64,000 nt of DNA from Alphaproteobacteria bacterium (GTDB lineage: Bacteria; Pseudomonadota; Alphaproteobacteria; UBA828): NCBI GenBank assembly GCA_963667785.2, contig CAXXMU010000005.1, positions 192,001-256,000 of the forward strand, in the 5' to 3' direction. Under the pieces are notes generated by a model that saw nothing but the letters and a program-made list of their open reading frames with translations, searched no databases and was not told the DNA's origin. Both the position numbers and the translations under genes were made by a program. How positions within the stretch are numbered: position 1 is the stretch's first letter; every line of letters begins with the position of its first letter. Below are positions 1 to 64,000 of the stretch, piece after piece.

Positions 1-386
1 CCAACGCGCTGCAGCGGCCCAAGCGCTTCTTCGGCGCCGCGCGGAACATCGAGCACGGCGGCTCGCTCACCATCATCGCGACGGCGCTGATCGACACCGG
101 CTCGCGCATGGACGAGGTGATCTTCGAGGAGTTCAAAGGCACCGGCAACTCCGAGATCATCCTGGACCGCAAGCTCGCCGACAAGCGCACCTGGCCCAGC
201 ATGGACATCGCGCGCTCCGGCACCCGCAAGGAGGAGCTGCTGGTCGACCGCGCCACCCTCGCCAAGATGTGGGTGCTGCGCCGCATCCTGTCCCCCATGG
301 GCACGGTGGATGCGATGGAGTTCCTGGTGGACAAGCTCAAGGCGACGAAGACCAACGAGGAATTCTTCGCCTCCATGAATACATGA
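1..386 (+). CDS. rho: Transcription termination factor Rho, C-terminal part (5' end outside window)
   Basis: Motifs [37 protein letters not shown] and SGTRKEELL. Confidence 0.97.
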
Positions 387-599
387 GCGGGCTCTTCCGG
401 ACCGCGAGCAGCCCGCATAAATAAGATGTCATGCTAATCGATGGTGCGTCACGCGGCGCCCGCCCAATGGGCCACATATTCGTTAGCATAGCATCTATAA
501 TTGTCGCCGATCTGGTATACCCCTGAATTGACTTGCGAAAATCCTCTGCTTGTTTGATCATTCGCAATGCGGGCGCATCCGTTGGGTCGCCGGCTAGGC

Positions 600-950
600 C
601 TAACGGTTGGTGCTGGCATCCAGCTTCCCGAGTCGAATCAACCGAGCCTTGATCGCACCTTCCGTTCGCTGATGCTCGGTTGCAAGATCGCCGACCGCCG
701 CCCCCGCATCGAACGCCGACGCCAATTGCTTGTCTTCGATCTCGGTCCACGGGAGGCCAGCGTGGGCGGGCAGCCGTTTCTCGCGCTTTGATCTGGAAGT
801 GCGGTTCTGCAACGCGTCGGCGGCGAGGCAAAGGGCACGTACGACGTTGGGTTGCTGGAGGACATGGCCCTCCTCCAGAACTTCGCCGGTCTCTGGATTA
901 TGCCCGTCCGCCAGGGAAGACACGATCCTGAGTGCCTCCTCCCTTTTCAT
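600..950 (-). CDS. Small hypothetical protein, probable helix-turn-helix/Myb-like repeat (PxxAGxPWxxxED...HxRTxGAIxARL)
   Basis: 116-aa ORF with ATG start and protein-like composition; lower GC than flanks; the pattern resembles small Trp-containing HTH modules. Confidence 0.75.
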   Translation of the reverse strand: MKREEALRIVSSLADGHNPETGEVLEEGHVLQQPNVVRALCLAADALQNRTSRSKREKRLPAHAGLPWTEIEDKQLASAFDAGAAVGDLATEHQRTEGAIKARLIRLGKLDASTNR

Positions 951-994
951 TGGCTTTTCTTTACTGAAGCGGTCTCAGGTGTTGGCGACGATTG

Positions 995-1885
995 CTAATG
1001 GGGTGGGGTCGTCCGCAGACGCGCGATAAGCCCGTCGAGCTGCTCCGGCGCCTTGTAGGCGATCGTGAGACGGCCGCCGCTGCCACGCTTGGCGGGCTCG
1101 ATGCTCACCTTGAGGCCAAGCGCGCGGCTGAGATCCGTCTCGAGCGCCCTGAGGTTGGGGTCTGCAGCAGGCGGGGCCTTGGGCGCTCTGGCCTCGCCGG
1201 CGCGGCGCACGAGCGCCTCGGTCTGACGCACGGTGAGGCCGAGGCGCACCACCGTCTGCGCGAGCGCGGCCGCATCGCCCGCCGGCAGCAGCGCCCGCCC
1301 GTGGCCCGCGCTGAGGCTGCCGTCGGCGATCAGGCCCTTGACCTCGTCGGGCAGGTCGAGGAGGCGCACCGTGTTAGCGACGTGGCTGCGGGACTTGCCG
1401 AGCGCGGTGGCGACGTCCTCCTGCCGGTGGTCGAACTCCCGGATCAGGCGGCGGTAGGCGGCGGCCTCCTCCAGCGGGTTCAGGTCGCTGCGCTGCAGGT
1501 TCTCCACCAGGGCGATCTCGATGCTCTCGGAATCGCTGAGATGCCTCACCACCGCCGGCAGCTCGTGCAGCCGGGCCCGCTGCGCCGCTCGCCAGCGTCG
1601 TTCGCCGGCGACGATGCGGTAGGGCGCGCCGCCGCCGCCGGGGCGCACGACGAGCGGCTGCACGATGCCCCGCGCGAGGATCGAGGCGGCCAGGCTCTCG
1701 ATCTCGGCCTCGTCGAAATGCTGGCGCGGCTGCCCGGGGTCGGGCGCCAGATGCTCGATGGGGATGGAGAGCAGGGCGCCGTCCCGCGCGCCCTCGCCCG
1801 CCGCGTCCATGGTTTCCCCGAGGAGGGCGGCGAGCCCCTTGCCGAGGCCGCGCGCGCGCGGCGGGCTGCTGGGATCGGGTGTCAT
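995..1885 (-). CDS. parB: Chromosome partitioning protein ParB
   Basis: N-terminal RGLGKGLAALL, GERRWRAA box and ENLQRSDLNPLEEA; the ATG overlaps the parA stop. Confidence 0.97.
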   Translation of the reverse strand: MTPDPSSPPRARGLGKGLAALLGETMDAAGEGARDGALLSIPIEHLAPDPGQPRQHFDEAEIESLAASILARGIVQPLVVRPGGGGAPYRIVAGERRWRAAQRARLHELPAVVRHLSDSESIEIALVENLQRSDLNPLEEAAAYRRLIREFDHRQEDVATALGKSRSHVANTVRLLDLPDEVKGLIADGSLSAGHGRALLPAGDAAALAQTVVRLGLTVRQTEALVRRAGEARAPKAPPAADPNLRALETDLSRALGLKVSIEPAKRGSGGRLTIAYKAPEQLDGLIARLRTTPPH

Positions 1886-2736
1886 GCTGCGCTCTCCTTC
1901 TGGGTTCGCTCGCGGCGGAGCAGCTCGCCGGCAAGGTGGGCGTAGGCCTGGGCGCCCGGGCAGCGGAAATCGTGGAGCAGGACGGGCAGCCCGTGGGAGG
2001 GCGCCTCGGAGACCCGCACGTTGCGCGGGATGATGGTGTCGTACACCGCGTCGCCCAGATGGGCCTTCACGTCGTCGCGCACCTGGGCGTCGAGGTTGTT
2101 GCGCCTGTCGAACATGGTGAGCACCACGCCCTGGACGCGAAGCCCCGGGTTGAACGCGCTGCGGACGCGCTCGACGGTGCCGAGGAACTGGCTCAGCCCT
2201 TCGAGCGCCAGGAACTCGCACTGCACCGGCACCAGCACGGAATCGGCGGCGACCAGCGCGTTGACCGTCAGCATGCCGAGCGACGGCGGGCAGTCGATCA
2301 GCACGTAGCCGCGCGCGCTGCCGAGGGAGTCTTCGCGCGCGCGCGCCGGCGCCAGCGCCTCCTTCAGGCAGAACTGGGGGCTGTCGCTGCCGGGCAGCTC
2401 GACCTCCGCGGCCGCGAGGTCGCGGGTGGCCGGCACGATGGAAAGCCCCGGCACAGGCGTCTTCCGCAGCAGGGCGGCGAGCGGCATGCCCTGAAGCAGC
2501 CCGTAGCTGCCGGGCGCGCGCGCCGCCGGCGGGATGCCGAGGCCGGTACTGGCGTTGCCCTGCGGGTCGAGGTCGAGCACCAGCACGGGATGGCCTGCCG
2601 CCGCAAGCGCGGTGCCGAGATTGATGGCGGTGGTGCTCTTGCCGACGCCGCCCTTCTCGTTGGCGACCGCGATGATCCGGGGCTTGGCGGGGGCGGCCGG
2701 GGCGCCCGTATCAAGGGCAGCGGCGGCGTTCGACAT
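1882..2736 (-). CDS. parA: Chromosome partitioning ATPase ParA
   Basis: Deviant Walker A KGGVGKST, plus DLDPQGNAST, IDCPPSLG and PRNVRVSEAPSHG. Confidence 0.97.
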   Translation of the reverse strand: MSNAAAALDTGAPAAPAKPRIIAVANEKGGVGKSTTAINLGTALAAAGHPVLVLDLDPQGNASTGLGIPPAARAPGSYGLLQGMPLAALLRKTPVPGLSIVPATRDLAAAEVELPGSDSPQFCLKEALAPARAREDSLGSARGYVLIDCPPSLGMLTVNALVAADSVLVPVQCEFLALEGLSQFLGTVERVRSAFNPGLRVQGVVLTMFDRRNNLDAQVRDDVKAHLGDAVYDTIIPRNVRVSEAPSHGLPVLLHDFRCPGAQAYAHLAGELLRRERTQKESAA

Positions 2737-3340
2737 CGCTGATCCTCAAGATACGCGCCTCCGCCGCCGTGCGGCTGGGGACGATGTCGGCCCGGAAGTC
2801 CCACCTGGCGCGCGCAGCGTCCAGCTCGCTCCGGTACCGGCGTCCCTTCGGGAATATACAATATGTATGGGTCTCAAGCACGGGGAAAACCAAACCTAGC
2901 AATTCGTCCAGGGGCGCGCAGGCGCGGGCGACGATCGTGCCGGCTGGCGCGAGGGTGGCCCGGACGGCCGCGTCCTCGACCCTGCCCTCGATCACCGCGA
3001 CCCGGGTGCCGGTGGCGTCCGCCACCTCGCGCAGGAAGGCGCAGCGCCTGGCATTGGCTTCGACGAGCGAGACGCGGCGCTCCGCGTCGAGGATCGCGAG
3101 CACCATGCCTGGAAAGCCCGCGCCGCTGCCGACATCGACCGTACGCCCCGCCGCGTCGGGCGCAAGCAGCGGGGCGAGTTGCGCCGAATCGAGGAAGTGG
3201 CGGGTCCAGAGCTCGGCCAGGGAGGCGGACGAGACCAGATTCGTGCGCCGCTGCCGGCGCCGGAGAAGGGCTTCGTAGATCTCGAGCCGCTCGCGTGTTT
3301 CACGTGAAACATCGCGCCGGAAGGCCTCGCCCGGCTCCAT
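2711..3340 (-). CDS. rsmG: 16S rRNA m7G527 methyltransferase RsmG (GidB)
   Basis: Motifs NLVS, RHFLDSAQL, DVGSGAGFPG and ARA..PL..L; lies between mnmG and parA. Confidence 0.95.
   Translation of the reverse strand: MEPGEAFRRDVSRETRERLEIYEALLRRRQRRTNLVSSASLAELWTRHFLDSAQLAPLLAPDAAGRTVDVGSGAGFPGMVLAILDAERRVSLVEANARRCAFLREVADATGTRVAVIEGRVEDAAVRATLAPAGTIVARACAPLDELLGLVFPVLETHTYCIFPKGRRYRSELDAARARWDFRADIVPSRTAAEARILRISDVERRRCP
3296..3311. promoter_or_regulatory. parS centromere site (perfect palindrome TGTTTCACGTGAAACA)
   Basis: Exact match to the consensus chromosomal parS; lies inside rsmG near parAB. Confidence 0.93.
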
Positions 3341-3345
3341 CGACG

Positions 3346-5262
3346 CTAGCCGCGTCCGGCCTCCGCCGTGTCGGTGCGAAGAGCGGGCGCGCGCCGCTCG
3401 GTCTTGCGCACATGCGCCAGCAGCGCCGTCAGCGCCGCCGGAGTCACCCCCGGCACCCGCCCCGCCGCGCCGAGCGTCGCAGGCCGCGCGGCGGCGAGGC
3501 GCTGGCGCATCTCGTGCGAGAGCCCGCCGACCCGGTCGAAGCGGAGGTCCCCCGGCAGCCGCAGCGCCTCGTCCCGGCGGAACGCGGCGATGTCCGCCTC
3601 CTGTCGCTCGACATAGCCCCGGTAGTGGGCGTCATTCTCCAGCGCGGCAAGGATCGCAGGCTCGAGTGCCGCAAGCGCCGGCCAGAGCGCTGCGCGCTGC
3701 GCGCGGCTCACGGCGGGGTAGCCGATGAGCGCGCGCGCCGTCCGCCGGCGCCCGTCCCGGTTCGCCGGGATGCCGTGGCGCCGCAGCGCATCGGGCGTGG
3801 AGTCGAGCGTATCGAGCAGGCGTTCCGCCTCGGCCAGCGCCGCGTTCCGGGCGGCAAAGTGATGCGCCCGCTCCGCGCCGACGCAGCCCGCGTCGATGCC
3901 GCGCTGCGTCAGCCGCCGGTCCGCATTGTCGGGCCGGAGCCTGAGCCGGTACTCGGCCCGCGACGAGAACATGCGGTAGGGCTCGCTCACGCCCTGGGTC
4001 ACCAGGTCGTCGATCAGCACGCCGATATAGCCGTCGGCGCGGTCGAGAGTGAACGGCACGCCGCCTCCGGCCGCGCGGGCGGCGTTGATGCCGGCGACGA
4101 TGCCCTGGGCGGCGGCCTCCTCGTAGCCGGTGGTGCCGTTGATCTGCCCCGCCAGGTAGAGCCCGGCGATGCGCGCGGTCTCCAGCGCGGGCGTCAGCTC
4201 GCGCGGGTCCACGTGGTCGTACTCGATGGCGTAGCCCGGCCTGAGCAGGGCCGCCCGCTCCAGCCCCGGAATCGTCGCCACCAGCGCCCGCTGCACCTCT
4301 TCCGGCAGCGCGGTCGAGATGCCGTTGGGGTAGACGGTGTGGTCGTCGAGCCCTTCCGGCTCCAGGAAGATCTGGTGGGAGGCGCGGTCCGCGAAGCGCA
4401 CGACCTTGTCCTCGATCGAGGGACAGTAGCGGGGACCGCGGCTCTCGATCGCGCCCGAATAGATGGGAGAGCGCGCGAGGTCGCGGCGGATCAGGTCGTG
4501 GCCCGCCGCGGTGGTGGCGGTGATGTGGCAGCGCACCTGCGCCCGCGCGATCGCGGGCGTGAGGAAGGAGAAGGGCTCGGGCGGCTCGTCGCCCTCCTGC
4601 GCCGCCAGCCCGGCCCAGTCGATGGTGCGCCCGTCGAGCCGGGGCGGCGTGCCGGTCTTAAGCCGGCCGAGGCGGAAGCCGAGCCGCTCGAGGGTGAGGG
4701 CCAGGCCGGTCGCAGGCGCATCGCCCACGCGGCCCGCCGGAATCTGCCGCTCGCCGATATGGATGAGGCCCCGCAGGAAGGTGCCCGTGGTGAGCACCAC
4801 CCGGGGCGCCTCGATGCGCGCGCCGTCGCCCAGAACCACGCCACGCACACAGGCGCGGGCGTCCGCGCCCGCATCGAGCGCGAGATCCTCCACCGTCCCT
4901 TCGCGGATCGTGAGAGTGGGCTCTGCCGCCAGCGCCGCCTGCATGGCGGCGCGGTAGAGGGCGCGGTCCTGCTGTGCGCGGGGCCCCCGGACCGCCGGCC
5001 CCTTGCTGCGGTTCAGCACCCGGAACTGGATGCCGGCCTCGTCGGCGACGCGGCCCATGAGCCCGTCGAGAGCGTCCACCTCGCGCACCAGCGTGCCCTT
5101 GGCCAGCCCGCCGATCGCCGGGTTGCACGACATCGCGCCGATGGTCGCGCGCTTCTGGGTGACGAGCAGGGTGGCTGCGCCCACGCGCGCCGCGGCCGCG
5201 GCCGCCTCGCAGCCCGCGTGCCCGCCGCCGATCACGATCACATCGTAGCGCCCGCGGCCCAT
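3346..5262 (-). CDS. mnmG: tRNA uridine-34 5-carboxymethylaminomethyl modification enzyme MnmG (GidA)
   Basis: Motifs [36 protein letters not shown] and [16 protein letters not shown]. Confidence 0.97.
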
Positions 5263-5366
5263 GGCGGCCCTCCCGGCCGCGCCGTACGCGGCCCGTCTCA
5301 TGTCGACGGCGCCCCCTATAGAGCGGACGCCTCGGCCCGTAAAGCGCCAAGCACCTTCGGGTATTC

Positions 5367-6701
5367 CTACTTGCCGATGCAGAAGTCGCGGAAGACGAGG
5401 TCGAGAATGGCCTCGACGTCCACCCGGCCAGTGATGCGGCCCAGCGCCCGTGCCGCCAGCCGGAGTTCCTCGGCCAGGCGCTCGTCCGCCGGCCCGGCGA
5501 CGGCGCGGGCAAGCGCGTCGCGGCACTCGGCGACCGCGGTGCGGTGCCGGATGCGGGTGAGCGCCGGCGCGCCGCCGGCCGGGTAGCGCCGGGCGATCTC
5601 GTCCGCGAGCCGCTCCAGCAGCCCGTCGATGCCGGCGCCGGTGAGGCAGGAGAGCGCGCGCGCCGCGTGGCCCGCGATCGCGGCGGGCGGGGCATCCGCC
5701 AGGAGGTCGGCCTTGTTGAGTACCGCGAGCGCGTCCTCGCCCAGCAGGGCCGCGCTCTGCGGGTCGATCTCGGGCCAGAGCGCGCCGTCGAAGACGACGA
5801 GCGAGAGGTCGGCGCTCGCAGCCCGCTCCAGCGCCCGCCGCACGCCTTCGCTCTCGATCTCGTCGCGGCTCTCGCGCAGGCCTGCGGTATCGGCGAGGGT
5901 GACCGGCCAGCCGGCGACGTCCAGGCGCACCTCCACCACGTCGCGGGTGGTGCCGGCGCGGGTCGAGACGATCGCCGCCTCGCGGCCGGCGAGGCGGTTG
6001 AGAAGGCTCGACTTGCCGGCGTTGGGCGCGCCCACGATGGCGATGGTGAAGCCCTCGCGCAGGCGCTCGCCGCGCCGCGAATCCGCGAGGTGGGCCGCGA
6101 TCTCGGCTTCCAGCGCCGCGAGGGTGGGGAGGGCGCTCGCCATCGGGTCGCCGCCCAGCTCCTGGTCCGAGAAGTCGATGGCGGCCTCGACGTGGGCCGT
6201 CGCCTCCATGAGGCGCGTGCGCCAGCCCTCGTAGAGGCGATGCAGCCCCCCTTCCATCTGGCCGAGCGCCTGGCGGCGCTGGGCCTCGGTCTCGGCCGCC
6301 ACCAGGTCGGCGATGCCCTCGGCTTCCGTGAGGTCGAGGCGACCGGCCTCGAAGGCGCGGCGGGTAAACTCGCCGGGCTCGGCCGGGCGCAGCCCCGGCA
6401 GCGCCGCGAGCGCCTCGGCCAGCGCCGCGATGACGGCAGGCCCGCCGTGGACGTGGAACTCCGCCATGTCCTCGCCGGTGGCGCTGGCGGGGCCGGGGAA
6501 CCAGAGCGCGAGCCCCCGGTCGATCGGCTCGCCCGTAGCGGGCGCGCGGAAGCGCCGGAGCGCGGCCTGGCGCGGCGCGGGCGGCGGCCTGCCGCCGATC
6601 TGCGCAAGCGCGTCTTCCGCCCCGGGGCCCGAGACGCGGATCACCGCAACCGCGGCGCGCGCGCCGCCGGAGGAGAGCGCGAAGATGGTGTCGCCGCTCA
6701 C
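5367..6701 (-). CDS. mnmE: tRNA modification GTPase MnmE (TrmE)
   Basis: Motifs [30 protein letters not shown] and C-terminal FCIGK. Confidence 0.97.
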
Positions 6702-6765
6702 GGGCCCGGTCGCGGTAGCGCCCGTCCGCCTCCGGCCGTCGGCCGCTGCAGGCTCAGGCGGCGGC

Positions 6766-7164
6766 TCAGGTGGCGGCGGGCGCCGCCGCCTGCCCGCGCT
6801 CGCCGGCCCCTTGCCCCTCGTCGGGAAGCGGCTCGTCCGGCATCAGCATGAGGCGTTCGACCCGGCCGCCCTCAACGAGATGGGTCTCGATGATCTCGTC
6901 CACGTCGGCGGTGGTCCTGACCGCATACCAGATGCCCTCCGGGTAGATCACCATGGTGGGGCCGAGCTCGCAGCGGTCGAGGCACTGGCTCGCGTTGATG
7001 CGCACGTCCGCCAGGCCGCGCTGCTTGGCCCGCGCCTTCATGTGGGCGCGGAGCTTGACCGAGCCCTTGGCGCTGCAGCAGCCGCGGGGATGGCCGGGCT
7101 CGCGGGTGTTGACGCAGCAGAAGACGTGGGCCCGGTAGTAGAGGGGCGGGTCCTGGCGGCTCAT
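6766..7164 (-). CDS. Thioredoxin-like [2Fe-2S] ferredoxin
   Basis: Motifs HVFCC.N.R..GHPRGCC and CLDRCELGP.MVIYPEGIWY. Confidence 0.9.
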   Translation of the reverse strand: MSRQDPPLYYRAHVFCCVNTREPGHPRGCCSAKGSVKLRAHMKARAKQRGLADVRINASQCLDRCELGPTMVIYPEGIWYAVRTTADVDEIIETHLVEGGRVERLMLMPDEPLPDEGQGAGERGQAAAPAAT

Positions 7165-7433
7165 CCGGTGCCGCCTCCGCTGCTCCCCCTGGGTGCGCCC
7201 CCGCCGGCCTCGCCGAAGCCTTCCCAGAAGGCCTTCTGCATGGCCTCGAAGCCCTTGAGACCGCCGGGGAGCCAGGCCTTGAGCAGCGTCTCCGGGTCGA
7301 TCGCGCCGACCGCGTCCGCGATCCGCGCCTCCATGCCCTTGGCCATGGCCTCATGGGCCGCCGTCAGGTCCGGCATCCCGCAGAAGGCGCGGGCCTCCTC
7401 CGGCGTGCAGTCGATCTCGATGGTGACCTTCAT
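7161..7433 (-). CDS. DUF6489-family small protein
   Basis: N-terminus MKVTIEIDCTPEEARAFCGMPD; 4-bp overlap with the ferredoxin start. Confidence 0.8.
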   Translation of the reverse strand: MKVTIEIDCTPEEARAFCGMPDLTAAHEAMAKGMEARIADAVGAIDPETLLKAWLPGGLKGFEAMQKAFWEGFGEAGGGAPRGSSGGGTG

Positions 7434-7630
7434 GGGCGGCCTCTCTCGCGCTGCCGCGCAGATGCCGGCGCGGCGGCCGCGACCATACCCCGCGATACCC
7501 CCCATGAACAGGCTTCCTCGCGCAGCGGAGCCGTGCGCCGGGCTGGCGGCGCCGGCCGCACCACCCTATGCTCGCGCCCGAGGCCGCCCCGCTCACCGCC
7601 GTGCGCGGCCCGAACCAGACGGGAAGGGCC

Positions 7631-9666
<2,036 letters not shown>

Positions 9667-9670
<4 letters not shown>

Positions 9671-10149
9671 GGCCGGTGAGCGCCGCGCGCTGCACCATCG
9701 AGAGCCCCGTCGGCCCGCTCACCGTCACGGCGGCGGATGGGGCGATCACCGCGGTCGCCTTCGGCGCCGGCGGCGGCCCGCGGCCCAATTCCGGGCTGCT
9801 GGCCGATGCCGCCCGCCAGCTTGACGACTACTTCGCCGGCACGCGCCGTGCCTTCGAGCTCCCGCTCGCGCCCGCTGGCACACCTTTCCGCCTGCGGGTC
9901 TGGGCGGCGATGCAGGCGATCTCCTACGGCGAGACCCGGAGCTACGGCGACATCGCCCGCGCGCTCGACACCGCACCCCGCGCCGTCGGCGGCGCCTGCG
10001 GGGCCAACCCGATCCCGCTCGTCATTCCCTGCCACCGCGTCACGGGCGCGAACGGCGCCCTCGGCGGCTTCTCCGGCGGCGCAGGCTGTGATACCAAGCG
10101 CCGACTGCTCGCCCTGGAAGGCGCGCGGCCGCTGACGCTTTCCGGCTAA
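9667..10149 (+). CDS. ogt: Methylated-DNA--protein-cysteine methyltransferase
   Basis: Active site IPCHRV and [11 protein letters not shown]. Confidence 0.93.
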
Positions 10150-10194
10150 ACGCGGCGCAACCGGGCGAGCCCACCCGACAAGAGAGGGAGAGAC

Positions 10195-11172
10195 ATGGTC
10201 AAGGCGGTGCGGATGCACGAGGCCGGCGGACCCGAGGTGCTGCACTACGAGGACGTGGCGCTGCCCGATCCCGGCCCCGGCGAGGCGCTGGTGCGCCACG
10301 AGGCGATCGGCCTCAACTACATCGACGTCTACCACCGCACCGGGCTCTACCCGGTGCCCTCGCTGCCCTGGACCATCGGCATGGAGGGCGCGGGCGTGGT
10401 CGAGGCGGTGGGAGACGGCGTCTCCGAGGTCGCCCCCGGCGCGCGCGTCGCCTATGCCAGCCCTCCGCCTCCCGGCGGCTATGCGGAAGCCCGCGTGATG
10501 CCGGCGGGATCGCTGGTGGAGCTGCCTGCCGACATCAGCTTCGAGCAGGGCGCGGCGATGATGCTCCAGGGCATGACGGTCGAGTACCTGATCCGCCGCA
10601 CCTACCCGGTGAAGGCGGGCGAGACCGCGCTGGTGCACGCGGCCGCCGGCGGGGTCGGGCTGATCCAGTGCCAGTGGCTCAGGCATCTGGGCGTGACGGT
10701 GATCGGCACCGTGGGCTCGGAAGAGAAGGCGGCGCTCGCCCGCGCCCACGGCTGCGACCACCCGATCAACTATCGGACCGAGGACTTCGCCGCGCGCGTA
10801 ATGGAAATCACGGACGGCCAGGGCGTGCCCGTGGTCTACGATTCCATCGGCGCCGACACGCTGGAGGGCTCGCTCAACAGCCTGGCGCGGCTGGGTACGC
10901 TGGCGAGCTTCGGCAACGCGTCGGGCCCGATCACCGACTTCAACCTGGCCCGGCTCGCGCCCAAGTCCGCCTTCATCACCAGGCCCACCCTCTTCGGCTA
11001 CAATGCGACGCGGGCGGAGCTCGAGGACTCCGCGGGCGCGCTCTTCGACGTGGTGCGCGCGGGCGCGGTCAAGATCGAGATCCACCAGACCTACCCGCTG
11101 GCGGAGGCCGCCCAGGCCCATCGCGACCTGGAGGGCCGCAAGACCACGGGGTCGACGATCCTGGTTCCCTGA
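10195..11172 (+). CDS. qor: NADPH:quinone oxidoreductase (zeta-crystallin/MDR family)
   Basis: Motifs IGLNYIDVYHRTGLY, HAAAGGVG and RKTTGS; GGAG RBS upstream. Confidence 0.9.
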   Translation: MVKAVRMHEAGGPEVLHYEDVALPDPGPGEALVRHEAIGLNYIDVYHRTGLYPVPSLPWTIGMEGAGVVEAVGDGVSEVAPGARVAYASPPPPGGYAEARVMPAGSLVELPADISFEQGAAMMLQGMTVEYLIRRTYPVKAGETALVHAAAGGVGLIQCQWLRHLGVTVIGTVGSEEKAALARAHGCDHPINYRTEDFAARVMEITDGQGVPVVYDSIGADTLEGSLNSLARLGTLASFGNASGPITDFNLARLAPKSAFITRPTLFGYNATRAELEDSAGALFDVVRAGAVKIEIHQTYPLAEAAQAHRDLEGRKTTGSTILVP

Positions 11173-11211
11173 CCGCCGGCCGGGCGGGGGCCTGGCCGGG
11201 GAGGCGGGCCG

Positions 11212-12531
11212 GTGACGGCGGCGGGCGCTGGGGCGGCCGAGCGCGGCGCCTTCCGCGACCCCGCGTTCACGGCCAACCGGGAGGCGCCGGTGCACCGCTG
11301 GGTGCCCTGGATCGCCGGCTTCTCGCGGCAGTTCGTCCAGGACGCGCTGGCTCGCCACCTGCAGGCGCCGGGGGTGGTGCTGGACCCCTTCGCCGGTGTC
11401 GGCACGACGCTGCTCGAGGCCGACCTCGCCGGCCATGCGGCCATCGGCTTCGAGATCAACCCCTACGCCGCCTTCGCCGCACGCACGAAGCTCGGGGCCC
11501 ATCGGCTGGAGCCAGTGCGGCTCCGCACCGCCGCTGCGGCCTTCGAGGCGTTCATGGCGGAGAGCCAGGGTTCGGGCCGTGCGCCCGGGGCGTCCCCACC
11601 GGCCGCCTTCCGCACCCGCGCGCCCTTCTACAGCCCGGCGGTCGAGCGCAAGGTGCTGCTGGCCTTCGATTTCATGGAGACGCTGGAGGCGCCCGTCGCG
11701 GCTCTCTTCCGCCTCGCCTTCGCCGCGACCATGGTGGGCTACTCCAACTACTCCTACGAGCCGAGCCTGGGGCGCAAGGCCTCGGTCGGACGGCCCGAGG
11801 TGGACGACGACGACGTGGCCGGCGCCATCGCGGCGAAGGTCCGGCAGATGGCCGACGATGTCGCGTGGTATCGAGATGAACGCGCGAACCCTGAGCGGGA
11901 CGACGGGAGCGTGCTCGAAGAGTCGTTCTTCGACGGCTGCGCCGCGCTGGACGAGGCAAGCGTGGATCTCCTGGTCACCTCGCCGCCCTACCTCAACAAC
12001 TACCACTACAACCGCAACACGCGGCCCCATCTCTACTGGCTCGGGTTCTGCGCCACGCCCGGCGACCTGAAGCGCCTGGAGACGCTCAATTTCGGCACCT
12101 ACTGGCAGAACGCCCGCGACGAGGCGCGCATCGATCTCGACTCCTCCATCGATGACAGCGCAATTCGAGAGGCCATCGACGCGGTGCGGGTGCGCAACCC
12201 CGACAAGGGCGTCTATGGCGGCAACGGCTGGGCCAACTACGCGGCGCGCTACTTCAACGACTGCGGCCGCTTCGCAGGCGGCGCGGCCCGGTGCCTCAGG
12301 CCGGGAGCGACGGCATTGGTGGTGATCGGCAATTCCATCCTGCAGGGGGTGCCGATCCCGACCGACCGCTTCCTCGCTGCCATCGCGGCGCGGCGGGGCT
12401 TCGCCGTCGCCGGCATCCATGTTCCCCGTGAAACGCGGGTCGGCAGCAGCATCGTCGAGTCCAGTGTCCGCGTGGGAAAGGCCAACGGTGGGACACTCTA
12501 CGAATCCGTCGTGGAGCTCCGCCGCCTCTGA
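11212..12531 (+). CDS. DNA amino-methyltransferase, probable N4-cytosine type (motif I before SPPY), orphan
   Basis: Motif X-like HRWVPWIAGFS, motif I DPFAGVGTT, motif IV VTSPPY and VVIGNS. Confidence 0.85.
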   Translation: MTAAGAGAAERGAFRDPAFTANREAPVHRWVPWIAGFSRQFVQDALARHLQAPGVVLDPFAGVGTTLLEADLAGHAAIGFEINPYAAFAARTKLGAHRLEPVRLRTAAAAFEAFMAESQGSGRAPGASPPAAFRTRAPFYSPAVERKVLLAFDFMETLEAPVAALFRLAFAATMVGYSNYSYEPSLGRKASVGRPEVDDDDVAGAIAAKVRQMADDVAWYRDERANPERDDGSVLEESFFDGCAALDEASVDLLVTSPPYLNNYHYNRNTRPHLYWLGFCATPGDLKRLETLNFGTYWQNARDEARIDLDSSIDDSAIREAIDAVRVRNPDKGVYGGNGWANYAARYFNDCGRFAGGAARCLRPGATALVVIGNSILQGVPIPTDRFLAAIAARRGFAVAGIHVPRETRVGSSIVESSVRVGKANGGTLYESVVELRRL

Positions 12532-12634
12532 GGCGCATGCGGCTTCGGCTATGGCGCAGACTGCCCGGCCCCCGTGCCGTTCCGGCCATGGCGGCCGGGC
12601 TTGTTGGCCCCGTGGGCAGGTGGGATAAGGGGCC

Positions 12635-14815
12635 ATGAGCGAGCCCGTGACCCTGCACCGGAGCTACCGCACCCGCGGCGGCGTCACCGTCCACCGCCGC
12701 GACCGCGAGGCCGCGGTGGCGCCCGCCGCCCGGGCCCTGGTCGAGCGCCTGGACCGCTACCCCGGCGTCTTCATGTCGTCCTGCTTCGAGTTCCCCGGCC
12801 GCTACACCCGCTGGGACCTGGGTTTCGCCGCGCCGCCTCTCAGCCTCTCCTGCCGCGGGCGCGACTTCGAGGTCACGGCGCTGGAGCCGAGGGGACAGGT
12901 GCTGCTGGAGCCGATCCGCGCCGCGCTCGCGCCGCTGGACGCCGTCGCCGCGCTGGAGGCGGACGACACGCAGCTTGCGGGCCGCGTGCATCGGCCGACC
13001 GAGACGGTGCCGGAGGAGCAGCGCAGCCGGCAGCCCTCGATCTTCAGCGTGCTGCGCGCGGTCATCGACCTCTTCGGCAACGGCGAGGACCAGCACTTCG
13101 GCCTCTACGGCGCCTTCGGCTACGACCTCGCCCACCAGTTCGAGCCGGTCGAGCTGCACAGGGCGCGTGCCGCCGACCAGCGCGACCTGGTGCTCTTCGT
13201 GCCGGACGAGATCCTGGTCGTCGACCACATGTCGGATCGCGCGGTGTGGCACAGCTACGACTTCGTCACCCCCGCCGGCGACACCCGCGACATGGCGCGC
13301 GCGCCGCGCAAGGACGCCTACGTGCCGCAGCCGCCCGGCAACCGCCCGCCCGAGAACGATCACCCGCCGGGCGCCTATCCGGCGGTGGTGGAGCGGGCCA
13401 GGCAGGCGTTCCTCCGGGGCGATCTCTTCGAGGTGGTGATGAGCCAGCTCTTCAGCGAGGCCTGCGCCGATGCGCCTTCCCTGGTGTTCGAGCGGCTCCG
13501 CACCGTCAACCCGGCGCCCTACTGCGCGCTGATGAACCTCGGCGCCGGCGAGTTCCTGGTCGCCGCCTCGCCGGAGATGTACGTGCGGGTGGAGGGTCGC
13601 CGCGTCGAGACCTGCCCGATCTCGGGCACCATCGCCCGCGGCAAGGACGCGCTCGGCGATGCCGCGCAGATCGCGAAGCTCCTCAACTCGGCCAAGGACG
13701 AGGCCGAGCTCACCATGTGCACCGACGTCGACCGCAACGACAAGTCGCGCATCTGCGAGCCCGGCTCGGTGCGCGTGATCGGGCGCCGCCAGGTGGAGCT
13801 CTACTCGCGCCTGATCCACACGGTGGACCACGTCGAGGGGATCCTCAGGCCCGAGTTCGACGCTCTCGACGCCTTCCTCAGCCACACCTGGGCGGTGACC
13901 GTGACCGGCGCGCCCAAGCACTGGGCGATCCGCTTCATCGAGGAGAACGAGCGCTCGGCGCGGCGCTGGTACGGCGGCGCCATCGGCCGCATCGGCTTCG
14001 ACGGGGCGATGAACACCGGGCTGACGCTCAGGACCGTCCGCATGAAGGACGGCATCGCCGAGATCAGGGCGGGCGCCACGCTGCTCTACGACAGCGAGCC
14101 CGAGGCCGAGGACGAGGAGTGCCGCCTCAAGGCCTCCGCCCTCTTCGCGGCCGTGCGGGCCGAGCCGGCGGCGGCGCCAGCGCGCGCCTCCGAGAGCCCG
14201 CCGGGGGCGGCGTGCCGCGTGCTCCTGGTGGATCACGAGGATTCCTTCGTGCACACGCTCGCCAACTACCTGCGCCAGACGGGGGCTGCGGTCGAGACGC
14301 TCCGGCCCCCCCTCGCGCGCCGCATGCTGCAGGAGGACGCCCCCGATCTGGTGGTGCTCTCGCCGGGCCCCGGCAGGCCGGAGGACTTCGGCACCGCGGA
14401 GACCATCGCGCTCGCGCTGGAGAAGGAGCTTCCGCTCTTCGGCGTCTGCCTCGGGCTGCAGGCGGTCGCCGAGTATTTCGGCGGGCGTCTGGCGCAGCTC
14501 GAGGAGCCGGTGCACGGCAAGCCCTCCGAGGTGACGGTGCTGGGCGGCGCGCTCTTCCGGGGGCTGCCGGTGCGCTTCCGCGTGGGGCGCTATCACTCGC
14601 TCTATGCCGCGCGCGCGTCGCTGCCGGACGATCTCCTCGCCGTCACCGCCGAGACCGACGACGGCGTCGTCATGGCGCTTGAGCACCGGGAGCGGCCGAT
14701 CGCCGCCGTGCAGTTCCACCCGGAATCGATCCTCTCGCTGGACGACAGCATCGGCCTGCGGCTGATCGACAACGTGATGGCGACGCTCACCGCAGGCGGG
14801 TCGGGCGGGCGCTGA
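12635..14815 (+). CDS. trpE: Fused anthranilate synthase TrpE(G)
   Basis: Motifs EFPGRYTRWD, ASPEMYVRV, ELTMCTDVDRNDK and GAPK; C-terminal GATase domain with DHEDSFVH, GVCLGLQ and QFHPES. Confidence 0.95.
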   Translation: MSEPVTLHRSYRTRGGVTVHRRDREAAVAPAARALVERLDRYPGVFMSSCFEFPGRYTRWDLGFAAPPLSLSCRGRDFEVTALEPRGQVLLEPIRAALAPLDAVAALEADDTQLAGRVHRPTETVPEEQRSRQPSIFSVLRAVIDLFGNGEDQHFGLYGAFGYDLAHQFEPVELHRARAADQRDLVLFVPDEILVVDHMSDRAVWHSYDFVTPAGDTRDMARAPRKDAYVPQPPGNRPPENDHPPGAYPAVVERARQAFLRGDLFEVVMSQLFSEACADAPSLVFERLRTVNPAPYCALMNLGAGEFLVAASPEMYVRVEGRRVETCPISGTIARGKDALGDAAQIAKLLNSAKDEAELTMCTDVDRNDKSRICEPGSVRVIGRRQVELYSRLIHTVDHVEGILRPEFDALDAFLSHTWAVTVTGAPKHWAIRFIEENERSARRWYGGAIGRIGFDGAMNTGLTLRTVRMKDGIAEIRAGATLLYDSEPEAEDEECRLKASALFAAVRAEPAAAPARASESPPGAACRVLLVDHEDSFVHTLANYLRQTGAAVETLRPPLARRMLQEDAPDLVVLSPGPGRPEDFGTAETIALALEKELPLFGVCLGLQAVAEYFGGRLAQLEEPVHGKPSEVTVLGGALFRGLPVRFRVGRYHSLYAARASLPDDLLAVTAETDDGVVMALEHRERPIAAVQFHPESILSLDDSIGLRLIDNVMATLTAGGSGGR

Positions 14816-14832
14816 GCGGGGGGCAGGCTCCT

Positions 14833-15573
14833 TTACAGGCTCCAGCCGCCGTCGATCACCAGCGCCTGGCCGGTGGTGAAGGCGGACTCGTCCGACGCGA
14901 GATGGACGCAGAGCGCCGCCACCTCCGCCGGCGCCCCCATGCGCCCCACCGGGTGCCGCGCGGCGAAGGCCGCGCGCGCGGCCTCGGGGTCTGGCCGGGC
15001 GGCGAAGCGCTCCTCGAGGGAAGGCGTCTCCACCGCGCCGGGACAGACCGCGTTGCAGCGGATGCCTTGCGCCGCGTAGTCCAGCGCGACCGATTTGGTG
15101 AGGCCGATGACGGCGGCCTTGCTGGCGCCGTAGGCGCAGCGCTCGGGCGAGGCCTTCACCGAGGAGACCACCGACGCCATGTTGATGATCGAGCCGCCGC
15201 CGGCCGCCAGCATCGCCGGCAGGAAGGCGCGGATCATCAGGTACGTCGCGGTCACGTTGAGCCGCAGCGTCTCCTCCCAGTCGGCAGGCTCGCAGTCGAG
15301 GAGCGCGCCGTGGGGCACGCGGCCGGCGCAGTTGAAGAGCACGTCGAGCGCGCCGATCTCGTCGGCCGCCGCCGCCACGGCGACCGGGTCGCGGACGTCG
15401 AGCACCCGGCAGGTGACGCCCTCCAGCGCGGCGAGACCGGCGAGCTTGCCGTCGTCGATATCGGTCGCCCAGAGGCGCGCCCCCTCATTGTGGAAGGCGA
15501 CCGCGGTCGCGTGGCCGATCCCCTGGCCTGCGGCCGTGATCAGGGCGGTCTTGCCAGCGAGACGGCCGGACAT
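14833..15573 (-). CDS. SDR oxidoreductase (BDH2/2-keto-3-deoxy-L-fuconate dehydrogenase-like)
   Basis: Motifs TAAGQGIG, LFNCAG, YGASK and DGGW. Confidence 0.88.
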   Translation of the reverse strand: MSGRLAGKTALITAAGQGIGHATAVAFHNEGARLWATDIDDGKLAGLAALEGVTCRVLDVRDPVAVAAAADEIGALDVLFNCAGRVPHGALLDCEPADWEETLRLNVTATYLMIRAFLPAMLAAGGGSIINMASVVSSVKASPERCAYGASKAAVIGLTKSVALDYAAQGIRCNAVCPGAVETPSLEERFAARPDPEAARAAFAARHPVGRMGAPAEVAALCVHLASDESAFTTGQALVIDGGWSL

Positions 15574-15576
15574 CGC

Positions 15577-16374
15577 TCAGCGGCCGGTGAAGACGGGCGC
15601 GCGCTTCTCGACGAAGGCCGTCACCCCTTCGGCGAAATCCTCGCTGGCCGCGCAATCCGAGAACATCGCCGCCTCCGCCTGGAGCTGGTCTTCGAGCGAG
15701 GCATGGCCGGATCTGCTGAGCAGCCGCTTGGTGTTGGCGTAGGCGCGGGCCGGGCCTGCGGCGAGGCGGCGCGCCAGCGCCTCGGTCTCCTCGTCCAGAC
15801 GGTGCGGCGAGACGACTCGGTTGACGATGCCGAGACGCTCCGCTTCCCGCGCGCCGAAGCGATCGCCCAGGAGCGCCAGCTCCATCGCCTTCTTCGCGCC
15901 CACCGTGCGCGGCAGGAACCAGGTGGACGAGCCGTCGGGGCTGGTGCCGATGCGGCAGTAGGCCATGGTGAAGATGGCGTCGGCGGCCGCGACCGCGAGG
16001 TCGCAGGCGAGAACCAGGCTCAGCCCGAAGCCGCCGGCGGCGCCGTCGATTCTGGCGATGACCGGCTGCGGCATCCGCCGCATCATCCGGATGATCGCGT
16101 GGACCCGGTCGATCATCGCCTCGAAGTGGCGCCGGCGCGCGTCCGGGCCGAGCTCCAGCAAGCCGTGGAAGGAGCGCAGGTCGCCGCCCGCCATGAAGAA
16201 CCCGCCGGCGCCCTGCAGCACCACCACGCGCGTCTCGCTCTCGCGCTCGAGGGCAGCCAGCGCGGCGACCAGGGCATCGCAGAGCTCGTCGTTGAGCGCG
16301 TTCAGCACCTCCGGCCGGTTGAGCGTCACCCGGGCGATGCCGTTCTCCCGCTCGATCAGCACGGTGTCACTCAT
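15577..16374 (-). CDS. Enoyl-CoA hydratase/isomerase family protein
   Basis: Motifs TLNRPEVLNAL, FMAGGDL and EGVTAFVEKR. Confidence 0.9.
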   Translation of the reverse strand: MSDTVLIERENGIARVTLNRPEVLNALNDELCDALVAALAALERESETRVVVLQGAGGFFMAGGDLRSFHGLLELGPDARRRHFEAMIDRVHAIIRMMRRMPQPVIARIDGAAGGFGLSLVLACDLAVAAADAIFTMAYCRIGTSPDGSSTWFLPRTVGAKKAMELALLGDRFGAREAERLGIVNRVVSPHRLDEETEALARRLAAGPARAYANTKRLLSRSGHASLEDQLQAEAAMFSDCAASEDFAEGVTAFVEKRAPVFTGR

Positions 16375-16482
16375 GTCTCTCGTCTCCCTCAGCTATGGCC
16401 GCCGCAACGTGCGCGCGTCCTACCATCACGCGGCGCGCTGGGCGAGACTGGCGTGCCGCGGACCGAATGACGGAGGAGACCG

Positions 16483-16890
16483 ATGGCCGAGAACGCCGTT
16501 CGCATCAAGACCGATCCCGACCCCTACGAGCCCTTCAGGCTGGCGCAGGCCTACCGCGTCGGCGACCTGATCTTCGTCTCCGGCCAGACCGCGATCTCGC
16601 TCGACGGCGCCATCGTCGGCGCGGGCGATTTCGACGCGCAGGCCGCGCAGACCTTCGAGAACCTGGCGGCAGTGCTGCAGGCGGGCGGCTCCGATCTCTC
16701 GAAGGTCGTCAAGGTGACGATCTTCCTGAAGGACATGAGCAACTTCAGCAAGATCGTCGCCCTTCGCGAGCAGTATTTCGCCTCGCCCTATCCGGCCGAC
16801 ACGATCGTCGAGATCACCTCGCTGGCGTTGCCGGAGCTCGAGATCGAGATCGAGGCGATCGCCCTGGTCGAGGGCGAGATCGAAGGCTGA
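16483..16890 (+). CDS. RidA/YjgF family protein
   Basis: Motifs LIFVSGQ, VVKVTIFL and LEIEIEAIA; GGAGG RBS. Confidence 0.9.
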   Translation: MAENAVRIKTDPDPYEPFRLAQAYRVGDLIFVSGQTAISLDGAIVGAGDFDAQAAQTFENLAAVLQAGGSDLSKVVKVTIFLKDMSNFSKIVALREQYFASPYPADTIVEITSLALPELEIEIEAIALVEGEIEG

Positions 16891-16996
16891 TCCCGTCCAG
16901 CGCCGGCGCGAGCGCCCGCGCCGGCGAAGCGATCCGGCCTTGCCAAGGGCGCGCGATGCCGCAATGCTCCCGCCCGAGACAGGGAGGATTCGAGTC

Positions 16997-17437
16997 ATGT
17001 CGAGAAGCCTTGTCGAAACCTTTCTCGGTGCGGTGGTGCTTGCGGTGGCCATCGGCTTCATCGTCTTCGCCTACACGCGGAGCGGCGTCGCCACGGTGAG
17101 CGGCTACGAGGTGAGCGCGGCGTTCAACCGGGTCGACGGCATCGCCGCCGGCTCCGACGTGCGCATCGGCGGCATCAAGGTCGGCTCGGTGGTCGAGCGT
17201 TCGCTCGAGCCCGAGACCTATCGGGCCGTGCTCCGCATGAGCATCGACGAGACCGTCCCGCTGCCCACGGACACCACGGCGGCGGTGGTCAGCGACGGCC
17301 TGCTCGGCGGCAAGTTCATCGACATCCAGCCGGGCGCCGAGGAGGCTCTCATCGCCGACGGCGGGCGCATCGCCTACACCCAGTCCACGCTCCTGCTGGA
17401 GGAGCTGATCGGCCAGTTCGCGTTCGGCACGGAGTAG
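16997..17437 (+). CDS. mlaD: MlaD/MCE family lipid asymmetry protein
   Basis: N-terminal transmembrane segment, GSDVRIGGIKVGSV and GLLGGKFI. Confidence 0.88.
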   Translation: MSRSLVETFLGAVVLAVAIGFIVFAYTRSGVATVSGYEVSAAFNRVDGIAAGSDVRIGGIKVGSVVERSLEPETYRAVLRMSIDETVPLPTDTTAAVVSDGLLGGKFIDIQPGAEEALIADGGRIAYTQSTLLLEELIGQFAFGTE

Positions 17438-17857
17438 GTGAGGGCGCTCACTCTACCGGCCGCCGCTGCGGCGCTCGCTGCGGCGCTCTGCGCCGGGCCA
17501 AGTGCCGGTGCAGCCGAGCGGCCGCTCGCCCTGCTCCAGGCGCTGGACAAGGTGGTGGCGCGCACCTCCACGCTGGCAGCACCGCTCGACGAGCCGGTCC
17601 GCTTCGGGACGCTCAGGATCGTCGTCCGCGTCTGCCACGAGGCGCCGCCCGAGGAGCCGCCGGAAAACGCCGCCTTCCTGGAGATCGACGAGGTCGACCA
17701 CGAGGGGCGCGCGGTGCGCCTCTATACCGGCTGGATGTTCTCGTCGACGCCGGGGCTCGCGGCGCTGGAGCATCCGGTCTACGACATCGGCGTGCTCGCC
17801 TGCACCGACTCCGAGCCGGCGGCAGAGAGCGAGTCGTCCGAGAAGCCCGCCGGGTAG
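17438..17857 (+). CDS. DUF2155-family exported protein
   Basis: Motifs LQALDKV and [19 protein letters not shown]; signal-peptide-like N-terminus. Confidence 0.85.
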
Positions 17858-18450
17858 AAGCTCGCCGGCCGCTCGAGCGCCTCGGCGAGCCGGGCGTGGT
17901 AGCGGGCGCGCGGTATCTCGACGGCGCCGAAGCGGCTCAGGTGGGGCGTGACGAACTGGGTGTCGAGCAGCGTGAAGGCGCCGGCCCTGAGGCGGGCGAC
18001 CAGATGCACCAGCGCGACCTTGCTCGCGTCCCGCTCGATGCTGAACATGCTCTCGCCGAAGAACGCCGCGCCCAGCGAGACGCCGTAGAGCCCGCCCACG
18101 AGCGCGTTGTCGCGCCAGGCCTCCACGCTGTGGGCGTGCCCCTGCCGGTGCAGCGCGCAATAGGCCTCGAAGATCGCGCCGTTGATCCAGGATTCGGGGC
18201 GGCGCCCGGTGCGGCGCGCGCAGCCGCGCACGACGCGGGGGAAGTCGCGGTTCACGGTGATGCGGAAGTGCCCGGCGCGCACGGTGCGCGCGAGCCGGCG
18301 GGGCACGTGGAAGCGGTCGAGCGGAATGACGCCCCGGCTTTCCGGATCGACCCAGAAGACGTCCGGTTCCGCCTTGCCCTCGGCCATGGGGAAGAGCCCG
18401 CAGCCATAGGCCCTGAGGATCAGCGCCGGCGTGAGCTCGACGGTCGTCAC
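17779..18450 (-). CDS. aat: Leucyl/phenylalanyl-tRNA--protein transferase
   Basis: Motifs AY..GLFPMAE, AHSVEAW, GGLYGV and [16 protein letters not shown]. Confidence 0.95.
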
Positions 18451-18464
18451 GGCGTCCGAACTGG

Positions 18465-19820
18465 CTAGGGACCGGTTTCCGCCACGAAGCGCTCGAACCA
18501 GTGGATGTCGTAGTCGCTCGCGGCGAACGCCGGGCTTGCGAGCAGGCGCAGGTGCAGCGGGATCGTGGTCGAGACGCCCTGGATGACGTATTCCTCCAGC
18601 GCCCGCCGGAGCCGCATCACGCAGGCCTCGCGGCTCGCGGCCTGGGCCACGACCTTGCTGATCAGGCTGTCGTAGTAGGGCGGGATGCGGTAGCCGTCAT
18701 AGAGCGCGGAATCGACGCGCACTCCGAGGCCGCCCGGCGTGTGGTAGCCGCTGACGGTGCCGGGCGAGGGGCGGAAGGTCTCCGGATCCTCGGCCGTGAT
18801 GCGGCACTCGATGGCATGGCCGGTGAAGCGCACGTCCTCCTGGCCGAAGCCGAGCGGCTGGCCGGCGGCGACGCGAAGCTGCTCCTGCACCAGGTCGATG
18901 CCGGTGACCATCTCGGTGACCGGATGCTCCACCTGGATGCGCGTGTTCATCTCCATGAAGTAGAAGGCGCCGTCCTCGTAGAGGAACTCCAGCGTGCCGA
19001 CCCCGCGGTAGCCGAGCTCGCGCATCGCGGCGCCGACCCGGCTGCCGATCTCCTCGCGCATGTGTGCGTCCAGCGCGGGCGACGGGGCCTCCTCCAGCAC
19101 CTTCTGGTGGCGGCGCTGCAGGGAGCAGTCGCGCTCGCCGAGATGGACCGCGTTGCCGTGCTGGTCGGCGAGCACCTGCACCTCGATATGGCGGGGTGCG
19201 GCGACCAGCTTCTCCAGATAGAGCGCATCGCTGGCGAAGGCCGCCTCGGCCTCGGCGCGCGCCATCGCCACCGCGCCGGCGAGCTCGTCCGGCCGGTCCA
19301 CCCGCTGCATGCCGCGCCCACCGCCGCCCGACACGGCCTTGATCAGGACCGGATAGCCGATCTCGTCCGCGGCCTCGGCGAAGGAGCCGGCATCCTCCAG
19401 CGCGCCCGCCGAGCCCGGCACCACCGGCAGGCCGAGCGCGGCTGCGGTCTGCTTGGCGCGCACCTTGTCGCCCATGAGCGTGATGTGCGACGGGCTCGGG
19501 CCGATGAAGATGAAGCCGTGCTCCTCGACGATCGTGGCGAAGTCGGCGCTCTCGGAGAGGAAGCCGTAGCCCGGGTGGATGGCGTTGGCATTGGTGATCT
19601 CGCCGGCGGCGATGATCGCCGGGATGTTGAGATAGCTCTCCCTCGGCGCCGGCGGGCCGATGCAGACCGATTCGTCCGCGAGCCGGGCGTGCATCGCCTC
19701 CGCGTCCGCCGTCGAGTGCACGGCGACGGTCTTGATGCCGAACTCCCGGCAGGCGCGGATGATTCGAACCGCGATCTCCCCCCGGTTGGCGATCAGCACC
19801 TTGTCGAACATTCGCCTCAC
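18465..19820 (-). CDS. accC: Acetyl-CoA carboxylase biotin carboxylase subunit
   Basis: Motifs [31 protein letters not shown] and [10 protein letters not shown]. Confidence 0.97.
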
Positions 19821-20296
19821 TCGAGGATCAGCAGGACCTCGCCATACTCGACCCGGGCGCCGTTCTCGGCAAGAATCCGCGTCACGCGCCCGGCGCGCGG
19901 GGCGCGAACCGGGTTCATCGTCTTCATCGCCTCGACGATGAAGAGCGTCTCGCCCTCGGCGATGTCGTCGCCGACCGTGACGAAGGGGGGACCGCCCGGC
20001 TCCGGCGCCACGTAGACCACGCCGACGAGGGGGGAGATCACCGCGCCCGGATGCGACGCGTCGTCCGCGCCGGCGGCGGCCGGCGGCTCCACCTCGCCCG
20101 CCGCCGGCGCCGAGTGCGGGGCGGCCTGGGCCGCGGGCATCGCCGCTGCGGCCGGCGCGGGCTTGCGGGCGATGCGGATGCGCCCCTCGCCCTCGCCGAT
20201 CTCGATCTCGGTCAGCCCCGCCTCGTCGAGCACCGCCGCGAGGGCGCGGATCAGCTCGATGTCGGGCCGGGGGGCGGCGGGGGGTTTCTGCGCCAT
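19817..20296 (-). CDS. accB: Acetyl-CoA carboxylase biotin carboxyl carrier protein
   Basis: EAMKTMN biotinylation motif; Ala/Pro-rich linker. Confidence 0.96.
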
Positions 20297-20300
20297 CGCC

Positions 20301-20744
20301 TCACTCCCCGTCCAGCAGGGCGCGCATGCCGTCGAGCGCCAGCAGATAGCCGCGCGCGCCGAAGCCGCAGATCGAGCCCTGCACGGCCTGCGCGACGTAG
20401 GAGCGCCGGCGGAAGGGCTCGCGCCGGTGGATGTTGGAGAGATGCACCTCGATGGCCGGCAGCGTCTGGCCGCGCAGCGCATCCATGAGGGCGACAGACG
20501 TGTGGGTGTAGCCGCCGGGGTTGAGGACGATGCCGGCGTGGTCGGCGTGGGCCTGCTGAATCCAGTCGATCAGCTCGCCCTCGTGGTTGCTCTGCCTGAA
20601 ATCGACGGCGAGGCCCAGGCCCTGCGCATGGCTCTCGCAGAGCGCGCGGATGTCGTCCAGGGTCCGGCGCCCGTAGATCTCCGGCTCCCGCAACCCCAGC
20701 AGATTGAGGTTGGGGCCGTTCAGAATCAGGATATTGGCACTCAT
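20301..20744 (-). CDS. aroQ: Type II 3-dehydroquinate dehydratase
   Basis: Motifs [23 protein letters not shown] and [12 protein letters not shown]. Confidence 0.97.
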
Positions 20745-20921
20745 GGCCACGGCAGCCCGCGATGCTCGCCCCGAGGCCGGTCTAGCACGGCCGGGACTCG
20801 GGCATCAATCCGCGCGTCGCCCCCGCCGGCCGCAGTTGAAATCGCGAGGCTCCTCACCAATACTCAGACGAGGCCCTGGCGCGGCCGCAGGCCACGGCAC
20901 TCACGCCGACGGATTGTAGCA

Positions 20922-21914
20922 ATGCAGGTGCAGATCAACGGCGAGCTCCGCGAGTTCGAGGAGCCCCAGTCGGTCCACAGCATCGTGACGGTGCTCGGCC
21001 TCGATGCGCGCAAGATCGCCGTCGAGCACAATCTCGAGATCGTCCCCCGCAGCGCCTATGACCGCACCGCGGTGGCCGCCGGCGACCGGCTCGAGATCGT
21101 GCACTTCATCGGCGGCGGCGCCGACCCGGCGCCGGCTGCGGCCGAGGACGACGGCTGGGAGGTCGCCGGCCGGCGCTTCCGCTCGCGGCTGATCGTCGGC
21201 ACCGGCAAGTATCGGGACTTCGAGCAGACCGCCGCGGCGCTGGACGCCTCCGGCGCCGAGATCGTCACGGTCGCGGTGCGCCGGGTGAACGTCACCGACC
21301 CGAACGCGCCGATGCTGATCGATTACGTCGATCCCAAGCGCTACACCTATCTGCCCAACACCGCCGGCTGCTTCACCGGCGAAGACGCCGTGCGCACGCT
21401 CAGGCTCGCGCGCGAGGCCGGCGGCTGGTCGCTGGTCAAGCTCGAGGTCCTGGGCGATCAGGAGACGCTCTATCCCAACATGCCGGAGACGCTGCGCGCC
21501 GCCGAGATACTCATCAAGGACGGCTTCGAGGTCATGGTCTACTGCAACGACGACCCGATCATGGCCAAGCGGCTGGAGGACATGGGGTGTGCCGCCATCA
21601 TGCCGCTGGCGGCGCCGATCGGCTCCGGTCTCGGCGTGCAGAACCCGGTCGGCATCCGCATCATCGTCGAGCGCATCGCCGTGCCCGTGCTCGTCGACGC
21701 CGGCGTCGGCACGGCCTCCGATGCCGCCCAGGCGATGGAGCTGGGATGCGACGGCGTGCTCATGAACACCGCCATCGCCGGCGCCAGGGACCCGGTGCTG
21801 ATGGCGCACGCCATGCGCCATGCCGTCGAGGCCGGCCGGCTCGCCTATCTCGCAGGCCGCATGGCGAAGAAACGCTACGCCGACCCGTCGTCGCCGCTCG
21901 GCGGGCTGATCTGA
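20922..21914 (+). CDS. thiG: Fused sulfur carrier ThiS / thiazole synthase ThiG
   Basis: N-terminal ThiS (MQVQING...EIVHFIGGG) in frame with ThiG motifs [17 protein letters not shown] and VDAGVG. Confidence 0.95.
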
Positions 21915-21960
21915 ACGGGCCGGCCGCCGCCGGTCGCAGCTCTCGTCGCGCCCGCCGCGC

Positions 21961-23313
21961 TCACCGAGCCCTGCCCGTGGCCACCTCGGCCGCGTTGCGG
22001 ATGTCCTCCGCCCTGAGCCAGGACGCGCTGCCGTGCGGCAGACCCTCCGCGGCGACGCCGGCATGGTAGAGCGCCTTGTCGTAGTCGCCCCTGAGATAGG
22101 CAGACTCCGCGAACGCCAGCATGGAGGGCGCTCGCTCGCCCGCGCGGCCGCGCGCGATGCCCAGGTGATACCAGTACCCGGGCTCGGTCCGCTCCAGCCG
22201 GGTGGCGGTCTCCAGATGCCCGATCGCGTCGGCCAGCAAAGCCTCGTCGCCGGCCTCGATCTGGGCGCGGGCGAGGCCGAGCCGCAGCAGCGCCGCGTCC
22301 TCCCGCAACGCCACCGCGCGGCCGTAGGGCGCGATCGCCTCGCGCACGCGGCCGTTCTCGAAGAGGACCTGCCCCTTGAGCTCGTGGAACCAAGGGTCCT
22401 CGGGATGGAGCGCGAGCAGGGCGTCCAGTTCGGCCAGCGCGCGCGGCAGGTCTGGGATGCGGTAGTAGGCGATCGCGCGGGCGTAGCGGGCGACGGTCGA
22501 CTCCTCGGCATAGGCGGCGAGCGTTCGCTCTGGAGGATCGAGAAACCCCCTGAGCTTCGCCACCATCCGGTCGTGGGCGGTGCGCAGCGCCTCCGGGGCT
22601 TCGTCCGCGATCCCGCTCTCCCCCTCCAGGTGGTCGCGGATGAAGCGGACCCGCTCCCGGGTCAGCGGGTGGGAGCGGACATAGGCGTTGCCCTGCATCG
22701 GCGAGAGCCGCTCGCGCTCCTCCAGCCTCTGGAACATGTGCAGGAGGCCGCGCGCGGACTGCCCGGTGCTGGCGAGGAGGCTCACGGCCGCCTGGTCGGC
22801 CGCCTGCTCCTGCGCCCGGCTGTAGCGCAGGAAGGTCTGCTCCGCCACGGTCTGGCCGCCGACCACGATCGCGCTGCCGACCTCGCCCTGTCCGGCGATG
22901 ATGGCGCCGGCACCGAGGATGGTCGCCAGGATCATCTCCGCCGATGCGTCCTCCATCGCGCCGCGCGTGCGCGCGAGGTGGCCGCCGGCGATATGGCCGA
23001 TCTCGTGAGCGAGCACGCCGATGATCTCGCCCGGCTCCTCGGCCGCGGCCAGCAAGCCGCTGGTGAGGAAGAGATTGGGTCCGCCGGCGATGAAGGCGTT
23101 GATGCCGGGATCGTTGACGATGTGCAGCCGGACCGTGCCGTCGTCGAGGCCTGCCGCCTCCAGCAGTGGCGCGGCATAGGTGCCGATGGTAGTCTCGATC
23201 TCGGCGTCGCGGATGAGCGACATGCCCTGCGGTCTCGCCGGCGTCGCCGCCGCGAGGACCAAGGCGAGAGCTACGCAGGCGAGTGCCGCTGCGCGTGCAA
23301 GACGGATGACCAA
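21961..23313 (-). CDS. M48 family metalloprotease with TPR repeats (BepA/YfgC-like)
   Basis: Signal peptide, LIRDAEIE, INAF, HEIGH zinc motif and SHPLT.ER. Confidence 0.92.
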   Translation of the reverse strand: MVIRLARAAALACVALALVLAAATPARPQGMSLIRDAEIETTIGTYAAPLLEAAGLDDGTVRLHIVNDPGINAFIAGGPNLFLTSGLLAAAEEPGEIIGVLAHEIGHIAGGHLARTRGAMEDASAEMILATILGAGAIIAGQGEVGSAIVVGGQTVAEQTFLRYSRAQEQAADQAAVSLLASTGQSARGLLHMFQRLEERERLSPMQGNAYVRSHPLTRERVRFIRDHLEGESGIADEAPEALRTAHDRMVAKLRGFLDPPERTLAAYAEESTVARYARAIAYYRIPDLPRALAELDALLALHPEDPWFHELKGQVLFENGRVREAIAPYGRAVALREDAALLRLGLARAQIEAGDEALLADAIGHLETATRLERTEPGYWYHLGIARGRAGERAPSMLAFAESAYLRGDYDKALYHAGVAAEGLPHGSASWLRAEDIRNAAEVATGRAR

Positions 23314-23437
23314 CGCTTACGTTCCAAGGGGTAGGGGCTTGGATATGCCGCTTGCGCGCCGCCGTCAATGGGCCGCTCCCGTCGCCCCGGCCTCCGGCGC
23401 CGCCCGCGCCGCCCAGAGCGCGCCCTAGGGGGCAGCG

Positions 23438-24598
23438 GTGGCGGCGTCACGGCGCGCATCGGTCGCGCCCTTCTTCGCGATGGAGATTCTCAAGGCCGCC
23501 ACCGAGCGCGCGGCGACGGGCGCGCGCGTCTACCACATGGAGACCGGCGAGCCCGGCTCGGGCGCGCCCGAGGGCGTGCTGGCGGCCGCGCGGGCGGCCC
23601 TGGCGGAGACCAAGATCGGCTACACCGAGGCCCACGGCGTCACCGCGCTCCGCGAACGCATCGTCGCCTTCTATGAGGAGCGGTACGGCTTCAACCCTGC
23701 GCTCAAGCGTGTCGTGGTCACGACCGGGGGGTCCGCCGGGCTGATCCTCGCGTTCCTCGCCGCCTTCGATGTCGGCGATCGGGTGGCGCTGGCCAATCCC
23801 GGCTATCCCGCCTACCGCAACACGCTGCTCGCGCTCGGGCTGGAGCCGGTGCTGCTGCCGACCAGCGCGGAGACACGCTTCCAGCCGACGGTGGCGATGC
23901 TGGAGGCGCTGGAACGCTCGGAGCGGCCGGTGCGCGGGCTGGTGGTCGCCAGCCCGTCCAACCCGACCGGGACCATGCTGCCCAGGCGCGAGCTCGAGGC
24001 GGTGGCGGCGTTCTGCGACGGCCGGGGGATCCGCGTGGTCTCGGACGAGATCTACCACGGCATCACTTATGGCGAGCCGGCGGCCAGCGTCGCCGGCTTC
24101 TCCGAGTCCGCGGTCGTCATCAACGGCTTCTCGAAGTATTTCGCGATGACGGGCTGGCGGCTGGGCTGGATGATCGTGCCGGAAGACCTCGCGCGGGCGG
24201 TGGAGCGCCTGGCGCAGAACCTCTTCATCTCGCCGCCGTCGCTCTCGCAGCGGGCCGCGCTCGCCGCGTTCGATTGCCGGGACGAGCTGGAGGCCAACGT
24301 GGCCCGCTACGCCCGCAACCGCGAGATCGTCCAGCGGGCACTGCCGGCGGCCGGCTTCGGTGCGCTTGCCCCCTGCGACGGCGCCTTCTACGCCTACGCC
24401 GACGTCTCGGGCCTCAGCGACGACAGCGAGGCCTTCTGCCGGCGCATGCTGGCCGAGTGCGGGGTCGCCGCGACCCCCGGCATCGATTTCGACACGGAGC
24501 GGGGGCGGGCCTTCGTCCGCTTCTCCTACGCGGGCGCGACAGACGAGGTGGAGGCAGCCTGCGCCGCCCTCGGCCGCTGGCTCGCGCCCGGCGGCTGA
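23438..24598 (+). CDS. PLP-dependent class I/II aminotransferase
   Basis: Motifs PSNPTG, SDEIYHG and SKYFAMTGWRLGW. Confidence 0.93.
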   Translation: MAASRRASVAPFFAMEILKAATERAATGARVYHMETGEPGSGAPEGVLAAARAALAETKIGYTEAHGVTALRERIVAFYEERYGFNPALKRVVVTTGGSAGLILAFLAAFDVGDRVALANPGYPAYRNTLLALGLEPVLLPTSAETRFQPTVAMLEALERSERPVRGLVVASPSNPTGTMLPRRELEAVAAFCDGRGIRVVSDEIYHGITYGEPAASVAGFSESAVVINGFSKYFAMTGWRLGWMIVPEDLARAVERLAQNLFISPPSLSQRAALAAFDCRDELEANVARYARNREIVQRALPAAGFGALAPCDGAFYAYADVSGLSDDSEAFCRRMLAECGVAATPGIDFDTERGRAFVRFSYAGATDEVEAACAALGRWLAPGG

Positions 24599-24611
24599 GG
24601 CCCGGGCCGCC

Positions 24612-27251
24612 TCAGCGCGACGTCGAGCTGAGGCGCTGCCACCAGCCGCGACGCCGGGGCCGGTCGGCCGCGTCGTCGTCCAAAGCATCGCCCAGCCTGT
24701 CCGCCGGCGTCTCCTCCAGCGCGGGCAGCGGCGCGGTCTCGTCCGCGTCGGCGCCGTTGCTGCCGTCGCCGGCGGGGGCTCCGCGCGCGGCAGGCGGCTC
24801 GGCCACCGCCACGACGGACACGGGCATCGCCTCGTCGCCGGGCGCGGCGGTCTGGTCGTCGTCCCGGGCGGCATCCGGCGCAGGAGCCCGCTCGGCGTCC
24901 TCGGCGGGGGGCTCGGGCGCAGGCGCGGGCTCCGCTGCGGGCGCGTCGTCGTCGGCAATCCCCTCGGCCGCAGGCGGCACCGCCGCGTCCTCGGCGGCCG
25001 CCTCCGGTGACGCCTCCTGAGACGCCTCCGGGGCCGTCTCGCCGGCGCTCTCGCGCGGCTTCTCCTGCTGCTTCGCCGTCCGGCTGCGCCCGCCACGCCG
25101 GCCGCGGCGACGGCGCTTGGCGCGAGGCGCCTCGTCGGTCTTGCCGTCGGCCGCCTCGGCAGCCTCCTCCGACTCGGCTTCGGTCTCGGCGCGGCCGTCG
25201 GCCTCGGCCGGCTCGTCCGCAGCGTCCCTCGCGGCGGTTGCGACAGCGACGTCCTCGGCCGCCTCCGAGCGGGGCTTGCGCCGCCTGCGCCGCCTGCGCT
25301 TCGTCGGCTCGGCCGTATCGCCTGCCCCGTCGGCCTCGTCCCGAGCGGTCGCCGGGGCGGGCTCGTCCGGCTCCGCCCCGGCGGGCTCGGCCAAGGGTGT
25401 GGTCCGGGTGGCGACGCGCTCGATGGCGTAGCTCGGCGGCACCAGGCTGTCGTCCTGCTCGAAGCCCACGGCGAAGTCGTAGCGCTGCTCGATCTCCTCC
25501 AGCATGGGGCGCTTCCGGTTCAGGATGTAGAGCCCGACGGCGGCCGGCACGCGCAGGCGGATTTCGGCGCTCTTGCCCTGCAGCCCTTCCTCCTCGATGG
25601 CCCTGAGCGCATGCACCGCCGAGGATTCCACCGAGCGCCGGACGCCGGTGCCGCCGCAGCTGCCGCAGCGCTCCATGCTCGCCTCCACCAGGCTCGGGCG
25701 CAGCCGCTGGCGCGACAGCTCCATCAGGCCGAAGGGGCTGATCCGGCCGATGCGGATGCGGGCGCGGTCGTTGCGCATCGCCTCCTTGAGCCTGCGCTCC
25801 ACCGCCCGCTGGTTGCGGTTCTCGTCCATGTCGATGAAGTCGATGACGATCAGCCCGGCAAGGTCGCGCAGCCGAAGCTGGCGCGCGATCTCGTCGGCCG
25901 CCTCCAGGTTGGTCTTGAGCGCGGTCTCCTCGATCGAGCGCTCGCGCGTGGCCCGCCCCGAGTTCACGTCGATCGCCACCAGCGCCTCGGTGGGGTTGAT
26001 GACCAGATAGCCCCCGGACTTGAGCTGCAGCTCCGGGCCGTACATGGAATCGAGCTGGCTCTCCACCTGATAGCGGACGAAGAGGGGGATGCGGTCGCGA
26101 TAGGCTTTGACCCTCGAGGAGTGGCTCGGGATCATCGTCTTCATGAAGGTCTTGGCGGTCTTGTAGCCCTCGTCGCCCTCGATCAGGATCTGCTCGATGT
26201 CGCGCGTGTAGAGGTCGCGGATCGAGCGGCGGATCAGATTGGCCTCCTCGTTGATGACGCAGGGCGCCATCGATTCCATGGTGAGATCGCGGATGTTCTG
26301 CCAGCGGCGCAGCAGGTACTCCAGATCGCGCCTGATCTCGGTCTTGGAGCGCGACAGGCCCGCGGTCCGCACGATGACCGCCATGCGCGCCGGGATGTCG
26401 AGATCGTTCATGATCTTCTTGAGGCGGCGGCGGTCTTCGGCGTTGACGATCTTGCGCGAGATGCCGCCGCCCCGGATCGCGTTGGGCATCAGGACGATGT
26501 AGCGGCCCGCGAGCGACAGGTAGGTGGTCAGCGCCGCGCCCTTGTTGCCGCGCTCCTCCTTGACCACCTGCACCAGGAGGATCTGGCGCTTCCTGATGAC
26601 CTCCTGGATGCGGTAGCGGCGGCTGAGGAGCGAGCGGCTGGCCTGCAGGCGCCGGCGCTCCAGATCGTCCATCTCGTCGCCGCCCATCACCTCGATGTCG
26701 GCATCGGCGGCGGCCCGGCCGTTGCCATTGCCGTTGCCGTTGGCGTCGCTCTCGGCGATATCGTCGGCGCCGCCCTCGCCGTCCGTGCCGGCGGCGGTCC
26801 CCGGTTCGCCCGGCCCGCCTTCCTCGGCGGCGCTCTCGTCGACCGCCGCCGCGGCGGCCTCCGGCGCGGCCTCGGCCTCCGGCGGCGCGTCGCCGTCCGC
26901 CCCGGCCTCGACCCCGTCCCCGGCCGCGTCCACCGGCGGGCCGTCGGCCGCATCGTCCGCGCCGACTGCCGCCTGCTCGGCGTAGAGCGCCTCCCGGTCC
27001 TCGACCGGGATCTGATAGTAGTCGGGGTGAATCTCGTTGAAGGGAAGGAAGCCGTGGCGATTGCCGCCATAGTCGACGAACGCCGCCTGGAGCGAGGGCT
27101 CCACGCGCATGACCTTGGCTAGATAGACATTTCCCTTGAGCTGCTTGCGCGCAGCCGATTCGAAGTCGAACTCTTCTAGGCGCGTTCCGTCCGCCACGAC
27201 CACGCGGGTCTCTTCCGCGTGGCTGGCATCGATGAGCATGCGTTTGGCCAT
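24612..27251 (-). CDS. rne: Ribonuclease E
   Basis: MAKRMLIDA start, RVEPSLQAAFVDYG, IDVNSG and VIDFIDM; disordered acidic/Arg-rich C-terminus ending RRGWWQR. Confidence 0.96.
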   Translation of the reverse strand: MAKRMLIDASHAEETRVVVADGTRLEEFDFESAARKQLKGNVYLAKVMRVEPSLQAAFVDYGGNRHGFLPFNEIHPDYYQIPVEDREALYAEQAAVGADDAADGPPVDAAGDGVEAGADGDAPPEAEAAPEAAAAAVDESAAEEGGPGEPGTAAGTDGEGGADDIAESDANGNGNGNGRAAADADIEVMGGDEMDDLERRRLQASRSLLSRRYRIQEVIRKRQILLVQVVKEERGNKGAALTTYLSLAGRYIVLMPNAIRGGGISRKIVNAEDRRRLKKIMNDLDIPARMAVIVRTAGLSRSKTEIRRDLEYLLRRWQNIRDLTMESMAPCVINEEANLIRRSIRDLYTRDIEQILIEGDEGYKTAKTFMKTMIPSHSSRVKAYRDRIPLFVRYQVESQLDSMYGPELQLKSGGYLVINPTEALVAIDVNSGRATRERSIEETALKTNLEAADEIARQLRLRDLAGLIVIDFIDMDENRNQRAVERRLKEAMRNDRARIRIGRISPFGLMELSRQRLRPSLVEASMERCGSCGGTGVRRSVESSAVHALRAIEEEGLQGKSAEIRLRVPAAVGLYILNRKRPMLEEIEQRYDFAVGFEQDDSLVPPSYAIERVATRTTPLAEPAGAEPDEPAPATARDEADGAGDTAEPTKRRRRRRRKPRSEAAEDVAVATAARDAADEPAEADGRAETEAESEEAAEAADGKTDEAPRAKRRRRGRRGGRSRTAKQQEKPRESAGETAPEASQEASPEAAAEDAAVPPAAEGIADDDAPAAEPAPAPEPPAEDAERAPAPDAARDDDQTAAPGDEAMPVSVVAVAEPPAARGAPAGDGSNGADADETAPLPALEETPADRLGDALDDDAADRPRRRGWWQRLSSTSR

Positions 27252-27566
27252 TCTTGTGCTTTCTCCGTCCGGGAGCGCGCAGGGGGCGTTGCCCCGTGTG
27301 AGCGCGTCCGCGGGAACGCGATGCAGCGCCGTGCCCGTTCGCCGCCGCCGGCCGGCGCATGCCGGTCTCGTCTCACGACGGTCCGCCTCACGGCGGGGAC
27401 GGTCGGCTCGATTGTGGGCGGCTGCCGCATCGAAAACGTTCCATGGTTTCGATGAGTAGGATCGTCGGACGCTCCCGCTGCCTCCCGGCATCGGTGCCGG
27501 GCGACCGCCGTTCTCGCGTTCGCCACGCGTGCGGCGCGGCGCGTCCGTCCGTAGTGTCGCGCTGTC

Positions 27567-27595
27567 AATATAGGGCCGCTGGCGCCCGGAGGCAA
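27567..27595 (-). promoter_or_regulatory. Putative sigma70 promoter for rne (TTGCCT-17-TATATT)
   Basis: Hexamers with 17-nt spacer on the minus strand, ~310 nt upstream of the rne ATG. Confidence 0.55.
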
Positions 27596-27665
27596 TGCCG
27601 GCCTGCCGGCGCCCACCGCCGCGGCCCGCGTTTCCGGCCGCGACTCTACTCTCTCCGGGCCGGCG

Positions 27666-27694
27666 TTGACGCTCACCGGGGCGCTCACTACATT
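27666..27694 (+). promoter_or_regulatory. Putative promoter for hrcA (TTGACG-17-TACATT)
   Basis: Consensus-like hexamers with 17-nt spacer, 33 nt upstream of the GTG. Confidence 0.55.
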
Positions 27695-27727
27695 CAGGCC
27701 GCCTACGAAAAAGGACGGGATCGCACG

Positions 27728-28765
27728 GTGCTGCGCGAACTGACTGACCGCTCGCGGGAGGTGCTCCGCCGGCTGGTGGAGGAATTCATGGAGACCGGCC
27801 AGCCGGTCGGCTCGCGCACGCTCTCGCGCCGCCTGTCCACGCCCGTGTCGCCGGCCACGGTGCGCAACGTCATGGCCGACCTGGAGGATGCGGGCCTGCT
27901 CTATGCGCCCCACGTCTCGGCGGGGAGGCTACCGACCCAGCTCGGCCTCAGGATCTACGTCGACGGGCTGCTCGAGCTCGGCCACCTCACCGAGGAGGAG
28001 CGCGCCAGCATCGAGGGCAGGTGCCATGCCGCCGGGCGCACCGTCGAGGAGATGCTGACCGAGACCACCGAAGCGCTGTCGGGCCTGTCAGGCTGCGCCG
28101 GACTGGTGCTGGCGCCGAAGGCCGACGTGCCCTGCCGCCAGGTGGAGTTCGTGAGCCTCAGCCAGGGCCGCGCCCTCGCGGTCATGGTGACGGAGAGCGG
28201 GCTGGTCGAGAACCGCGTCATCGACCTGCCCCAGGGCATGACCCAGTCGCATCTGAGCCGCGCCACCAACTACCTGAACGCCAGGCTCGCCGGCCGCACC
28301 CTCGTCGAGCTCAGGGACGAGATCCTCGGCGAGATCGAGGAGCACCGGGCCCAGCTCGACGATCTCACGGCGCGCGTGGTCGAGGCCGGCATCGCCGAGT
28401 GGGCGAACGGCGCGCGCGACCACGGCAGCCTCATCGTGCGCGGCCGGGCCAATCTGATCGACGACGTGACCGCGCTGGCCGACCTCGAACGGATCCGGCA
28501 CCTCTTCGATGCCCTCGACGAGCGCAACGACTTCATAAGGCTGCTGGAGAGCACCGAAGGGGCGGAGGGGGTCCAGATCTTCATCGGGGCGGAGAGCACG
28601 CTCTTCGCCTCGACCGGATGCTCGATGATCGTCGCCCCCTACCGCGATTCGGACGCGCGCTTCATCGGGGCCATCGGCGTGATCGGCCCGACCCGGATCA
28701 ACTACGGCCGCATCATCCCGATGGTCGATCACACCGCCGCGGTCATCGGCCGCGTGCTCGGCTGA
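27728..28765 (+). CDS. hrcA: Heat-inducible transcription repressor HrcA
   Basis: Motifs PVGSRTLS, SPATVRNVMADLE, PHVSAGRLPT and GVIGPTRINY. Confidence 0.96.
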   Translation: MLRELTDRSREVLRRLVEEFMETGQPVGSRTLSRRLSTPVSPATVRNVMADLEDAGLLYAPHVSAGRLPTQLGLRIYVDGLLELGHLTEEERASIEGRCHAAGRTVEEMLTETTEALSGLSGCAGLVLAPKADVPCRQVEFVSLSQGRALAVMVTESGLVENRVIDLPQGMTQSHLSRATNYLNARLAGRTLVELRDEILGEIEEHRAQLDDLTARVVEAGIAEWANGARDHGSLIVRGRANLIDDVTALADLERIRHLFDALDERNDFIRLLESTEGAEGVQIFIGAESTLFASTGCSMIVAPYRDSDARFIGAIGVIGPTRINYGRIIPMVDHTAAVIGRVLG

Positions 28766-28827
28766 GCGGGCAGGATCCGGCGCCGCGGCGCAATCCCTGG
28801 CGGGCGCCAGGAGGGACGAAGGGAACC

Positions 28828-29550
28828 ATGCACGACGAGACGGAACGGGCCGGGCCGGAGAGCGAAGCCGCCGCGCCCGCGGCCGAGGCGGACGGTCCGG
28901 GCGATGCCGGCATGCCGGAGGCCGGCGACGGCGGCGGCGAGGGGGAGGCCGCGGCCGCTGAGGATGAGCCGTGCGGGCCCGAGGCCGGCGAAGAGGACAC
29001 CGACGAAGGCGGGGACGACGCCCCGGGCGGCGAGGCAGCGCTCAAGGATCAGCTCCTGCGTGCCCTTGCCGATGCCGAGAACGCGCGGCGCCGGGCCAAG
29101 AAGGATGTCGAGGACGCGCGGACTTACGCCATCTCGCGCTTCGCCCAGGACCTGCTCGGCGTCGCCGACAATCTCGCCCGCGCGCTGGACAGCATCCCCG
29201 CCGAGCGGCGCGACGGCGACGACGCGGTGAAGGCGATCGCCGACGGCGTCGAGATGACGGCGCGGGAGTTCGAGGCGGCCCTGGCCCGCCACGGCATCAC
29301 CAGGATCGACCCGCTGGGCGAGAAGTTCGACTACAACTTCCATCAGGCGCTGTTCGAGACCGCGGACACCGACCAGCCGGACGGCACCGTCGTCCAGGTG
29401 CTGCAGACCGGCTACAGGATCGGCGACCGGCTGCTGCGCGAGGCGATGGTGGGCGTGGCCAAAGGCGGCGCCGCGCCGGCAGACGAGGGCGACGATGCGG
29501 ATGCGGAGGACGCGCCCGCAGCGGACGCGCCCGCCGATGAGCCCTCATGA
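28828..29550 (+). CDS. grpE: Nucleotide exchange factor GrpE
   Basis: Motifs LLRALADAENARRR, FD.NFHQA and GY.IGDRLLREAMVGV. Confidence 0.95.
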   Translation: MHDETERAGPESEAAAPAAEADGPGDAGMPEAGDGGGEGEAAAAEDEPCGPEAGEEDTDEGGDDAPGGEAALKDQLLRALADAENARRRAKKDVEDARTYAISRFAQDLLGVADNLARALDSIPAERRDGDDAVKAIADGVEMTAREFEAALARHGITRIDPLGEKFDYNFHQALFETADTDQPDGTVVQVLQTGYRIGDRLLREAMVGVAKGGAAPADEGDDADAEDAPAADAPADEPS

Positions 29551-29584
29551 GCCGCCAAGAGCGTTGCCTGCGCCACCCTCGCGG

Positions 29585-29612
29585 CTTGCAGCACGCGATT
29601 CCGCACCCATAT
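29585..29612 (+). promoter_or_regulatory. Putative RpoH (sigma32) promoter for dnaK (CTTGCA-15-CCCATAT)
   Basis: Matches the CTTGAA...CCCCATAT consensus upstream of dnaK. Confidence 0.65.
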
Positions 29613-29767
29613 TGAACGCTGGACCCGGCTGCCGCCCGTTGCGGCGAGCCCGACGGAACTCGGGCATGGGACATGCGGCGCGCCGCATGCAACACGAAAC
29701 ACGAGACACGGGGCACGAGGCGATGCATGACGTGGTCGCTCGGGCCTGCTGAGAATAGGGACGAGAC

Positions 29768-31723
<1,956 letters not shown>

Positions 31724-31806
31724 GCCGGAAGCGGGCGGCCTGCGCGGGTTTGGAGGCAGCGGGCGGGGGGCCGGCCATGCGCGACCTCCCAGCGGGCCGC
31801 TGAGCC

Positions 31807-32946
31807 ATGGCCAAGGCCGACTATTACGACCTGCTCGGCGCCTCGCGCGACGCCAGCGAGGACGACCTCAAGAAGGCCTACCGCAAGCTCGCCATGCAGT
31901 ACCATCCGGACCGCAATCCGGACGACAAGCAGGCCGAGCAGAAGTTCAAGGAGATATCCGAGGCCTACCACGTGCTCTCCGACAAGGAGAAGCGCGCGGC
32001 CTACGACCGCTTCGGCCACGCCGCGTTCGACGGCCCGGGCTCCGGCCCCGGCGCCGGCGGTTTCGACTTCGGCACCAGCTTCGCCGATGTGTTCGACGAT
32101 CTCTTCGGCGAGTTCATGGGCGGTGGTGCCAGGCGCGGCGGCCGGCGCCAGCCGGCGCGGGGCGCGGATCTCCGCTACAACATGGAGATCACGCTGGAGG
32201 ACGCCTTCGGCGGCAAGCAGGCGACGATCCGCGTTCCCGGCACCGTGTCCTGCGAGCCCTGCGACGGCTCGGGCGCCCGCGCCGGTACCCGGCCTTCCGC
32301 GTGCGGCACCTGCGGCGGCGCGGGCAAGGTGCGGGCCCAGCAGGGTTTCTTCACCATCGAGCGGACCTGCCCCACCTGCCAGGGCGCGGGCCAGGTGATC
32401 GCCGACCCCTGCCCCGAGTGCCGCGGCGCGGGCCGGGTGCAGAAGGAGAAGTCGCTCGCCGTCAACATCCCGCCCGGCGTCGAGGACGGCACCCGCATCA
32501 GGCTCGCCGGCGAGGGCGAGGCCGGCGCCCGCGGCGCACCGCCGGGCGATCTCTACATCTTCCTCTCGGTCGCGCCGCACCGCATCTTCCAGCGCGACGC
32601 CATGCACGTCCACTGCCGGGTGCCCATCCCGATGACCACGGCGGCACTCGGCGGCGCGGTCGAGGTGCCCACCGTCAGCGGCAGCCGGGCGCGGGTCACG
32701 GTGCCGGCAGGTACCCAGTCGGGGCACCAATTCCGCCTGCGCGGCAAGGGCATGCCGGCGCTGCGCGGCGCCGGCCACGGCGACATGTACATCGAGGTCG
32801 CCGTCGAGACGCCGGTCAACCTGAACAAGCGCCAGAGGGAGCTGCTCGCGCAATTCGACGAGCAGGGGGGCTCGCGCTCGACCAGCCCCGAATCCGAGGG
32901 CTTTTTCGCCAAGGTGAAGGAGCTCTGGGAGGATCTTAAGGACTGA
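31807..32946 (+). CDS. dnaJ: Chaperone DnaJ
   Basis: J-domain HPD, G/F-rich region and four CxxCxGxG repeats. Confidence 0.98.
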
Positions 32947-33010
32947 CTTTTTCTTACCCCTCAATCGCCGGGCGCTCGCTCCACTCGCTTGGCTACGCGC
33001 TTGGCGGCGC

Positions 33011-33054
33011 GCCGGCGCGGTCGCGCCGGCCGGGCCTGACGGCCCGGTCCTTGT
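33011..33054 (+). terminator. Twin GC hairpins after dnaJ, possible terminator
   Basis: GCCGGCGCG-GT-CGCGCCGGC, then CCGGGCC-TGAC-GGCCCGG followed by TCCTTGT (weak U tract). Confidence 0.35.
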
Positions 33055-33138
33055 AATGATCCACATCCCGACCGCTGCCGAGCGCTTCGTGGCTGCCGGC
33101 CGCTTGCGCGGGCCGGGGTGCGTCGCCACTATTGTCCG

Positions 33139-33939
33139 ATGAAGATCGGCATCCCGGGCGCCGCCGGGCGCATGGGCCAGGCGCTGACCCGCCAGGTCGC
33201 GGGCACCGAGGGTTGTGCGCTGGTCGCCGCGACCGAAGTGCCGGACCATCCCGCCCTCGGGCGGGACTGCGGCGCGCTTGCCGGTATCGAGCCGCTCGGC
33301 GTCACGCTCGGTGACGACGCGCAGGCGATGTTCCGCGCGGCCGATGCGGTGCTCGACTTCACCCTGCCGGGCGCCGCCGTCCGCCACGCCGAGCTGGCCG
33401 CGTCCGAAGGCGCGATCCTGGTCGTCGGCACCACCGGCCTCGGCGACGCCGAGCAGGCGGCGCTGGAAGCGGCGGCGGCGCGGGTCGCCGTGGTGCAGGC
33501 GCCCAACATGAGCCTCGCGGTCAACCTTCTGCTCAGGCTCACCGAGCAGGTCGCCGGCCTGCTCGACGACGACTACGACATCGAGATCGTCGAGATGCAC
33601 CACCGGCACAAGATCGATGCGCCGTCCGGCACCGCGCTCGGCCTCGGCCGGGCGGCCGCGAGGGCGCGTGGCGTCTCGCTCGACGAGGTGGCCGCGCGGG
33701 GCCGCGACGGGGTCACCGGCGAGAGGCCGCGCGGCGCGATCGGCTTCGCCGCGCTCAGGGGCGGCGACGTCGTCGGCGAGCACAGCGTGATCTTCGCGGC
33801 GGACGGCGAGAGGCTGGAGCTGGCCTGCCGCTCGTCGAACCGCCAGACCTACGCGCGCGGCGCCCTCCAGGCGGCGCGCTGGGCGCGGGGGAAGCCGCCC
33901 GGCCTCTACACCATGGCGGACGTTCTCGGCCTCGCCTGA
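33139..33939 (+). CDS. dapB: 4-hydroxy-tetrahydrodipicolinate reductase
   Basis: Motifs GAAGRMG, DFT, GTTG and [15 protein letters not shown]. Confidence 0.97.
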
Positions 33940-33961
33940 GCCGCTGCCTGCAGCCGCCCGG

Positions 33962-34849
33962 TCAGACCTGCTTGGCCTCGATCACGCCGCGCCGGATGGC
34001 ACGGGTGCGGGTGAAGAGCGATTCCAGATGGGCGCCGTCGCCGCGCCGGATGGCGCGCTGGAGGGCCGAGAGGTCCTCGCTGAAGCGGCCCAGCATCTCC
34101 AGCACCGCCCCCCGGTTGTTGAGGAAGATGTCGCGCCACATGATCGGGTCGGAAGCGGCGATGCGGGTGAAGTCGCGGAAGCCGGCGGCTGCGTACTTGA
34201 AGACCTCCTGCTTGGTCTCCTCCTCGAGGTCGGTGACCGTGCCGACGATGTTGTAGGCGATCAGGTGCGGCAGGTGGGAGGTGATGGCGAGCACCGCGTC
34301 GTGATGCTCGGCGCTCATCAACTCCACCGTCATGCCGGCCATACGCCAGAGCGCGGCGACCCGCTCCACCGCCGCAGGGTCGGCCTCCTCCGGCGGGGTG
34401 AGGATGCACCAGCGGCCCTCGAACAGCTCGGCGAAGCCGGCCTCCGGCCCGGAGAACTCGGTGCCCGCCACCGGGTGGCCGGGGATCAGGTGAACCCCCG
34501 CCGGCACGTGCGGCGCGAGCGCGCCGATCACGGCGCTCTTGACCGAGCCCACGTCGGTCACGGTCGCGCCGGGGGCGAGGTGCGGCCCGATCTTCGCCGC
34601 GAGCGTCTCGAACGTGCCCACGGGCGTTCCCAGCACCACGAGGTCGCAGCCTGCGACAGCCTCGGCGGGGTCGAGCGTCACCCGGTCGACGAAGCCGAGC
34701 GCTACGGACGTGTCGAGCGTCGCCTGGCTGCGGGCACAGCCCACGATCTCGGTCGCGGGCGCCTTCTGCCGCAGCACCCGCGCGAGCGAGGAGTTGATCA
34801 GCCCGAGTCCGATCAGCGCGGTGCGGGAGAAGGGTGCAGGCTCGCTCAT
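33962..34849 (-). CDS. tyrC: Cyclohexadienyl (prephenate/arogenate) dehydrogenase
   Basis: Motifs [32 protein letters not shown] and [12 protein letters not shown]. Confidence 0.93.
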
Positions 34850-35967
34850 GGCGCCGCTCCCTCGTCCGCCGCAGGCGTCGCCATGAACGCCTCGAGCGCC
34901 CGGCCCACCTCGTCCGTCTCCGCCTCCAGGCCGACGGTGATCCGGAGGCAGTCGCTCAAGTGGTAGGGCTCCATCCGTCGGGCGACGATCCCGCGCGCGC
35001 TGAGGAAGCGATCGGCCGCCGCTGCGTCGCGGCCCTCCTCCGCCGGGAAGCGCACCAGCAGGAAGTTGCAGACGCTGGGCACGACCGCGAGCCCGCCCGC
35101 CGTGAGCCGGGCAGCGAGCGCGGCGCGGCAGGTCTCGTTGAGACTGCGGGCGCGGGCGACGTGCTCCTGGTCCTCGAGCGCGGCGAGCGCCGCGACAAGC
35201 GCGGCTGCGTTGGCGTTGAAGGGGCCGCGGATGCGGTGCAGCACGTCGACGATGGCGGGCGCGGCGTAGGCCCAGCCGAGCCTGAGCGCGGCCAGCCCGT
35301 AGGCCTTCGAGAAGGTGCGGGTCATCACCACGTTGGGCGCCATGCCGGCGAGCTCCAGGCCCGGGTCGTAGTCGGTTTCGGTGACGAACTCGGCGTAGGC
35401 CGAATCGATCACCAGCACGACATGCTCCGGCAGCCCGCCCCACAGGCGGCGCAGCTCGCCCTGGGGGATGTACGTCCCGGTCGGGTTGTTGGGGTTGGCG
35501 AGGAAGACGATCCGGGTGCGCTCGGTGACCAGGCCCAGGATCGCGTCCACGTCGGCGGTGCAGTCGCGCTCAGGTGCCACGACGGGGGTGGCGCCGGTGG
35601 CGAGCGTCGCCAGGGGATAGACCAGGAAGCCATGGCGGGTGTGGATGACCTCGTCGCCCGGCCCGGCATAGGCGTGGGCCAGGAGCTGGAGCAGCTCGTC
35701 CGAGCCGTTGCCGCAGACGATCCGCTCCGGCTCGATGTCGTGGAGCGTCCCCAGCGCCGTGCGCAGCGCCGTGGCGCCGCCGTCGGGATAGCGGTGCAGC
35801 TCGGCTGCGAGCGCGCGGTACGCGGCCTGCGCCTTCGGGCTCGGCCCCAGCGCCGATTCGTTGGAGGAGAGCTTGATGGTGTTGGCGTGGCCCTCCGCGG
35901 TCGAGCGGCCGCCGACATAGGGCGAGATCTCCATGATCCCGGGGCGGGGGGTGGGGTGGACCGGCAT
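34846..35967 (-). CDS. hisC: Histidinol-phosphate aminotransferase
   Basis: Motifs KLSSNES, GNGSDE, NPNNPTG and RTFSKAYGLAALRLG. Confidence 0.95.
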   Translation of the reverse strand: MPVHPTPRPGIMEISPYVGGRSTAEGHANTIKLSSNESALGPSPKAQAAYRALAAELHRYPDGGATALRTALGTLHDIEPERIVCGNGSDELLQLLAHAYAGPGDEVIHTRHGFLVYPLATLATGATPVVAPERDCTADVDAILGLVTERTRIVFLANPNNPTGTYIPQGELRRLWGGLPEHVVLVIDSAYAEFVTETDYDPGLELAGMAPNVVMTRTFSKAYGLAALRLGWAYAAPAIVDVLHRIRGPFNANAAALVAALAALEDQEHVARARSLNETCRAALAARLTAGGLAVVPSVCNFLLVRFPAEEGRDAAAADRFLSARGIVARRMEPYHLSDCLRITVGLEAETDEVGRALEAFMATPAADEGAAP

Positions 35968-35985
35968 CGCAGGCTCCGCCGCGCG

Positions 35986-36900
35986 TCAGGGCTCGTCGTG
36001 GCGGGCGGGCGGTCTCGGGTAGCTGCCCAGCACCGCGATCCGCCCGATGTCGTCGCCCAGCTGCCTGGCGAAGCGCCCCAGCCGCGCGTCCTCCTCGTCC
36101 ACGAAGCCGTCGGTCTCGATGAGCTGCCAGCGGCCCGGCGCGCCGTTCTCGTCGTGCCAGACCACCGAGCCGGTCATCTCGATGCCGGTGTTGGCGAGTG
36201 CCGTCCTGATGCGGTCGCGGCTGATGGTGTCCGAGGATTCGACCGCCACGTAGGAGACATCGTCGCCCGACGGCGCCGGCGGGGCCATGGTCACCACGAG
36301 AGCGCTGGTCGCGCCGGCCGGATGCCGCCCGCCCGCGAGCCAGGGCAGGCGCGAGACGATCATCGGCCGGCTCTCGTCGCTGGCGGCGAGCGTCAGCCAC
36401 CAGGGCTCGGCGCTCACGCCCACGTCCCCGCTCATCGCATCCGCCGGCACCGGCAGCACGCCGACCGATGCCCTGCCGTCGCGCACGGCACGCAGCACGC
36501 CGCTTTCCGTCTGGGCCTGGAGCAGCAGGGTTTCGGCGCCGAAATGGGCCCGCGCCAGATCGGTGAAGCGCATCTCGTCGCCGGGCGCCTCCACCGTGAA
36601 CACCGAGACGGCGAAGTTGCCCTCCGCGAAAAGCGTCGCCGACATGATCTCCGACCAGATCCGCACGACCACGGGGAAGGGAAAGGGGCCGTCGTGGCGC
36701 GCCATCAGCCGTCGCAGGATCGCGGCCTCACGCGCCGGCCGCAGCAGCGCGCCGGCGACGCCCGCGTCGCGCTTCGCCTTGCTGATGCGGTTGGCGAGCG
36801 CCACCCGGCGCTTCAGCAGGTCGTGGATGGTATCGTCGATCTCGTCGATCTCTCCGCGCAGGGCGTCGAGCGGCGGATCCTTCGGCGAGGGCCTGTTCAT
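35986..36900 (-). CDS. Chorismate mutase (AroQ-type domain plus C-terminal extension)
   Basis: Motifs LRGEIDEID..IHDLL.RR and RPAREA.ILRRL; lies upstream of hisC-tyrC. Confidence 0.88.
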   Translation of the reverse strand: MNRPSPKDPPLDALRGEIDEIDDTIHDLLKRRVALANRISKAKRDAGVAGALLRPAREAAILRRLMARHDGPFPFPVVVRIWSEIMSATLFAEGNFAVSVFTVEAPGDEMRFTDLARAHFGAETLLLQAQTESGVLRAVRDGRASVGVLPVPADAMSGDVGVSAEPWWLTLAASDESRPMIVSRLPWLAGGRHPAGATSALVVTMAPPAPSGDDVSYVAVESSDTISRDRIRTALANTGIEMTGSVVWHDENGAPGRWQLIETDGFVDEEDARLGRFARQLGDDIGRIAVLGSYPRPPARHDEP

Positions 36901-37069
36901 GGCGGGGCTGATGCGGCTGAGGCGGCGCTGAGTCCTAGTCCATGAGCGTGCCAAAAGCAAAGTAAACATTGACTTTCGGGTGCAATTCGCAACTGTCTGA
37001 CGCCCTTTCGGCGATCCCGTCGGCGCGCGCTCCGGTGGCAGGACGCGGCCTTGCGGGACTCGGAGAGCG

Positions 37070-38239
37070 ATGATCGCGATGCCCGAGAGCACAGCCGCTG
37101 CAGTACATGAAGGCGCGGGCCTCAGCGTAGAGCTCGGCGGGGCGGCGCCGCTCGAGCTCGACTGCGGCGTCTCGCTCGGACCGTTCACGCTTGCCTACCA
37201 GACATACGGCACGCTGAACCGGGACCGCTCCAACGCGGTGCTGCTCTGCCATGCGCTCACCGGCGACCAGTTCGTACGCGGGCCCCATCCGCTCACCGGG
37301 CGCGCCGGTTGGTGGGAGCTGATGGTGGGCCCCGGCAAGCCCTTCGACACGGACCGCTACTTCGTGATCTGCAGCAACGCGCTCGGCGGCTGCATGGGCA
37401 CCACCGGGCCGAAGGAGATCAACCCTGCCACCGGGCGCCCGTGGGGCCTCGACTTCCCGGTCATCACCATCCGCGACATGGTCAAGGCCCAGGCGATGCT
37501 GCTCGACCATCTGGGGATCGAGCAGCTCTTCTGCGTCTCTGGCGGCTCGATGGGCGGCATGCAGGCGCTGCAGTGGGTGGCGAGCTTCCCCGAGCGCTGC
37601 TACACGGCGCTGCCGATCGCCTGCGCGGCCAAGCACTCGGCTCAGAACATCGCGCTCAACGAGGTCGGCCGCCAGGCGATCATGGCCGATCCCGACTGGC
37701 GCGCAGGGCGCTATCAGGAGCACGGAGTCAATCCCGTCGGCGGCCTCGCGGTCGCGCGCATGGCCGCCCACATCACCTACCTCTCGGAATCCGCGCTGCA
37801 GCGGAAGTTCGGCCGCGCCCTGCAGGACAGGAGCAACGTCACCTACGGCTTCGATGCGGACTTCCAGGTGGAGAGCTACCTGCGCCACCAGGGGCAGAGC
37901 TTCGTCGAGCGCTTCGACGCGAACTCCTACCTCTACATCACCCGGGCGATCGACTATTTCGACCTCGCGGCCGACTACGAGGGCGTGCTGGCGAATGCGT
38001 TCCGCGGGGTGGACACCCGCTTCTGCGTCATCTCGTTCACCAGCGACTGGCTCTATCCCACGGCGGAAAACCGCGCCATCGTGCGCGCGCTCGCCGCGGT
38101 CGCCGCCAATGTGAGCTTCGTCGAGGTGGTGAGCGACAAGGGACACGATGCCTTCCTCCTCGACGAGCCGGACATGTTCGAGACCCTGCGCGGCTTCCTG
38201 AGCGGCGCCGCCGCCCGCCGCGGGTTCGGCGGCCCGTGA
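37070..38239 (+). CDS. metX: Homoserine O-acetyltransferase
   Basis: Motifs [22 protein letters not shown] and GHDAFL. Confidence 0.96.
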
Positions 38240-38898
38240 GCGAGCGCCAGCGGCAGGCCGGCGCCCGCCCCGATCACCGCCTGATCGCCGAGATGGTGGC
38301 GCCCGGCTCCCGGCTCCTCGATATCGGCTGCGGCGACGGCGCCCTGCTGGAGCTGCTGGCGCGCGAGAAGGAGGTCGACGGCCGCGGCATCGAGATCAGC
38401 CAAGAGGGGGTGAACGCGTCGGTCAGGCGCGGGCTCTCGGTCATCCAGGGGGATGCGGAGACCGATCTCGCCCACTACCCCGATGCCGCCTTCGACTACG
38501 TGGTGCTGAGCCAGACCCTGCCGGCGATCCGCGATCCCCGGGGCGTGCTGCTGGAGCTGCTCAGGATCGGCCGCAGCGCCATCGTCTCGATCCCCAACTT
38601 CGGGCACTGGCGCAACCGGCTGCATCTTCTCACGCGGGGCCGGATGCCGGCACCGCTCGGCTCCAGCGAGCTCTGGTACGAGACGCCGCAGATCAGGCCC
38701 TGCACCATCAAGGACTTCGTCATGCTCTGCCGCGAGCTCGGGATCGCGATCGAGCGCCGCACCCAGCTCGATTCGCGCGGCCGCGTGCGCCGCTTCACCG
38801 GCACCGGCCGCTTCGCCAACCTCTTCGGCGAGCAGGCGGTGTTCCTGCTCTCCGCCAGCCGGACCGGGCCGGGCGCCTCACGGCCCGATCGCCGCTGA
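38236..38898 (+). CDS. metW: Methionine biosynthesis protein MetW
   Basis: Motifs [18 protein letters not shown] and PNFGHW; GTGA overlap with metX. Confidence 0.92.
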
Positions 38899-39645
38899 GC
38901 CACCGCGCGCCGCCGTGCGCGCGCCTGCGGGCACCGGCTGCGGCAGCGGCACGATGACCCGGCGCCGGCGCCGCGCCGTGACCGCGCGCGCCTCGAACAC
39001 GGTCTTGCCGGCCTCGACATAGACGATGCCGCCGAAGGGGCGGCCGAGATGCCGACCCAGATGATGCCAGGCCGCGGCGGTGCGCAGCACCGCGCGCGAG
39101 CCCGTGGGCGGCAGGAACAGCATCGCGCCGGACGCGACCGGGGCGAAGCGGTGCTCGCGCAGGAGCCGGGCGAGCTGCGAGGCGCTGAAGGGCGAGCCGT
39201 GGCCGAAGGGCGTGGCCTCCGCCCGCGCCCAGAGGCCGTGGCGGTTCGGCACCAGCGCCAGCATGCGCCCGTTCGGCCGCATCACCCGCCAGACCTCCTC
39301 CAGCATCGGCCGGCGCTGCTCGCTGAACTCCAGGCCGTGGACGATGAGGATGCGGTCGATGCAGCCGTCGGGCAGCGGCAGGGCGCCGTCGTCGGCGAGC
39401 GTCACGAGCCTGCCGCCGCTCTCCGGCCAGGCCATCACCCCCTGGCCCGCCGGCATGACCGCGAAGACGCGGTCCGCCTCCTCCCGGAAGAGGCCGAGAT
39501 AGGGCACCGGGTAGCCGAGGCCGAGCACCACTTCCTCGCGCACGCTCGGCCAGGCGCGGCGGAGCTGCTGGCCGATCATGCGCCGCGTCACCCGGCCGAG
39601 CCGGGTCAGATAGAAGGCGTTGAGGTCGACGACGTCCTGGTGCAT
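38878..39645 (-). CDS. SAM-dependent methyltransferase (Methyltransf_11, YafS-like)
   Basis: Motifs DVVDL..FY..RLG, LGLGY..PYL, HGLE and TPFGHG.PFS. Confidence 0.85.
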   Translation of the reverse strand: MHQDVVDLNAFYLTRLGRVTRRMIGQQLRRAWPSVREEVVLGLGYPVPYLGLFREEADRVFAVMPAGQGVMAWPESGGRLVTLADDGALPLPDGCIDRILIVHGLEFSEQRRPMLEEVWRVMRPNGRMLALVPNRHGLWARAEATPFGHGSPFSASQLARLLREHRFAPVASGAMLFLPPTGSRAVLRTAAAWHHLGRHLGRPFGGIVYVEAGKTVFEARAVTARRRRRVIVPLPQPVPAGARTAARGGSAAIGP

Positions 39646-39659
39646 GGGCGGGCATGTTA

Positions 39660-39926
39660 ACCTGCACTTCTCACCATGGTCATGGTCTGCGCGGCGCTGT
39701 CCGACCGACAGGGCAGGAGAGGCGCGCAGCGCGATGCGGGGACATCGGGCAAGCGCCTCGACGCACACTGTCGGTCGGACAGCGCCGCCCTTCGGGTCTC
39801 GCCCAGGCGCCCGCCCGCGGCGTCGCGAGCCTCAACCGTATTCCCCGATACGCTTTTCGGCCCGCTCCTGGCGGATCGAACGCCTGGTGCGCGACGCAGA
39901 CCGTGACCATGGTGAGAAGTGCAGGT
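39660..39926. mobile_element. MITE-like palindromic element, family A, copy 1 (267 bp, TA-flanked)
   Basis: 32-bp terminal inverted repeats ACCTGCACTTCTCACCATGGTCA(T/C)GGTCTGCG with one mismatch; TA at 39658-39659 and 39927-39928; homologous copy at 59973-60237. Confidence 0.88.
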
Positions 39927-39953
39927 TAGCAGCCCGCGCGCGCCGGCACCGGC

Positions 39954-40676
39954 TCAATACATGTGGGTGCCGCCGTTCATGGTGATGGTGGAGCCGGTGG
40001 TCCATGCCGCCTTGTCGTCGACGAGAAAGAGCACCGCATGCGCTACCTCGTCTTCGTAGCCCATGCGGCGAACGGGCGACTTGTCGATGATCTTCTTCAC
40101 GATCTTCTCGGGCATGTTGCGCATCATGTAGGTGTCGACGTAGCCGGGCGCCACGGTGTTGACCGTGATCCCGTGCCTCGCACCCTCCTGCGCCAGTGCC
40201 TTGGTGAAGCCGTGCATGCCCGCCTTGGCGGCGACGTAGTTGACCTGGTTGAGCTGGCCGGCCTGGCCGTTCATCGAGCCGATCTGGATGATCCGGCCCC
40301 AGCCGCGTTCGATCATGCCGGGATAGACCGCCTTCGACATGTAGTAGACGGAATCGAGATTGACCCGCACCACCCGCTGCCACTGGTCGTCGGTCATGTT
40401 CTCGAACTTGTTGTCGGAGACCGTGCCTGCGTTGTTGACGAGGATCTCGACCGGGCCGTGCTCAGCCTCGATCGCCGCGACGCCCGCGCGGCAGGCCTCG
40501 CCGTCGCTCACGTCCCACTTGCGCGCCGGAATGCCGGACTCCGCGCTGAACGCGGCGGCGCAGGCCTCGTCGGCATGGTAGTTGACCACCACCGGGTGGC
40601 CGGCCTGCTTCAGGGCACGCGCGATCGCCGCGCCGATGCCGCGCGTGCCGCCGGTAATCAGCGCATGCCGTTCCAT
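39954..40676 (-). CDS. Acetoacetyl-CoA reductase paralog (divergent PhaB-like)
   Basis: Motifs TGGTRGIG, NNAG, NYVAAKAG and NGGTHMY. Confidence 0.88.
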   Translation of the reverse strand: MERHALITGGTRGIGAAIARALKQAGHPVVVNYHADEACAAAFSAESGIPARKWDVSDGEACRAGVAAIEAEHGPVEILVNNAGTVSDNKFENMTDDQWQRVVRVNLDSVYYMSKAVYPGMIERGWGRIIQIGSMNGQAGQLNQVNYVAAKAGMHGFTKALAQEGARHGITVNTVAPGYVDTYMMRNMPEKIVKKIIDKSPVRRMGYEDEVAHAVLFLVDDKAAWTTGSTITMNGGTHMY

Positions 40677-40711
40677 CTTCCGCCTCCCCTCGCCCGCTTC
40701 CGTCGCTTCGT

Positions 40712-41434
40712 TCAGTACATGTGGTGGCCGCCGTTGACCGAGATCGTGGAGCCGGTGATGAAGTCGGCGTCGTCGGCGATCAGGAAGAGCACCGCGCGGG
40801 CGATGTCCTCGGCCCGGCCGAGCCGGCCCACGGGGATCGAGGCGACGATCTTCTCCAGCACCGCCTCCGGCACCGCGCGCACCATCTCGGTATCGACGTA
40901 GCCGGGCGCCACGGCATTCACGGTGATGTTGTGGCGCGCGCCTTCTTGCGCCAGCGCCTTGGTGAAGCCGTGAATCCCCGACTTCGCCGCCGCATAGTTG
41001 ACCTGGCCGTACTGGCCGGCCTGGCCGTTGATCGAGCCGATGTTCACGACCCGCCCGAACTTGCGCGCGCGCATGCCGGGGAAGGTCGCGTGGCAGAGGT
41101 TGAAGCAGGAGCCGAGGTTGGTGTCGAGCACCGCCTGCCAGTTGTCCGGCGTCATCTTCTGCAGCGTGCCGTCGCGGGTGATCCCGGCGTTGTTCACCAG
41201 GATGTCGATGGGACCGATCTCCTGCTCGATGCGCCCGACGCCCGCCTCGCAGGCGGCGAAGTCGCCCACGTCCCACTTGTGGACGGCGATGCCGGTGGCG
41301 CTGCGGAAGCGCTCGGCCGCCTCGTCGTTCGCGTTGTAGTTCGCGGCTACCTGGTAGCCGTCGTTCTTCAGCGCCAGCGAAATGGCGCCGCCGATACCGC
41401 GTGTTCCGCCCGTGACCAGTGCCACCCGTGTCAT
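40712..41434 (-). CDS. phaB: Acetoacetyl-CoA reductase
   Basis: Motifs RVALVTGGTRGIG, NNAGITRD, GQYGQVNYAAAKSG and NGGHHMY. Confidence 0.95.
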   Translation of the reverse strand: MTRVALVTGGTRGIGGAISLALKNDGYQVAANYNANDEAAERFRSATGIAVHKWDVGDFAACEAGVGRIEQEIGPIDILVNNAGITRDGTLQKMTPDNWQAVLDTNLGSCFNLCHATFPGMRARKFGRVVNIGSINGQAGQYGQVNYAAAKSGIHGFTKALAQEGARHNITVNAVAPGYVDTEMVRAVPEAVLEKIVASIPVGRLGRAEDIARAVLFLIADDADFITGSTISVNGGHHMY

Positions 41435-41498
41435 GCCTGCGTTCCCCGATCGTGCATCGCGCCGCCGGGGAAGGGCTCCTCGGCGACGCGCGCGCCTC

Positions 41499-41527
41499 AT
41501 ATGCGCAGGCGCCGGCGCATTTTCAAG
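41499..41527 (-). promoter_or_regulatory. Possible RpoH-like promoter for phaB (CTTGAA-15-GCGCATAT)
   Basis: Perfect CTTGAA -35 overlapping the stop of the upstream gene; weaker -10. Confidence 0.35.
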
Positions 41528-42761
41528 GGCTGCCGCGGTCGCGCGGGCCGGCGTGCGCGGCGATCCAGTCCGCGAGCCGGCGCCAGAGCAGGCGCTTGGC
41601 GCGCGGGCTGGCCATCATCCCGATATGGCCGAGCGGCGGCCGCCAGGTGTCGACCGCAGGCAGGGCCGCGCTCAGCGCCGCCGCCGATGCCGGCGGGACG
41701 ATGCGGTCGCGCGCCGGCACGACGTTGAGCGCCGGCGTGGTTACGCGCTCGGGCCGGACCGCCTCGCCCCCCACCCGCCAGAGGCCGCGCCCAGGCGCGT
41801 TCGCACCGTACCAGTCCGCGAGGCAGGCCTCGGCAACGGGTGCGGTGAGCGGCACGACGTCGTTCAGCCAGTCCTCCAGCGCGACGAAATTGCGCGCGGC
41901 TGCGGAGGCGGGCGCAAGCGCGGCGAAGGCCGAGAACTTGCGGGCTGCGAGCAGCGGATCGAGCCCGGCGAACATCGCCTGCAGGGCGTCGGCCGGAAGC
42001 TCGCCTGCGGACTCGGTCAGCGCCAAGAGCCCCGGCGCACAGGCGGCGACGAGGCGCGCCTGGTGGCCGCCGTCCGCGTGAAAGTCCCAGGGGGTTGCCA
42101 GCAGCACCAGCGCCGCCACCTCCGGGCGGGCGGCGAGCGGCAGCGCCATCGTTCCCCCCATGCAGTAGCCCGCCAGCGCGAGCGGCCGGCCCGCGTCCCG
42201 GTGCACGGCCTCCAGCGCCGGCGCGAGCCGGCCCGTGATGTAGTCGTCGAGCGTGAACGCCCGCTCGTCCGCGCCCGGCACGCCCCAGTCGAGCAGGTAG
42301 GGGCGCAGGCCGCATTCGCGCAGGTAGCGGGCGAAGCTGCGGCGTGCCGTGAGGTCGAGGATGTAGGCGCGGTTGATGAGCGAGGGCACGAGCAGCACCG
42401 GCGCGCCCGCGGGCTCCCCGCCGAAGGCCAGCACCCGCGTCGTCCCCGCCTGCCACAGCACCGGCGGGTCGGCGAGGCGGCGCCGGTAGGGATGCGCCCG
42501 GTAACCCTCGATGCCGTCGAGGAAGAGGCCGATGCGCCGGGCCGCGTGCGCGCCGAGCGCACGCGCGAGCGCCTCAGGATCGGCGCGGGCGAGCGGCTGC
42601 CGCAGGGCCGCCGCCTCCGCTTCTGCCGCGTGCTTCCAACGCAGCGATCCGCTCCGCGCAGGCGGCAAGGCGGCGAGCGAGCTCAGCCAGCCGCCGAGCG
42701 CCATCGCCAGATGAAGCTGCAGCGGCCTGGGGCCCGTGCGCGGCGGCGCCGGGTCCGGCAT
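41523..42761 (-). CDS. PhaC-like (class III-type) PHA synthase / alpha-beta hydrolase
   Basis: PSLINRAYILDL, lipase box GYCMGG (catalytic Cys), DRIVPP (Asp) and GHIG (His). Confidence 0.88.
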   Translation of the reverse strand: MPDPAPPRTGPRPLQLHLAMALGGWLSSLAALPPARSGSLRWKHAAEAEAAALRQPLARADPEALARALGAHAARRIGLFLDGIEGYRAHPYRRRLADPPVLWQAGTTRVLAFGGEPAGAPVLLVPSLINRAYILDLTARRSFARYLRECGLRPYLLDWGVPGADERAFTLDDYITGRLAPALEAVHRDAGRPLALAGYCMGGTMALPLAARPEVAALVLLATPWDFHADGGHQARLVAACAPGLLALTESAGELPADALQAMFAGLDPLLAARKFSAFAALAPASAAARNFVALEDWLNDVVPLTAPVAEACLADWYGANAPGRGLWRVGGEAVRPERVTTPALNVVPARDRIVPPASAAALSAALPAVDTWRPPLGHIGMMASPRAKRLLWRRLADWIAAHAGPRDRGSP

Positions 42762-42945
42762 TCAGGCTGCCGTCCGCGCGCGCGCCGGCCATCGCTCCGA
42801 GGTGCAGGGCGGCGAGCCTGGAGGCGAGCGGGCCGGGGCCTTCCTCCCGCCCGGTGCCGGCGACCTCCTCCTGCCAGAGGTCGAGAAAGCGGCGGGCGAG
42901 CGTGGCCGGATCGTCGTCATCGCTCGCGCTCCCTGCCCCGCTCAT
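42574..42945 (-). CDS. Small PhaE-like coiled-coil protein overlapping the PhaC-like gene
   Basis: LARRFLDLWQEEV N-terminal helix and RRLAELARRLAACAERIAALEA C-terminal coiled coil; 123 aa. Confidence 0.65.
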   Translation of the reverse strand: MSGAGSASDDDDPATLARRFLDLWQEEVAGTGREEGPGPLASRLAALHLGAMAGARADGSLNAGPGAAAHGPQAAAASSGDGARRLAELARRLAACAERIAALEARGRSGGGGPAAAARPRRS

Positions 42946-43053
42946 GGCCGCAGTATAGCCGATGCGGCAGGGTCGGGGCGGCGCCGCGTCCTCCCGCCGC
43001 CGGGCGCGGGCTGCGTCGTTGACACCCCCGGCCGTGCGTCCCATGCTCGGGCC

Positions 43054-43578
43054 ATGACCATCGAGCAGAAGATCGAGGCCGCGGGCCTCACGCTGCCCCG
43101 GCTGGAGGACAGCTACAGCAACAACCCCGCGGGCGCGAAGTACGTCTCGCACCACGCGCTGGGGCGCGTGCTCTACCTCTCGGGCTGCACGCCGGCCAAG
43201 GACGGCAAGCCCTACATGACCGGCGTCCTCGGCGTCGACCGCACCATCGAGGAAGGCTACGAGGCCGCGCGCCAGTGCATGCTCTGCTACCTCGGCATGA
43301 TCAAGTACGCGCTGGGCGATCTCGACCGGATGCACCGCATGCTGCATCTGGTGGGCTACGTGAACTCGGGCCCCGACTTCACCGACCAGCCGCGCGTCAT
43401 CAACGGCGCCGTCGACCTCCTGGTCGAGCTCTACGGCCGCCGCCTGATGCCCACGCGCGCGGCCATCGGCTGCCGCGGGCTCGCGGTCGACCACTCGGTC
43501 GAGCTGATCGCCACGGTGGAATTCGACGGCGGCAGCGTGGCGCCTGCGCTCGGCCGCGACGGGACGGTGCTGGACTGA
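43054..43578 (+). CDS. Rid (YjgF/YER057c/UK114) family protein
   Basis: Motifs LYLSG, G.LG.D.TIEEGYEAAR, FTDQP.VINGA.DLL.ELYG and TRAAIG. Confidence 0.88.
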   Translation: MTIEQKIEAAGLTLPRLEDSYSNNPAGAKYVSHHALGRVLYLSGCTPAKDGKPYMTGVLGVDRTIEEGYEAARQCMLCYLGMIKYALGDLDRMHRMLHLVGYVNSGPDFTDQPRVINGAVDLLVELYGRRLMPTRAAIGCRGLAVDHSVELIATVEFDGGSVAPALGRDGTVLD

Positions 43579-43615
43579 GCGGCGCCCCCGCCGCCCCGAC
43601 GAGAGACCCCGAGCC

Positions 43616-44605
43616 ATGAAAGCGGTGCTCTGCAGGGCCTTCGGCCCGCCGGAAACCCTTGCGGTCGAGACCGTGGATCCGCCTGCGCCCGGCCCCGGCG
43701 AGGTGTGCATCGCGGTGGCGGCGGTCGGCGTGAACTTTCCCGACCTCCTGCTGATCGAGGGCAAGTACCAGATCAGGCCGCCGTTCCCCTTCAGCCCCGG
43801 CCTCGAGTGCGCCGGCGTCGTCGCCGAGTGTGGCCCGGGGGTGGATGGGCCCGCGCCCGGCACCCGCGTCATGGCCTTCCTCTCCCACGGCGGCATGGCC
43901 GAGCAGGTGGTGGTGCCGGCGACCTGCGTCTTCCCGATCCCCGATGCCATGCAGTTCGACACCGCCGCCGCCTTCCCCGTGGTCTACGGCACCAGCTACC
44001 ACGCGCTGGCGAGCAGGGGGGCGCTGGCCCGGGGCGAGACGCTGCTGGTGCTCGGCGCCTCCGGCGGCGTCGGGCTCTCTGCGGTGGAGATCGGCAAGCG
44101 CCTCGGGGCAACGGTCATCGCCGCTGCCGGCAGCGACGAGAAGCTCGCGCTCGCCGCCCGGCACGGCGCCGACCATCTCGTCAACTACCGGAGCGGGGAC
44201 CTGCGGGAGCGGGTGAAGGCGCTGACCGACGGGCGCGGCGCCGACGTGATCTACGACCCGGTCGGCGGCGACATCTTCGACGCGTCGATGCGCTGCATCG
44301 CCTGGAACGGCCGGCTGCTGGTGGTCGGCTTCGCCTCCGGCCGCATCGCCGAGGCCAGGACCAACATCATCCTGCTCAAGGAGATCAGCGTCGTTGGCGT
44401 CGCCTGGGGGGCCTTCGCCCACCGGGATTCCGCCGCCAACCGCGCCAATTTCGCGGAGCTCCTGCGCTGGTACGAGGCCGGCGCGCTGCAGCCGCTGATC
44501 TCCCGCCGCCTGCCGCTGGCAGACGCGCCGGCGGCGCTGGAGGCGTTCCAGAGCCGCAGCGTGGTCGGCAAGCAAGTGCTGACGGTGGCGCAGCCCGGCG
44601 GCTGA
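43616..44605 (+). CDS. NADPH:quinone oxidoreductase family protein
   Basis: Motifs GVNFPDLL.IEGKYQ.RPPFPFSPG, LGASGGVG and VGFASG. Confidence 0.92.
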   Translation: MKAVLCRAFGPPETLAVETVDPPAPGPGEVCIAVAAVGVNFPDLLLIEGKYQIRPPFPFSPGLECAGVVAECGPGVDGPAPGTRVMAFLSHGGMAEQVVVPATCVFPIPDAMQFDTAAAFPVVYGTSYHALASRGALARGETLLVLGASGGVGLSAVEIGKRLGATVIAAAGSDEKLALAARHGADHLVNYRSGDLRERVKALTDGRGADVIYDPVGGDIFDASMRCIAWNGRLLVVGFASGRIAEARTNIILLKEISVVGVAWGAFAHRDSAANRANFAELLRWYEAGALQPLISRRLPLADAPAALEAFQSRSVVGKQVLTVAQPGG

Positions 44606-44719
44606 GCGCCTCAGGCCGCGTGCCCGCGCGGCTCCTTTACCGTTGGCACGCGATTTTCTACCTTGGGTCAGCGCCGCGCGCTCGCGGTGCGGCGGGCGAC
44701 AGGACGGCTGAGACGGGAC

Positions 44720-45790
44720 GTGGCAGGGAAGAGGGTCCAAGGCAGCGACGGGCCGCTCGTGGACGATCCCGTCGTCGGCCACCCGGTCCGCGCCGGCGGC
44801 TGGGCGGACCACGCCGCCTCGTCCTACGCGCTCGCGGCGGCGGCCATCGACGAGGAACGCTTCGCCGATGCCGCGGCGCTGGCCCGTCACACGGTCGAGG
44901 AAGCGCGCGAGGGCTACGAGCTCTACGCGCTCTGGGTCGACCAGATCAGGGAGACGCTCGCCGCCGAGGGCGCGGACCAAGCCGGGGTCGCCGCCGGCGA
45001 GGCGCGGCTCGATGCGCTGCTCGCCGGCGAGGACGGCGCTCCCTTCGACATCCACGCGGGCTGGGCCGCCTATGTGGCCGCGATCGACGAGGTCGAGGCA
45101 GCCTGCGACGCCGGCGACGGGCGCGCGGCCCGCGCCGGGCTGGAGCGCGCGCGCCTCCTCTGGCTCGAGACCCACGACCGGGGCTGCGACCGGGTCTACG
45201 GCATGCTCGACCTCGTCGTCCGCCTTCTCGGCGAGCGCCGCATCGGCCCGCTCTGGGACGAGCTCATGGCGCCGATGTACGAGACCTACGACGTCTACGA
45301 CACCGCTACGCATCCCTGGCCGCGCTCGCTGCACCGGCTGATCGTCATCGCCGCGCTCTCGCTACGCGGCCATCTGAGCGGGCCTGGGCGCACGGGCGCG
45401 GTCGAGATCGCGGAGGAGGCCGATCGCTGGGTGCTGAGCTTCGATCCCTGCGGCTCCGGCGGGCGCACCTACCGCGAGGACGACGCGCACACGCCCCGCA
45501 TGCTGCCGCCCTACGGCTTCGCCGTGACCACCGAGGCGCATGACTGGGCCTGGGGCAAGAAGGGTATCTGCGTCTACTGCGTGCACTGCTGCCAGCTCAA
45601 CCAGCGCATGCCGATCCGCCGCTTCGGCTATCCGACGCGGGTGATCGACCCGCCGACCTGGCCGGCGGCGCGGGCGGGCGGCGTCTGCCGCTGGTCGATC
45701 TACAAGGACCCGTCGCTGGTGCCGGAGGAGGCCTATACCAGCGTCGGCCATGCGAAGCCGGCGGCGGCTGGCGCGGGGCTCAGCCCATGA
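44720..45790 (+). CDS. Uncharacterised Cys/His-rich protein (start uncertain; TTG at 44663 also possible)
   Basis: Long ORF with host-like codon bias; motifs THDR, LRGH, FDPCGSGGR, YCVHCC and CRWSIYKDP; ATGA overlap with the next gene. Confidence 0.8.
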   Translation: MAGKRVQGSDGPLVDDPVVGHPVRAGGWADHAASSYALAAAAIDEERFADAAALARHTVEEAREGYELYALWVDQIRETLAAEGADQAGVAAGEARLDALLAGEDGAPFDIHAGWAAYVAAIDEVEAACDAGDGRAARAGLERARLLWLETHDRGCDRVYGMLDLVVRLLGERRIGPLWDELMAPMYETYDVYDTATHPWPRSLHRLIVIAALSLRGHLSGPGRTGAVEIAEEADRWVLSFDPCGSGGRTYREDDAHTPRMLPPYGFAVTTEAHDWAWGKKGICVYCVHCCQLNQRMPIRRFGYPTRVIDPPTWPAARAGGVCRWSIYKDPSLVPEEAYTSVGHAKPAAAGAGLSP

Positions 45791-47145
45791 GCGGCGCCGG
45801 CGCGGACGGGCTCGCGGCGGTGCGCGAGCGGATGCGGGCGGACGGCGTGCGCTTCGTGCAGGTCGAGGTGCCCGAGCTCGACGGCGGGCTGCGCGGCAAG
45901 CTGCTCGCGCTCGACAAGGGCCTTTCCGGCGAGGTCGGCTGGTCCAACATCCTCTACGGGCTGACCACAGCGGACGATGTCTATCTCTCGCCCTTCTCGT
46001 CCTACGAGAACGGGTTTGCGGACATCTACGGCCGCCCCGACCCGGATACGGTGCGCCGCCTGCCGTGGCGCAGGGATACCGCCGCGGCGATCCTCGACAT
46101 GCACGACGCCGACGGCACCATGACGCCCGAATGCCCACGCACGGCGCTCAGGCGCGCCGCCGAGAAGGCGGCGGTCATGGGCTTCGAGCCGCGCTTCGCG
46201 CTCGAGTACGAGTGCTTCCTCTACCATGCGGACGAGGATGCCGGCGCGCCCTCGCCGGCCGCGCTCACGCCGGTCTCGCGCGGGCGCAACGCCTACAGCC
46301 TGGTCCGCCTGCCGGCGCTCCGCGCGGTCTTCGAAACGCTGATGCAGCGCATGGAGGATGCGGGCGCGCCGCTGGTCTCCGCCCATACCGAGCTCGGCCA
46401 CGGCGCCATCGAGTTCGCGCTGGCGCATGCGCCCGCGCTCGCCGCCGCCGACGGTGCCATGCGCGCCAAGACCTACCTGAAGGAGCTCTGCGCCGAGCGC
46501 GGCATGATCGCGACCTTCATGGCGAAGCTCGACGCCGCCCAGCCCGGCTCCGGGGCGCATGTGCACCAGAGCCTGTGGCGGGACGGCGAGAACGTCTTCT
46601 GGGACGGTGCCGGCGTGAGCGAGACGGCCAGGCAGTACGCCGCAGGCCAGCTCGAGCATCTGCCGTCGTTGGCGGCGCTCTGCATGCCCACCGTCAACGC
46701 CTACCGGCGGCGCGGCTGGGAGCACTGGGTGCCCGAGAACGCCTCCTGGGGCGAGGACAACCGCAGCGCGGCGCTCAGGCTCATCACCCGGCCGCGACCG
46801 GGGGGCGTGCGCTTCGAGAACCGGCTGCCGGGCGCCGATTCCAACGCCTATCTCACCATCGCCGGCATGCTGGCCGCCGGCCTCGACGGCATCGAGCGCC
46901 GCCTCGCGCCGCCGCCGCTCAGCACCGGCAACGCGGCGCTCGACGAGCGGTACACGCGGCTGCCCGCCTCGCTGGAAGAGGCGGTCGAGGTCTTCCAGGC
47001 CTCCGCCTTCCTGCGCGGCATCTTCGGCGATCGCTTCGTCGATCACTATGCGCTGTCGCGCCGGGCGGAGCTCGACCTCTGGCAGGGCTGGCTGCGCAGC
47101 CATGTCAGCGCCTGGGAGTACGAGCGCTATTTCGAGACCATCTGA
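45787..47145 (+). CDS. Glutamine synthetase-like gamma-glutamyl-amine ligase (PuuA/GmaS-like)
   Basis: Motifs LEYECFL, HTELG.G.IEF, GSGAHVHQSL, NAYRR, WGEDNR and ENRLPGADSNAYL; WVP replaces the GS YEAP flap. Confidence 0.9.
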   Translation: MSGAGADGLAAVRERMRADGVRFVQVEVPELDGGLRGKLLALDKGLSGEVGWSNILYGLTTADDVYLSPFSSYENGFADIYGRPDPDTVRRLPWRRDTAAAILDMHDADGTMTPECPRTALRRAAEKAAVMGFEPRFALEYECFLYHADEDAGAPSPAALTPVSRGRNAYSLVRLPALRAVFETLMQRMEDAGAPLVSAHTELGHGAIEFALAHAPALAAADGAMRAKTYLKELCAERGMIATFMAKLDAAQPGSGAHVHQSLWRDGENVFWDGAGVSETARQYAAGQLEHLPSLAALCMPTVNAYRRRGWEHWVPENASWGEDNRSAALRLITRPRPGGVRFENRLPGADSNAYLTIAGMLAAGLDGIERRLAPPPLSTGNAALDERYTRLPASLEEAVEVFQASAFLRGIFGDRFVDHYALSRRAELDLWQGWLRSHVSAWEYERYFETI

Positions 47146-47164
47146 GCGGCGGGGCGGCGTGCGG

Positions 47165-47193
47165 CTTTGCTCGCGCGAGCTCTGCCCCCATAT
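47165..47193 (+). promoter_or_regulatory. Putative RpoH promoter (CTTTGC...CCCCATAT) for the DUF465 gene
   Basis: Perfect CCCCATAT -10 at 47186-47193 with a TTG-containing -35 at suitable spacing. Confidence 0.5.
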
Positions 47194-47253
47194 TGGCTGG
47201 AATTGGAGGCGTGGCAGCCGCCGCGCCGGCTCCTGCATGACAAAGGAGGACGA

Positions 47254-47442
47254 ATGACGGACCAGGACACGATCGCGCAGCGTCTGGAGGCGCTGCGCAG
47301 CGAACATCAGACTCTCGACGCGGAAATCGCCGCGCTCGCGGGCCGCGGCGACAATCTCGAGATACAGGGGCTCAAGCGCCAGAAGCTCCGCCTCAAGGAC
47401 GAGATCGCGCGGCTGGAGAGCGAGAGCGCGGCCGCCGGCTAG
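47254..47442 (+). CDS. DUF465/YdcH-family small coiled-coil protein
   Basis: Pattern RL..LR.EH..LD.EI...LKRQKLRLKDEI; AGGAGG RBS. Confidence 0.85.
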   Translation: MTDQDTIAQRLEALRSEHQTLDAEIAALAGRGDNLEIQGLKRQKLRLKDEIARLESESAAAG

Positions 47443-47529
47443 CAGGGGTTTCTCGGCGGACGCATCGGGCGGGCGGCGATAGCTGGAAAGAGCGAAGTCG
47501 GATCGCTCAGGCGCAACTCATTATTATCT

Positions 47530-47557
47530 CACAATAAATCGGCGGTGCTCGCCGATT
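47530..47557 (-). terminator. Rho-independent terminator for the minus-strand methyltransferase gene
   Basis: AATCGGCG-loop5-CGCCGATT stem followed on the minus strand by TATTGT. Confidence 0.5.
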
Positions 47558-47580
47558 CAGCCGCCGCGCGTGGCCAAGCT

Positions 47581-48441
47581 TCAGCCCGTCGGCTTCACCC
47601 CCGTTCCGATCCGCACGTGGACGGCGAGCGGGATCTCGTCGCCGTCGCGCAGGCGCTCGAAGCCCGCCGCCACCGCCGCCTCCAGGGCACGGCGCTCGTG
47701 CTCCGTGGCGCCGTCGAGCGCGCGGCCGAAGGTCATCTCGAACTGGGCTTGCCAGAAGGGCGCTGCGGCCGGCACCCGGGGGGCGAAGCGCACCTCGCTC
47801 TCTTCCACCTGCGCGAGCCCGCCGCCGGCCAGCGCGGCGCCGAGCGCGCCGGGCGCACCGAGCGAGAAGGGGCGCGCGAGGTCGATCGCCTCCACGCCAT
47901 CGAGGGGGCCGAACACCGCCTCCGCGGCGGCGACGAAGACGGTGAACATGGTCGTCTCGTCGCGCGGACCCCAGACGAGATAGGCCGCCCGCCCGCAGGG
48001 CTTCAGCACGCGCGCGGCCTCGGCGCAGGCGCGGGCCGGTGCCGGGCAGAACATCAGGCCGAAGCGGCAGATCACCCGGTCGAACGCGGCGTCCGCATCG
48101 GGGAGCGCCAGCATGTCGGCGGTCCGGAAGGTGATGTTGCTGAGGCCCCGGGCGGCGGCGCGCCGGCGGGCGCCCAGCATCATCTCCGGGCAGAGATCAG
48201 TGGCGAAGACGCGACCCTCCGCTCCCACCAGCTCGGCGACGGTGAGCGCCGGCTCGCCGGCGCCGGTGGCGATGTCGCAGACCCGCTGGCCCGGCCCGAT
48301 CGCCGCCGCCTCGATGAGCGGCGCGTTCATGCGCGCCGCCTGCTCGGCGAGCTCGTCCGACCGCCGGTCCCAGTGGCGGCCGCGCGCGGCCCAGTCCGCC
48401 CGCACGAGCTCGGTCTCCTGCCTGATGCTGTCAGCGTCCAT
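47581..48441 (-). CDS. Class I SAM-dependent methyltransferase
   Basis: Motifs VCDIATGAGEP, FD.VICRFGLMF and RVLKP.GR. Confidence 0.88.
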   Translation of the reverse strand: MDADSIRQETELVRADWAARGRHWDRRSDELAEQAARMNAPLIEAAAIGPGQRVCDIATGAGEPALTVAELVGAEGRVFATDLCPEMMLGARRRAAARGLSNITFRTADMLALPDADAAFDRVICRFGLMFCPAPARACAEAARVLKPCGRAAYLVWGPRDETTMFTVFVAAAEAVFGPLDGVEAIDLARPFSLGAPGALGAALAGGGLAQVEESEVRFAPRVPAAAPFWQAQFEMTFGRALDGATEHERRALEAAVAAGFERLRDGDEIPLAVHVRIGTGVKPTG

Positions 48442-48493
48442 GGCCGCGCACTCTCCCACCCGCGGCGCGCCTGTCAAGGCCGCCCCGTCTCCG

Positions 48494-50032
48494 TCAGAGA
48501 AACTGTACGGCGAGAAGGGCCGCGAGCAGGCCGGCGATGAGCGCCAGCAGGGCCGGCAGCGCGCCGCCGCCCCGCCGGCGGCCGGCCATCGCCTCCAGGG
48601 TTGAGGGAGAAAGGGCGACCCCCTCCTCCAGCCCGTCCAGCACCCGCTCGGCGCGGGCGGCCAGCCGCGGCAGGCGGCCGGCGGCCTCGAAGAACTCGGT
48701 CGCCGCATCCCTGAGCCGCGCCTCCACGCCGAGGTTCTCCCGCGCCCAGCGCTCGATCAGCGGCTGGGTGAAGACCCACATGTTCTGGTCGGGCGTGAGA
48801 CGCCGGGTCAGCCCCTCGGCCATGAGCATGGTCTTCTGCAGCAGCAGCAATTGCGGCTGGGTCTCCATCTCGAAGGCCTCGGTGATCTGGAAGAGCTGGC
48901 CGAGAAGCTGGGCGATCGATATCTCGTTGAGCGGACGGCCCAGGATCGGCTCGCCGATGGAGCGGAGCGCCTGGACGAACGCCGCCTTCGAGGTCCGCCG
49001 GGGCACGTAGCCGGCCTCGAGATGGACCTCGGCCACCCGCTCGTAGTCGCCGATCAGGAAGCCCAGAAGCATCTCGGCGAGATAGCGCCGGGTCTGGGTG
49101 TCGAGCCGGCCCATGATCCCGAAGTCGACGGCGACGACGTTGCCGTCAGCGTCCACCAGCAGGTTGCCGGGATGCAGGTCGGCGTGGAAGAAGCCGTCGC
49201 GGAAGACCTGGTTGAAGAATGCCTCGGCCGCCTTGCCCAGCACCGCGTGGGGGTCGTGGCCCGCGGCCACCAGGGCCTCGCGCTCGTCGATGGGGATGCC
49301 CTCGACCCGCTCCAGCGTGAGCACGCGGCGGCTGGTGCGCCGCCAGTCGACCGCCGGCACCAGGAAGCCCGGATCCTCGGCGAAGTTCTGCCGCAGCTCC
49401 GAGGCCGCGGCCGCCTCGAAGCGGAGGTCCATCTCGACCATCACGCTCTGGGCAAAGGTGCGGATCACCTCCACCGGGCGCAGTCGGCGCCAGGAAGGGA
49501 GCGTCCGCTCCGCCAGCTCCGCCAGCCAGTAGAAGAGCTCGAGATCGCGCTCGAGTGCGCGCTCGACTCCGGGCCTGAGGATCTTGACCGCGACCGGCTC
49601 GCCCGCAGCCGTGACGGCAAAGTGCACCTGGGCGATGGATGCGGCGGCGACCGGCTCGTCGGTGAACTCGCGGAAGAGAGTCTCCAGGGGCACGCCGAAC
49701 TCGGCTTCGACGATGGCCCGCGCAGCTCTCCCCTCGAAGGGCGGCAGGCGGTCCTGCAGGGCGGACAGCGCGGCCGCGATCTCCTCGCCCACCAGGTCCG
49801 GCCGGGTGGACAGCGCCTGGCCGAACTTGATGAAGCTCGGCCCCAGCACCTGCAGCGCACCGGCGAGCCGCTGCCCCGGCGAGCCCAGCCTCCGCTTGCG
49901 CGGCGCCATGCCGGCGAGAAAGGTGACCGGCGGCACGAGGCCGTAGTCCCGCAGCAGGAAGAGCGCGTCCCAGCGCCCCAGAGTCCAGGCGATGCGCAGC
50001 AGCCGCCCGATGTTTCTGAGCGCCCGGCGCAT
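48494..50032 (-). CDS. ubiB: Ubiquinone biosynthesis kinase-like protein UbiB
   Basis: Motifs LGPSFIKFGQ.LSTRPD, AAASIAQVH, FFHADLHPGN and DFGIMG. Confidence 0.95.
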   Translation of the reverse strand: MRRALRNIGRLLRIAWTLGRWDALFLLRDYGLVPPVTFLAGMAPRKRRLGSPGQRLAGALQVLGPSFIKFGQALSTRPDLVGEEIAAALSALQDRLPPFEGRAARAIVEAEFGVPLETLFREFTDEPVAAASIAQVHFAVTAAGEPVAVKILRPGVERALERDLELFYWLAELAERTLPSWRRLRPVEVIRTFAQSVMVEMDLRFEAAAASELRQNFAEDPGFLVPAVDWRRTSRRVLTLERVEGIPIDEREALVAAGHDPHAVLGKAAEAFFNQVFRDGFFHADLHPGNLLVDADGNVVAVDFGIMGRLDTQTRRYLAEMLLGFLIGDYERVAEVHLEAGYVPRRTSKAAFVQALRSIGEPILGRPLNEISIAQLLGQLFQITEAFEMETQPQLLLLQKTMLMAEGLTRRLTPDQNMWVFTQPLIERWARENLGVEARLRDAATEFFEAAGRLPRLAARAERVLDGLEEGVALSPSTLEAMAGRRRGGGALPALLALIAGLLAALLAVQFL

Positions 50033-50042
50033 GGCGGAGGTG

Positions 50043-50813
50043 CTAGACGCGCCAGCCCGAGTGGAGCGTGGCGATGCCGGCGGAAAGCGGCCGCACCCGC
50101 ACCCCGCCGAAGCCGGCGTCCTCCATCATGGCCGAGACCCGCTCGGGCGCAGGGAAGCGCCGGATGCTCTCCACGAGGTAGGCGTAGGCGTCGCGCTGGC
50201 CGGTCACCGCCGCGCCGAGCCACGGGATGACGGCGAAGGAGTAGGCCTCGTAGAGGCGCTCGAGGCCGGGCGGCGGGCGCGACGAGAACTCGAGGCAGAG
50301 AAAGCGCCCGCCGGGCCTGAGCACGCGCGCGGCCTCCGCCAGCGCCCGCTCGATGCGGGTCATGTTGCGGATGCCGAAGGCGATCGTGTAGGCGTCGACC
50401 GCGCGCGCCGGCAGCGGCAGCGCCTCGGCGTCGCCCACCAGCCAGTCGATGCCGCTGACGAGGCCGGCGTTCCAGGCGCGCTCGCGGCCCGCCTCCACCA
50501 TGCCTGCGCTTGCATCGCAGACGATTACCCGGCCCCGGCCCTCCATCGCCGCCAGCACCCTCTGCGCGACGTCGCCGGTGCCGCCGGCGACATCGAGCAC
50601 GTCCATGCCGGGGCGGGGGCTAAGCCAGGCCACCATCTCCCGCTTCCAGAGACGGTGGACGCCGCCGCTCATCAGGTCGTTCATGAGGTCGTAGCGGCCC
50701 GAGACGCGGTCGAAGAGGTCGCGGACCAGCCCCGGCTTCTCGTCCTCGCCGACGCGGCGGAAGCCGAAGTCGGTGCCGTCCGTGGCGTCGTGCTCACCGC
50801 GCGCGGAGGCCAT
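50043..50813 (-). CDS. ubiE: Ubiquinone/menaquinone C-methyltransferase UbiE
   Basis: Motifs [31 protein letters not shown] and [10 protein letters not shown]. Confidence 0.95.
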
Positions 50814-50862
50814 GCAGGCGACCATAGCCCAGCGGCAGAAGGCGCGCTACCGTGGCCACGGC

Positions 50863-51687
50863 ATGCCGGAATTGCCCGAGGTCGAAACCGTGCGCCGCGG
50901 GCTCGCCGCCCGGCTCACGGGCAGGCGCATCGCCGGCGTGACGGTCCGCCGCGCCGATCTCAGGCGTCCGCTGCCGCCCGATCTGGCAGACGCGCTCTCG
51001 GGCCGGGCGATCCGGGGCTTCGGGCGGCGCGGCAAGTACCTGCTGGTGCATCTCGACGCGGACGCCACGCTCCTCGTCCATCTCGGCATGTCGGGCCGGC
51101 TCGCGATCGCGGACGCGCCGAGCGGGAGCGCGCACGAGCACGTGGTCTTTCGCTTCGACGACGGCACGGTGTTGAGCTACGTCGACCACCGCCGCTTCGG
51201 CCTGATGGATCTAGTCCGCACCGCGCACATCGAGGAGCATGCGCTGCTGCGCCACATGGGGCCGGAGCCGCTCGCGGCCGCCTTCGACGGGCCGGCGCTC
51301 GCCCGGCGGCTCGCCGGCAAAGACACGCCGATCAAGGCGGCGCTCCTCGACCAGCGTGTGGTCGCCGGCCTCGGCAACATCTACGTGTGCGAGGCGCTCT
51401 TCCACGCGGGCCTCAGCCCCAGGCGCCGGGCCGGCTCGGTGCAGCGCGTGCGTGCGGCCCGCCTCGCCCGGGCGATCCAAGAGGTGCTCGAGGCGGCCGT
51501 CGCCGCCGGCGGCTCGTCGCTCCGGGACTACGTGCAGGCGTCGGGCGAGCTCGGCTACTTTCAGCACCGCTTCGCGGTCTACGACCGGGCGGGACTGCCG
51601 TGCCCCGGCTGCGACTGCGCCGTCGGCGTGCGGCGCATCGTGCAGGGCGGCCGCTCGACATTCTATTGCGCAAGGCGGCAGCGGTGA
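50863..51687 (+). CDS. mutM: Formamidopyrimidine-DNA glycosylase
   Basis: MPELPEVE start, HLGMSG, GLGNIY and C-terminal zinc finger. Confidence 0.97.
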
Positions 51688-51779
51688 GTTATCAGGCGTG
51701 CCGGACGCCCGTTGCGGCGCCCGGCCGGTAGCGCCTGCCCGTCGAGAATGCAGGCCCCGGCCGTTTGAGGGAGAACGCA

Positions 51780-52553
51780 ATGGCCTATGAAACAATTGCC
51801 GTCGACCGGCGCGGCCGGGTCGGCCTGATCACGCTGAACCGGCCCAAGGCGCTGAACGCGCTGAACGGCGCGCTGATCACCGAGCTCAACGACGTCCTCG
51901 ACAGCTTCGAGACCGAGGAGGGGATCGGCGCCATCGTCATCACCGGGAACGAGAAGGCCTTCGCCGCCGGTGCCGACATCACCGAGATGCGCCGGCTGAG
52001 CTACGTCGATGCCCACGGCAGCGACTTCATCGCCAGGTGGCACCGCATCACCGCCTTCCGCAAGCCGATCGTCGCTGCGGTGGCGGGCTATGCGCTGGGC
52101 GGCGGCTGCGAGCTCGCCATGATGTGCGACATCGTCATCGCCGCCGACAATGCGAAGTTCGGCCAGCCCGAGATCAAGCTCGGCACGATCCCCGGCGCCG
52201 GCGGCACCCAGCGGCTCACCCGCGCCGTCGGCAAGTCAAAGGCGATGGAGATGATCCTGACCGGGCGCATGATGGGTGCCGAGGAGGCCGCGCAGAGCGG
52301 GCTCGCCAGCCGCGTCGTGCCGGTCAGCGACGTGGTGGACGAGGCGGTCGCCGTCGCCGAGCAGATCGCGCATTTCTCGGCGCCCACCGTTGCGCTGGCC
52401 AAGGAGAGCGTCAACCGCGCCTTCGAGACCACGCTCACGGAGGGTGTGCTGTTCGAGCGCGCGGTCTTCTACGCCTCCTTCGCGACCGAGGATCAGAAGG
52501 AGGGGATGGACGCCTTCATCGAGAAGCGCGAGCCGTCGTTCACCAACCGCTAG
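51780..52553 (+). CDS. Enoyl-CoA hydratase
   Basis: Motifs [26 protein letters not shown] and PGAGGTQRL. Confidence 0.95.
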
Positions 52554-52597
52554 CGGGCGCGGGGGCGCCCCGCGGCCTGTCATCGCCGCCGGCGCCG

Positions 52598-52625
52598 TTG
52601 ACGCCCGATCAAGGCGTGGTATAAG
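52598..52625 (+). promoter_or_regulatory. Putative sigma70 promoter for rpsT (TTGACG-16-TATAAG)
   Basis: Near-consensus hexamers 30 nt upstream of the ATG. Confidence 0.65.
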
Positions 52626-52655
52626 GCCGCGCCACCACGGGAGAGGCCTCCGCCC

Positions 52656-52925
52656 ATGGCCCATTCACGCCAAGCCCGCAAGCGGGTCCGGCAGAACAAG
52701 CGCCGCGTCGCGGTCAACCGCGACCGGCTCTCGCGCATCCGCAGCTTCATCCGCCGGGTGGAGGAGGCAATCGCCAGCGGCGACAAGGGCCGGGCCGAGC
52801 AGGCGCTGCGCGAGGCGCAGCCCGAGATCATGCGGGGCGTCACCAAGACGGTGCTGCACCGCCGCACCGCCGCGCGCCGGGTCTCCGGTCTCGCGCGCCG
52901 GGTGGGCGCGCTCCCCGACGCCTAG
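52656..52925 (+). CDS. rpsT: 30S ribosomal protein S20
   Basis: Pattern MAH...ARKR.RQ..RR..VN..R.S.IR...LH..TAARR.S; conserved position upstream of dnaA. Confidence 0.95.
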
Positions 52926-53577
52926 GGCGCTTCCGTCCCCATAGGGTGGCGCTCCGCCACTCTGTCGCTCTCGGCAACCGGCCGCACAGTGCTTCCGCGC
53001 GCCGTTCGGCGTCCTCTTGCTCTGCGCGCCGTTCGGCGCGACGCGCGGGCGCGGGATGGTGTCCTGCACCGGTCACGATGGGGTGCGTTTCGGCTCGCCG
53101 GGCGGGGGCGTCGCTGCGGCGCAGCCTGTCAATTCGGCTATCCCGGCCGCCGCCATCGGCATGGAGCGGCGGCGTGCTTCCGTTCCCGGCACAGCGCCAA
53201 CGATTTAAGGCATGCCGTTCAACCGGGCAGCCAAGAGCGAGCCTTGGAAACGACGCTCAGATTTTTCGCCGGTTCCGCTTTCGGACCTGTTGTCAGCCGC
53301 GTCTTCGCCCTTTAGCCTAGCCGTCACATATCGCCGGAGGTGTCGCCGGCGGTTTGAAAAGCAAGATATCACTGACGTTCGATACGGCGCGACAAGTACG
53401 GCTTGTCCGCAACAGGGGAGAGTTGCGCCGTCTGTTGAAGTCGCGTCGGTGCATAAGAACAAAAACGGGGATTAGGGGGGTGATATTAGCAACATTTACG
53501 CCGTTGCGGCGCGCGCCGCGCCGTGATGGGAAGCGGCCCGTGAGCGCCCGCTCCGGTGCCGAACAGCATTTCCGCCG

Positions 53578-55017
53578 GTGGCGCATCCGTCCGGCCGGCC
53601 GCCGCCCGTGACCGAGAGGCCAGCGGTGCGGGAGATGCGCGACGCCTGGGCGCGGGTTCGTGAGCGGCTCCGGGCCGAGGTCGGCGAGGCCACCTTCGCG
53701 AGCTGGCTCGCGCCGCTGATTCTGGTCGATGTCGACGACGACCAGGTCACTCTCGGCGTCGCGACACGCTTCCTCCGCGACTGGATCACCTCGCGCTATG
53801 CCCACCGCATCGCCGCGCTCTGGGCGCTGGAGCGGGAGGGCATCCGCAGCGCGAGCATCGTGATCCGTGCGCCCCGGCCCGAGGACGGCGAGAGCGCGGC
53901 GGCAACCGCCGACGCCGCGACGGCGGCGCCGCCGGGCGATGGCAGACCCGCGGCACGGGCGCGGGAGCCGGCATCGGCCGAGCTCGGCTCGCCGCTCAAC
54001 GGGCGCTTCACCTTCCGCGACTTCGTGGTGGGCGAGAGCAACGAGTTCGCACACGCCCTGGCGCAGCAGGTCGCGGGCGCCGACCGGCTGCCCTTCAACC
54101 CGCTCTATCTCTACGGTGGCGTCGGCCTCGGCAAGACCCATCTGCTGCACGCGATCGCCTGGTGCATCCGTGGCCGCGAGCCGGCGCGTCGTGTCCTCTA
54201 CCTCTCTGCCGAGAAGTTCATGCTCCACTTCGTCCAGGCGGTCCGGCACAAGGACACGGTGGCGTTCAAGGAGCGGATTCGCTCGGTCGACGTGCTGTTG
54301 ATCGACGACATCCAGTTCATCTGCGACAAGGGGCGCACGCAGGAGGAGTTTCTCCACACCCTCGACGCCCTGATCGACCACCGCTGCCAGGTGGTGGTCT
54401 CCAGCGACCGCTCGCCGGCTCATCTCGAGGGGATGGACGAGCGGCTGAGATCCCGGCTCGCCGGCGGACTCGCCGCCGATGTCCGGCCTACCTCCTACGA
54501 TCTTCGCCTCGGGATCCTGCGGGCCAAGGCGGGGCTTCTCGGGATCGCCGACGCCCCGCTCGAGGTGCTGGAGTTCCTGGCCCGGAAGATCACCTCCAAC
54601 GTGCGCGAGCTGGAGATGGCGCTCAACCGCGTCGCCGCCCACGCCGCGCTCCTCGGCGATGCCATCACACTGCCGACGACCCAGGCGGTGCTGCGCGACG
54701 TGCTCGGCGCCAAGGAGAGGCCGATCACGATCGAGGACATCCAGCGCCGCGTCGCTCAGCACTACGACATCAAGGTGGCCGAGATGTCGTCCAGTCGCCG
54801 GGCGCAGGCGGTGGTGCGGCCCCGCCACGTGGCCATGTACCTCGCCAAGCAGCTCACCACGCGCTCGCTGCCCGAGATCGGCCGCCGCTTCGGCAAGCGC
54901 GACCACACCACGGTCATGTACGCCATCGGCCGTATCGAGAAGCTGCGGTCCGAGGACCCGGGACTCGACAAGGACCTGGAGGATCTCAGGCGGAGCCTCG
55001 AGGACCCCGGCCGCTGA
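53578..55017 (+). CDS. dnaA: Chromosomal replication initiator DnaA (start uncertain; ATG at 53635 possible)
   Basis: Motifs [30 protein letters not shown] and [17 protein letters not shown]. Confidence 0.97.
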
Positions 55018-55178
55018 GCGCACGCCCGGCGTCGGTCGGCACGCGCCGACGCATCCCCTTCGCGCGCGCCCGAGCGGCGCCCCTTCTTGCGCCGGGAGCG
55101 GCGATAGTAATGCGAAATCCGCCGCTTCTCCGCTATAATCGGGTGTGATTCGACGACGAATCAGGAATCCACGCGACA

Positions 55179-56303
55179 ATGAAACTCACCATTGAGCGCT
55201 CCACGCTCCTGAGCTCCCTGGCGCATGTGCAAAGCGTCGTCGAGCGCCGCAACACGATCCCCATTCTGGCCAATGTGCGCATCGATGCGCAGGGCAGCGA
55301 CCGCCTGCGGCTGACGGCGACCGACATGGACCTCGCCGTCGTCGACGAGGCCGCGGCCGTGGTCGAGCAGGAAGGCGCCGTGACCACGACCGCGCTCACG
55401 CTCTACGACATCGTCCGCAAGCTGCCGGACGGCGCCCAGGTCGCGATGCGCCTCGACGGCGGCGAGGGCGGGCAGCTCGATCTCGTGTCGGGGCGCTCCC
55501 GCTTTCGCCTCTCGTGCCTGCCGATCGCCGAATTCCCGGTCATGGGCGACGACGAGCTGCCGCATTCCTTCGAGCTGCCGCGGGATCATCTGCGGCGTCT
55601 GATCGACAAGACCCGCTTCGCCATCTCGACGGAGGAGACGCGCTACTATCTCAACGGCATCCACCTGCACAAGGCGGACCAGGAGGGGACCGAACGGCTG
55701 CGGGCCGTCGCCACCGACGGCCACCGGCTCTCCTGTGCCGACGTGGCGCTCCCGGATGGCGCGGCCGATCTGCCGGGCGTGATCGTCCCGCGCAAGACCG
55801 TCATGGAGGTGCGCAAGCTGATAGACGACGGCGATGCGCCGGTTTCCATCGCGCTGTCGGAGACCAGGATCCGCTTCGAGGTCGACGACGCCCAGCTCAC
55901 CTCGAAGCTGATCGACGGCTCCTTCCCGGACTACGAGCGGGTCATCCCGCGCGGCAACAACAACATCCTGACCGTGGCCAGCGACGCTTTCGCCGAGGCC
56001 GTGGACCGGGTTTCCTCGATCTCCACGGACCGCTCGCATGCGATCAAGCTCTCTCTCAGCGAGGGTCAGGTGACGCTCACCGCCAACAGCCCCGACACGG
56101 GCACCGCGACCGAGGAGCTGGATGCCGACTACGGCGCAGGCCCTCTCGAGATCGGCCTCAACGCGCGCTACGTGCTGGATGTCGCTGGGCAGATCGAGAG
56201 TGAGTCCATCCGCTTCTTCTTCGCCGACGCCGGCTCGCCGTCGCTCGTGCGCGATACCGGCGATTCGGACGCGCTCCACGTCATCATGCCGCTCCGCGTC
56301 TAG
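55179..56303 (+). CDS. dnaN: DNA polymerase III beta clamp
   Basis: Motifs VERRNTIPILAN, TEETRYYLNG, ATDGHRL and IMPLRV. Confidence 0.98.
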   Translation: MKLTIERSTLLSSLAHVQSVVERRNTIPILANVRIDAQGSDRLRLTATDMDLAVVDEAAAVVEQEGAVTTTALTLYDIVRKLPDGAQVAMRLDGGEGGQLDLVSGRSRFRLSCLPIAEFPVMGDDELPHSFELPRDHLRRLIDKTRFAISTEETRYYLNGIHLHKADQEGTERLRAVATDGHRLSCADVALPDGAADLPGVIVPRKTVMEVRKLIDDGDAPVSIALSETRIRFEVDDAQLTSKLIDGSFPDYERVIPRGNNNILTVASDAFAEAVDRVSSISTDRSHAIKLSLSEGQVTLTANSPDTGTATEELDADYGAGPLEIGLNARYVLDVAGQIESESIRFFFADAGSPSLVRDTGDSDALHVIMPLRV

Positions 56304-59972
<3,669 letters not shown>

Positions 59973-59973
<1 letters not shown>

Positions 59974-60237
59974 CCCGGATTTCTCACCAATGTCACGGCC
60001 TGCGTCACGTCCAGGCGTTCGGTCCACAAGGAGCGAGCCGAAAAGCGTAGCGGGGACTACGGTTGAGGCTCGCGACGCGGTGGGCGGGCGCCTGGGCGCG
60101 ACCCGAAGGGCGGCGCCCTCCGCCAGACAGGGTGCGTCAAGACGCTTGCCCGATGCACCACATCGCGCTGCGCGCCTTTCCTACCCTGTCGGGCGGGGGA
60201 CGCCGCGCAGACCATGACCTTGGTGAGAATTCCGGGC
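59973..60237. mobile_element. MITE-like palindromic element, family A, copy 2 (265 bp, TA-flanked, inverted relative to copy 1)
   Basis: Imperfect TIRs GCCCGGATTTCTCACCAATGTCACGGCCTGCG / CGCAGACCATGACCTTGGTGAGAATTCCGGGC; TA at 59971-59972 and 60238-60239; aligns with the reverse complement of 39660-39926. Confidence 0.88.
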
Positions 60238-60254
60238 TAGCCCCGCGGCGGTCG

Positions 60255-62132
60255 ATGGCAGCGCGCCGCACGCCCCCGCCGAAGCGGCCCCGCGCGAAGG
60301 CGAAGACCCCCTCCCGCGGCGCGGCGGCGCAATCGGGCGGCGACGGCCGGCGCCCGCCGGCGCGGCGGGGGCGCCTTTCCTGGCGCCTCGCCAAGTGGTC
60401 GCTGGTCCTCGTTCTCTGGCTTGCGGTCCTCGGCGCGGGCTTCGTCGGCTACTACGCGCACGACCTCCCCGATACCGATCACCTGGCCGGGCCCGAGACG
60501 CCGCTCTCGGTCACGGTGCTGGCGGCGGACGGTTCCACCGTCGCCACCGTAGGCGAGATGTGGGGCGAGCTGGTGCCCGTCGCGGAGATGGCGCCGGTGC
60601 TGCCCCGGGCCGTGCTCGCGATCGAGGACCGGCGCTTCTTCGAGCATGGCGGGATCGACGCCTTCGGCGTCATCCGGGCGGCCTGGCAGAACGCGGTGGA
60701 GGGCCGCGTGGTCGCAGGCGGCAGCACGATCTCCCAGCAGGTGGCGAAGCTCGTGTTCCTGACACCCGAGCGCAGCGTCAGGCGCAAGATCCAGGAGGCG
60801 ATGCTCGCCTTCTGGCTGGAGCGCGAGTTCAGCAAGGAGGAGATTCTCACGATCTACCTCAACCGCGCCTATTTCGGCGCTGGGGCCTATGGCGTGGATG
60901 CCGCGGCGCGGCGCTATTTCGGCCGCTCGGCGCGCGATGTCGACACGGCGCAGGCCGCCATGATCGCCGGCCTCCTGAAGGCGCCGTCGCGCTACAGTCC
61001 CGCCAGCGACCTCGCCCTCGCGCGTCGTCGCGCCGCCGTCGTCGTCGATGCGATGGTCGACGCGGGCTTCCTCGCTGATGGCGACGGCGCGACCGCCAGG
61101 GCGGCGGTAAACGCGCTCTCCGTCGCTCCGCGTAGCGGGCCGGCTGCCGGCTACTTCGTCGACTGGGTGCTCGAGCAGGTGCCGGGCTACGTCGGGCGCG
61201 ATCGCGGGGCCCTGCACGTGGTGACGACCCTGGACCCTGCGCGCCAGCGGGCGGCGCAGGCGGCGCTCGGCGAGACGCTGGCCGCCGTCGGCACGGCGCG
61301 CAGGATCGGCCAGGGCGCCCTCGTCGCGCTCGGCCCAGACGGCGCGGTGCGCGCCATGGTCGGCGGGCGCGACCACGGCCGCAGCGTGTTCAACCGGGCG
61401 ACGCAGGCGCGGCGCCAGCCGGGCTCGGCCTTCAAGACGGTGGTCTATCTCGCCGCCATCGAGGCCGGGCTCGAGCCCGACGACACGATCGAGGATGCGC
61501 CGATCACCGTCGCCGGCTGGTCGCCCCGCAACTATGACGACGAATATCGCGGGCCCGTGACGGTCAGGCAGGGGTTCGCGCACTCGATCAACACCGTGGC
61601 GGTGCGCGCGGGCCTGCGGGCGGGCGTGAAGCGGATGCGCGATGCGGCCCGGCGGCTCGGTATCGCGAGCACGCTTCCGGCCGATGCGGGGCTTGCGCTC
61701 GGCACCGGCGAGGTGACGCTGCTGGAGCTCACCGGCGCCTATGCGACGCTCGCCAACGGCGGTGCGCGCGTGCTCCCCCACGGCATCGTCGAGGTGCGAA
61801 ACCGCGCGGGCGACGTGCTTTACCGGCGCGCCGGCTCCGGCGCCGGCCGGGCGGCCGAGGCCCCGGCGGTGGCGGCGATGCACGACCTGCTGGCCGCCGC
61901 CGTGGCCGACGGCACCGGCCGCGCCGCTCGACTCGCCGCGCCGCTCGGGCCCGCCTACGGCAAGACCGGCACCAGCCAGCGCTTCCGCGACGCCTGGTTC
62001 GTCGGCTGGGCGCAGGGGCTCACCGCCGGCGTCTGGCTCGGCAACGACGACGGCAGCGCGATGGATACGGTCACTGGCGGCGGCTATCCAGCTCGGATCT
62101 GGCGCCGCTTCATGGAGGATGCGCTGGGTTGA
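60255..62132 (+). CDS. PBP1A-family bifunctional transglycosylase/transpeptidase
   Basis: Transmembrane anchor, EDRRFFEH.G, GSTISQQVAK, RKIQE, QPGSAFK (SxxK), SIN and KTGTS. Confidence 0.93.
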   Translation: MAARRTPPPKRPRAKAKTPSRGAAAQSGGDGRRPPARRGRLSWRLAKWSLVLVLWLAVLGAGFVGYYAHDLPDTDHLAGPETPLSVTVLAADGSTVATVGEMWGELVPVAEMAPVLPRAVLAIEDRRFFEHGGIDAFGVIRAAWQNAVEGRVVAGGSTISQQVAKLVFLTPERSVRRKIQEAMLAFWLEREFSKEEILTIYLNRAYFGAGAYGVDAAARRYFGRSARDVDTAQAAMIAGLLKAPSRYSPASDLALARRRAAVVVDAMVDAGFLADGDGATARAAVNALSVAPRSGPAAGYFVDWVLEQVPGYVGRDRGALHVVTTLDPARQRAAQAALGETLAAVGTARRIGQGALVALGPDGAVRAMVGGRDHGRSVFNRATQARRQPGSAFKTVVYLAAIEAGLEPDDTIEDAPITVAGWSPRNYDDEYRGPVTVRQGFAHSINTVAVRAGLRAGVKRMRDAARRLGIASTLPADAGLALGTGEVTLLELTGAYATLANGGARVLPHGIVEVRNRAGDVLYRRAGSGAGRAAEAPAVAAMHDLLAAAVADGTGRAARLAAPLGPAYGKTGTSQRFRDAWFVGWAQGLTAGVWLGNDDGSAMDTVTGGGYPARIWRRFMEDALG

Positions 62133-62137
62133 CCCTA

Positions 62138-62339
62138 GAGCGTATCCGTCTTTGACGGATACGCGACAGGCCGCGACCGCGGCCCGCCGCTTATGCGGCG
62201 CCCTCGCGGAGGCGCCGGCCGTCGCGCCGGCAGGCGCGCGGTATCGAATGTCGGCCCGCAGGCGCGCGGAATCGCGGGACGGCCGGCTGCCGTGAGCGAA
62301 AAAGAGGCTGGAGCACTTCCGTGCAAAACGGACACGCTC
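62138..62339. mobile_element. TA-flanked palindromic element, family B (TAGAGCG...CGCTCTA ends)
   Basis: TIRs GAGCGTATCCGT / ACGGACACGCTC (1 mismatch), TA on both sides and internal hairpins; lies between convergent genes. Confidence 0.72.
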
Positions 62340-62374
62340 TAACCGCCGCCTCCCGCCCGGCCGCGGGGGCCAGC

Positions 62375-63676
62375 CTATGCCCGGTCGATCAGGTGGATGA
62401 ACGAGCCCGAGACCGGGCCGGCGCTCATGCCGGCGGGGCCGAGCGGCTCTCCCGTCGCGTCGGAGGCAGCGAACAGCGGCCGGTCGAGGTTCTCCGAGAC
62501 CGCGCGGCAATAGTGGAACTCGTGGCCGCGGTAGGTCGCGCCGGCGCTGCCGAGTGGGCCGTCCGCCGCGAGCCGCGCCCGGCGGTAGCCGAGCGCGAGG
62601 CGCCGCTCGCGAAAGCTGGTCTCGAGCGGCAGCAGGCCCGTCATGGCGTGGCGCCGGCCGTCGGCATCGGTCAGGCCGCGGCCCAGCACCATGTAGCCTC
62701 CGCACTCGCCGAAGACCGCCGCACCCCGCGCGGCCGCGTCTCGCAGACCCTGGAGGAAGTGCCCGGCGCCTGCGATGCGGCCGGCGTGAAGCTCGGGATA
62801 GCCGCCGGGGAGGTAGACGGCGTCCGCCGCGGCGTCGGGCGCCTCGTCGGCGAGCGGCGAGAAGGGCACGACTGTCGCCCCTGCGGCGCGCCAGTCGCCG
62901 ATCAGCGCCTCGTAGCAGAAGCCGAAGGCACGGTCGTACGCCACGGCGATCCGCTGCCCGAGCGGCGGGATCGCCGCTCCCTGCGCCTCCGCCGGCGCCG
63001 ACCGGAGCGGGCGGGCGAGGGCCGCCAGCGCGTTGCAATCGACCGTCTCAGCGACGATCGTCGCCGCAGCGTCGAGCCAGAGCCCCTCGCGCTCGACGGC
63101 CTGCACCAGGCCGAGATGGCGCGACGGCAGGTCGAGCGCGTCGGACCGCGGCACGGCGCCGAGAACCGCGATCGCGTGGGCCGCGAGCGCGTCGCGCAGC
63201 AGCCGCTCGTGCACCTCCCCCGCCACCCGGTTGAGGATCACGCCTGCCACCGTCACGTCCGGGCGGTGATTCGCGAACCCCTCGGCGAGCGCGGCGACGG
63301 AGGCGCCCTGACCGCGCGCATCCACCACCAGCACCACCGGCAGCCCGAGCCGGGCGGCCAGATCGGCGGTGGACCCGGTGCCGTCGCGGGCGCCGTCGAA
63401 GAGGCCCATCGCGCCCTCGCCGATGACGAGCGCGCCGTCCGCATCGAGCGAGGCGGCCCTGCGCGCGAGCGTCGCGGGCCGCATGCCCCAGGGGTCGAGG
63501 TTGATGCAGTCGTGGCCGCTGGCCTGCCGGTGATAGCCGGGGTCGATATAGTCGGGCCCCGCCTTGAAGGCGCGCACGCGGCGGCCGCTCCTGCGGTAGT
63601 GGGCGAGCAGGCCGGCGCACAGCACGGTCTTGCCGCTGCCCGACGCCGGCGCGGCGAGGATCAGTCCGCCGGCCAC
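62375..63676 (-). CDS. cobB: Cobyrinate/hydrogenobyrinate a,c-diamide synthase
   Basis: Motifs SGSGKT, FKAGPDYIDP, EGAMGLFDG, LPSRHLGL, GGYPELH, ECGGYM and GHEFHY. Confidence 0.95.
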   Translation of the reverse strand: MAGGLILAAPASGSGKTVLCAGLLAHYRRSGRRVRAFKAGPDYIDPGYHRQASGHDCINLDPWGMRPATLARRAASLDADGALVIGEGAMGLFDGARDGTGSTADLAARLGLPVVLVVDARGQGASVAALAEGFANHRPDVTVAGVILNRVAGEVHERLLRDALAAHAIAVLGAVPRSDALDLPSRHLGLVQAVEREGLWLDAAATIVAETVDCNALAALARPLRSAPAEAQGAAIPPLGQRIAVAYDRAFGFCYEALIGDWRAAGATVVPFSPLADEAPDAAADAVYLPGGYPELHAGRIAGAGHFLQGLRDAAARGAAVFGECGGYMVLGRGLTDADGRRHAMTGLLPLETSFRERRLALGYRRARLAADGPLGSAGATYRGHEFHYCRAVSENLDRPLFAASDATGEPLGPAGMSAGPVSGSFIHLIDRA

Positions 63677-63682
63677 CGCGGC

Positions 63683-64000
63683 TCAGCCCCGAAGCTTCCG
63701 CTCGATCTCGAGAGCGATCTGCGTCGGCCCCAGTTGCGGCTCGTACTGCCGGATGAACGTGCCGTCCGGCCCCATCAGGTAGAAGAGCGACGCGTGGTCC
63801 ACGAGATAGTCCCTGTCCGTCGGCCCGTCCGCGTGGGAGCGGCGGTAGATGCCGAAGGCGGTGAGCGCCTGGCCCACCGCCTCCTCCGAGCCGGTGAGGC
63901 CGACCAGGCCAGGCGCGAGATTGGTGACGTAGTCGGCGAGCTTCTCCACCGTGTCGCGCGTCGGGTCGACGGTGATGAAGAGCGGCTGCACCGTGCTGCC
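63683..64000 (-). CDS. SCO family copper chaperone, C-terminal part (5' end outside window)
   Basis: Motifs FITVDP.RDT, GLTG and Y.VDH.S.FYLMGPDG. Confidence 0.88.
   Translation of the reverse strand, partial: GSTVQPLFITVDPTRDTVEKLADYVTNLAPGLVGLTGSEEAVGQALTAFGIYRRSHADGPTDRDYLVDHASLFYLMGPDGTFIRQYEPQLGPTQIALEIERKLRG

Follow-up and report, generated by a model that had tools for sequence, protein, structure and literature searches.

What kind of genetic element is the palindrome of about 270 base pairs that occurs twice, in opposite orientations, within one alphaproteobacterial contig, and why do so many of the differences between its copies preserve pairing? The window, by which we mean the whole stretch of 64,000 nucleotides that was analysed (G000:C5:192001-256000), belongs to a genome of 4.09 Mb with 70% G+C in 14 contigs (hereafter G000). 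A preliminary description had placed two TA-bounded inverted copies in it at 84% identity, and both are found there: copy A, whole with both flanking TA dinucleotides, at 39658..39928 on the plus strand, its orientation serving as the reference for all alignments, and copy B, likewise whole, at 59971..60239 on the minus strand. The two share 86.9% identity over 251 bases by BLAST, and about 85% end to end when the ten outer bases on each side, read from the alignment, are added. Copy A is flanked by two minus-strand genes, an SDR gene whose stop is at 39954 and a methyltransferase-like gene that starts at about 39645; copy B is placed between the gyrB stop codon (59971-59973, TAG) and the start of a PBP1A gene (about 60255). 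The compensated stems that had been listed for this pair are all visible in the copy A/B alignment, where ACCTGCA/TGCAGGT becomes GCCCGGA/TCCGGGC, CACCAT/ATGGTG becomes CACCAA/TTGGTG, CCGC/GCGG becomes CCAC/GTGG and CGTAT/ATACG becomes CGTAG/CTACG, alongside the compensated TGTCCGAC stem. The element behind these repeats is a non-coding, non-autonomous mobile DNA element of about 270 bp, of the MITE kind, and its copies form one family.

The architecture of the element is best followed along copy A. Between the left TA (39658..39659, one copy of the duplicated target) and the right TA (39927..39928), a terminal stem is formed by two terminal inverted repeats, the left arm at 39659..39690 (plus strand) and the right arm, with which it pairs, at 39896..39927 (plus strand). 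This stem is about 32 pairs long in the consensus structure of 12 copies from G000; its outer 14 bases or so are conserved in sequence, and the inner part of the left arm is variable and complementary to the right arm. Hairpin 1, of about 98 bases (39691..39788, plus strand), carries at its tip a core hairpin, CGCGATG-loop-CATCGGGCAAGCG (39730..39755, plus strand). A junction mini-hairpin, CCCTTCGGG (39788..39796, plus strand), whose loop in relatives reads GAA, GGA, TCC or GCA, stands between it and hairpin 2, of about 100 bases (39796..39895, plus strand), which has a conserved tip region (CTCAACCGTA...TACGCTTTTCGG). Sequence is conserved in the outer 14 or so bases, a CCTGCGC segment, the CAGGGCAGGAG and GGGTCGC junctions, the core hairpin and the tip region of hairpin 2. 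Many positions differ in the stem of hairpin 1 and in the subterminal portion of the terminal stem (roughly positions 15-30). Both of these vary even among the copies of a single Inquilinus genome, yet the two arms match within each copy. Some G000 copies bear extra GC-rich hairpins, either at the tip of hairpin 1 or within hairpin 2. Internal open reading frames are broken by one-base indels that differ between copies; we therefore read the element as non-coding. As had been supposed, it has no transposase of its own.

Either strand of copy A folds into a Y, in which the terminal stem leads to the two long hairpins with the CCCTTCGGG mini-hairpin between them. The two strands reach folding energies of -192.7 and -201.2 kcal/mol, where shuffles average about -120 (z = -14.5 and -15.1), and none of 200 shuffles folds as well as copy A. 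Covariation was tested on the 12-copy G000 consensus structure, mapped through copy A to give 99 pairs, in an alignment of 97 copies from the genus and in a second of 40 diverse copies (14 genus copies together with copies from the genomes G060-G064); RNAalifold applied to the 97-copy alignment gave a poorer structure of 64 pairs, and the 12-copy consensus was preferred. Standard pairs fill 95.9% of cells in the genus alignment, as against 93.2% in shuffles and 34-40% with slid partners, and 95.6% in the diverse alignment, as against 82.1% and about 36%. Pairs changed on both sides number 36 of 99 in the former (shuffles 14.1±2.1, slid partners 7-16) and 59 of 99 in the latter (shuffles 37.9±2.3, slid partners 17-27), with no shuffle among 500 as high in either case; the shuffle control ignores relatedness and hence yields no probability, a limit that affects neither the slid-partner control nor the pairs of several types. 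The cells changed on both sides come to 252 and 455 (shuffles 70.7 and 115), and the covariation score to 0.101 and 0.357 (shuffles 0.052 and 0.117; at most 0.068 with slid partners in the diverse set).

All arms take part. In the diverse alignment both sides have changed in 20 of 30 pairs of the terminal stem and in 14 of 21 and 6 of 8 pairs of hairpin 1, most helices of hairpin 2 covary as well, and several pairs occur in three or four Watson-Crick types. The contention that constraint falls on pairing and not on sequence, made from two copies, is therefore borne out in all three arms and in both of the larger alignments, and maintenance of the Y-shaped fold by covariation across wide divergence is strongly supported. 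The companion claim that even the terminal bases covary needs to be qualified: positions 3, 6, 8 and 11 do so, but the outermost 14 or so bases are conserved in the wider family, as the termini of ordinary MITEs are, and the strongest covariation is found just inside them.

That the element is a TA-flanked palindrome that moves, as had been proposed, is established by its empty sites. A comparison of gyrB 3' ends found a match in 19 of the 21 genomes of the genus, G000 included, and G000 alone carries the element in the interval from gyrB to the PBP1A gene; all 18 relatives (18/18) are empty there and show the gyrB stop, some 20 bases and an ATG. In the filled site the TA of the stop codon stands on both sides of the element, and TAG is restored by the element's first G. 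For copy A the empty allele is provided by a 758-base contig in sequencing run X17 and by another in X16, in which position 39652 is joined to 39949 with 22 other letters; these contigs skip copy A and represent the empty allele in a relative. The same site is filled in G013 too, where the copy is orthologous and the flanks are 88-91% identical.

The target itself can be read from 89 untruncated copies in 19 species. TA is present at the left end in 58 of the 89, at the right end in 68 and at both ends in 43; the base before the left TA is C or T in 58/58 cases and that after the right TA is G or A in 66/68, and nearly all the ends without TA are single-base variants of it, mostly transitions (CA, TG). 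From these flanking bases and single-base variants it follows that the target is Y-TA-R (CTAG, TTAG, CTAA or TTAA) with the central TA duplicated, CTAG being the commonest. A four-base duplication of the IS5-like sort was considered and rejected, as no more than 20 of 43 copies have the same four-letter word at both ends, and copy B has TTAG on one side and CTAG on the other. Small, non-coding, multi-copy and dispersed, with inverted ends, TA duplication and empty sites, the element is in these respects like a MITE. Two side observations concern its termini: other IS elements insert into the TA at its ends or into an internal CTAG, and a P4-type tyrosine integrase island has the element's right end as its attachment site.

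The preliminary description had asked for further copies across the genome, and these proved plentiful both in G000 and in its relatives. G000 holds 12 full-length copies, two of them cut at the right end, and since the highest pairwise identity among the 12 is 94.1%, this genome shows no recent burst. A 39-base end motif, allowing up to 9 mismatches, marks 53 sites in G000, of which 22 lie in full copies and 31 elsewhere; the latter include solo ends, many of them 20-50 bases upstream of a start codon, and short two-ended derivatives (e.g., C1:623252-623370). Among 20 congeners, 19 have matches at E <= 0.001 and 18 at E <= 1e-10, at 83-95% identity and with up to 45 matches per genome, although matches are not equal to copy numbers. 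Two complete congener genomes (G015 and G016) have essentially no matches, and 28 genomes of the same order, drawn from 13 other genera, have none. Beyond the genus, a scan with the hairpin 1 tip core, run on one genome per species, returned at least 103 loci; 80 of these were looked at (L155-L234), and 17 match the element profile end to end. Five of the genomes so reached, searched in full, differ in both the number of matches and the closeness of their copies. G060 and G061 have 41 matches each, at about 81-91% and 80-87% identity to copy A; G062 has 12 at about 80%, G063 has 5 at about 85-89%, and the soil isolate Inquilinus ginsengisoli (G064) has 12 at about 71-75%. The most similar pair within a genome stands at 97.4% in G060, 98.9% in G061, 98.1% in G062 and 93.0% in Inquilinus ginsengisoli, so that G061 has the most similar copies among the genomes sampled. 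The family therefore comprises tens of copies per genome in one genus and diverged relatives in other alphaproteobacteria, out to Inquilinus. As to habitat, most of the DNA runs that hold window sequence are labelled sponge metagenome, and RNA runs hold only small shares of it.

The core at the tip of hairpin 1 has a distribution of its own. Some 55 bases (…GGCGCG..GCGCAG CGCGATG-loop-CATCGGGCAAGCG ..GCAACGC…) sit in a different TA-flanked element, with different ends, elsewhere in Alphaproteobacteria, under record titles that include Hyphomicrobiales, Kiloniellales, Thalassospira, Roseibium and Hoeflea. When the class was sampled evenly, 13 of 401 genomes, from 12 of 308 genera and with G000 among them, proved to have the exact core, several in 5-17 copies; the reversed core pattern occurs in none of the same 401. 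The exact core is also present in three of about 2.9 million viral contigs, and a comparison of the superfamily element with a plasmid collection gave two short matches with no annotated feature. Judged by eye, the ends of the superfamily element (TAGAGCATTTCCGG…) resemble IS630 ends that we have seen (TAGAGCGTATCCG…).

Which enzyme might move such an element? G000, which is 98% complete in an assembly of the kind from which repeats are often missing, has none of the Pfam families DDE_3, HTH_Tnp_IS630, DDE_Tnp_4, DDE_Tnp_1_2, DUF4096 and Y1_Tnp and no IS427-like element; its single DDE_Tnp_1 gene lies inside an integrase island. Relatives carry several IS630 groups and IS427-like elements, but none of 41 IS loci taken from them (13 + 8 + 20, a sample and no census) has the element's ends, and a BLAST search with the element against 13 IS loci and the locus L151 of G003 found no similarity in any IS locus. 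The IS630 ends seen (CTAGAGCATATCCG-like, CTAGTCACCTG-like and CTAGAGCGTATCCG) do not match the element end TAGCCCGCATTTCTCACC, and the IS427-like ends TAGGGCCTGTTCACAC, TAGGGTCCGGACTCAT and TAGGCTCCAGACTCAA show no match to the element beyond a loose resemblance near CTCA. G003 has 101 end sites (reversed-pattern control, 0), and its sole pair of ends lying 0.6-3 kb apart (1.96 kb) is a copy of the element that is interrupted, at an internal CTAG, by a 440-aa DDE IS. The longer, transposase-bearing version that had been suggested as a thing to look for thus appeared in neither the 41 IS loci nor the 101 end sites of G003. G061 lacks both DDE_3 and Y1_Tnp and has four identical IS427-like copies, the ends of which resemble the element's only loosely; Y1_Tnp is absent from G060 as well.

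Insertions into the element show how widely its target is shared. An IS630 element sits exactly in the element-flanking TA at three of seven G060 loci, and an IS427-like element does so at one of two in G061; IS630 and IS427-like insertions share the element's target, and parentage is not implied. The IS427 group of IS5 duplicates TA at YTAR. The TA duplication had earlier been linked to IS630/Tc1-like elements, and Y-TA-R with TA duplication is the IS630 signature, but no matching IS630 element was found among the loci inspected. In one account, IS630-family elements are described as inserting at TA with a 2-bp duplication by cut and paste, from double-stranded ends and with no hairpin intermediate, and its reference list cites a paper titled for TA preference within CTAG (PMC2170065).

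Comparison with known repeats places the element more closely. It resembles the MITEs of IS630/Tc1-mariner transposons in being small and non-coding, in its terminal inverted repeats and TA duplication, and in a Y-TA-R target of which CTAG is the commonest form; it is unlike them in that no IS630 element with matching ends turned up (21 DDE_3 loci were among those inspected) and in that here the whole element is held to pair while the subterminal repeat is hypervariable. Correia elements have TA flanks as well, and we know of no three-helix covariation comparable to that seen here in either Correia or ERIC elements. These are simple hairpins of about 100-155 bp with protein or RNase sites. Like the present element, Correia (Neisseria) and ERIC (enterobacteria) are intergenic inverted repeats; they are described as forming long hairpins when transcribed and as altering the expression of neighbours, and in the same account MITEs are said to form stable hairpins in transcripts, with RNase III cleaving Correia and an RNase E site becoming exposed in ERIC (PMC10969869). 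The nearest precedent for a repeat that keeps its fold is bcr1, from the Bacillus cereus group. This MITE-like repeat, about 155 bp long, is reported to hold a two-hairpin, cruciform-like fold by compensatory changes, with 5-bp direct repeats, transcription of the repeat and a fold at the RNA level (PMC3184786). The present element belongs to another phylum, has no sequence relation to bcr1 and differs in its three arms and in favouring neither strand, but, given bcr1, fold-keeping repeats are not new in kind.

Three further comparisons concern palindromes with dedicated enzymes or with a similar host range. The attC sites of integrons have short outer cores that are conserved in sequence and a remainder that is conserved only as a fold. 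Conserved ends with variable complementary stems are found in our element too; attC sites, however, work as a single folded strand and are found in cassette arrays beside an integron integrase, whereas the element's copies are dispersed among ordinary genes, TA-flanked and strand-symmetric. REP/BIME sequences with their RAYT, which are clustered palindromes of 20-40 bases, were rejected as relatives of a dispersed, TA-flanked element of 270 bp in a genome without Y1_Tnp, as was an IS200/IS605 derivative, which would have subterminal hairpins and neither inverted ends nor a duplication; the element has inverted ends, and Y1_Tnp is wanting in G000, G060 and G061. The rhizobial RIME and Sm-repeats (with the AB and C palindromes) are intergenic and are described as having both primary sequence and secondary structure in common (PMC2573895); they were set against the core-hairpin superfamily by description only, and the two may be identical. 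In literature on MITEs in Alphaproteobacteria, IS630, sponge symbionts, Rhodospirillales and RIME we found no description of the element family, which we regard as a new family of TA-duplicating non-autonomous mobile elements with a covarying three-armed fold.

Whether the fold is read in RNA or in DNA, and on which strand, was approached from several directions. In the genus alignment G·U wobbles total 465 and A·C mismatches 171, four near-fixed wobble positions supplying 333, but by column the numbers are balanced, G·U exceeding A·C in 30 columns and falling below it in 34 (p = 0.71), with 18 and 24 in the diverse alignment. Averaged over 134 copies, the reference strand folds at -196.3 kcal/mol and its complement at -198.2 kcal/mol. 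Sixteen of 36 copies have co-directional neighbours, and these are split 8 to 8 between the same and the opposed orientation, as judged with a crude gene caller that missed some genes; orientation relative to local GC skew is positive in 51 of 97 copies (p = 0.44), in a test that is weak at a skew of about 0.005. The selection on RNA, or on one strand, that had been entertained earlier accordingly finds no echo in columns, folding energies or gene orientation, and, the strand tests being balanced, the reading of the element as a strand-specific RNA gene is not supported. Its absence from known RNA families was correctly anticipated: Rfam 15 has no match in the window at gathering score, the element itself draws only hairpin-like microRNA models at E >= 0.5, and the one microRNA-like match on 15 superfamily loci (E = 0.041) falls far short of its gathering score. 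A promoter scan of the element and its edges found no promoter-like site, and the sole terminator-like site lies outside the element. Pieces of the element do occur in contigs of four RNA libraries, with a summed depth above that of the flanks, a signal that is open to DNA carry-over and gives neither strand nor ends.

Orthologous copies show how the compensated variants may arise. Four orthologous pairs are near-identical (97.0-99.3%), mostly more alike than their flanks, and each of the seven differences affecting a base pair is one-sided. In four others the elements diverge far more than the flanks (e.g., 90.3% against 96.5% and 98.8%, and 89.2% against 94.3% and 98.8%), and among these diverged pairs 18 of 55 touched base pairs are changed on both sides, which fits the replacement or conversion of the resident copy by another member of the subfamily. 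At one orthologous locus (L053 and L143) the element stands in opposite orientations, and most covarying site pairs show all four combinations. The seven in-place differences lend thin support to the view that compensated variants arise and spread among propagating copies while resident copies decay.

We favour, with a probability of about 0.6, the reading that this is a TA-duplicating, non-autonomous element moved in trans, the fold of which is selected at propagation and acts on DNA. The conserved end of about 14 bases would be the site at which the mobilising enzyme binds and cleaves. That enzyme would be a TA-duplicating transposase, most likely an IS630/Tc1-like DDE enzyme because of the target signature, with an IS5/IS427-like enzyme as the alternative. 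New copies would arise only from copies with an intact three-armed fold, whose effect would be exerted at propagation and on DNA, whether single-stranded or cruciform, and not through a strand-specific RNA. Against this reading it must be said that no autonomous element with these ends emerged from G000, the 41 IS loci or the end sites of G003, and that no known property of IS630/Tc1 elements explains a constraint on the whole fold. In a second account the element moves as a folded single strand of DNA and its shape is recognised by a non-DDE enzyme, be it HUH/Y1 as for IS200/IS605 or a tyrosine recombinase as for attC; of the two TA dinucleotides, one would be the target and the other would belong to the end of the element. 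The covariation of all three helices beside conserved junctions, loops and outer ends suits such a mechanism, as does the hypervariability of the subterminal arms within one genome, for which a sequence-reading DDE enzyme would have no need; no DDE partner emerged from the 41 IS loci, with G061 lacking DDE_3 altogether, empty and filled sites look alike whether TA was duplicated or one TA came in with the element, and a tyrosine integrase island attaches at the right end. We nonetheless hold it to be unlikely. Y1_Tnp is missing from G000, G060 and G061, a single active strand would be expected where wobble and mismatch columns and folding energies are symmetric and the (weak) GC-skew test shows no orientation bias, and symmetric inverted ends at a Y-TA-R target are typical of DDE elements. 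A broader proposal, which strikes us as doubtful but deserving of some credence, is that the copied unit is the three-way-junction fold itself, in a hitherto unrecognised, fold-dependent class of alphaproteobacterial mobile elements that would move as a folded single strand (of DNA, less likely of RNA) by an enzyme outside IS630, IS5 and Y1, the shared core hairpin being its recognition module.

Selection on the fold could also be dispensed with if the arms were kept complementary by the behaviour of palindromic DNA, that is by template switching, arm-to-arm gene conversion or flip-flop inversion. The symmetry between strands, the mini-hairpin loops that come in reverse-complement pairs (TTC/GAA and TCC/GGA), the opposite orientations at one orthologous locus, and the four combinations at most covarying site pairs, which imply exchange between copies, all speak for this. 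Yet four G·T positions persist uncorrected in 77-92 of the 97 genus copies, the seven pair-touching differences in near-identical orthologues are without exception one-sided, and conserved unpaired motifs beside variable stems point to function, and we judge this explanation improbable. Very unlikely, in our estimation, is a mobile structured RNA that acts in cis in the messages of its neighbours, on their processing, stability or termination, and has its fold selected by the host. Strong covariation with conserved loop motifs, the element pieces in the four RNA libraries, and the many copies that abut stop codons or sit shortly upstream of start codons might be explained in this way, and there are precedents in the effects described for Correia with RNase III and ERIC with RNase E (PMC10969869) and in RNA-level compensation as reported for bcr1 (PMC3184786). 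The 8 to 8 orientation toward co-directional genes, the balanced wobble columns and an opposite strand that folds slightly better speak against it, as do in-place changes that are uncompensated and the want of any promoter-like or terminator-like site in or at the element and of any Rfam match; the RNA-library contigs are compatible with DNA carry-over.

As a rule it is the ends that define a MITE, and the interior is free to decay. What sets this family apart is that ends, two hairpins and junction are jointly held in a folded form over a span that runs from one genus to Inquilinus, and a conserved fold with turnover of its stems within one genome is a pattern normally read as the sign of a structured nucleic acid with a function. 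Should mobility depend on the fold, a folded intermediate would be implied for an element with an IS630-like target, against the description of that family. The element also shapes the plasticity of genomes in sponge-associated bacteria, because an integrase island attaches at its end, and scans for structured RNA are likely to pick up its family as false positives. A last, minor observation concerns the neighbouring genes, to which the element supplies stop codons (TAG) and whose starts it adjoins.

The right end of the element serves as the attachment site for a family of integrative islands, as seen in the source genome (G000), where the right end of one copy is the integration point of an island of approximately 19.6 kb lying outside the window (C1:701528-721442; left junction in locus L011:1501-1823). 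Both junctions of this island carry the 9-base direct repeat GGTGAGAAA, and its first gene encodes a P4-type tyrosine integrase with Arm-DNA-bind_3 and Phage_integrase domains; an IS110-like gene is also present within it. The cut falls on an identical base position in six further copies of the element from five species, each adjoining DNA that is 79-87% similar, and at two loci orthologous to island-cut copies a sister species has an intact element. On these observations we assign the attachment site to an island family.

The CTAG sites of the element are also used by other IS elements in three further element-carrying genomes. In G060, a 1055-bp IS of the IS630 family lies exactly in the element-flanking TA at three of seven loci (L323, L330, L331), and an IS427-like IS occupies the equivalent position at one of the two loci in G061 (L342). 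An internal CTAG of the element is the insertion site of an IS encoding a 440-aa DDE protein in G003 (L151).

Incomplete forms of the element are also found. Solo ends of 40-60 bases, with the partner end absent, occur in the source genome (e.g., C1:495352, C1:551262, C1:915193, C1:1084449, C5:137210, C5:391011, and C2:781238); many of these point away from a gene whose start codon lies 20-50 bases downstream. A simple scan for sigma-70-like sites found none at the two window copies (39658-39928, + strand; 59971-60239, - strand). Deletion derivatives in G003 (L152, L153, L154) include one of about 165 bp missing hairpin 1 and one of about 116 bp consisting of the ends and little else, and the junction of the former also occurs as the loose end of a contig from a size-fractionated RNA library (sequencing run X19).

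The tip of hairpin 1 (core at window 39730-39755) is a conserved module of about 55 bases that also occurs in another kind of TA-flanked element, one with IS630-like ends that is found in many alphaproteobacterial lineages (L155-L234, e.g., L171:229-391). A sample of 401 genomes from the class contained 13 with the exact core.

Opposite orientations of the element at one orthologous locus in two species (L053 vs. L143), together with reverse-complement pairs between lineages in the mini-hairpin loop (TTC/GAA and TCC/GGA; columns 157-161 of an alignment of 40 diverse copies), hint at DNA-level inversion or template switching. With respect to neighboring genes, the gyrB stop codon TAG in the source genome (window 59971-59973) is composed of the target TA and the first base of the element, and several other copies likewise overlap a neighboring stop codon, at distances of -2 or -3 (36 loci examined).
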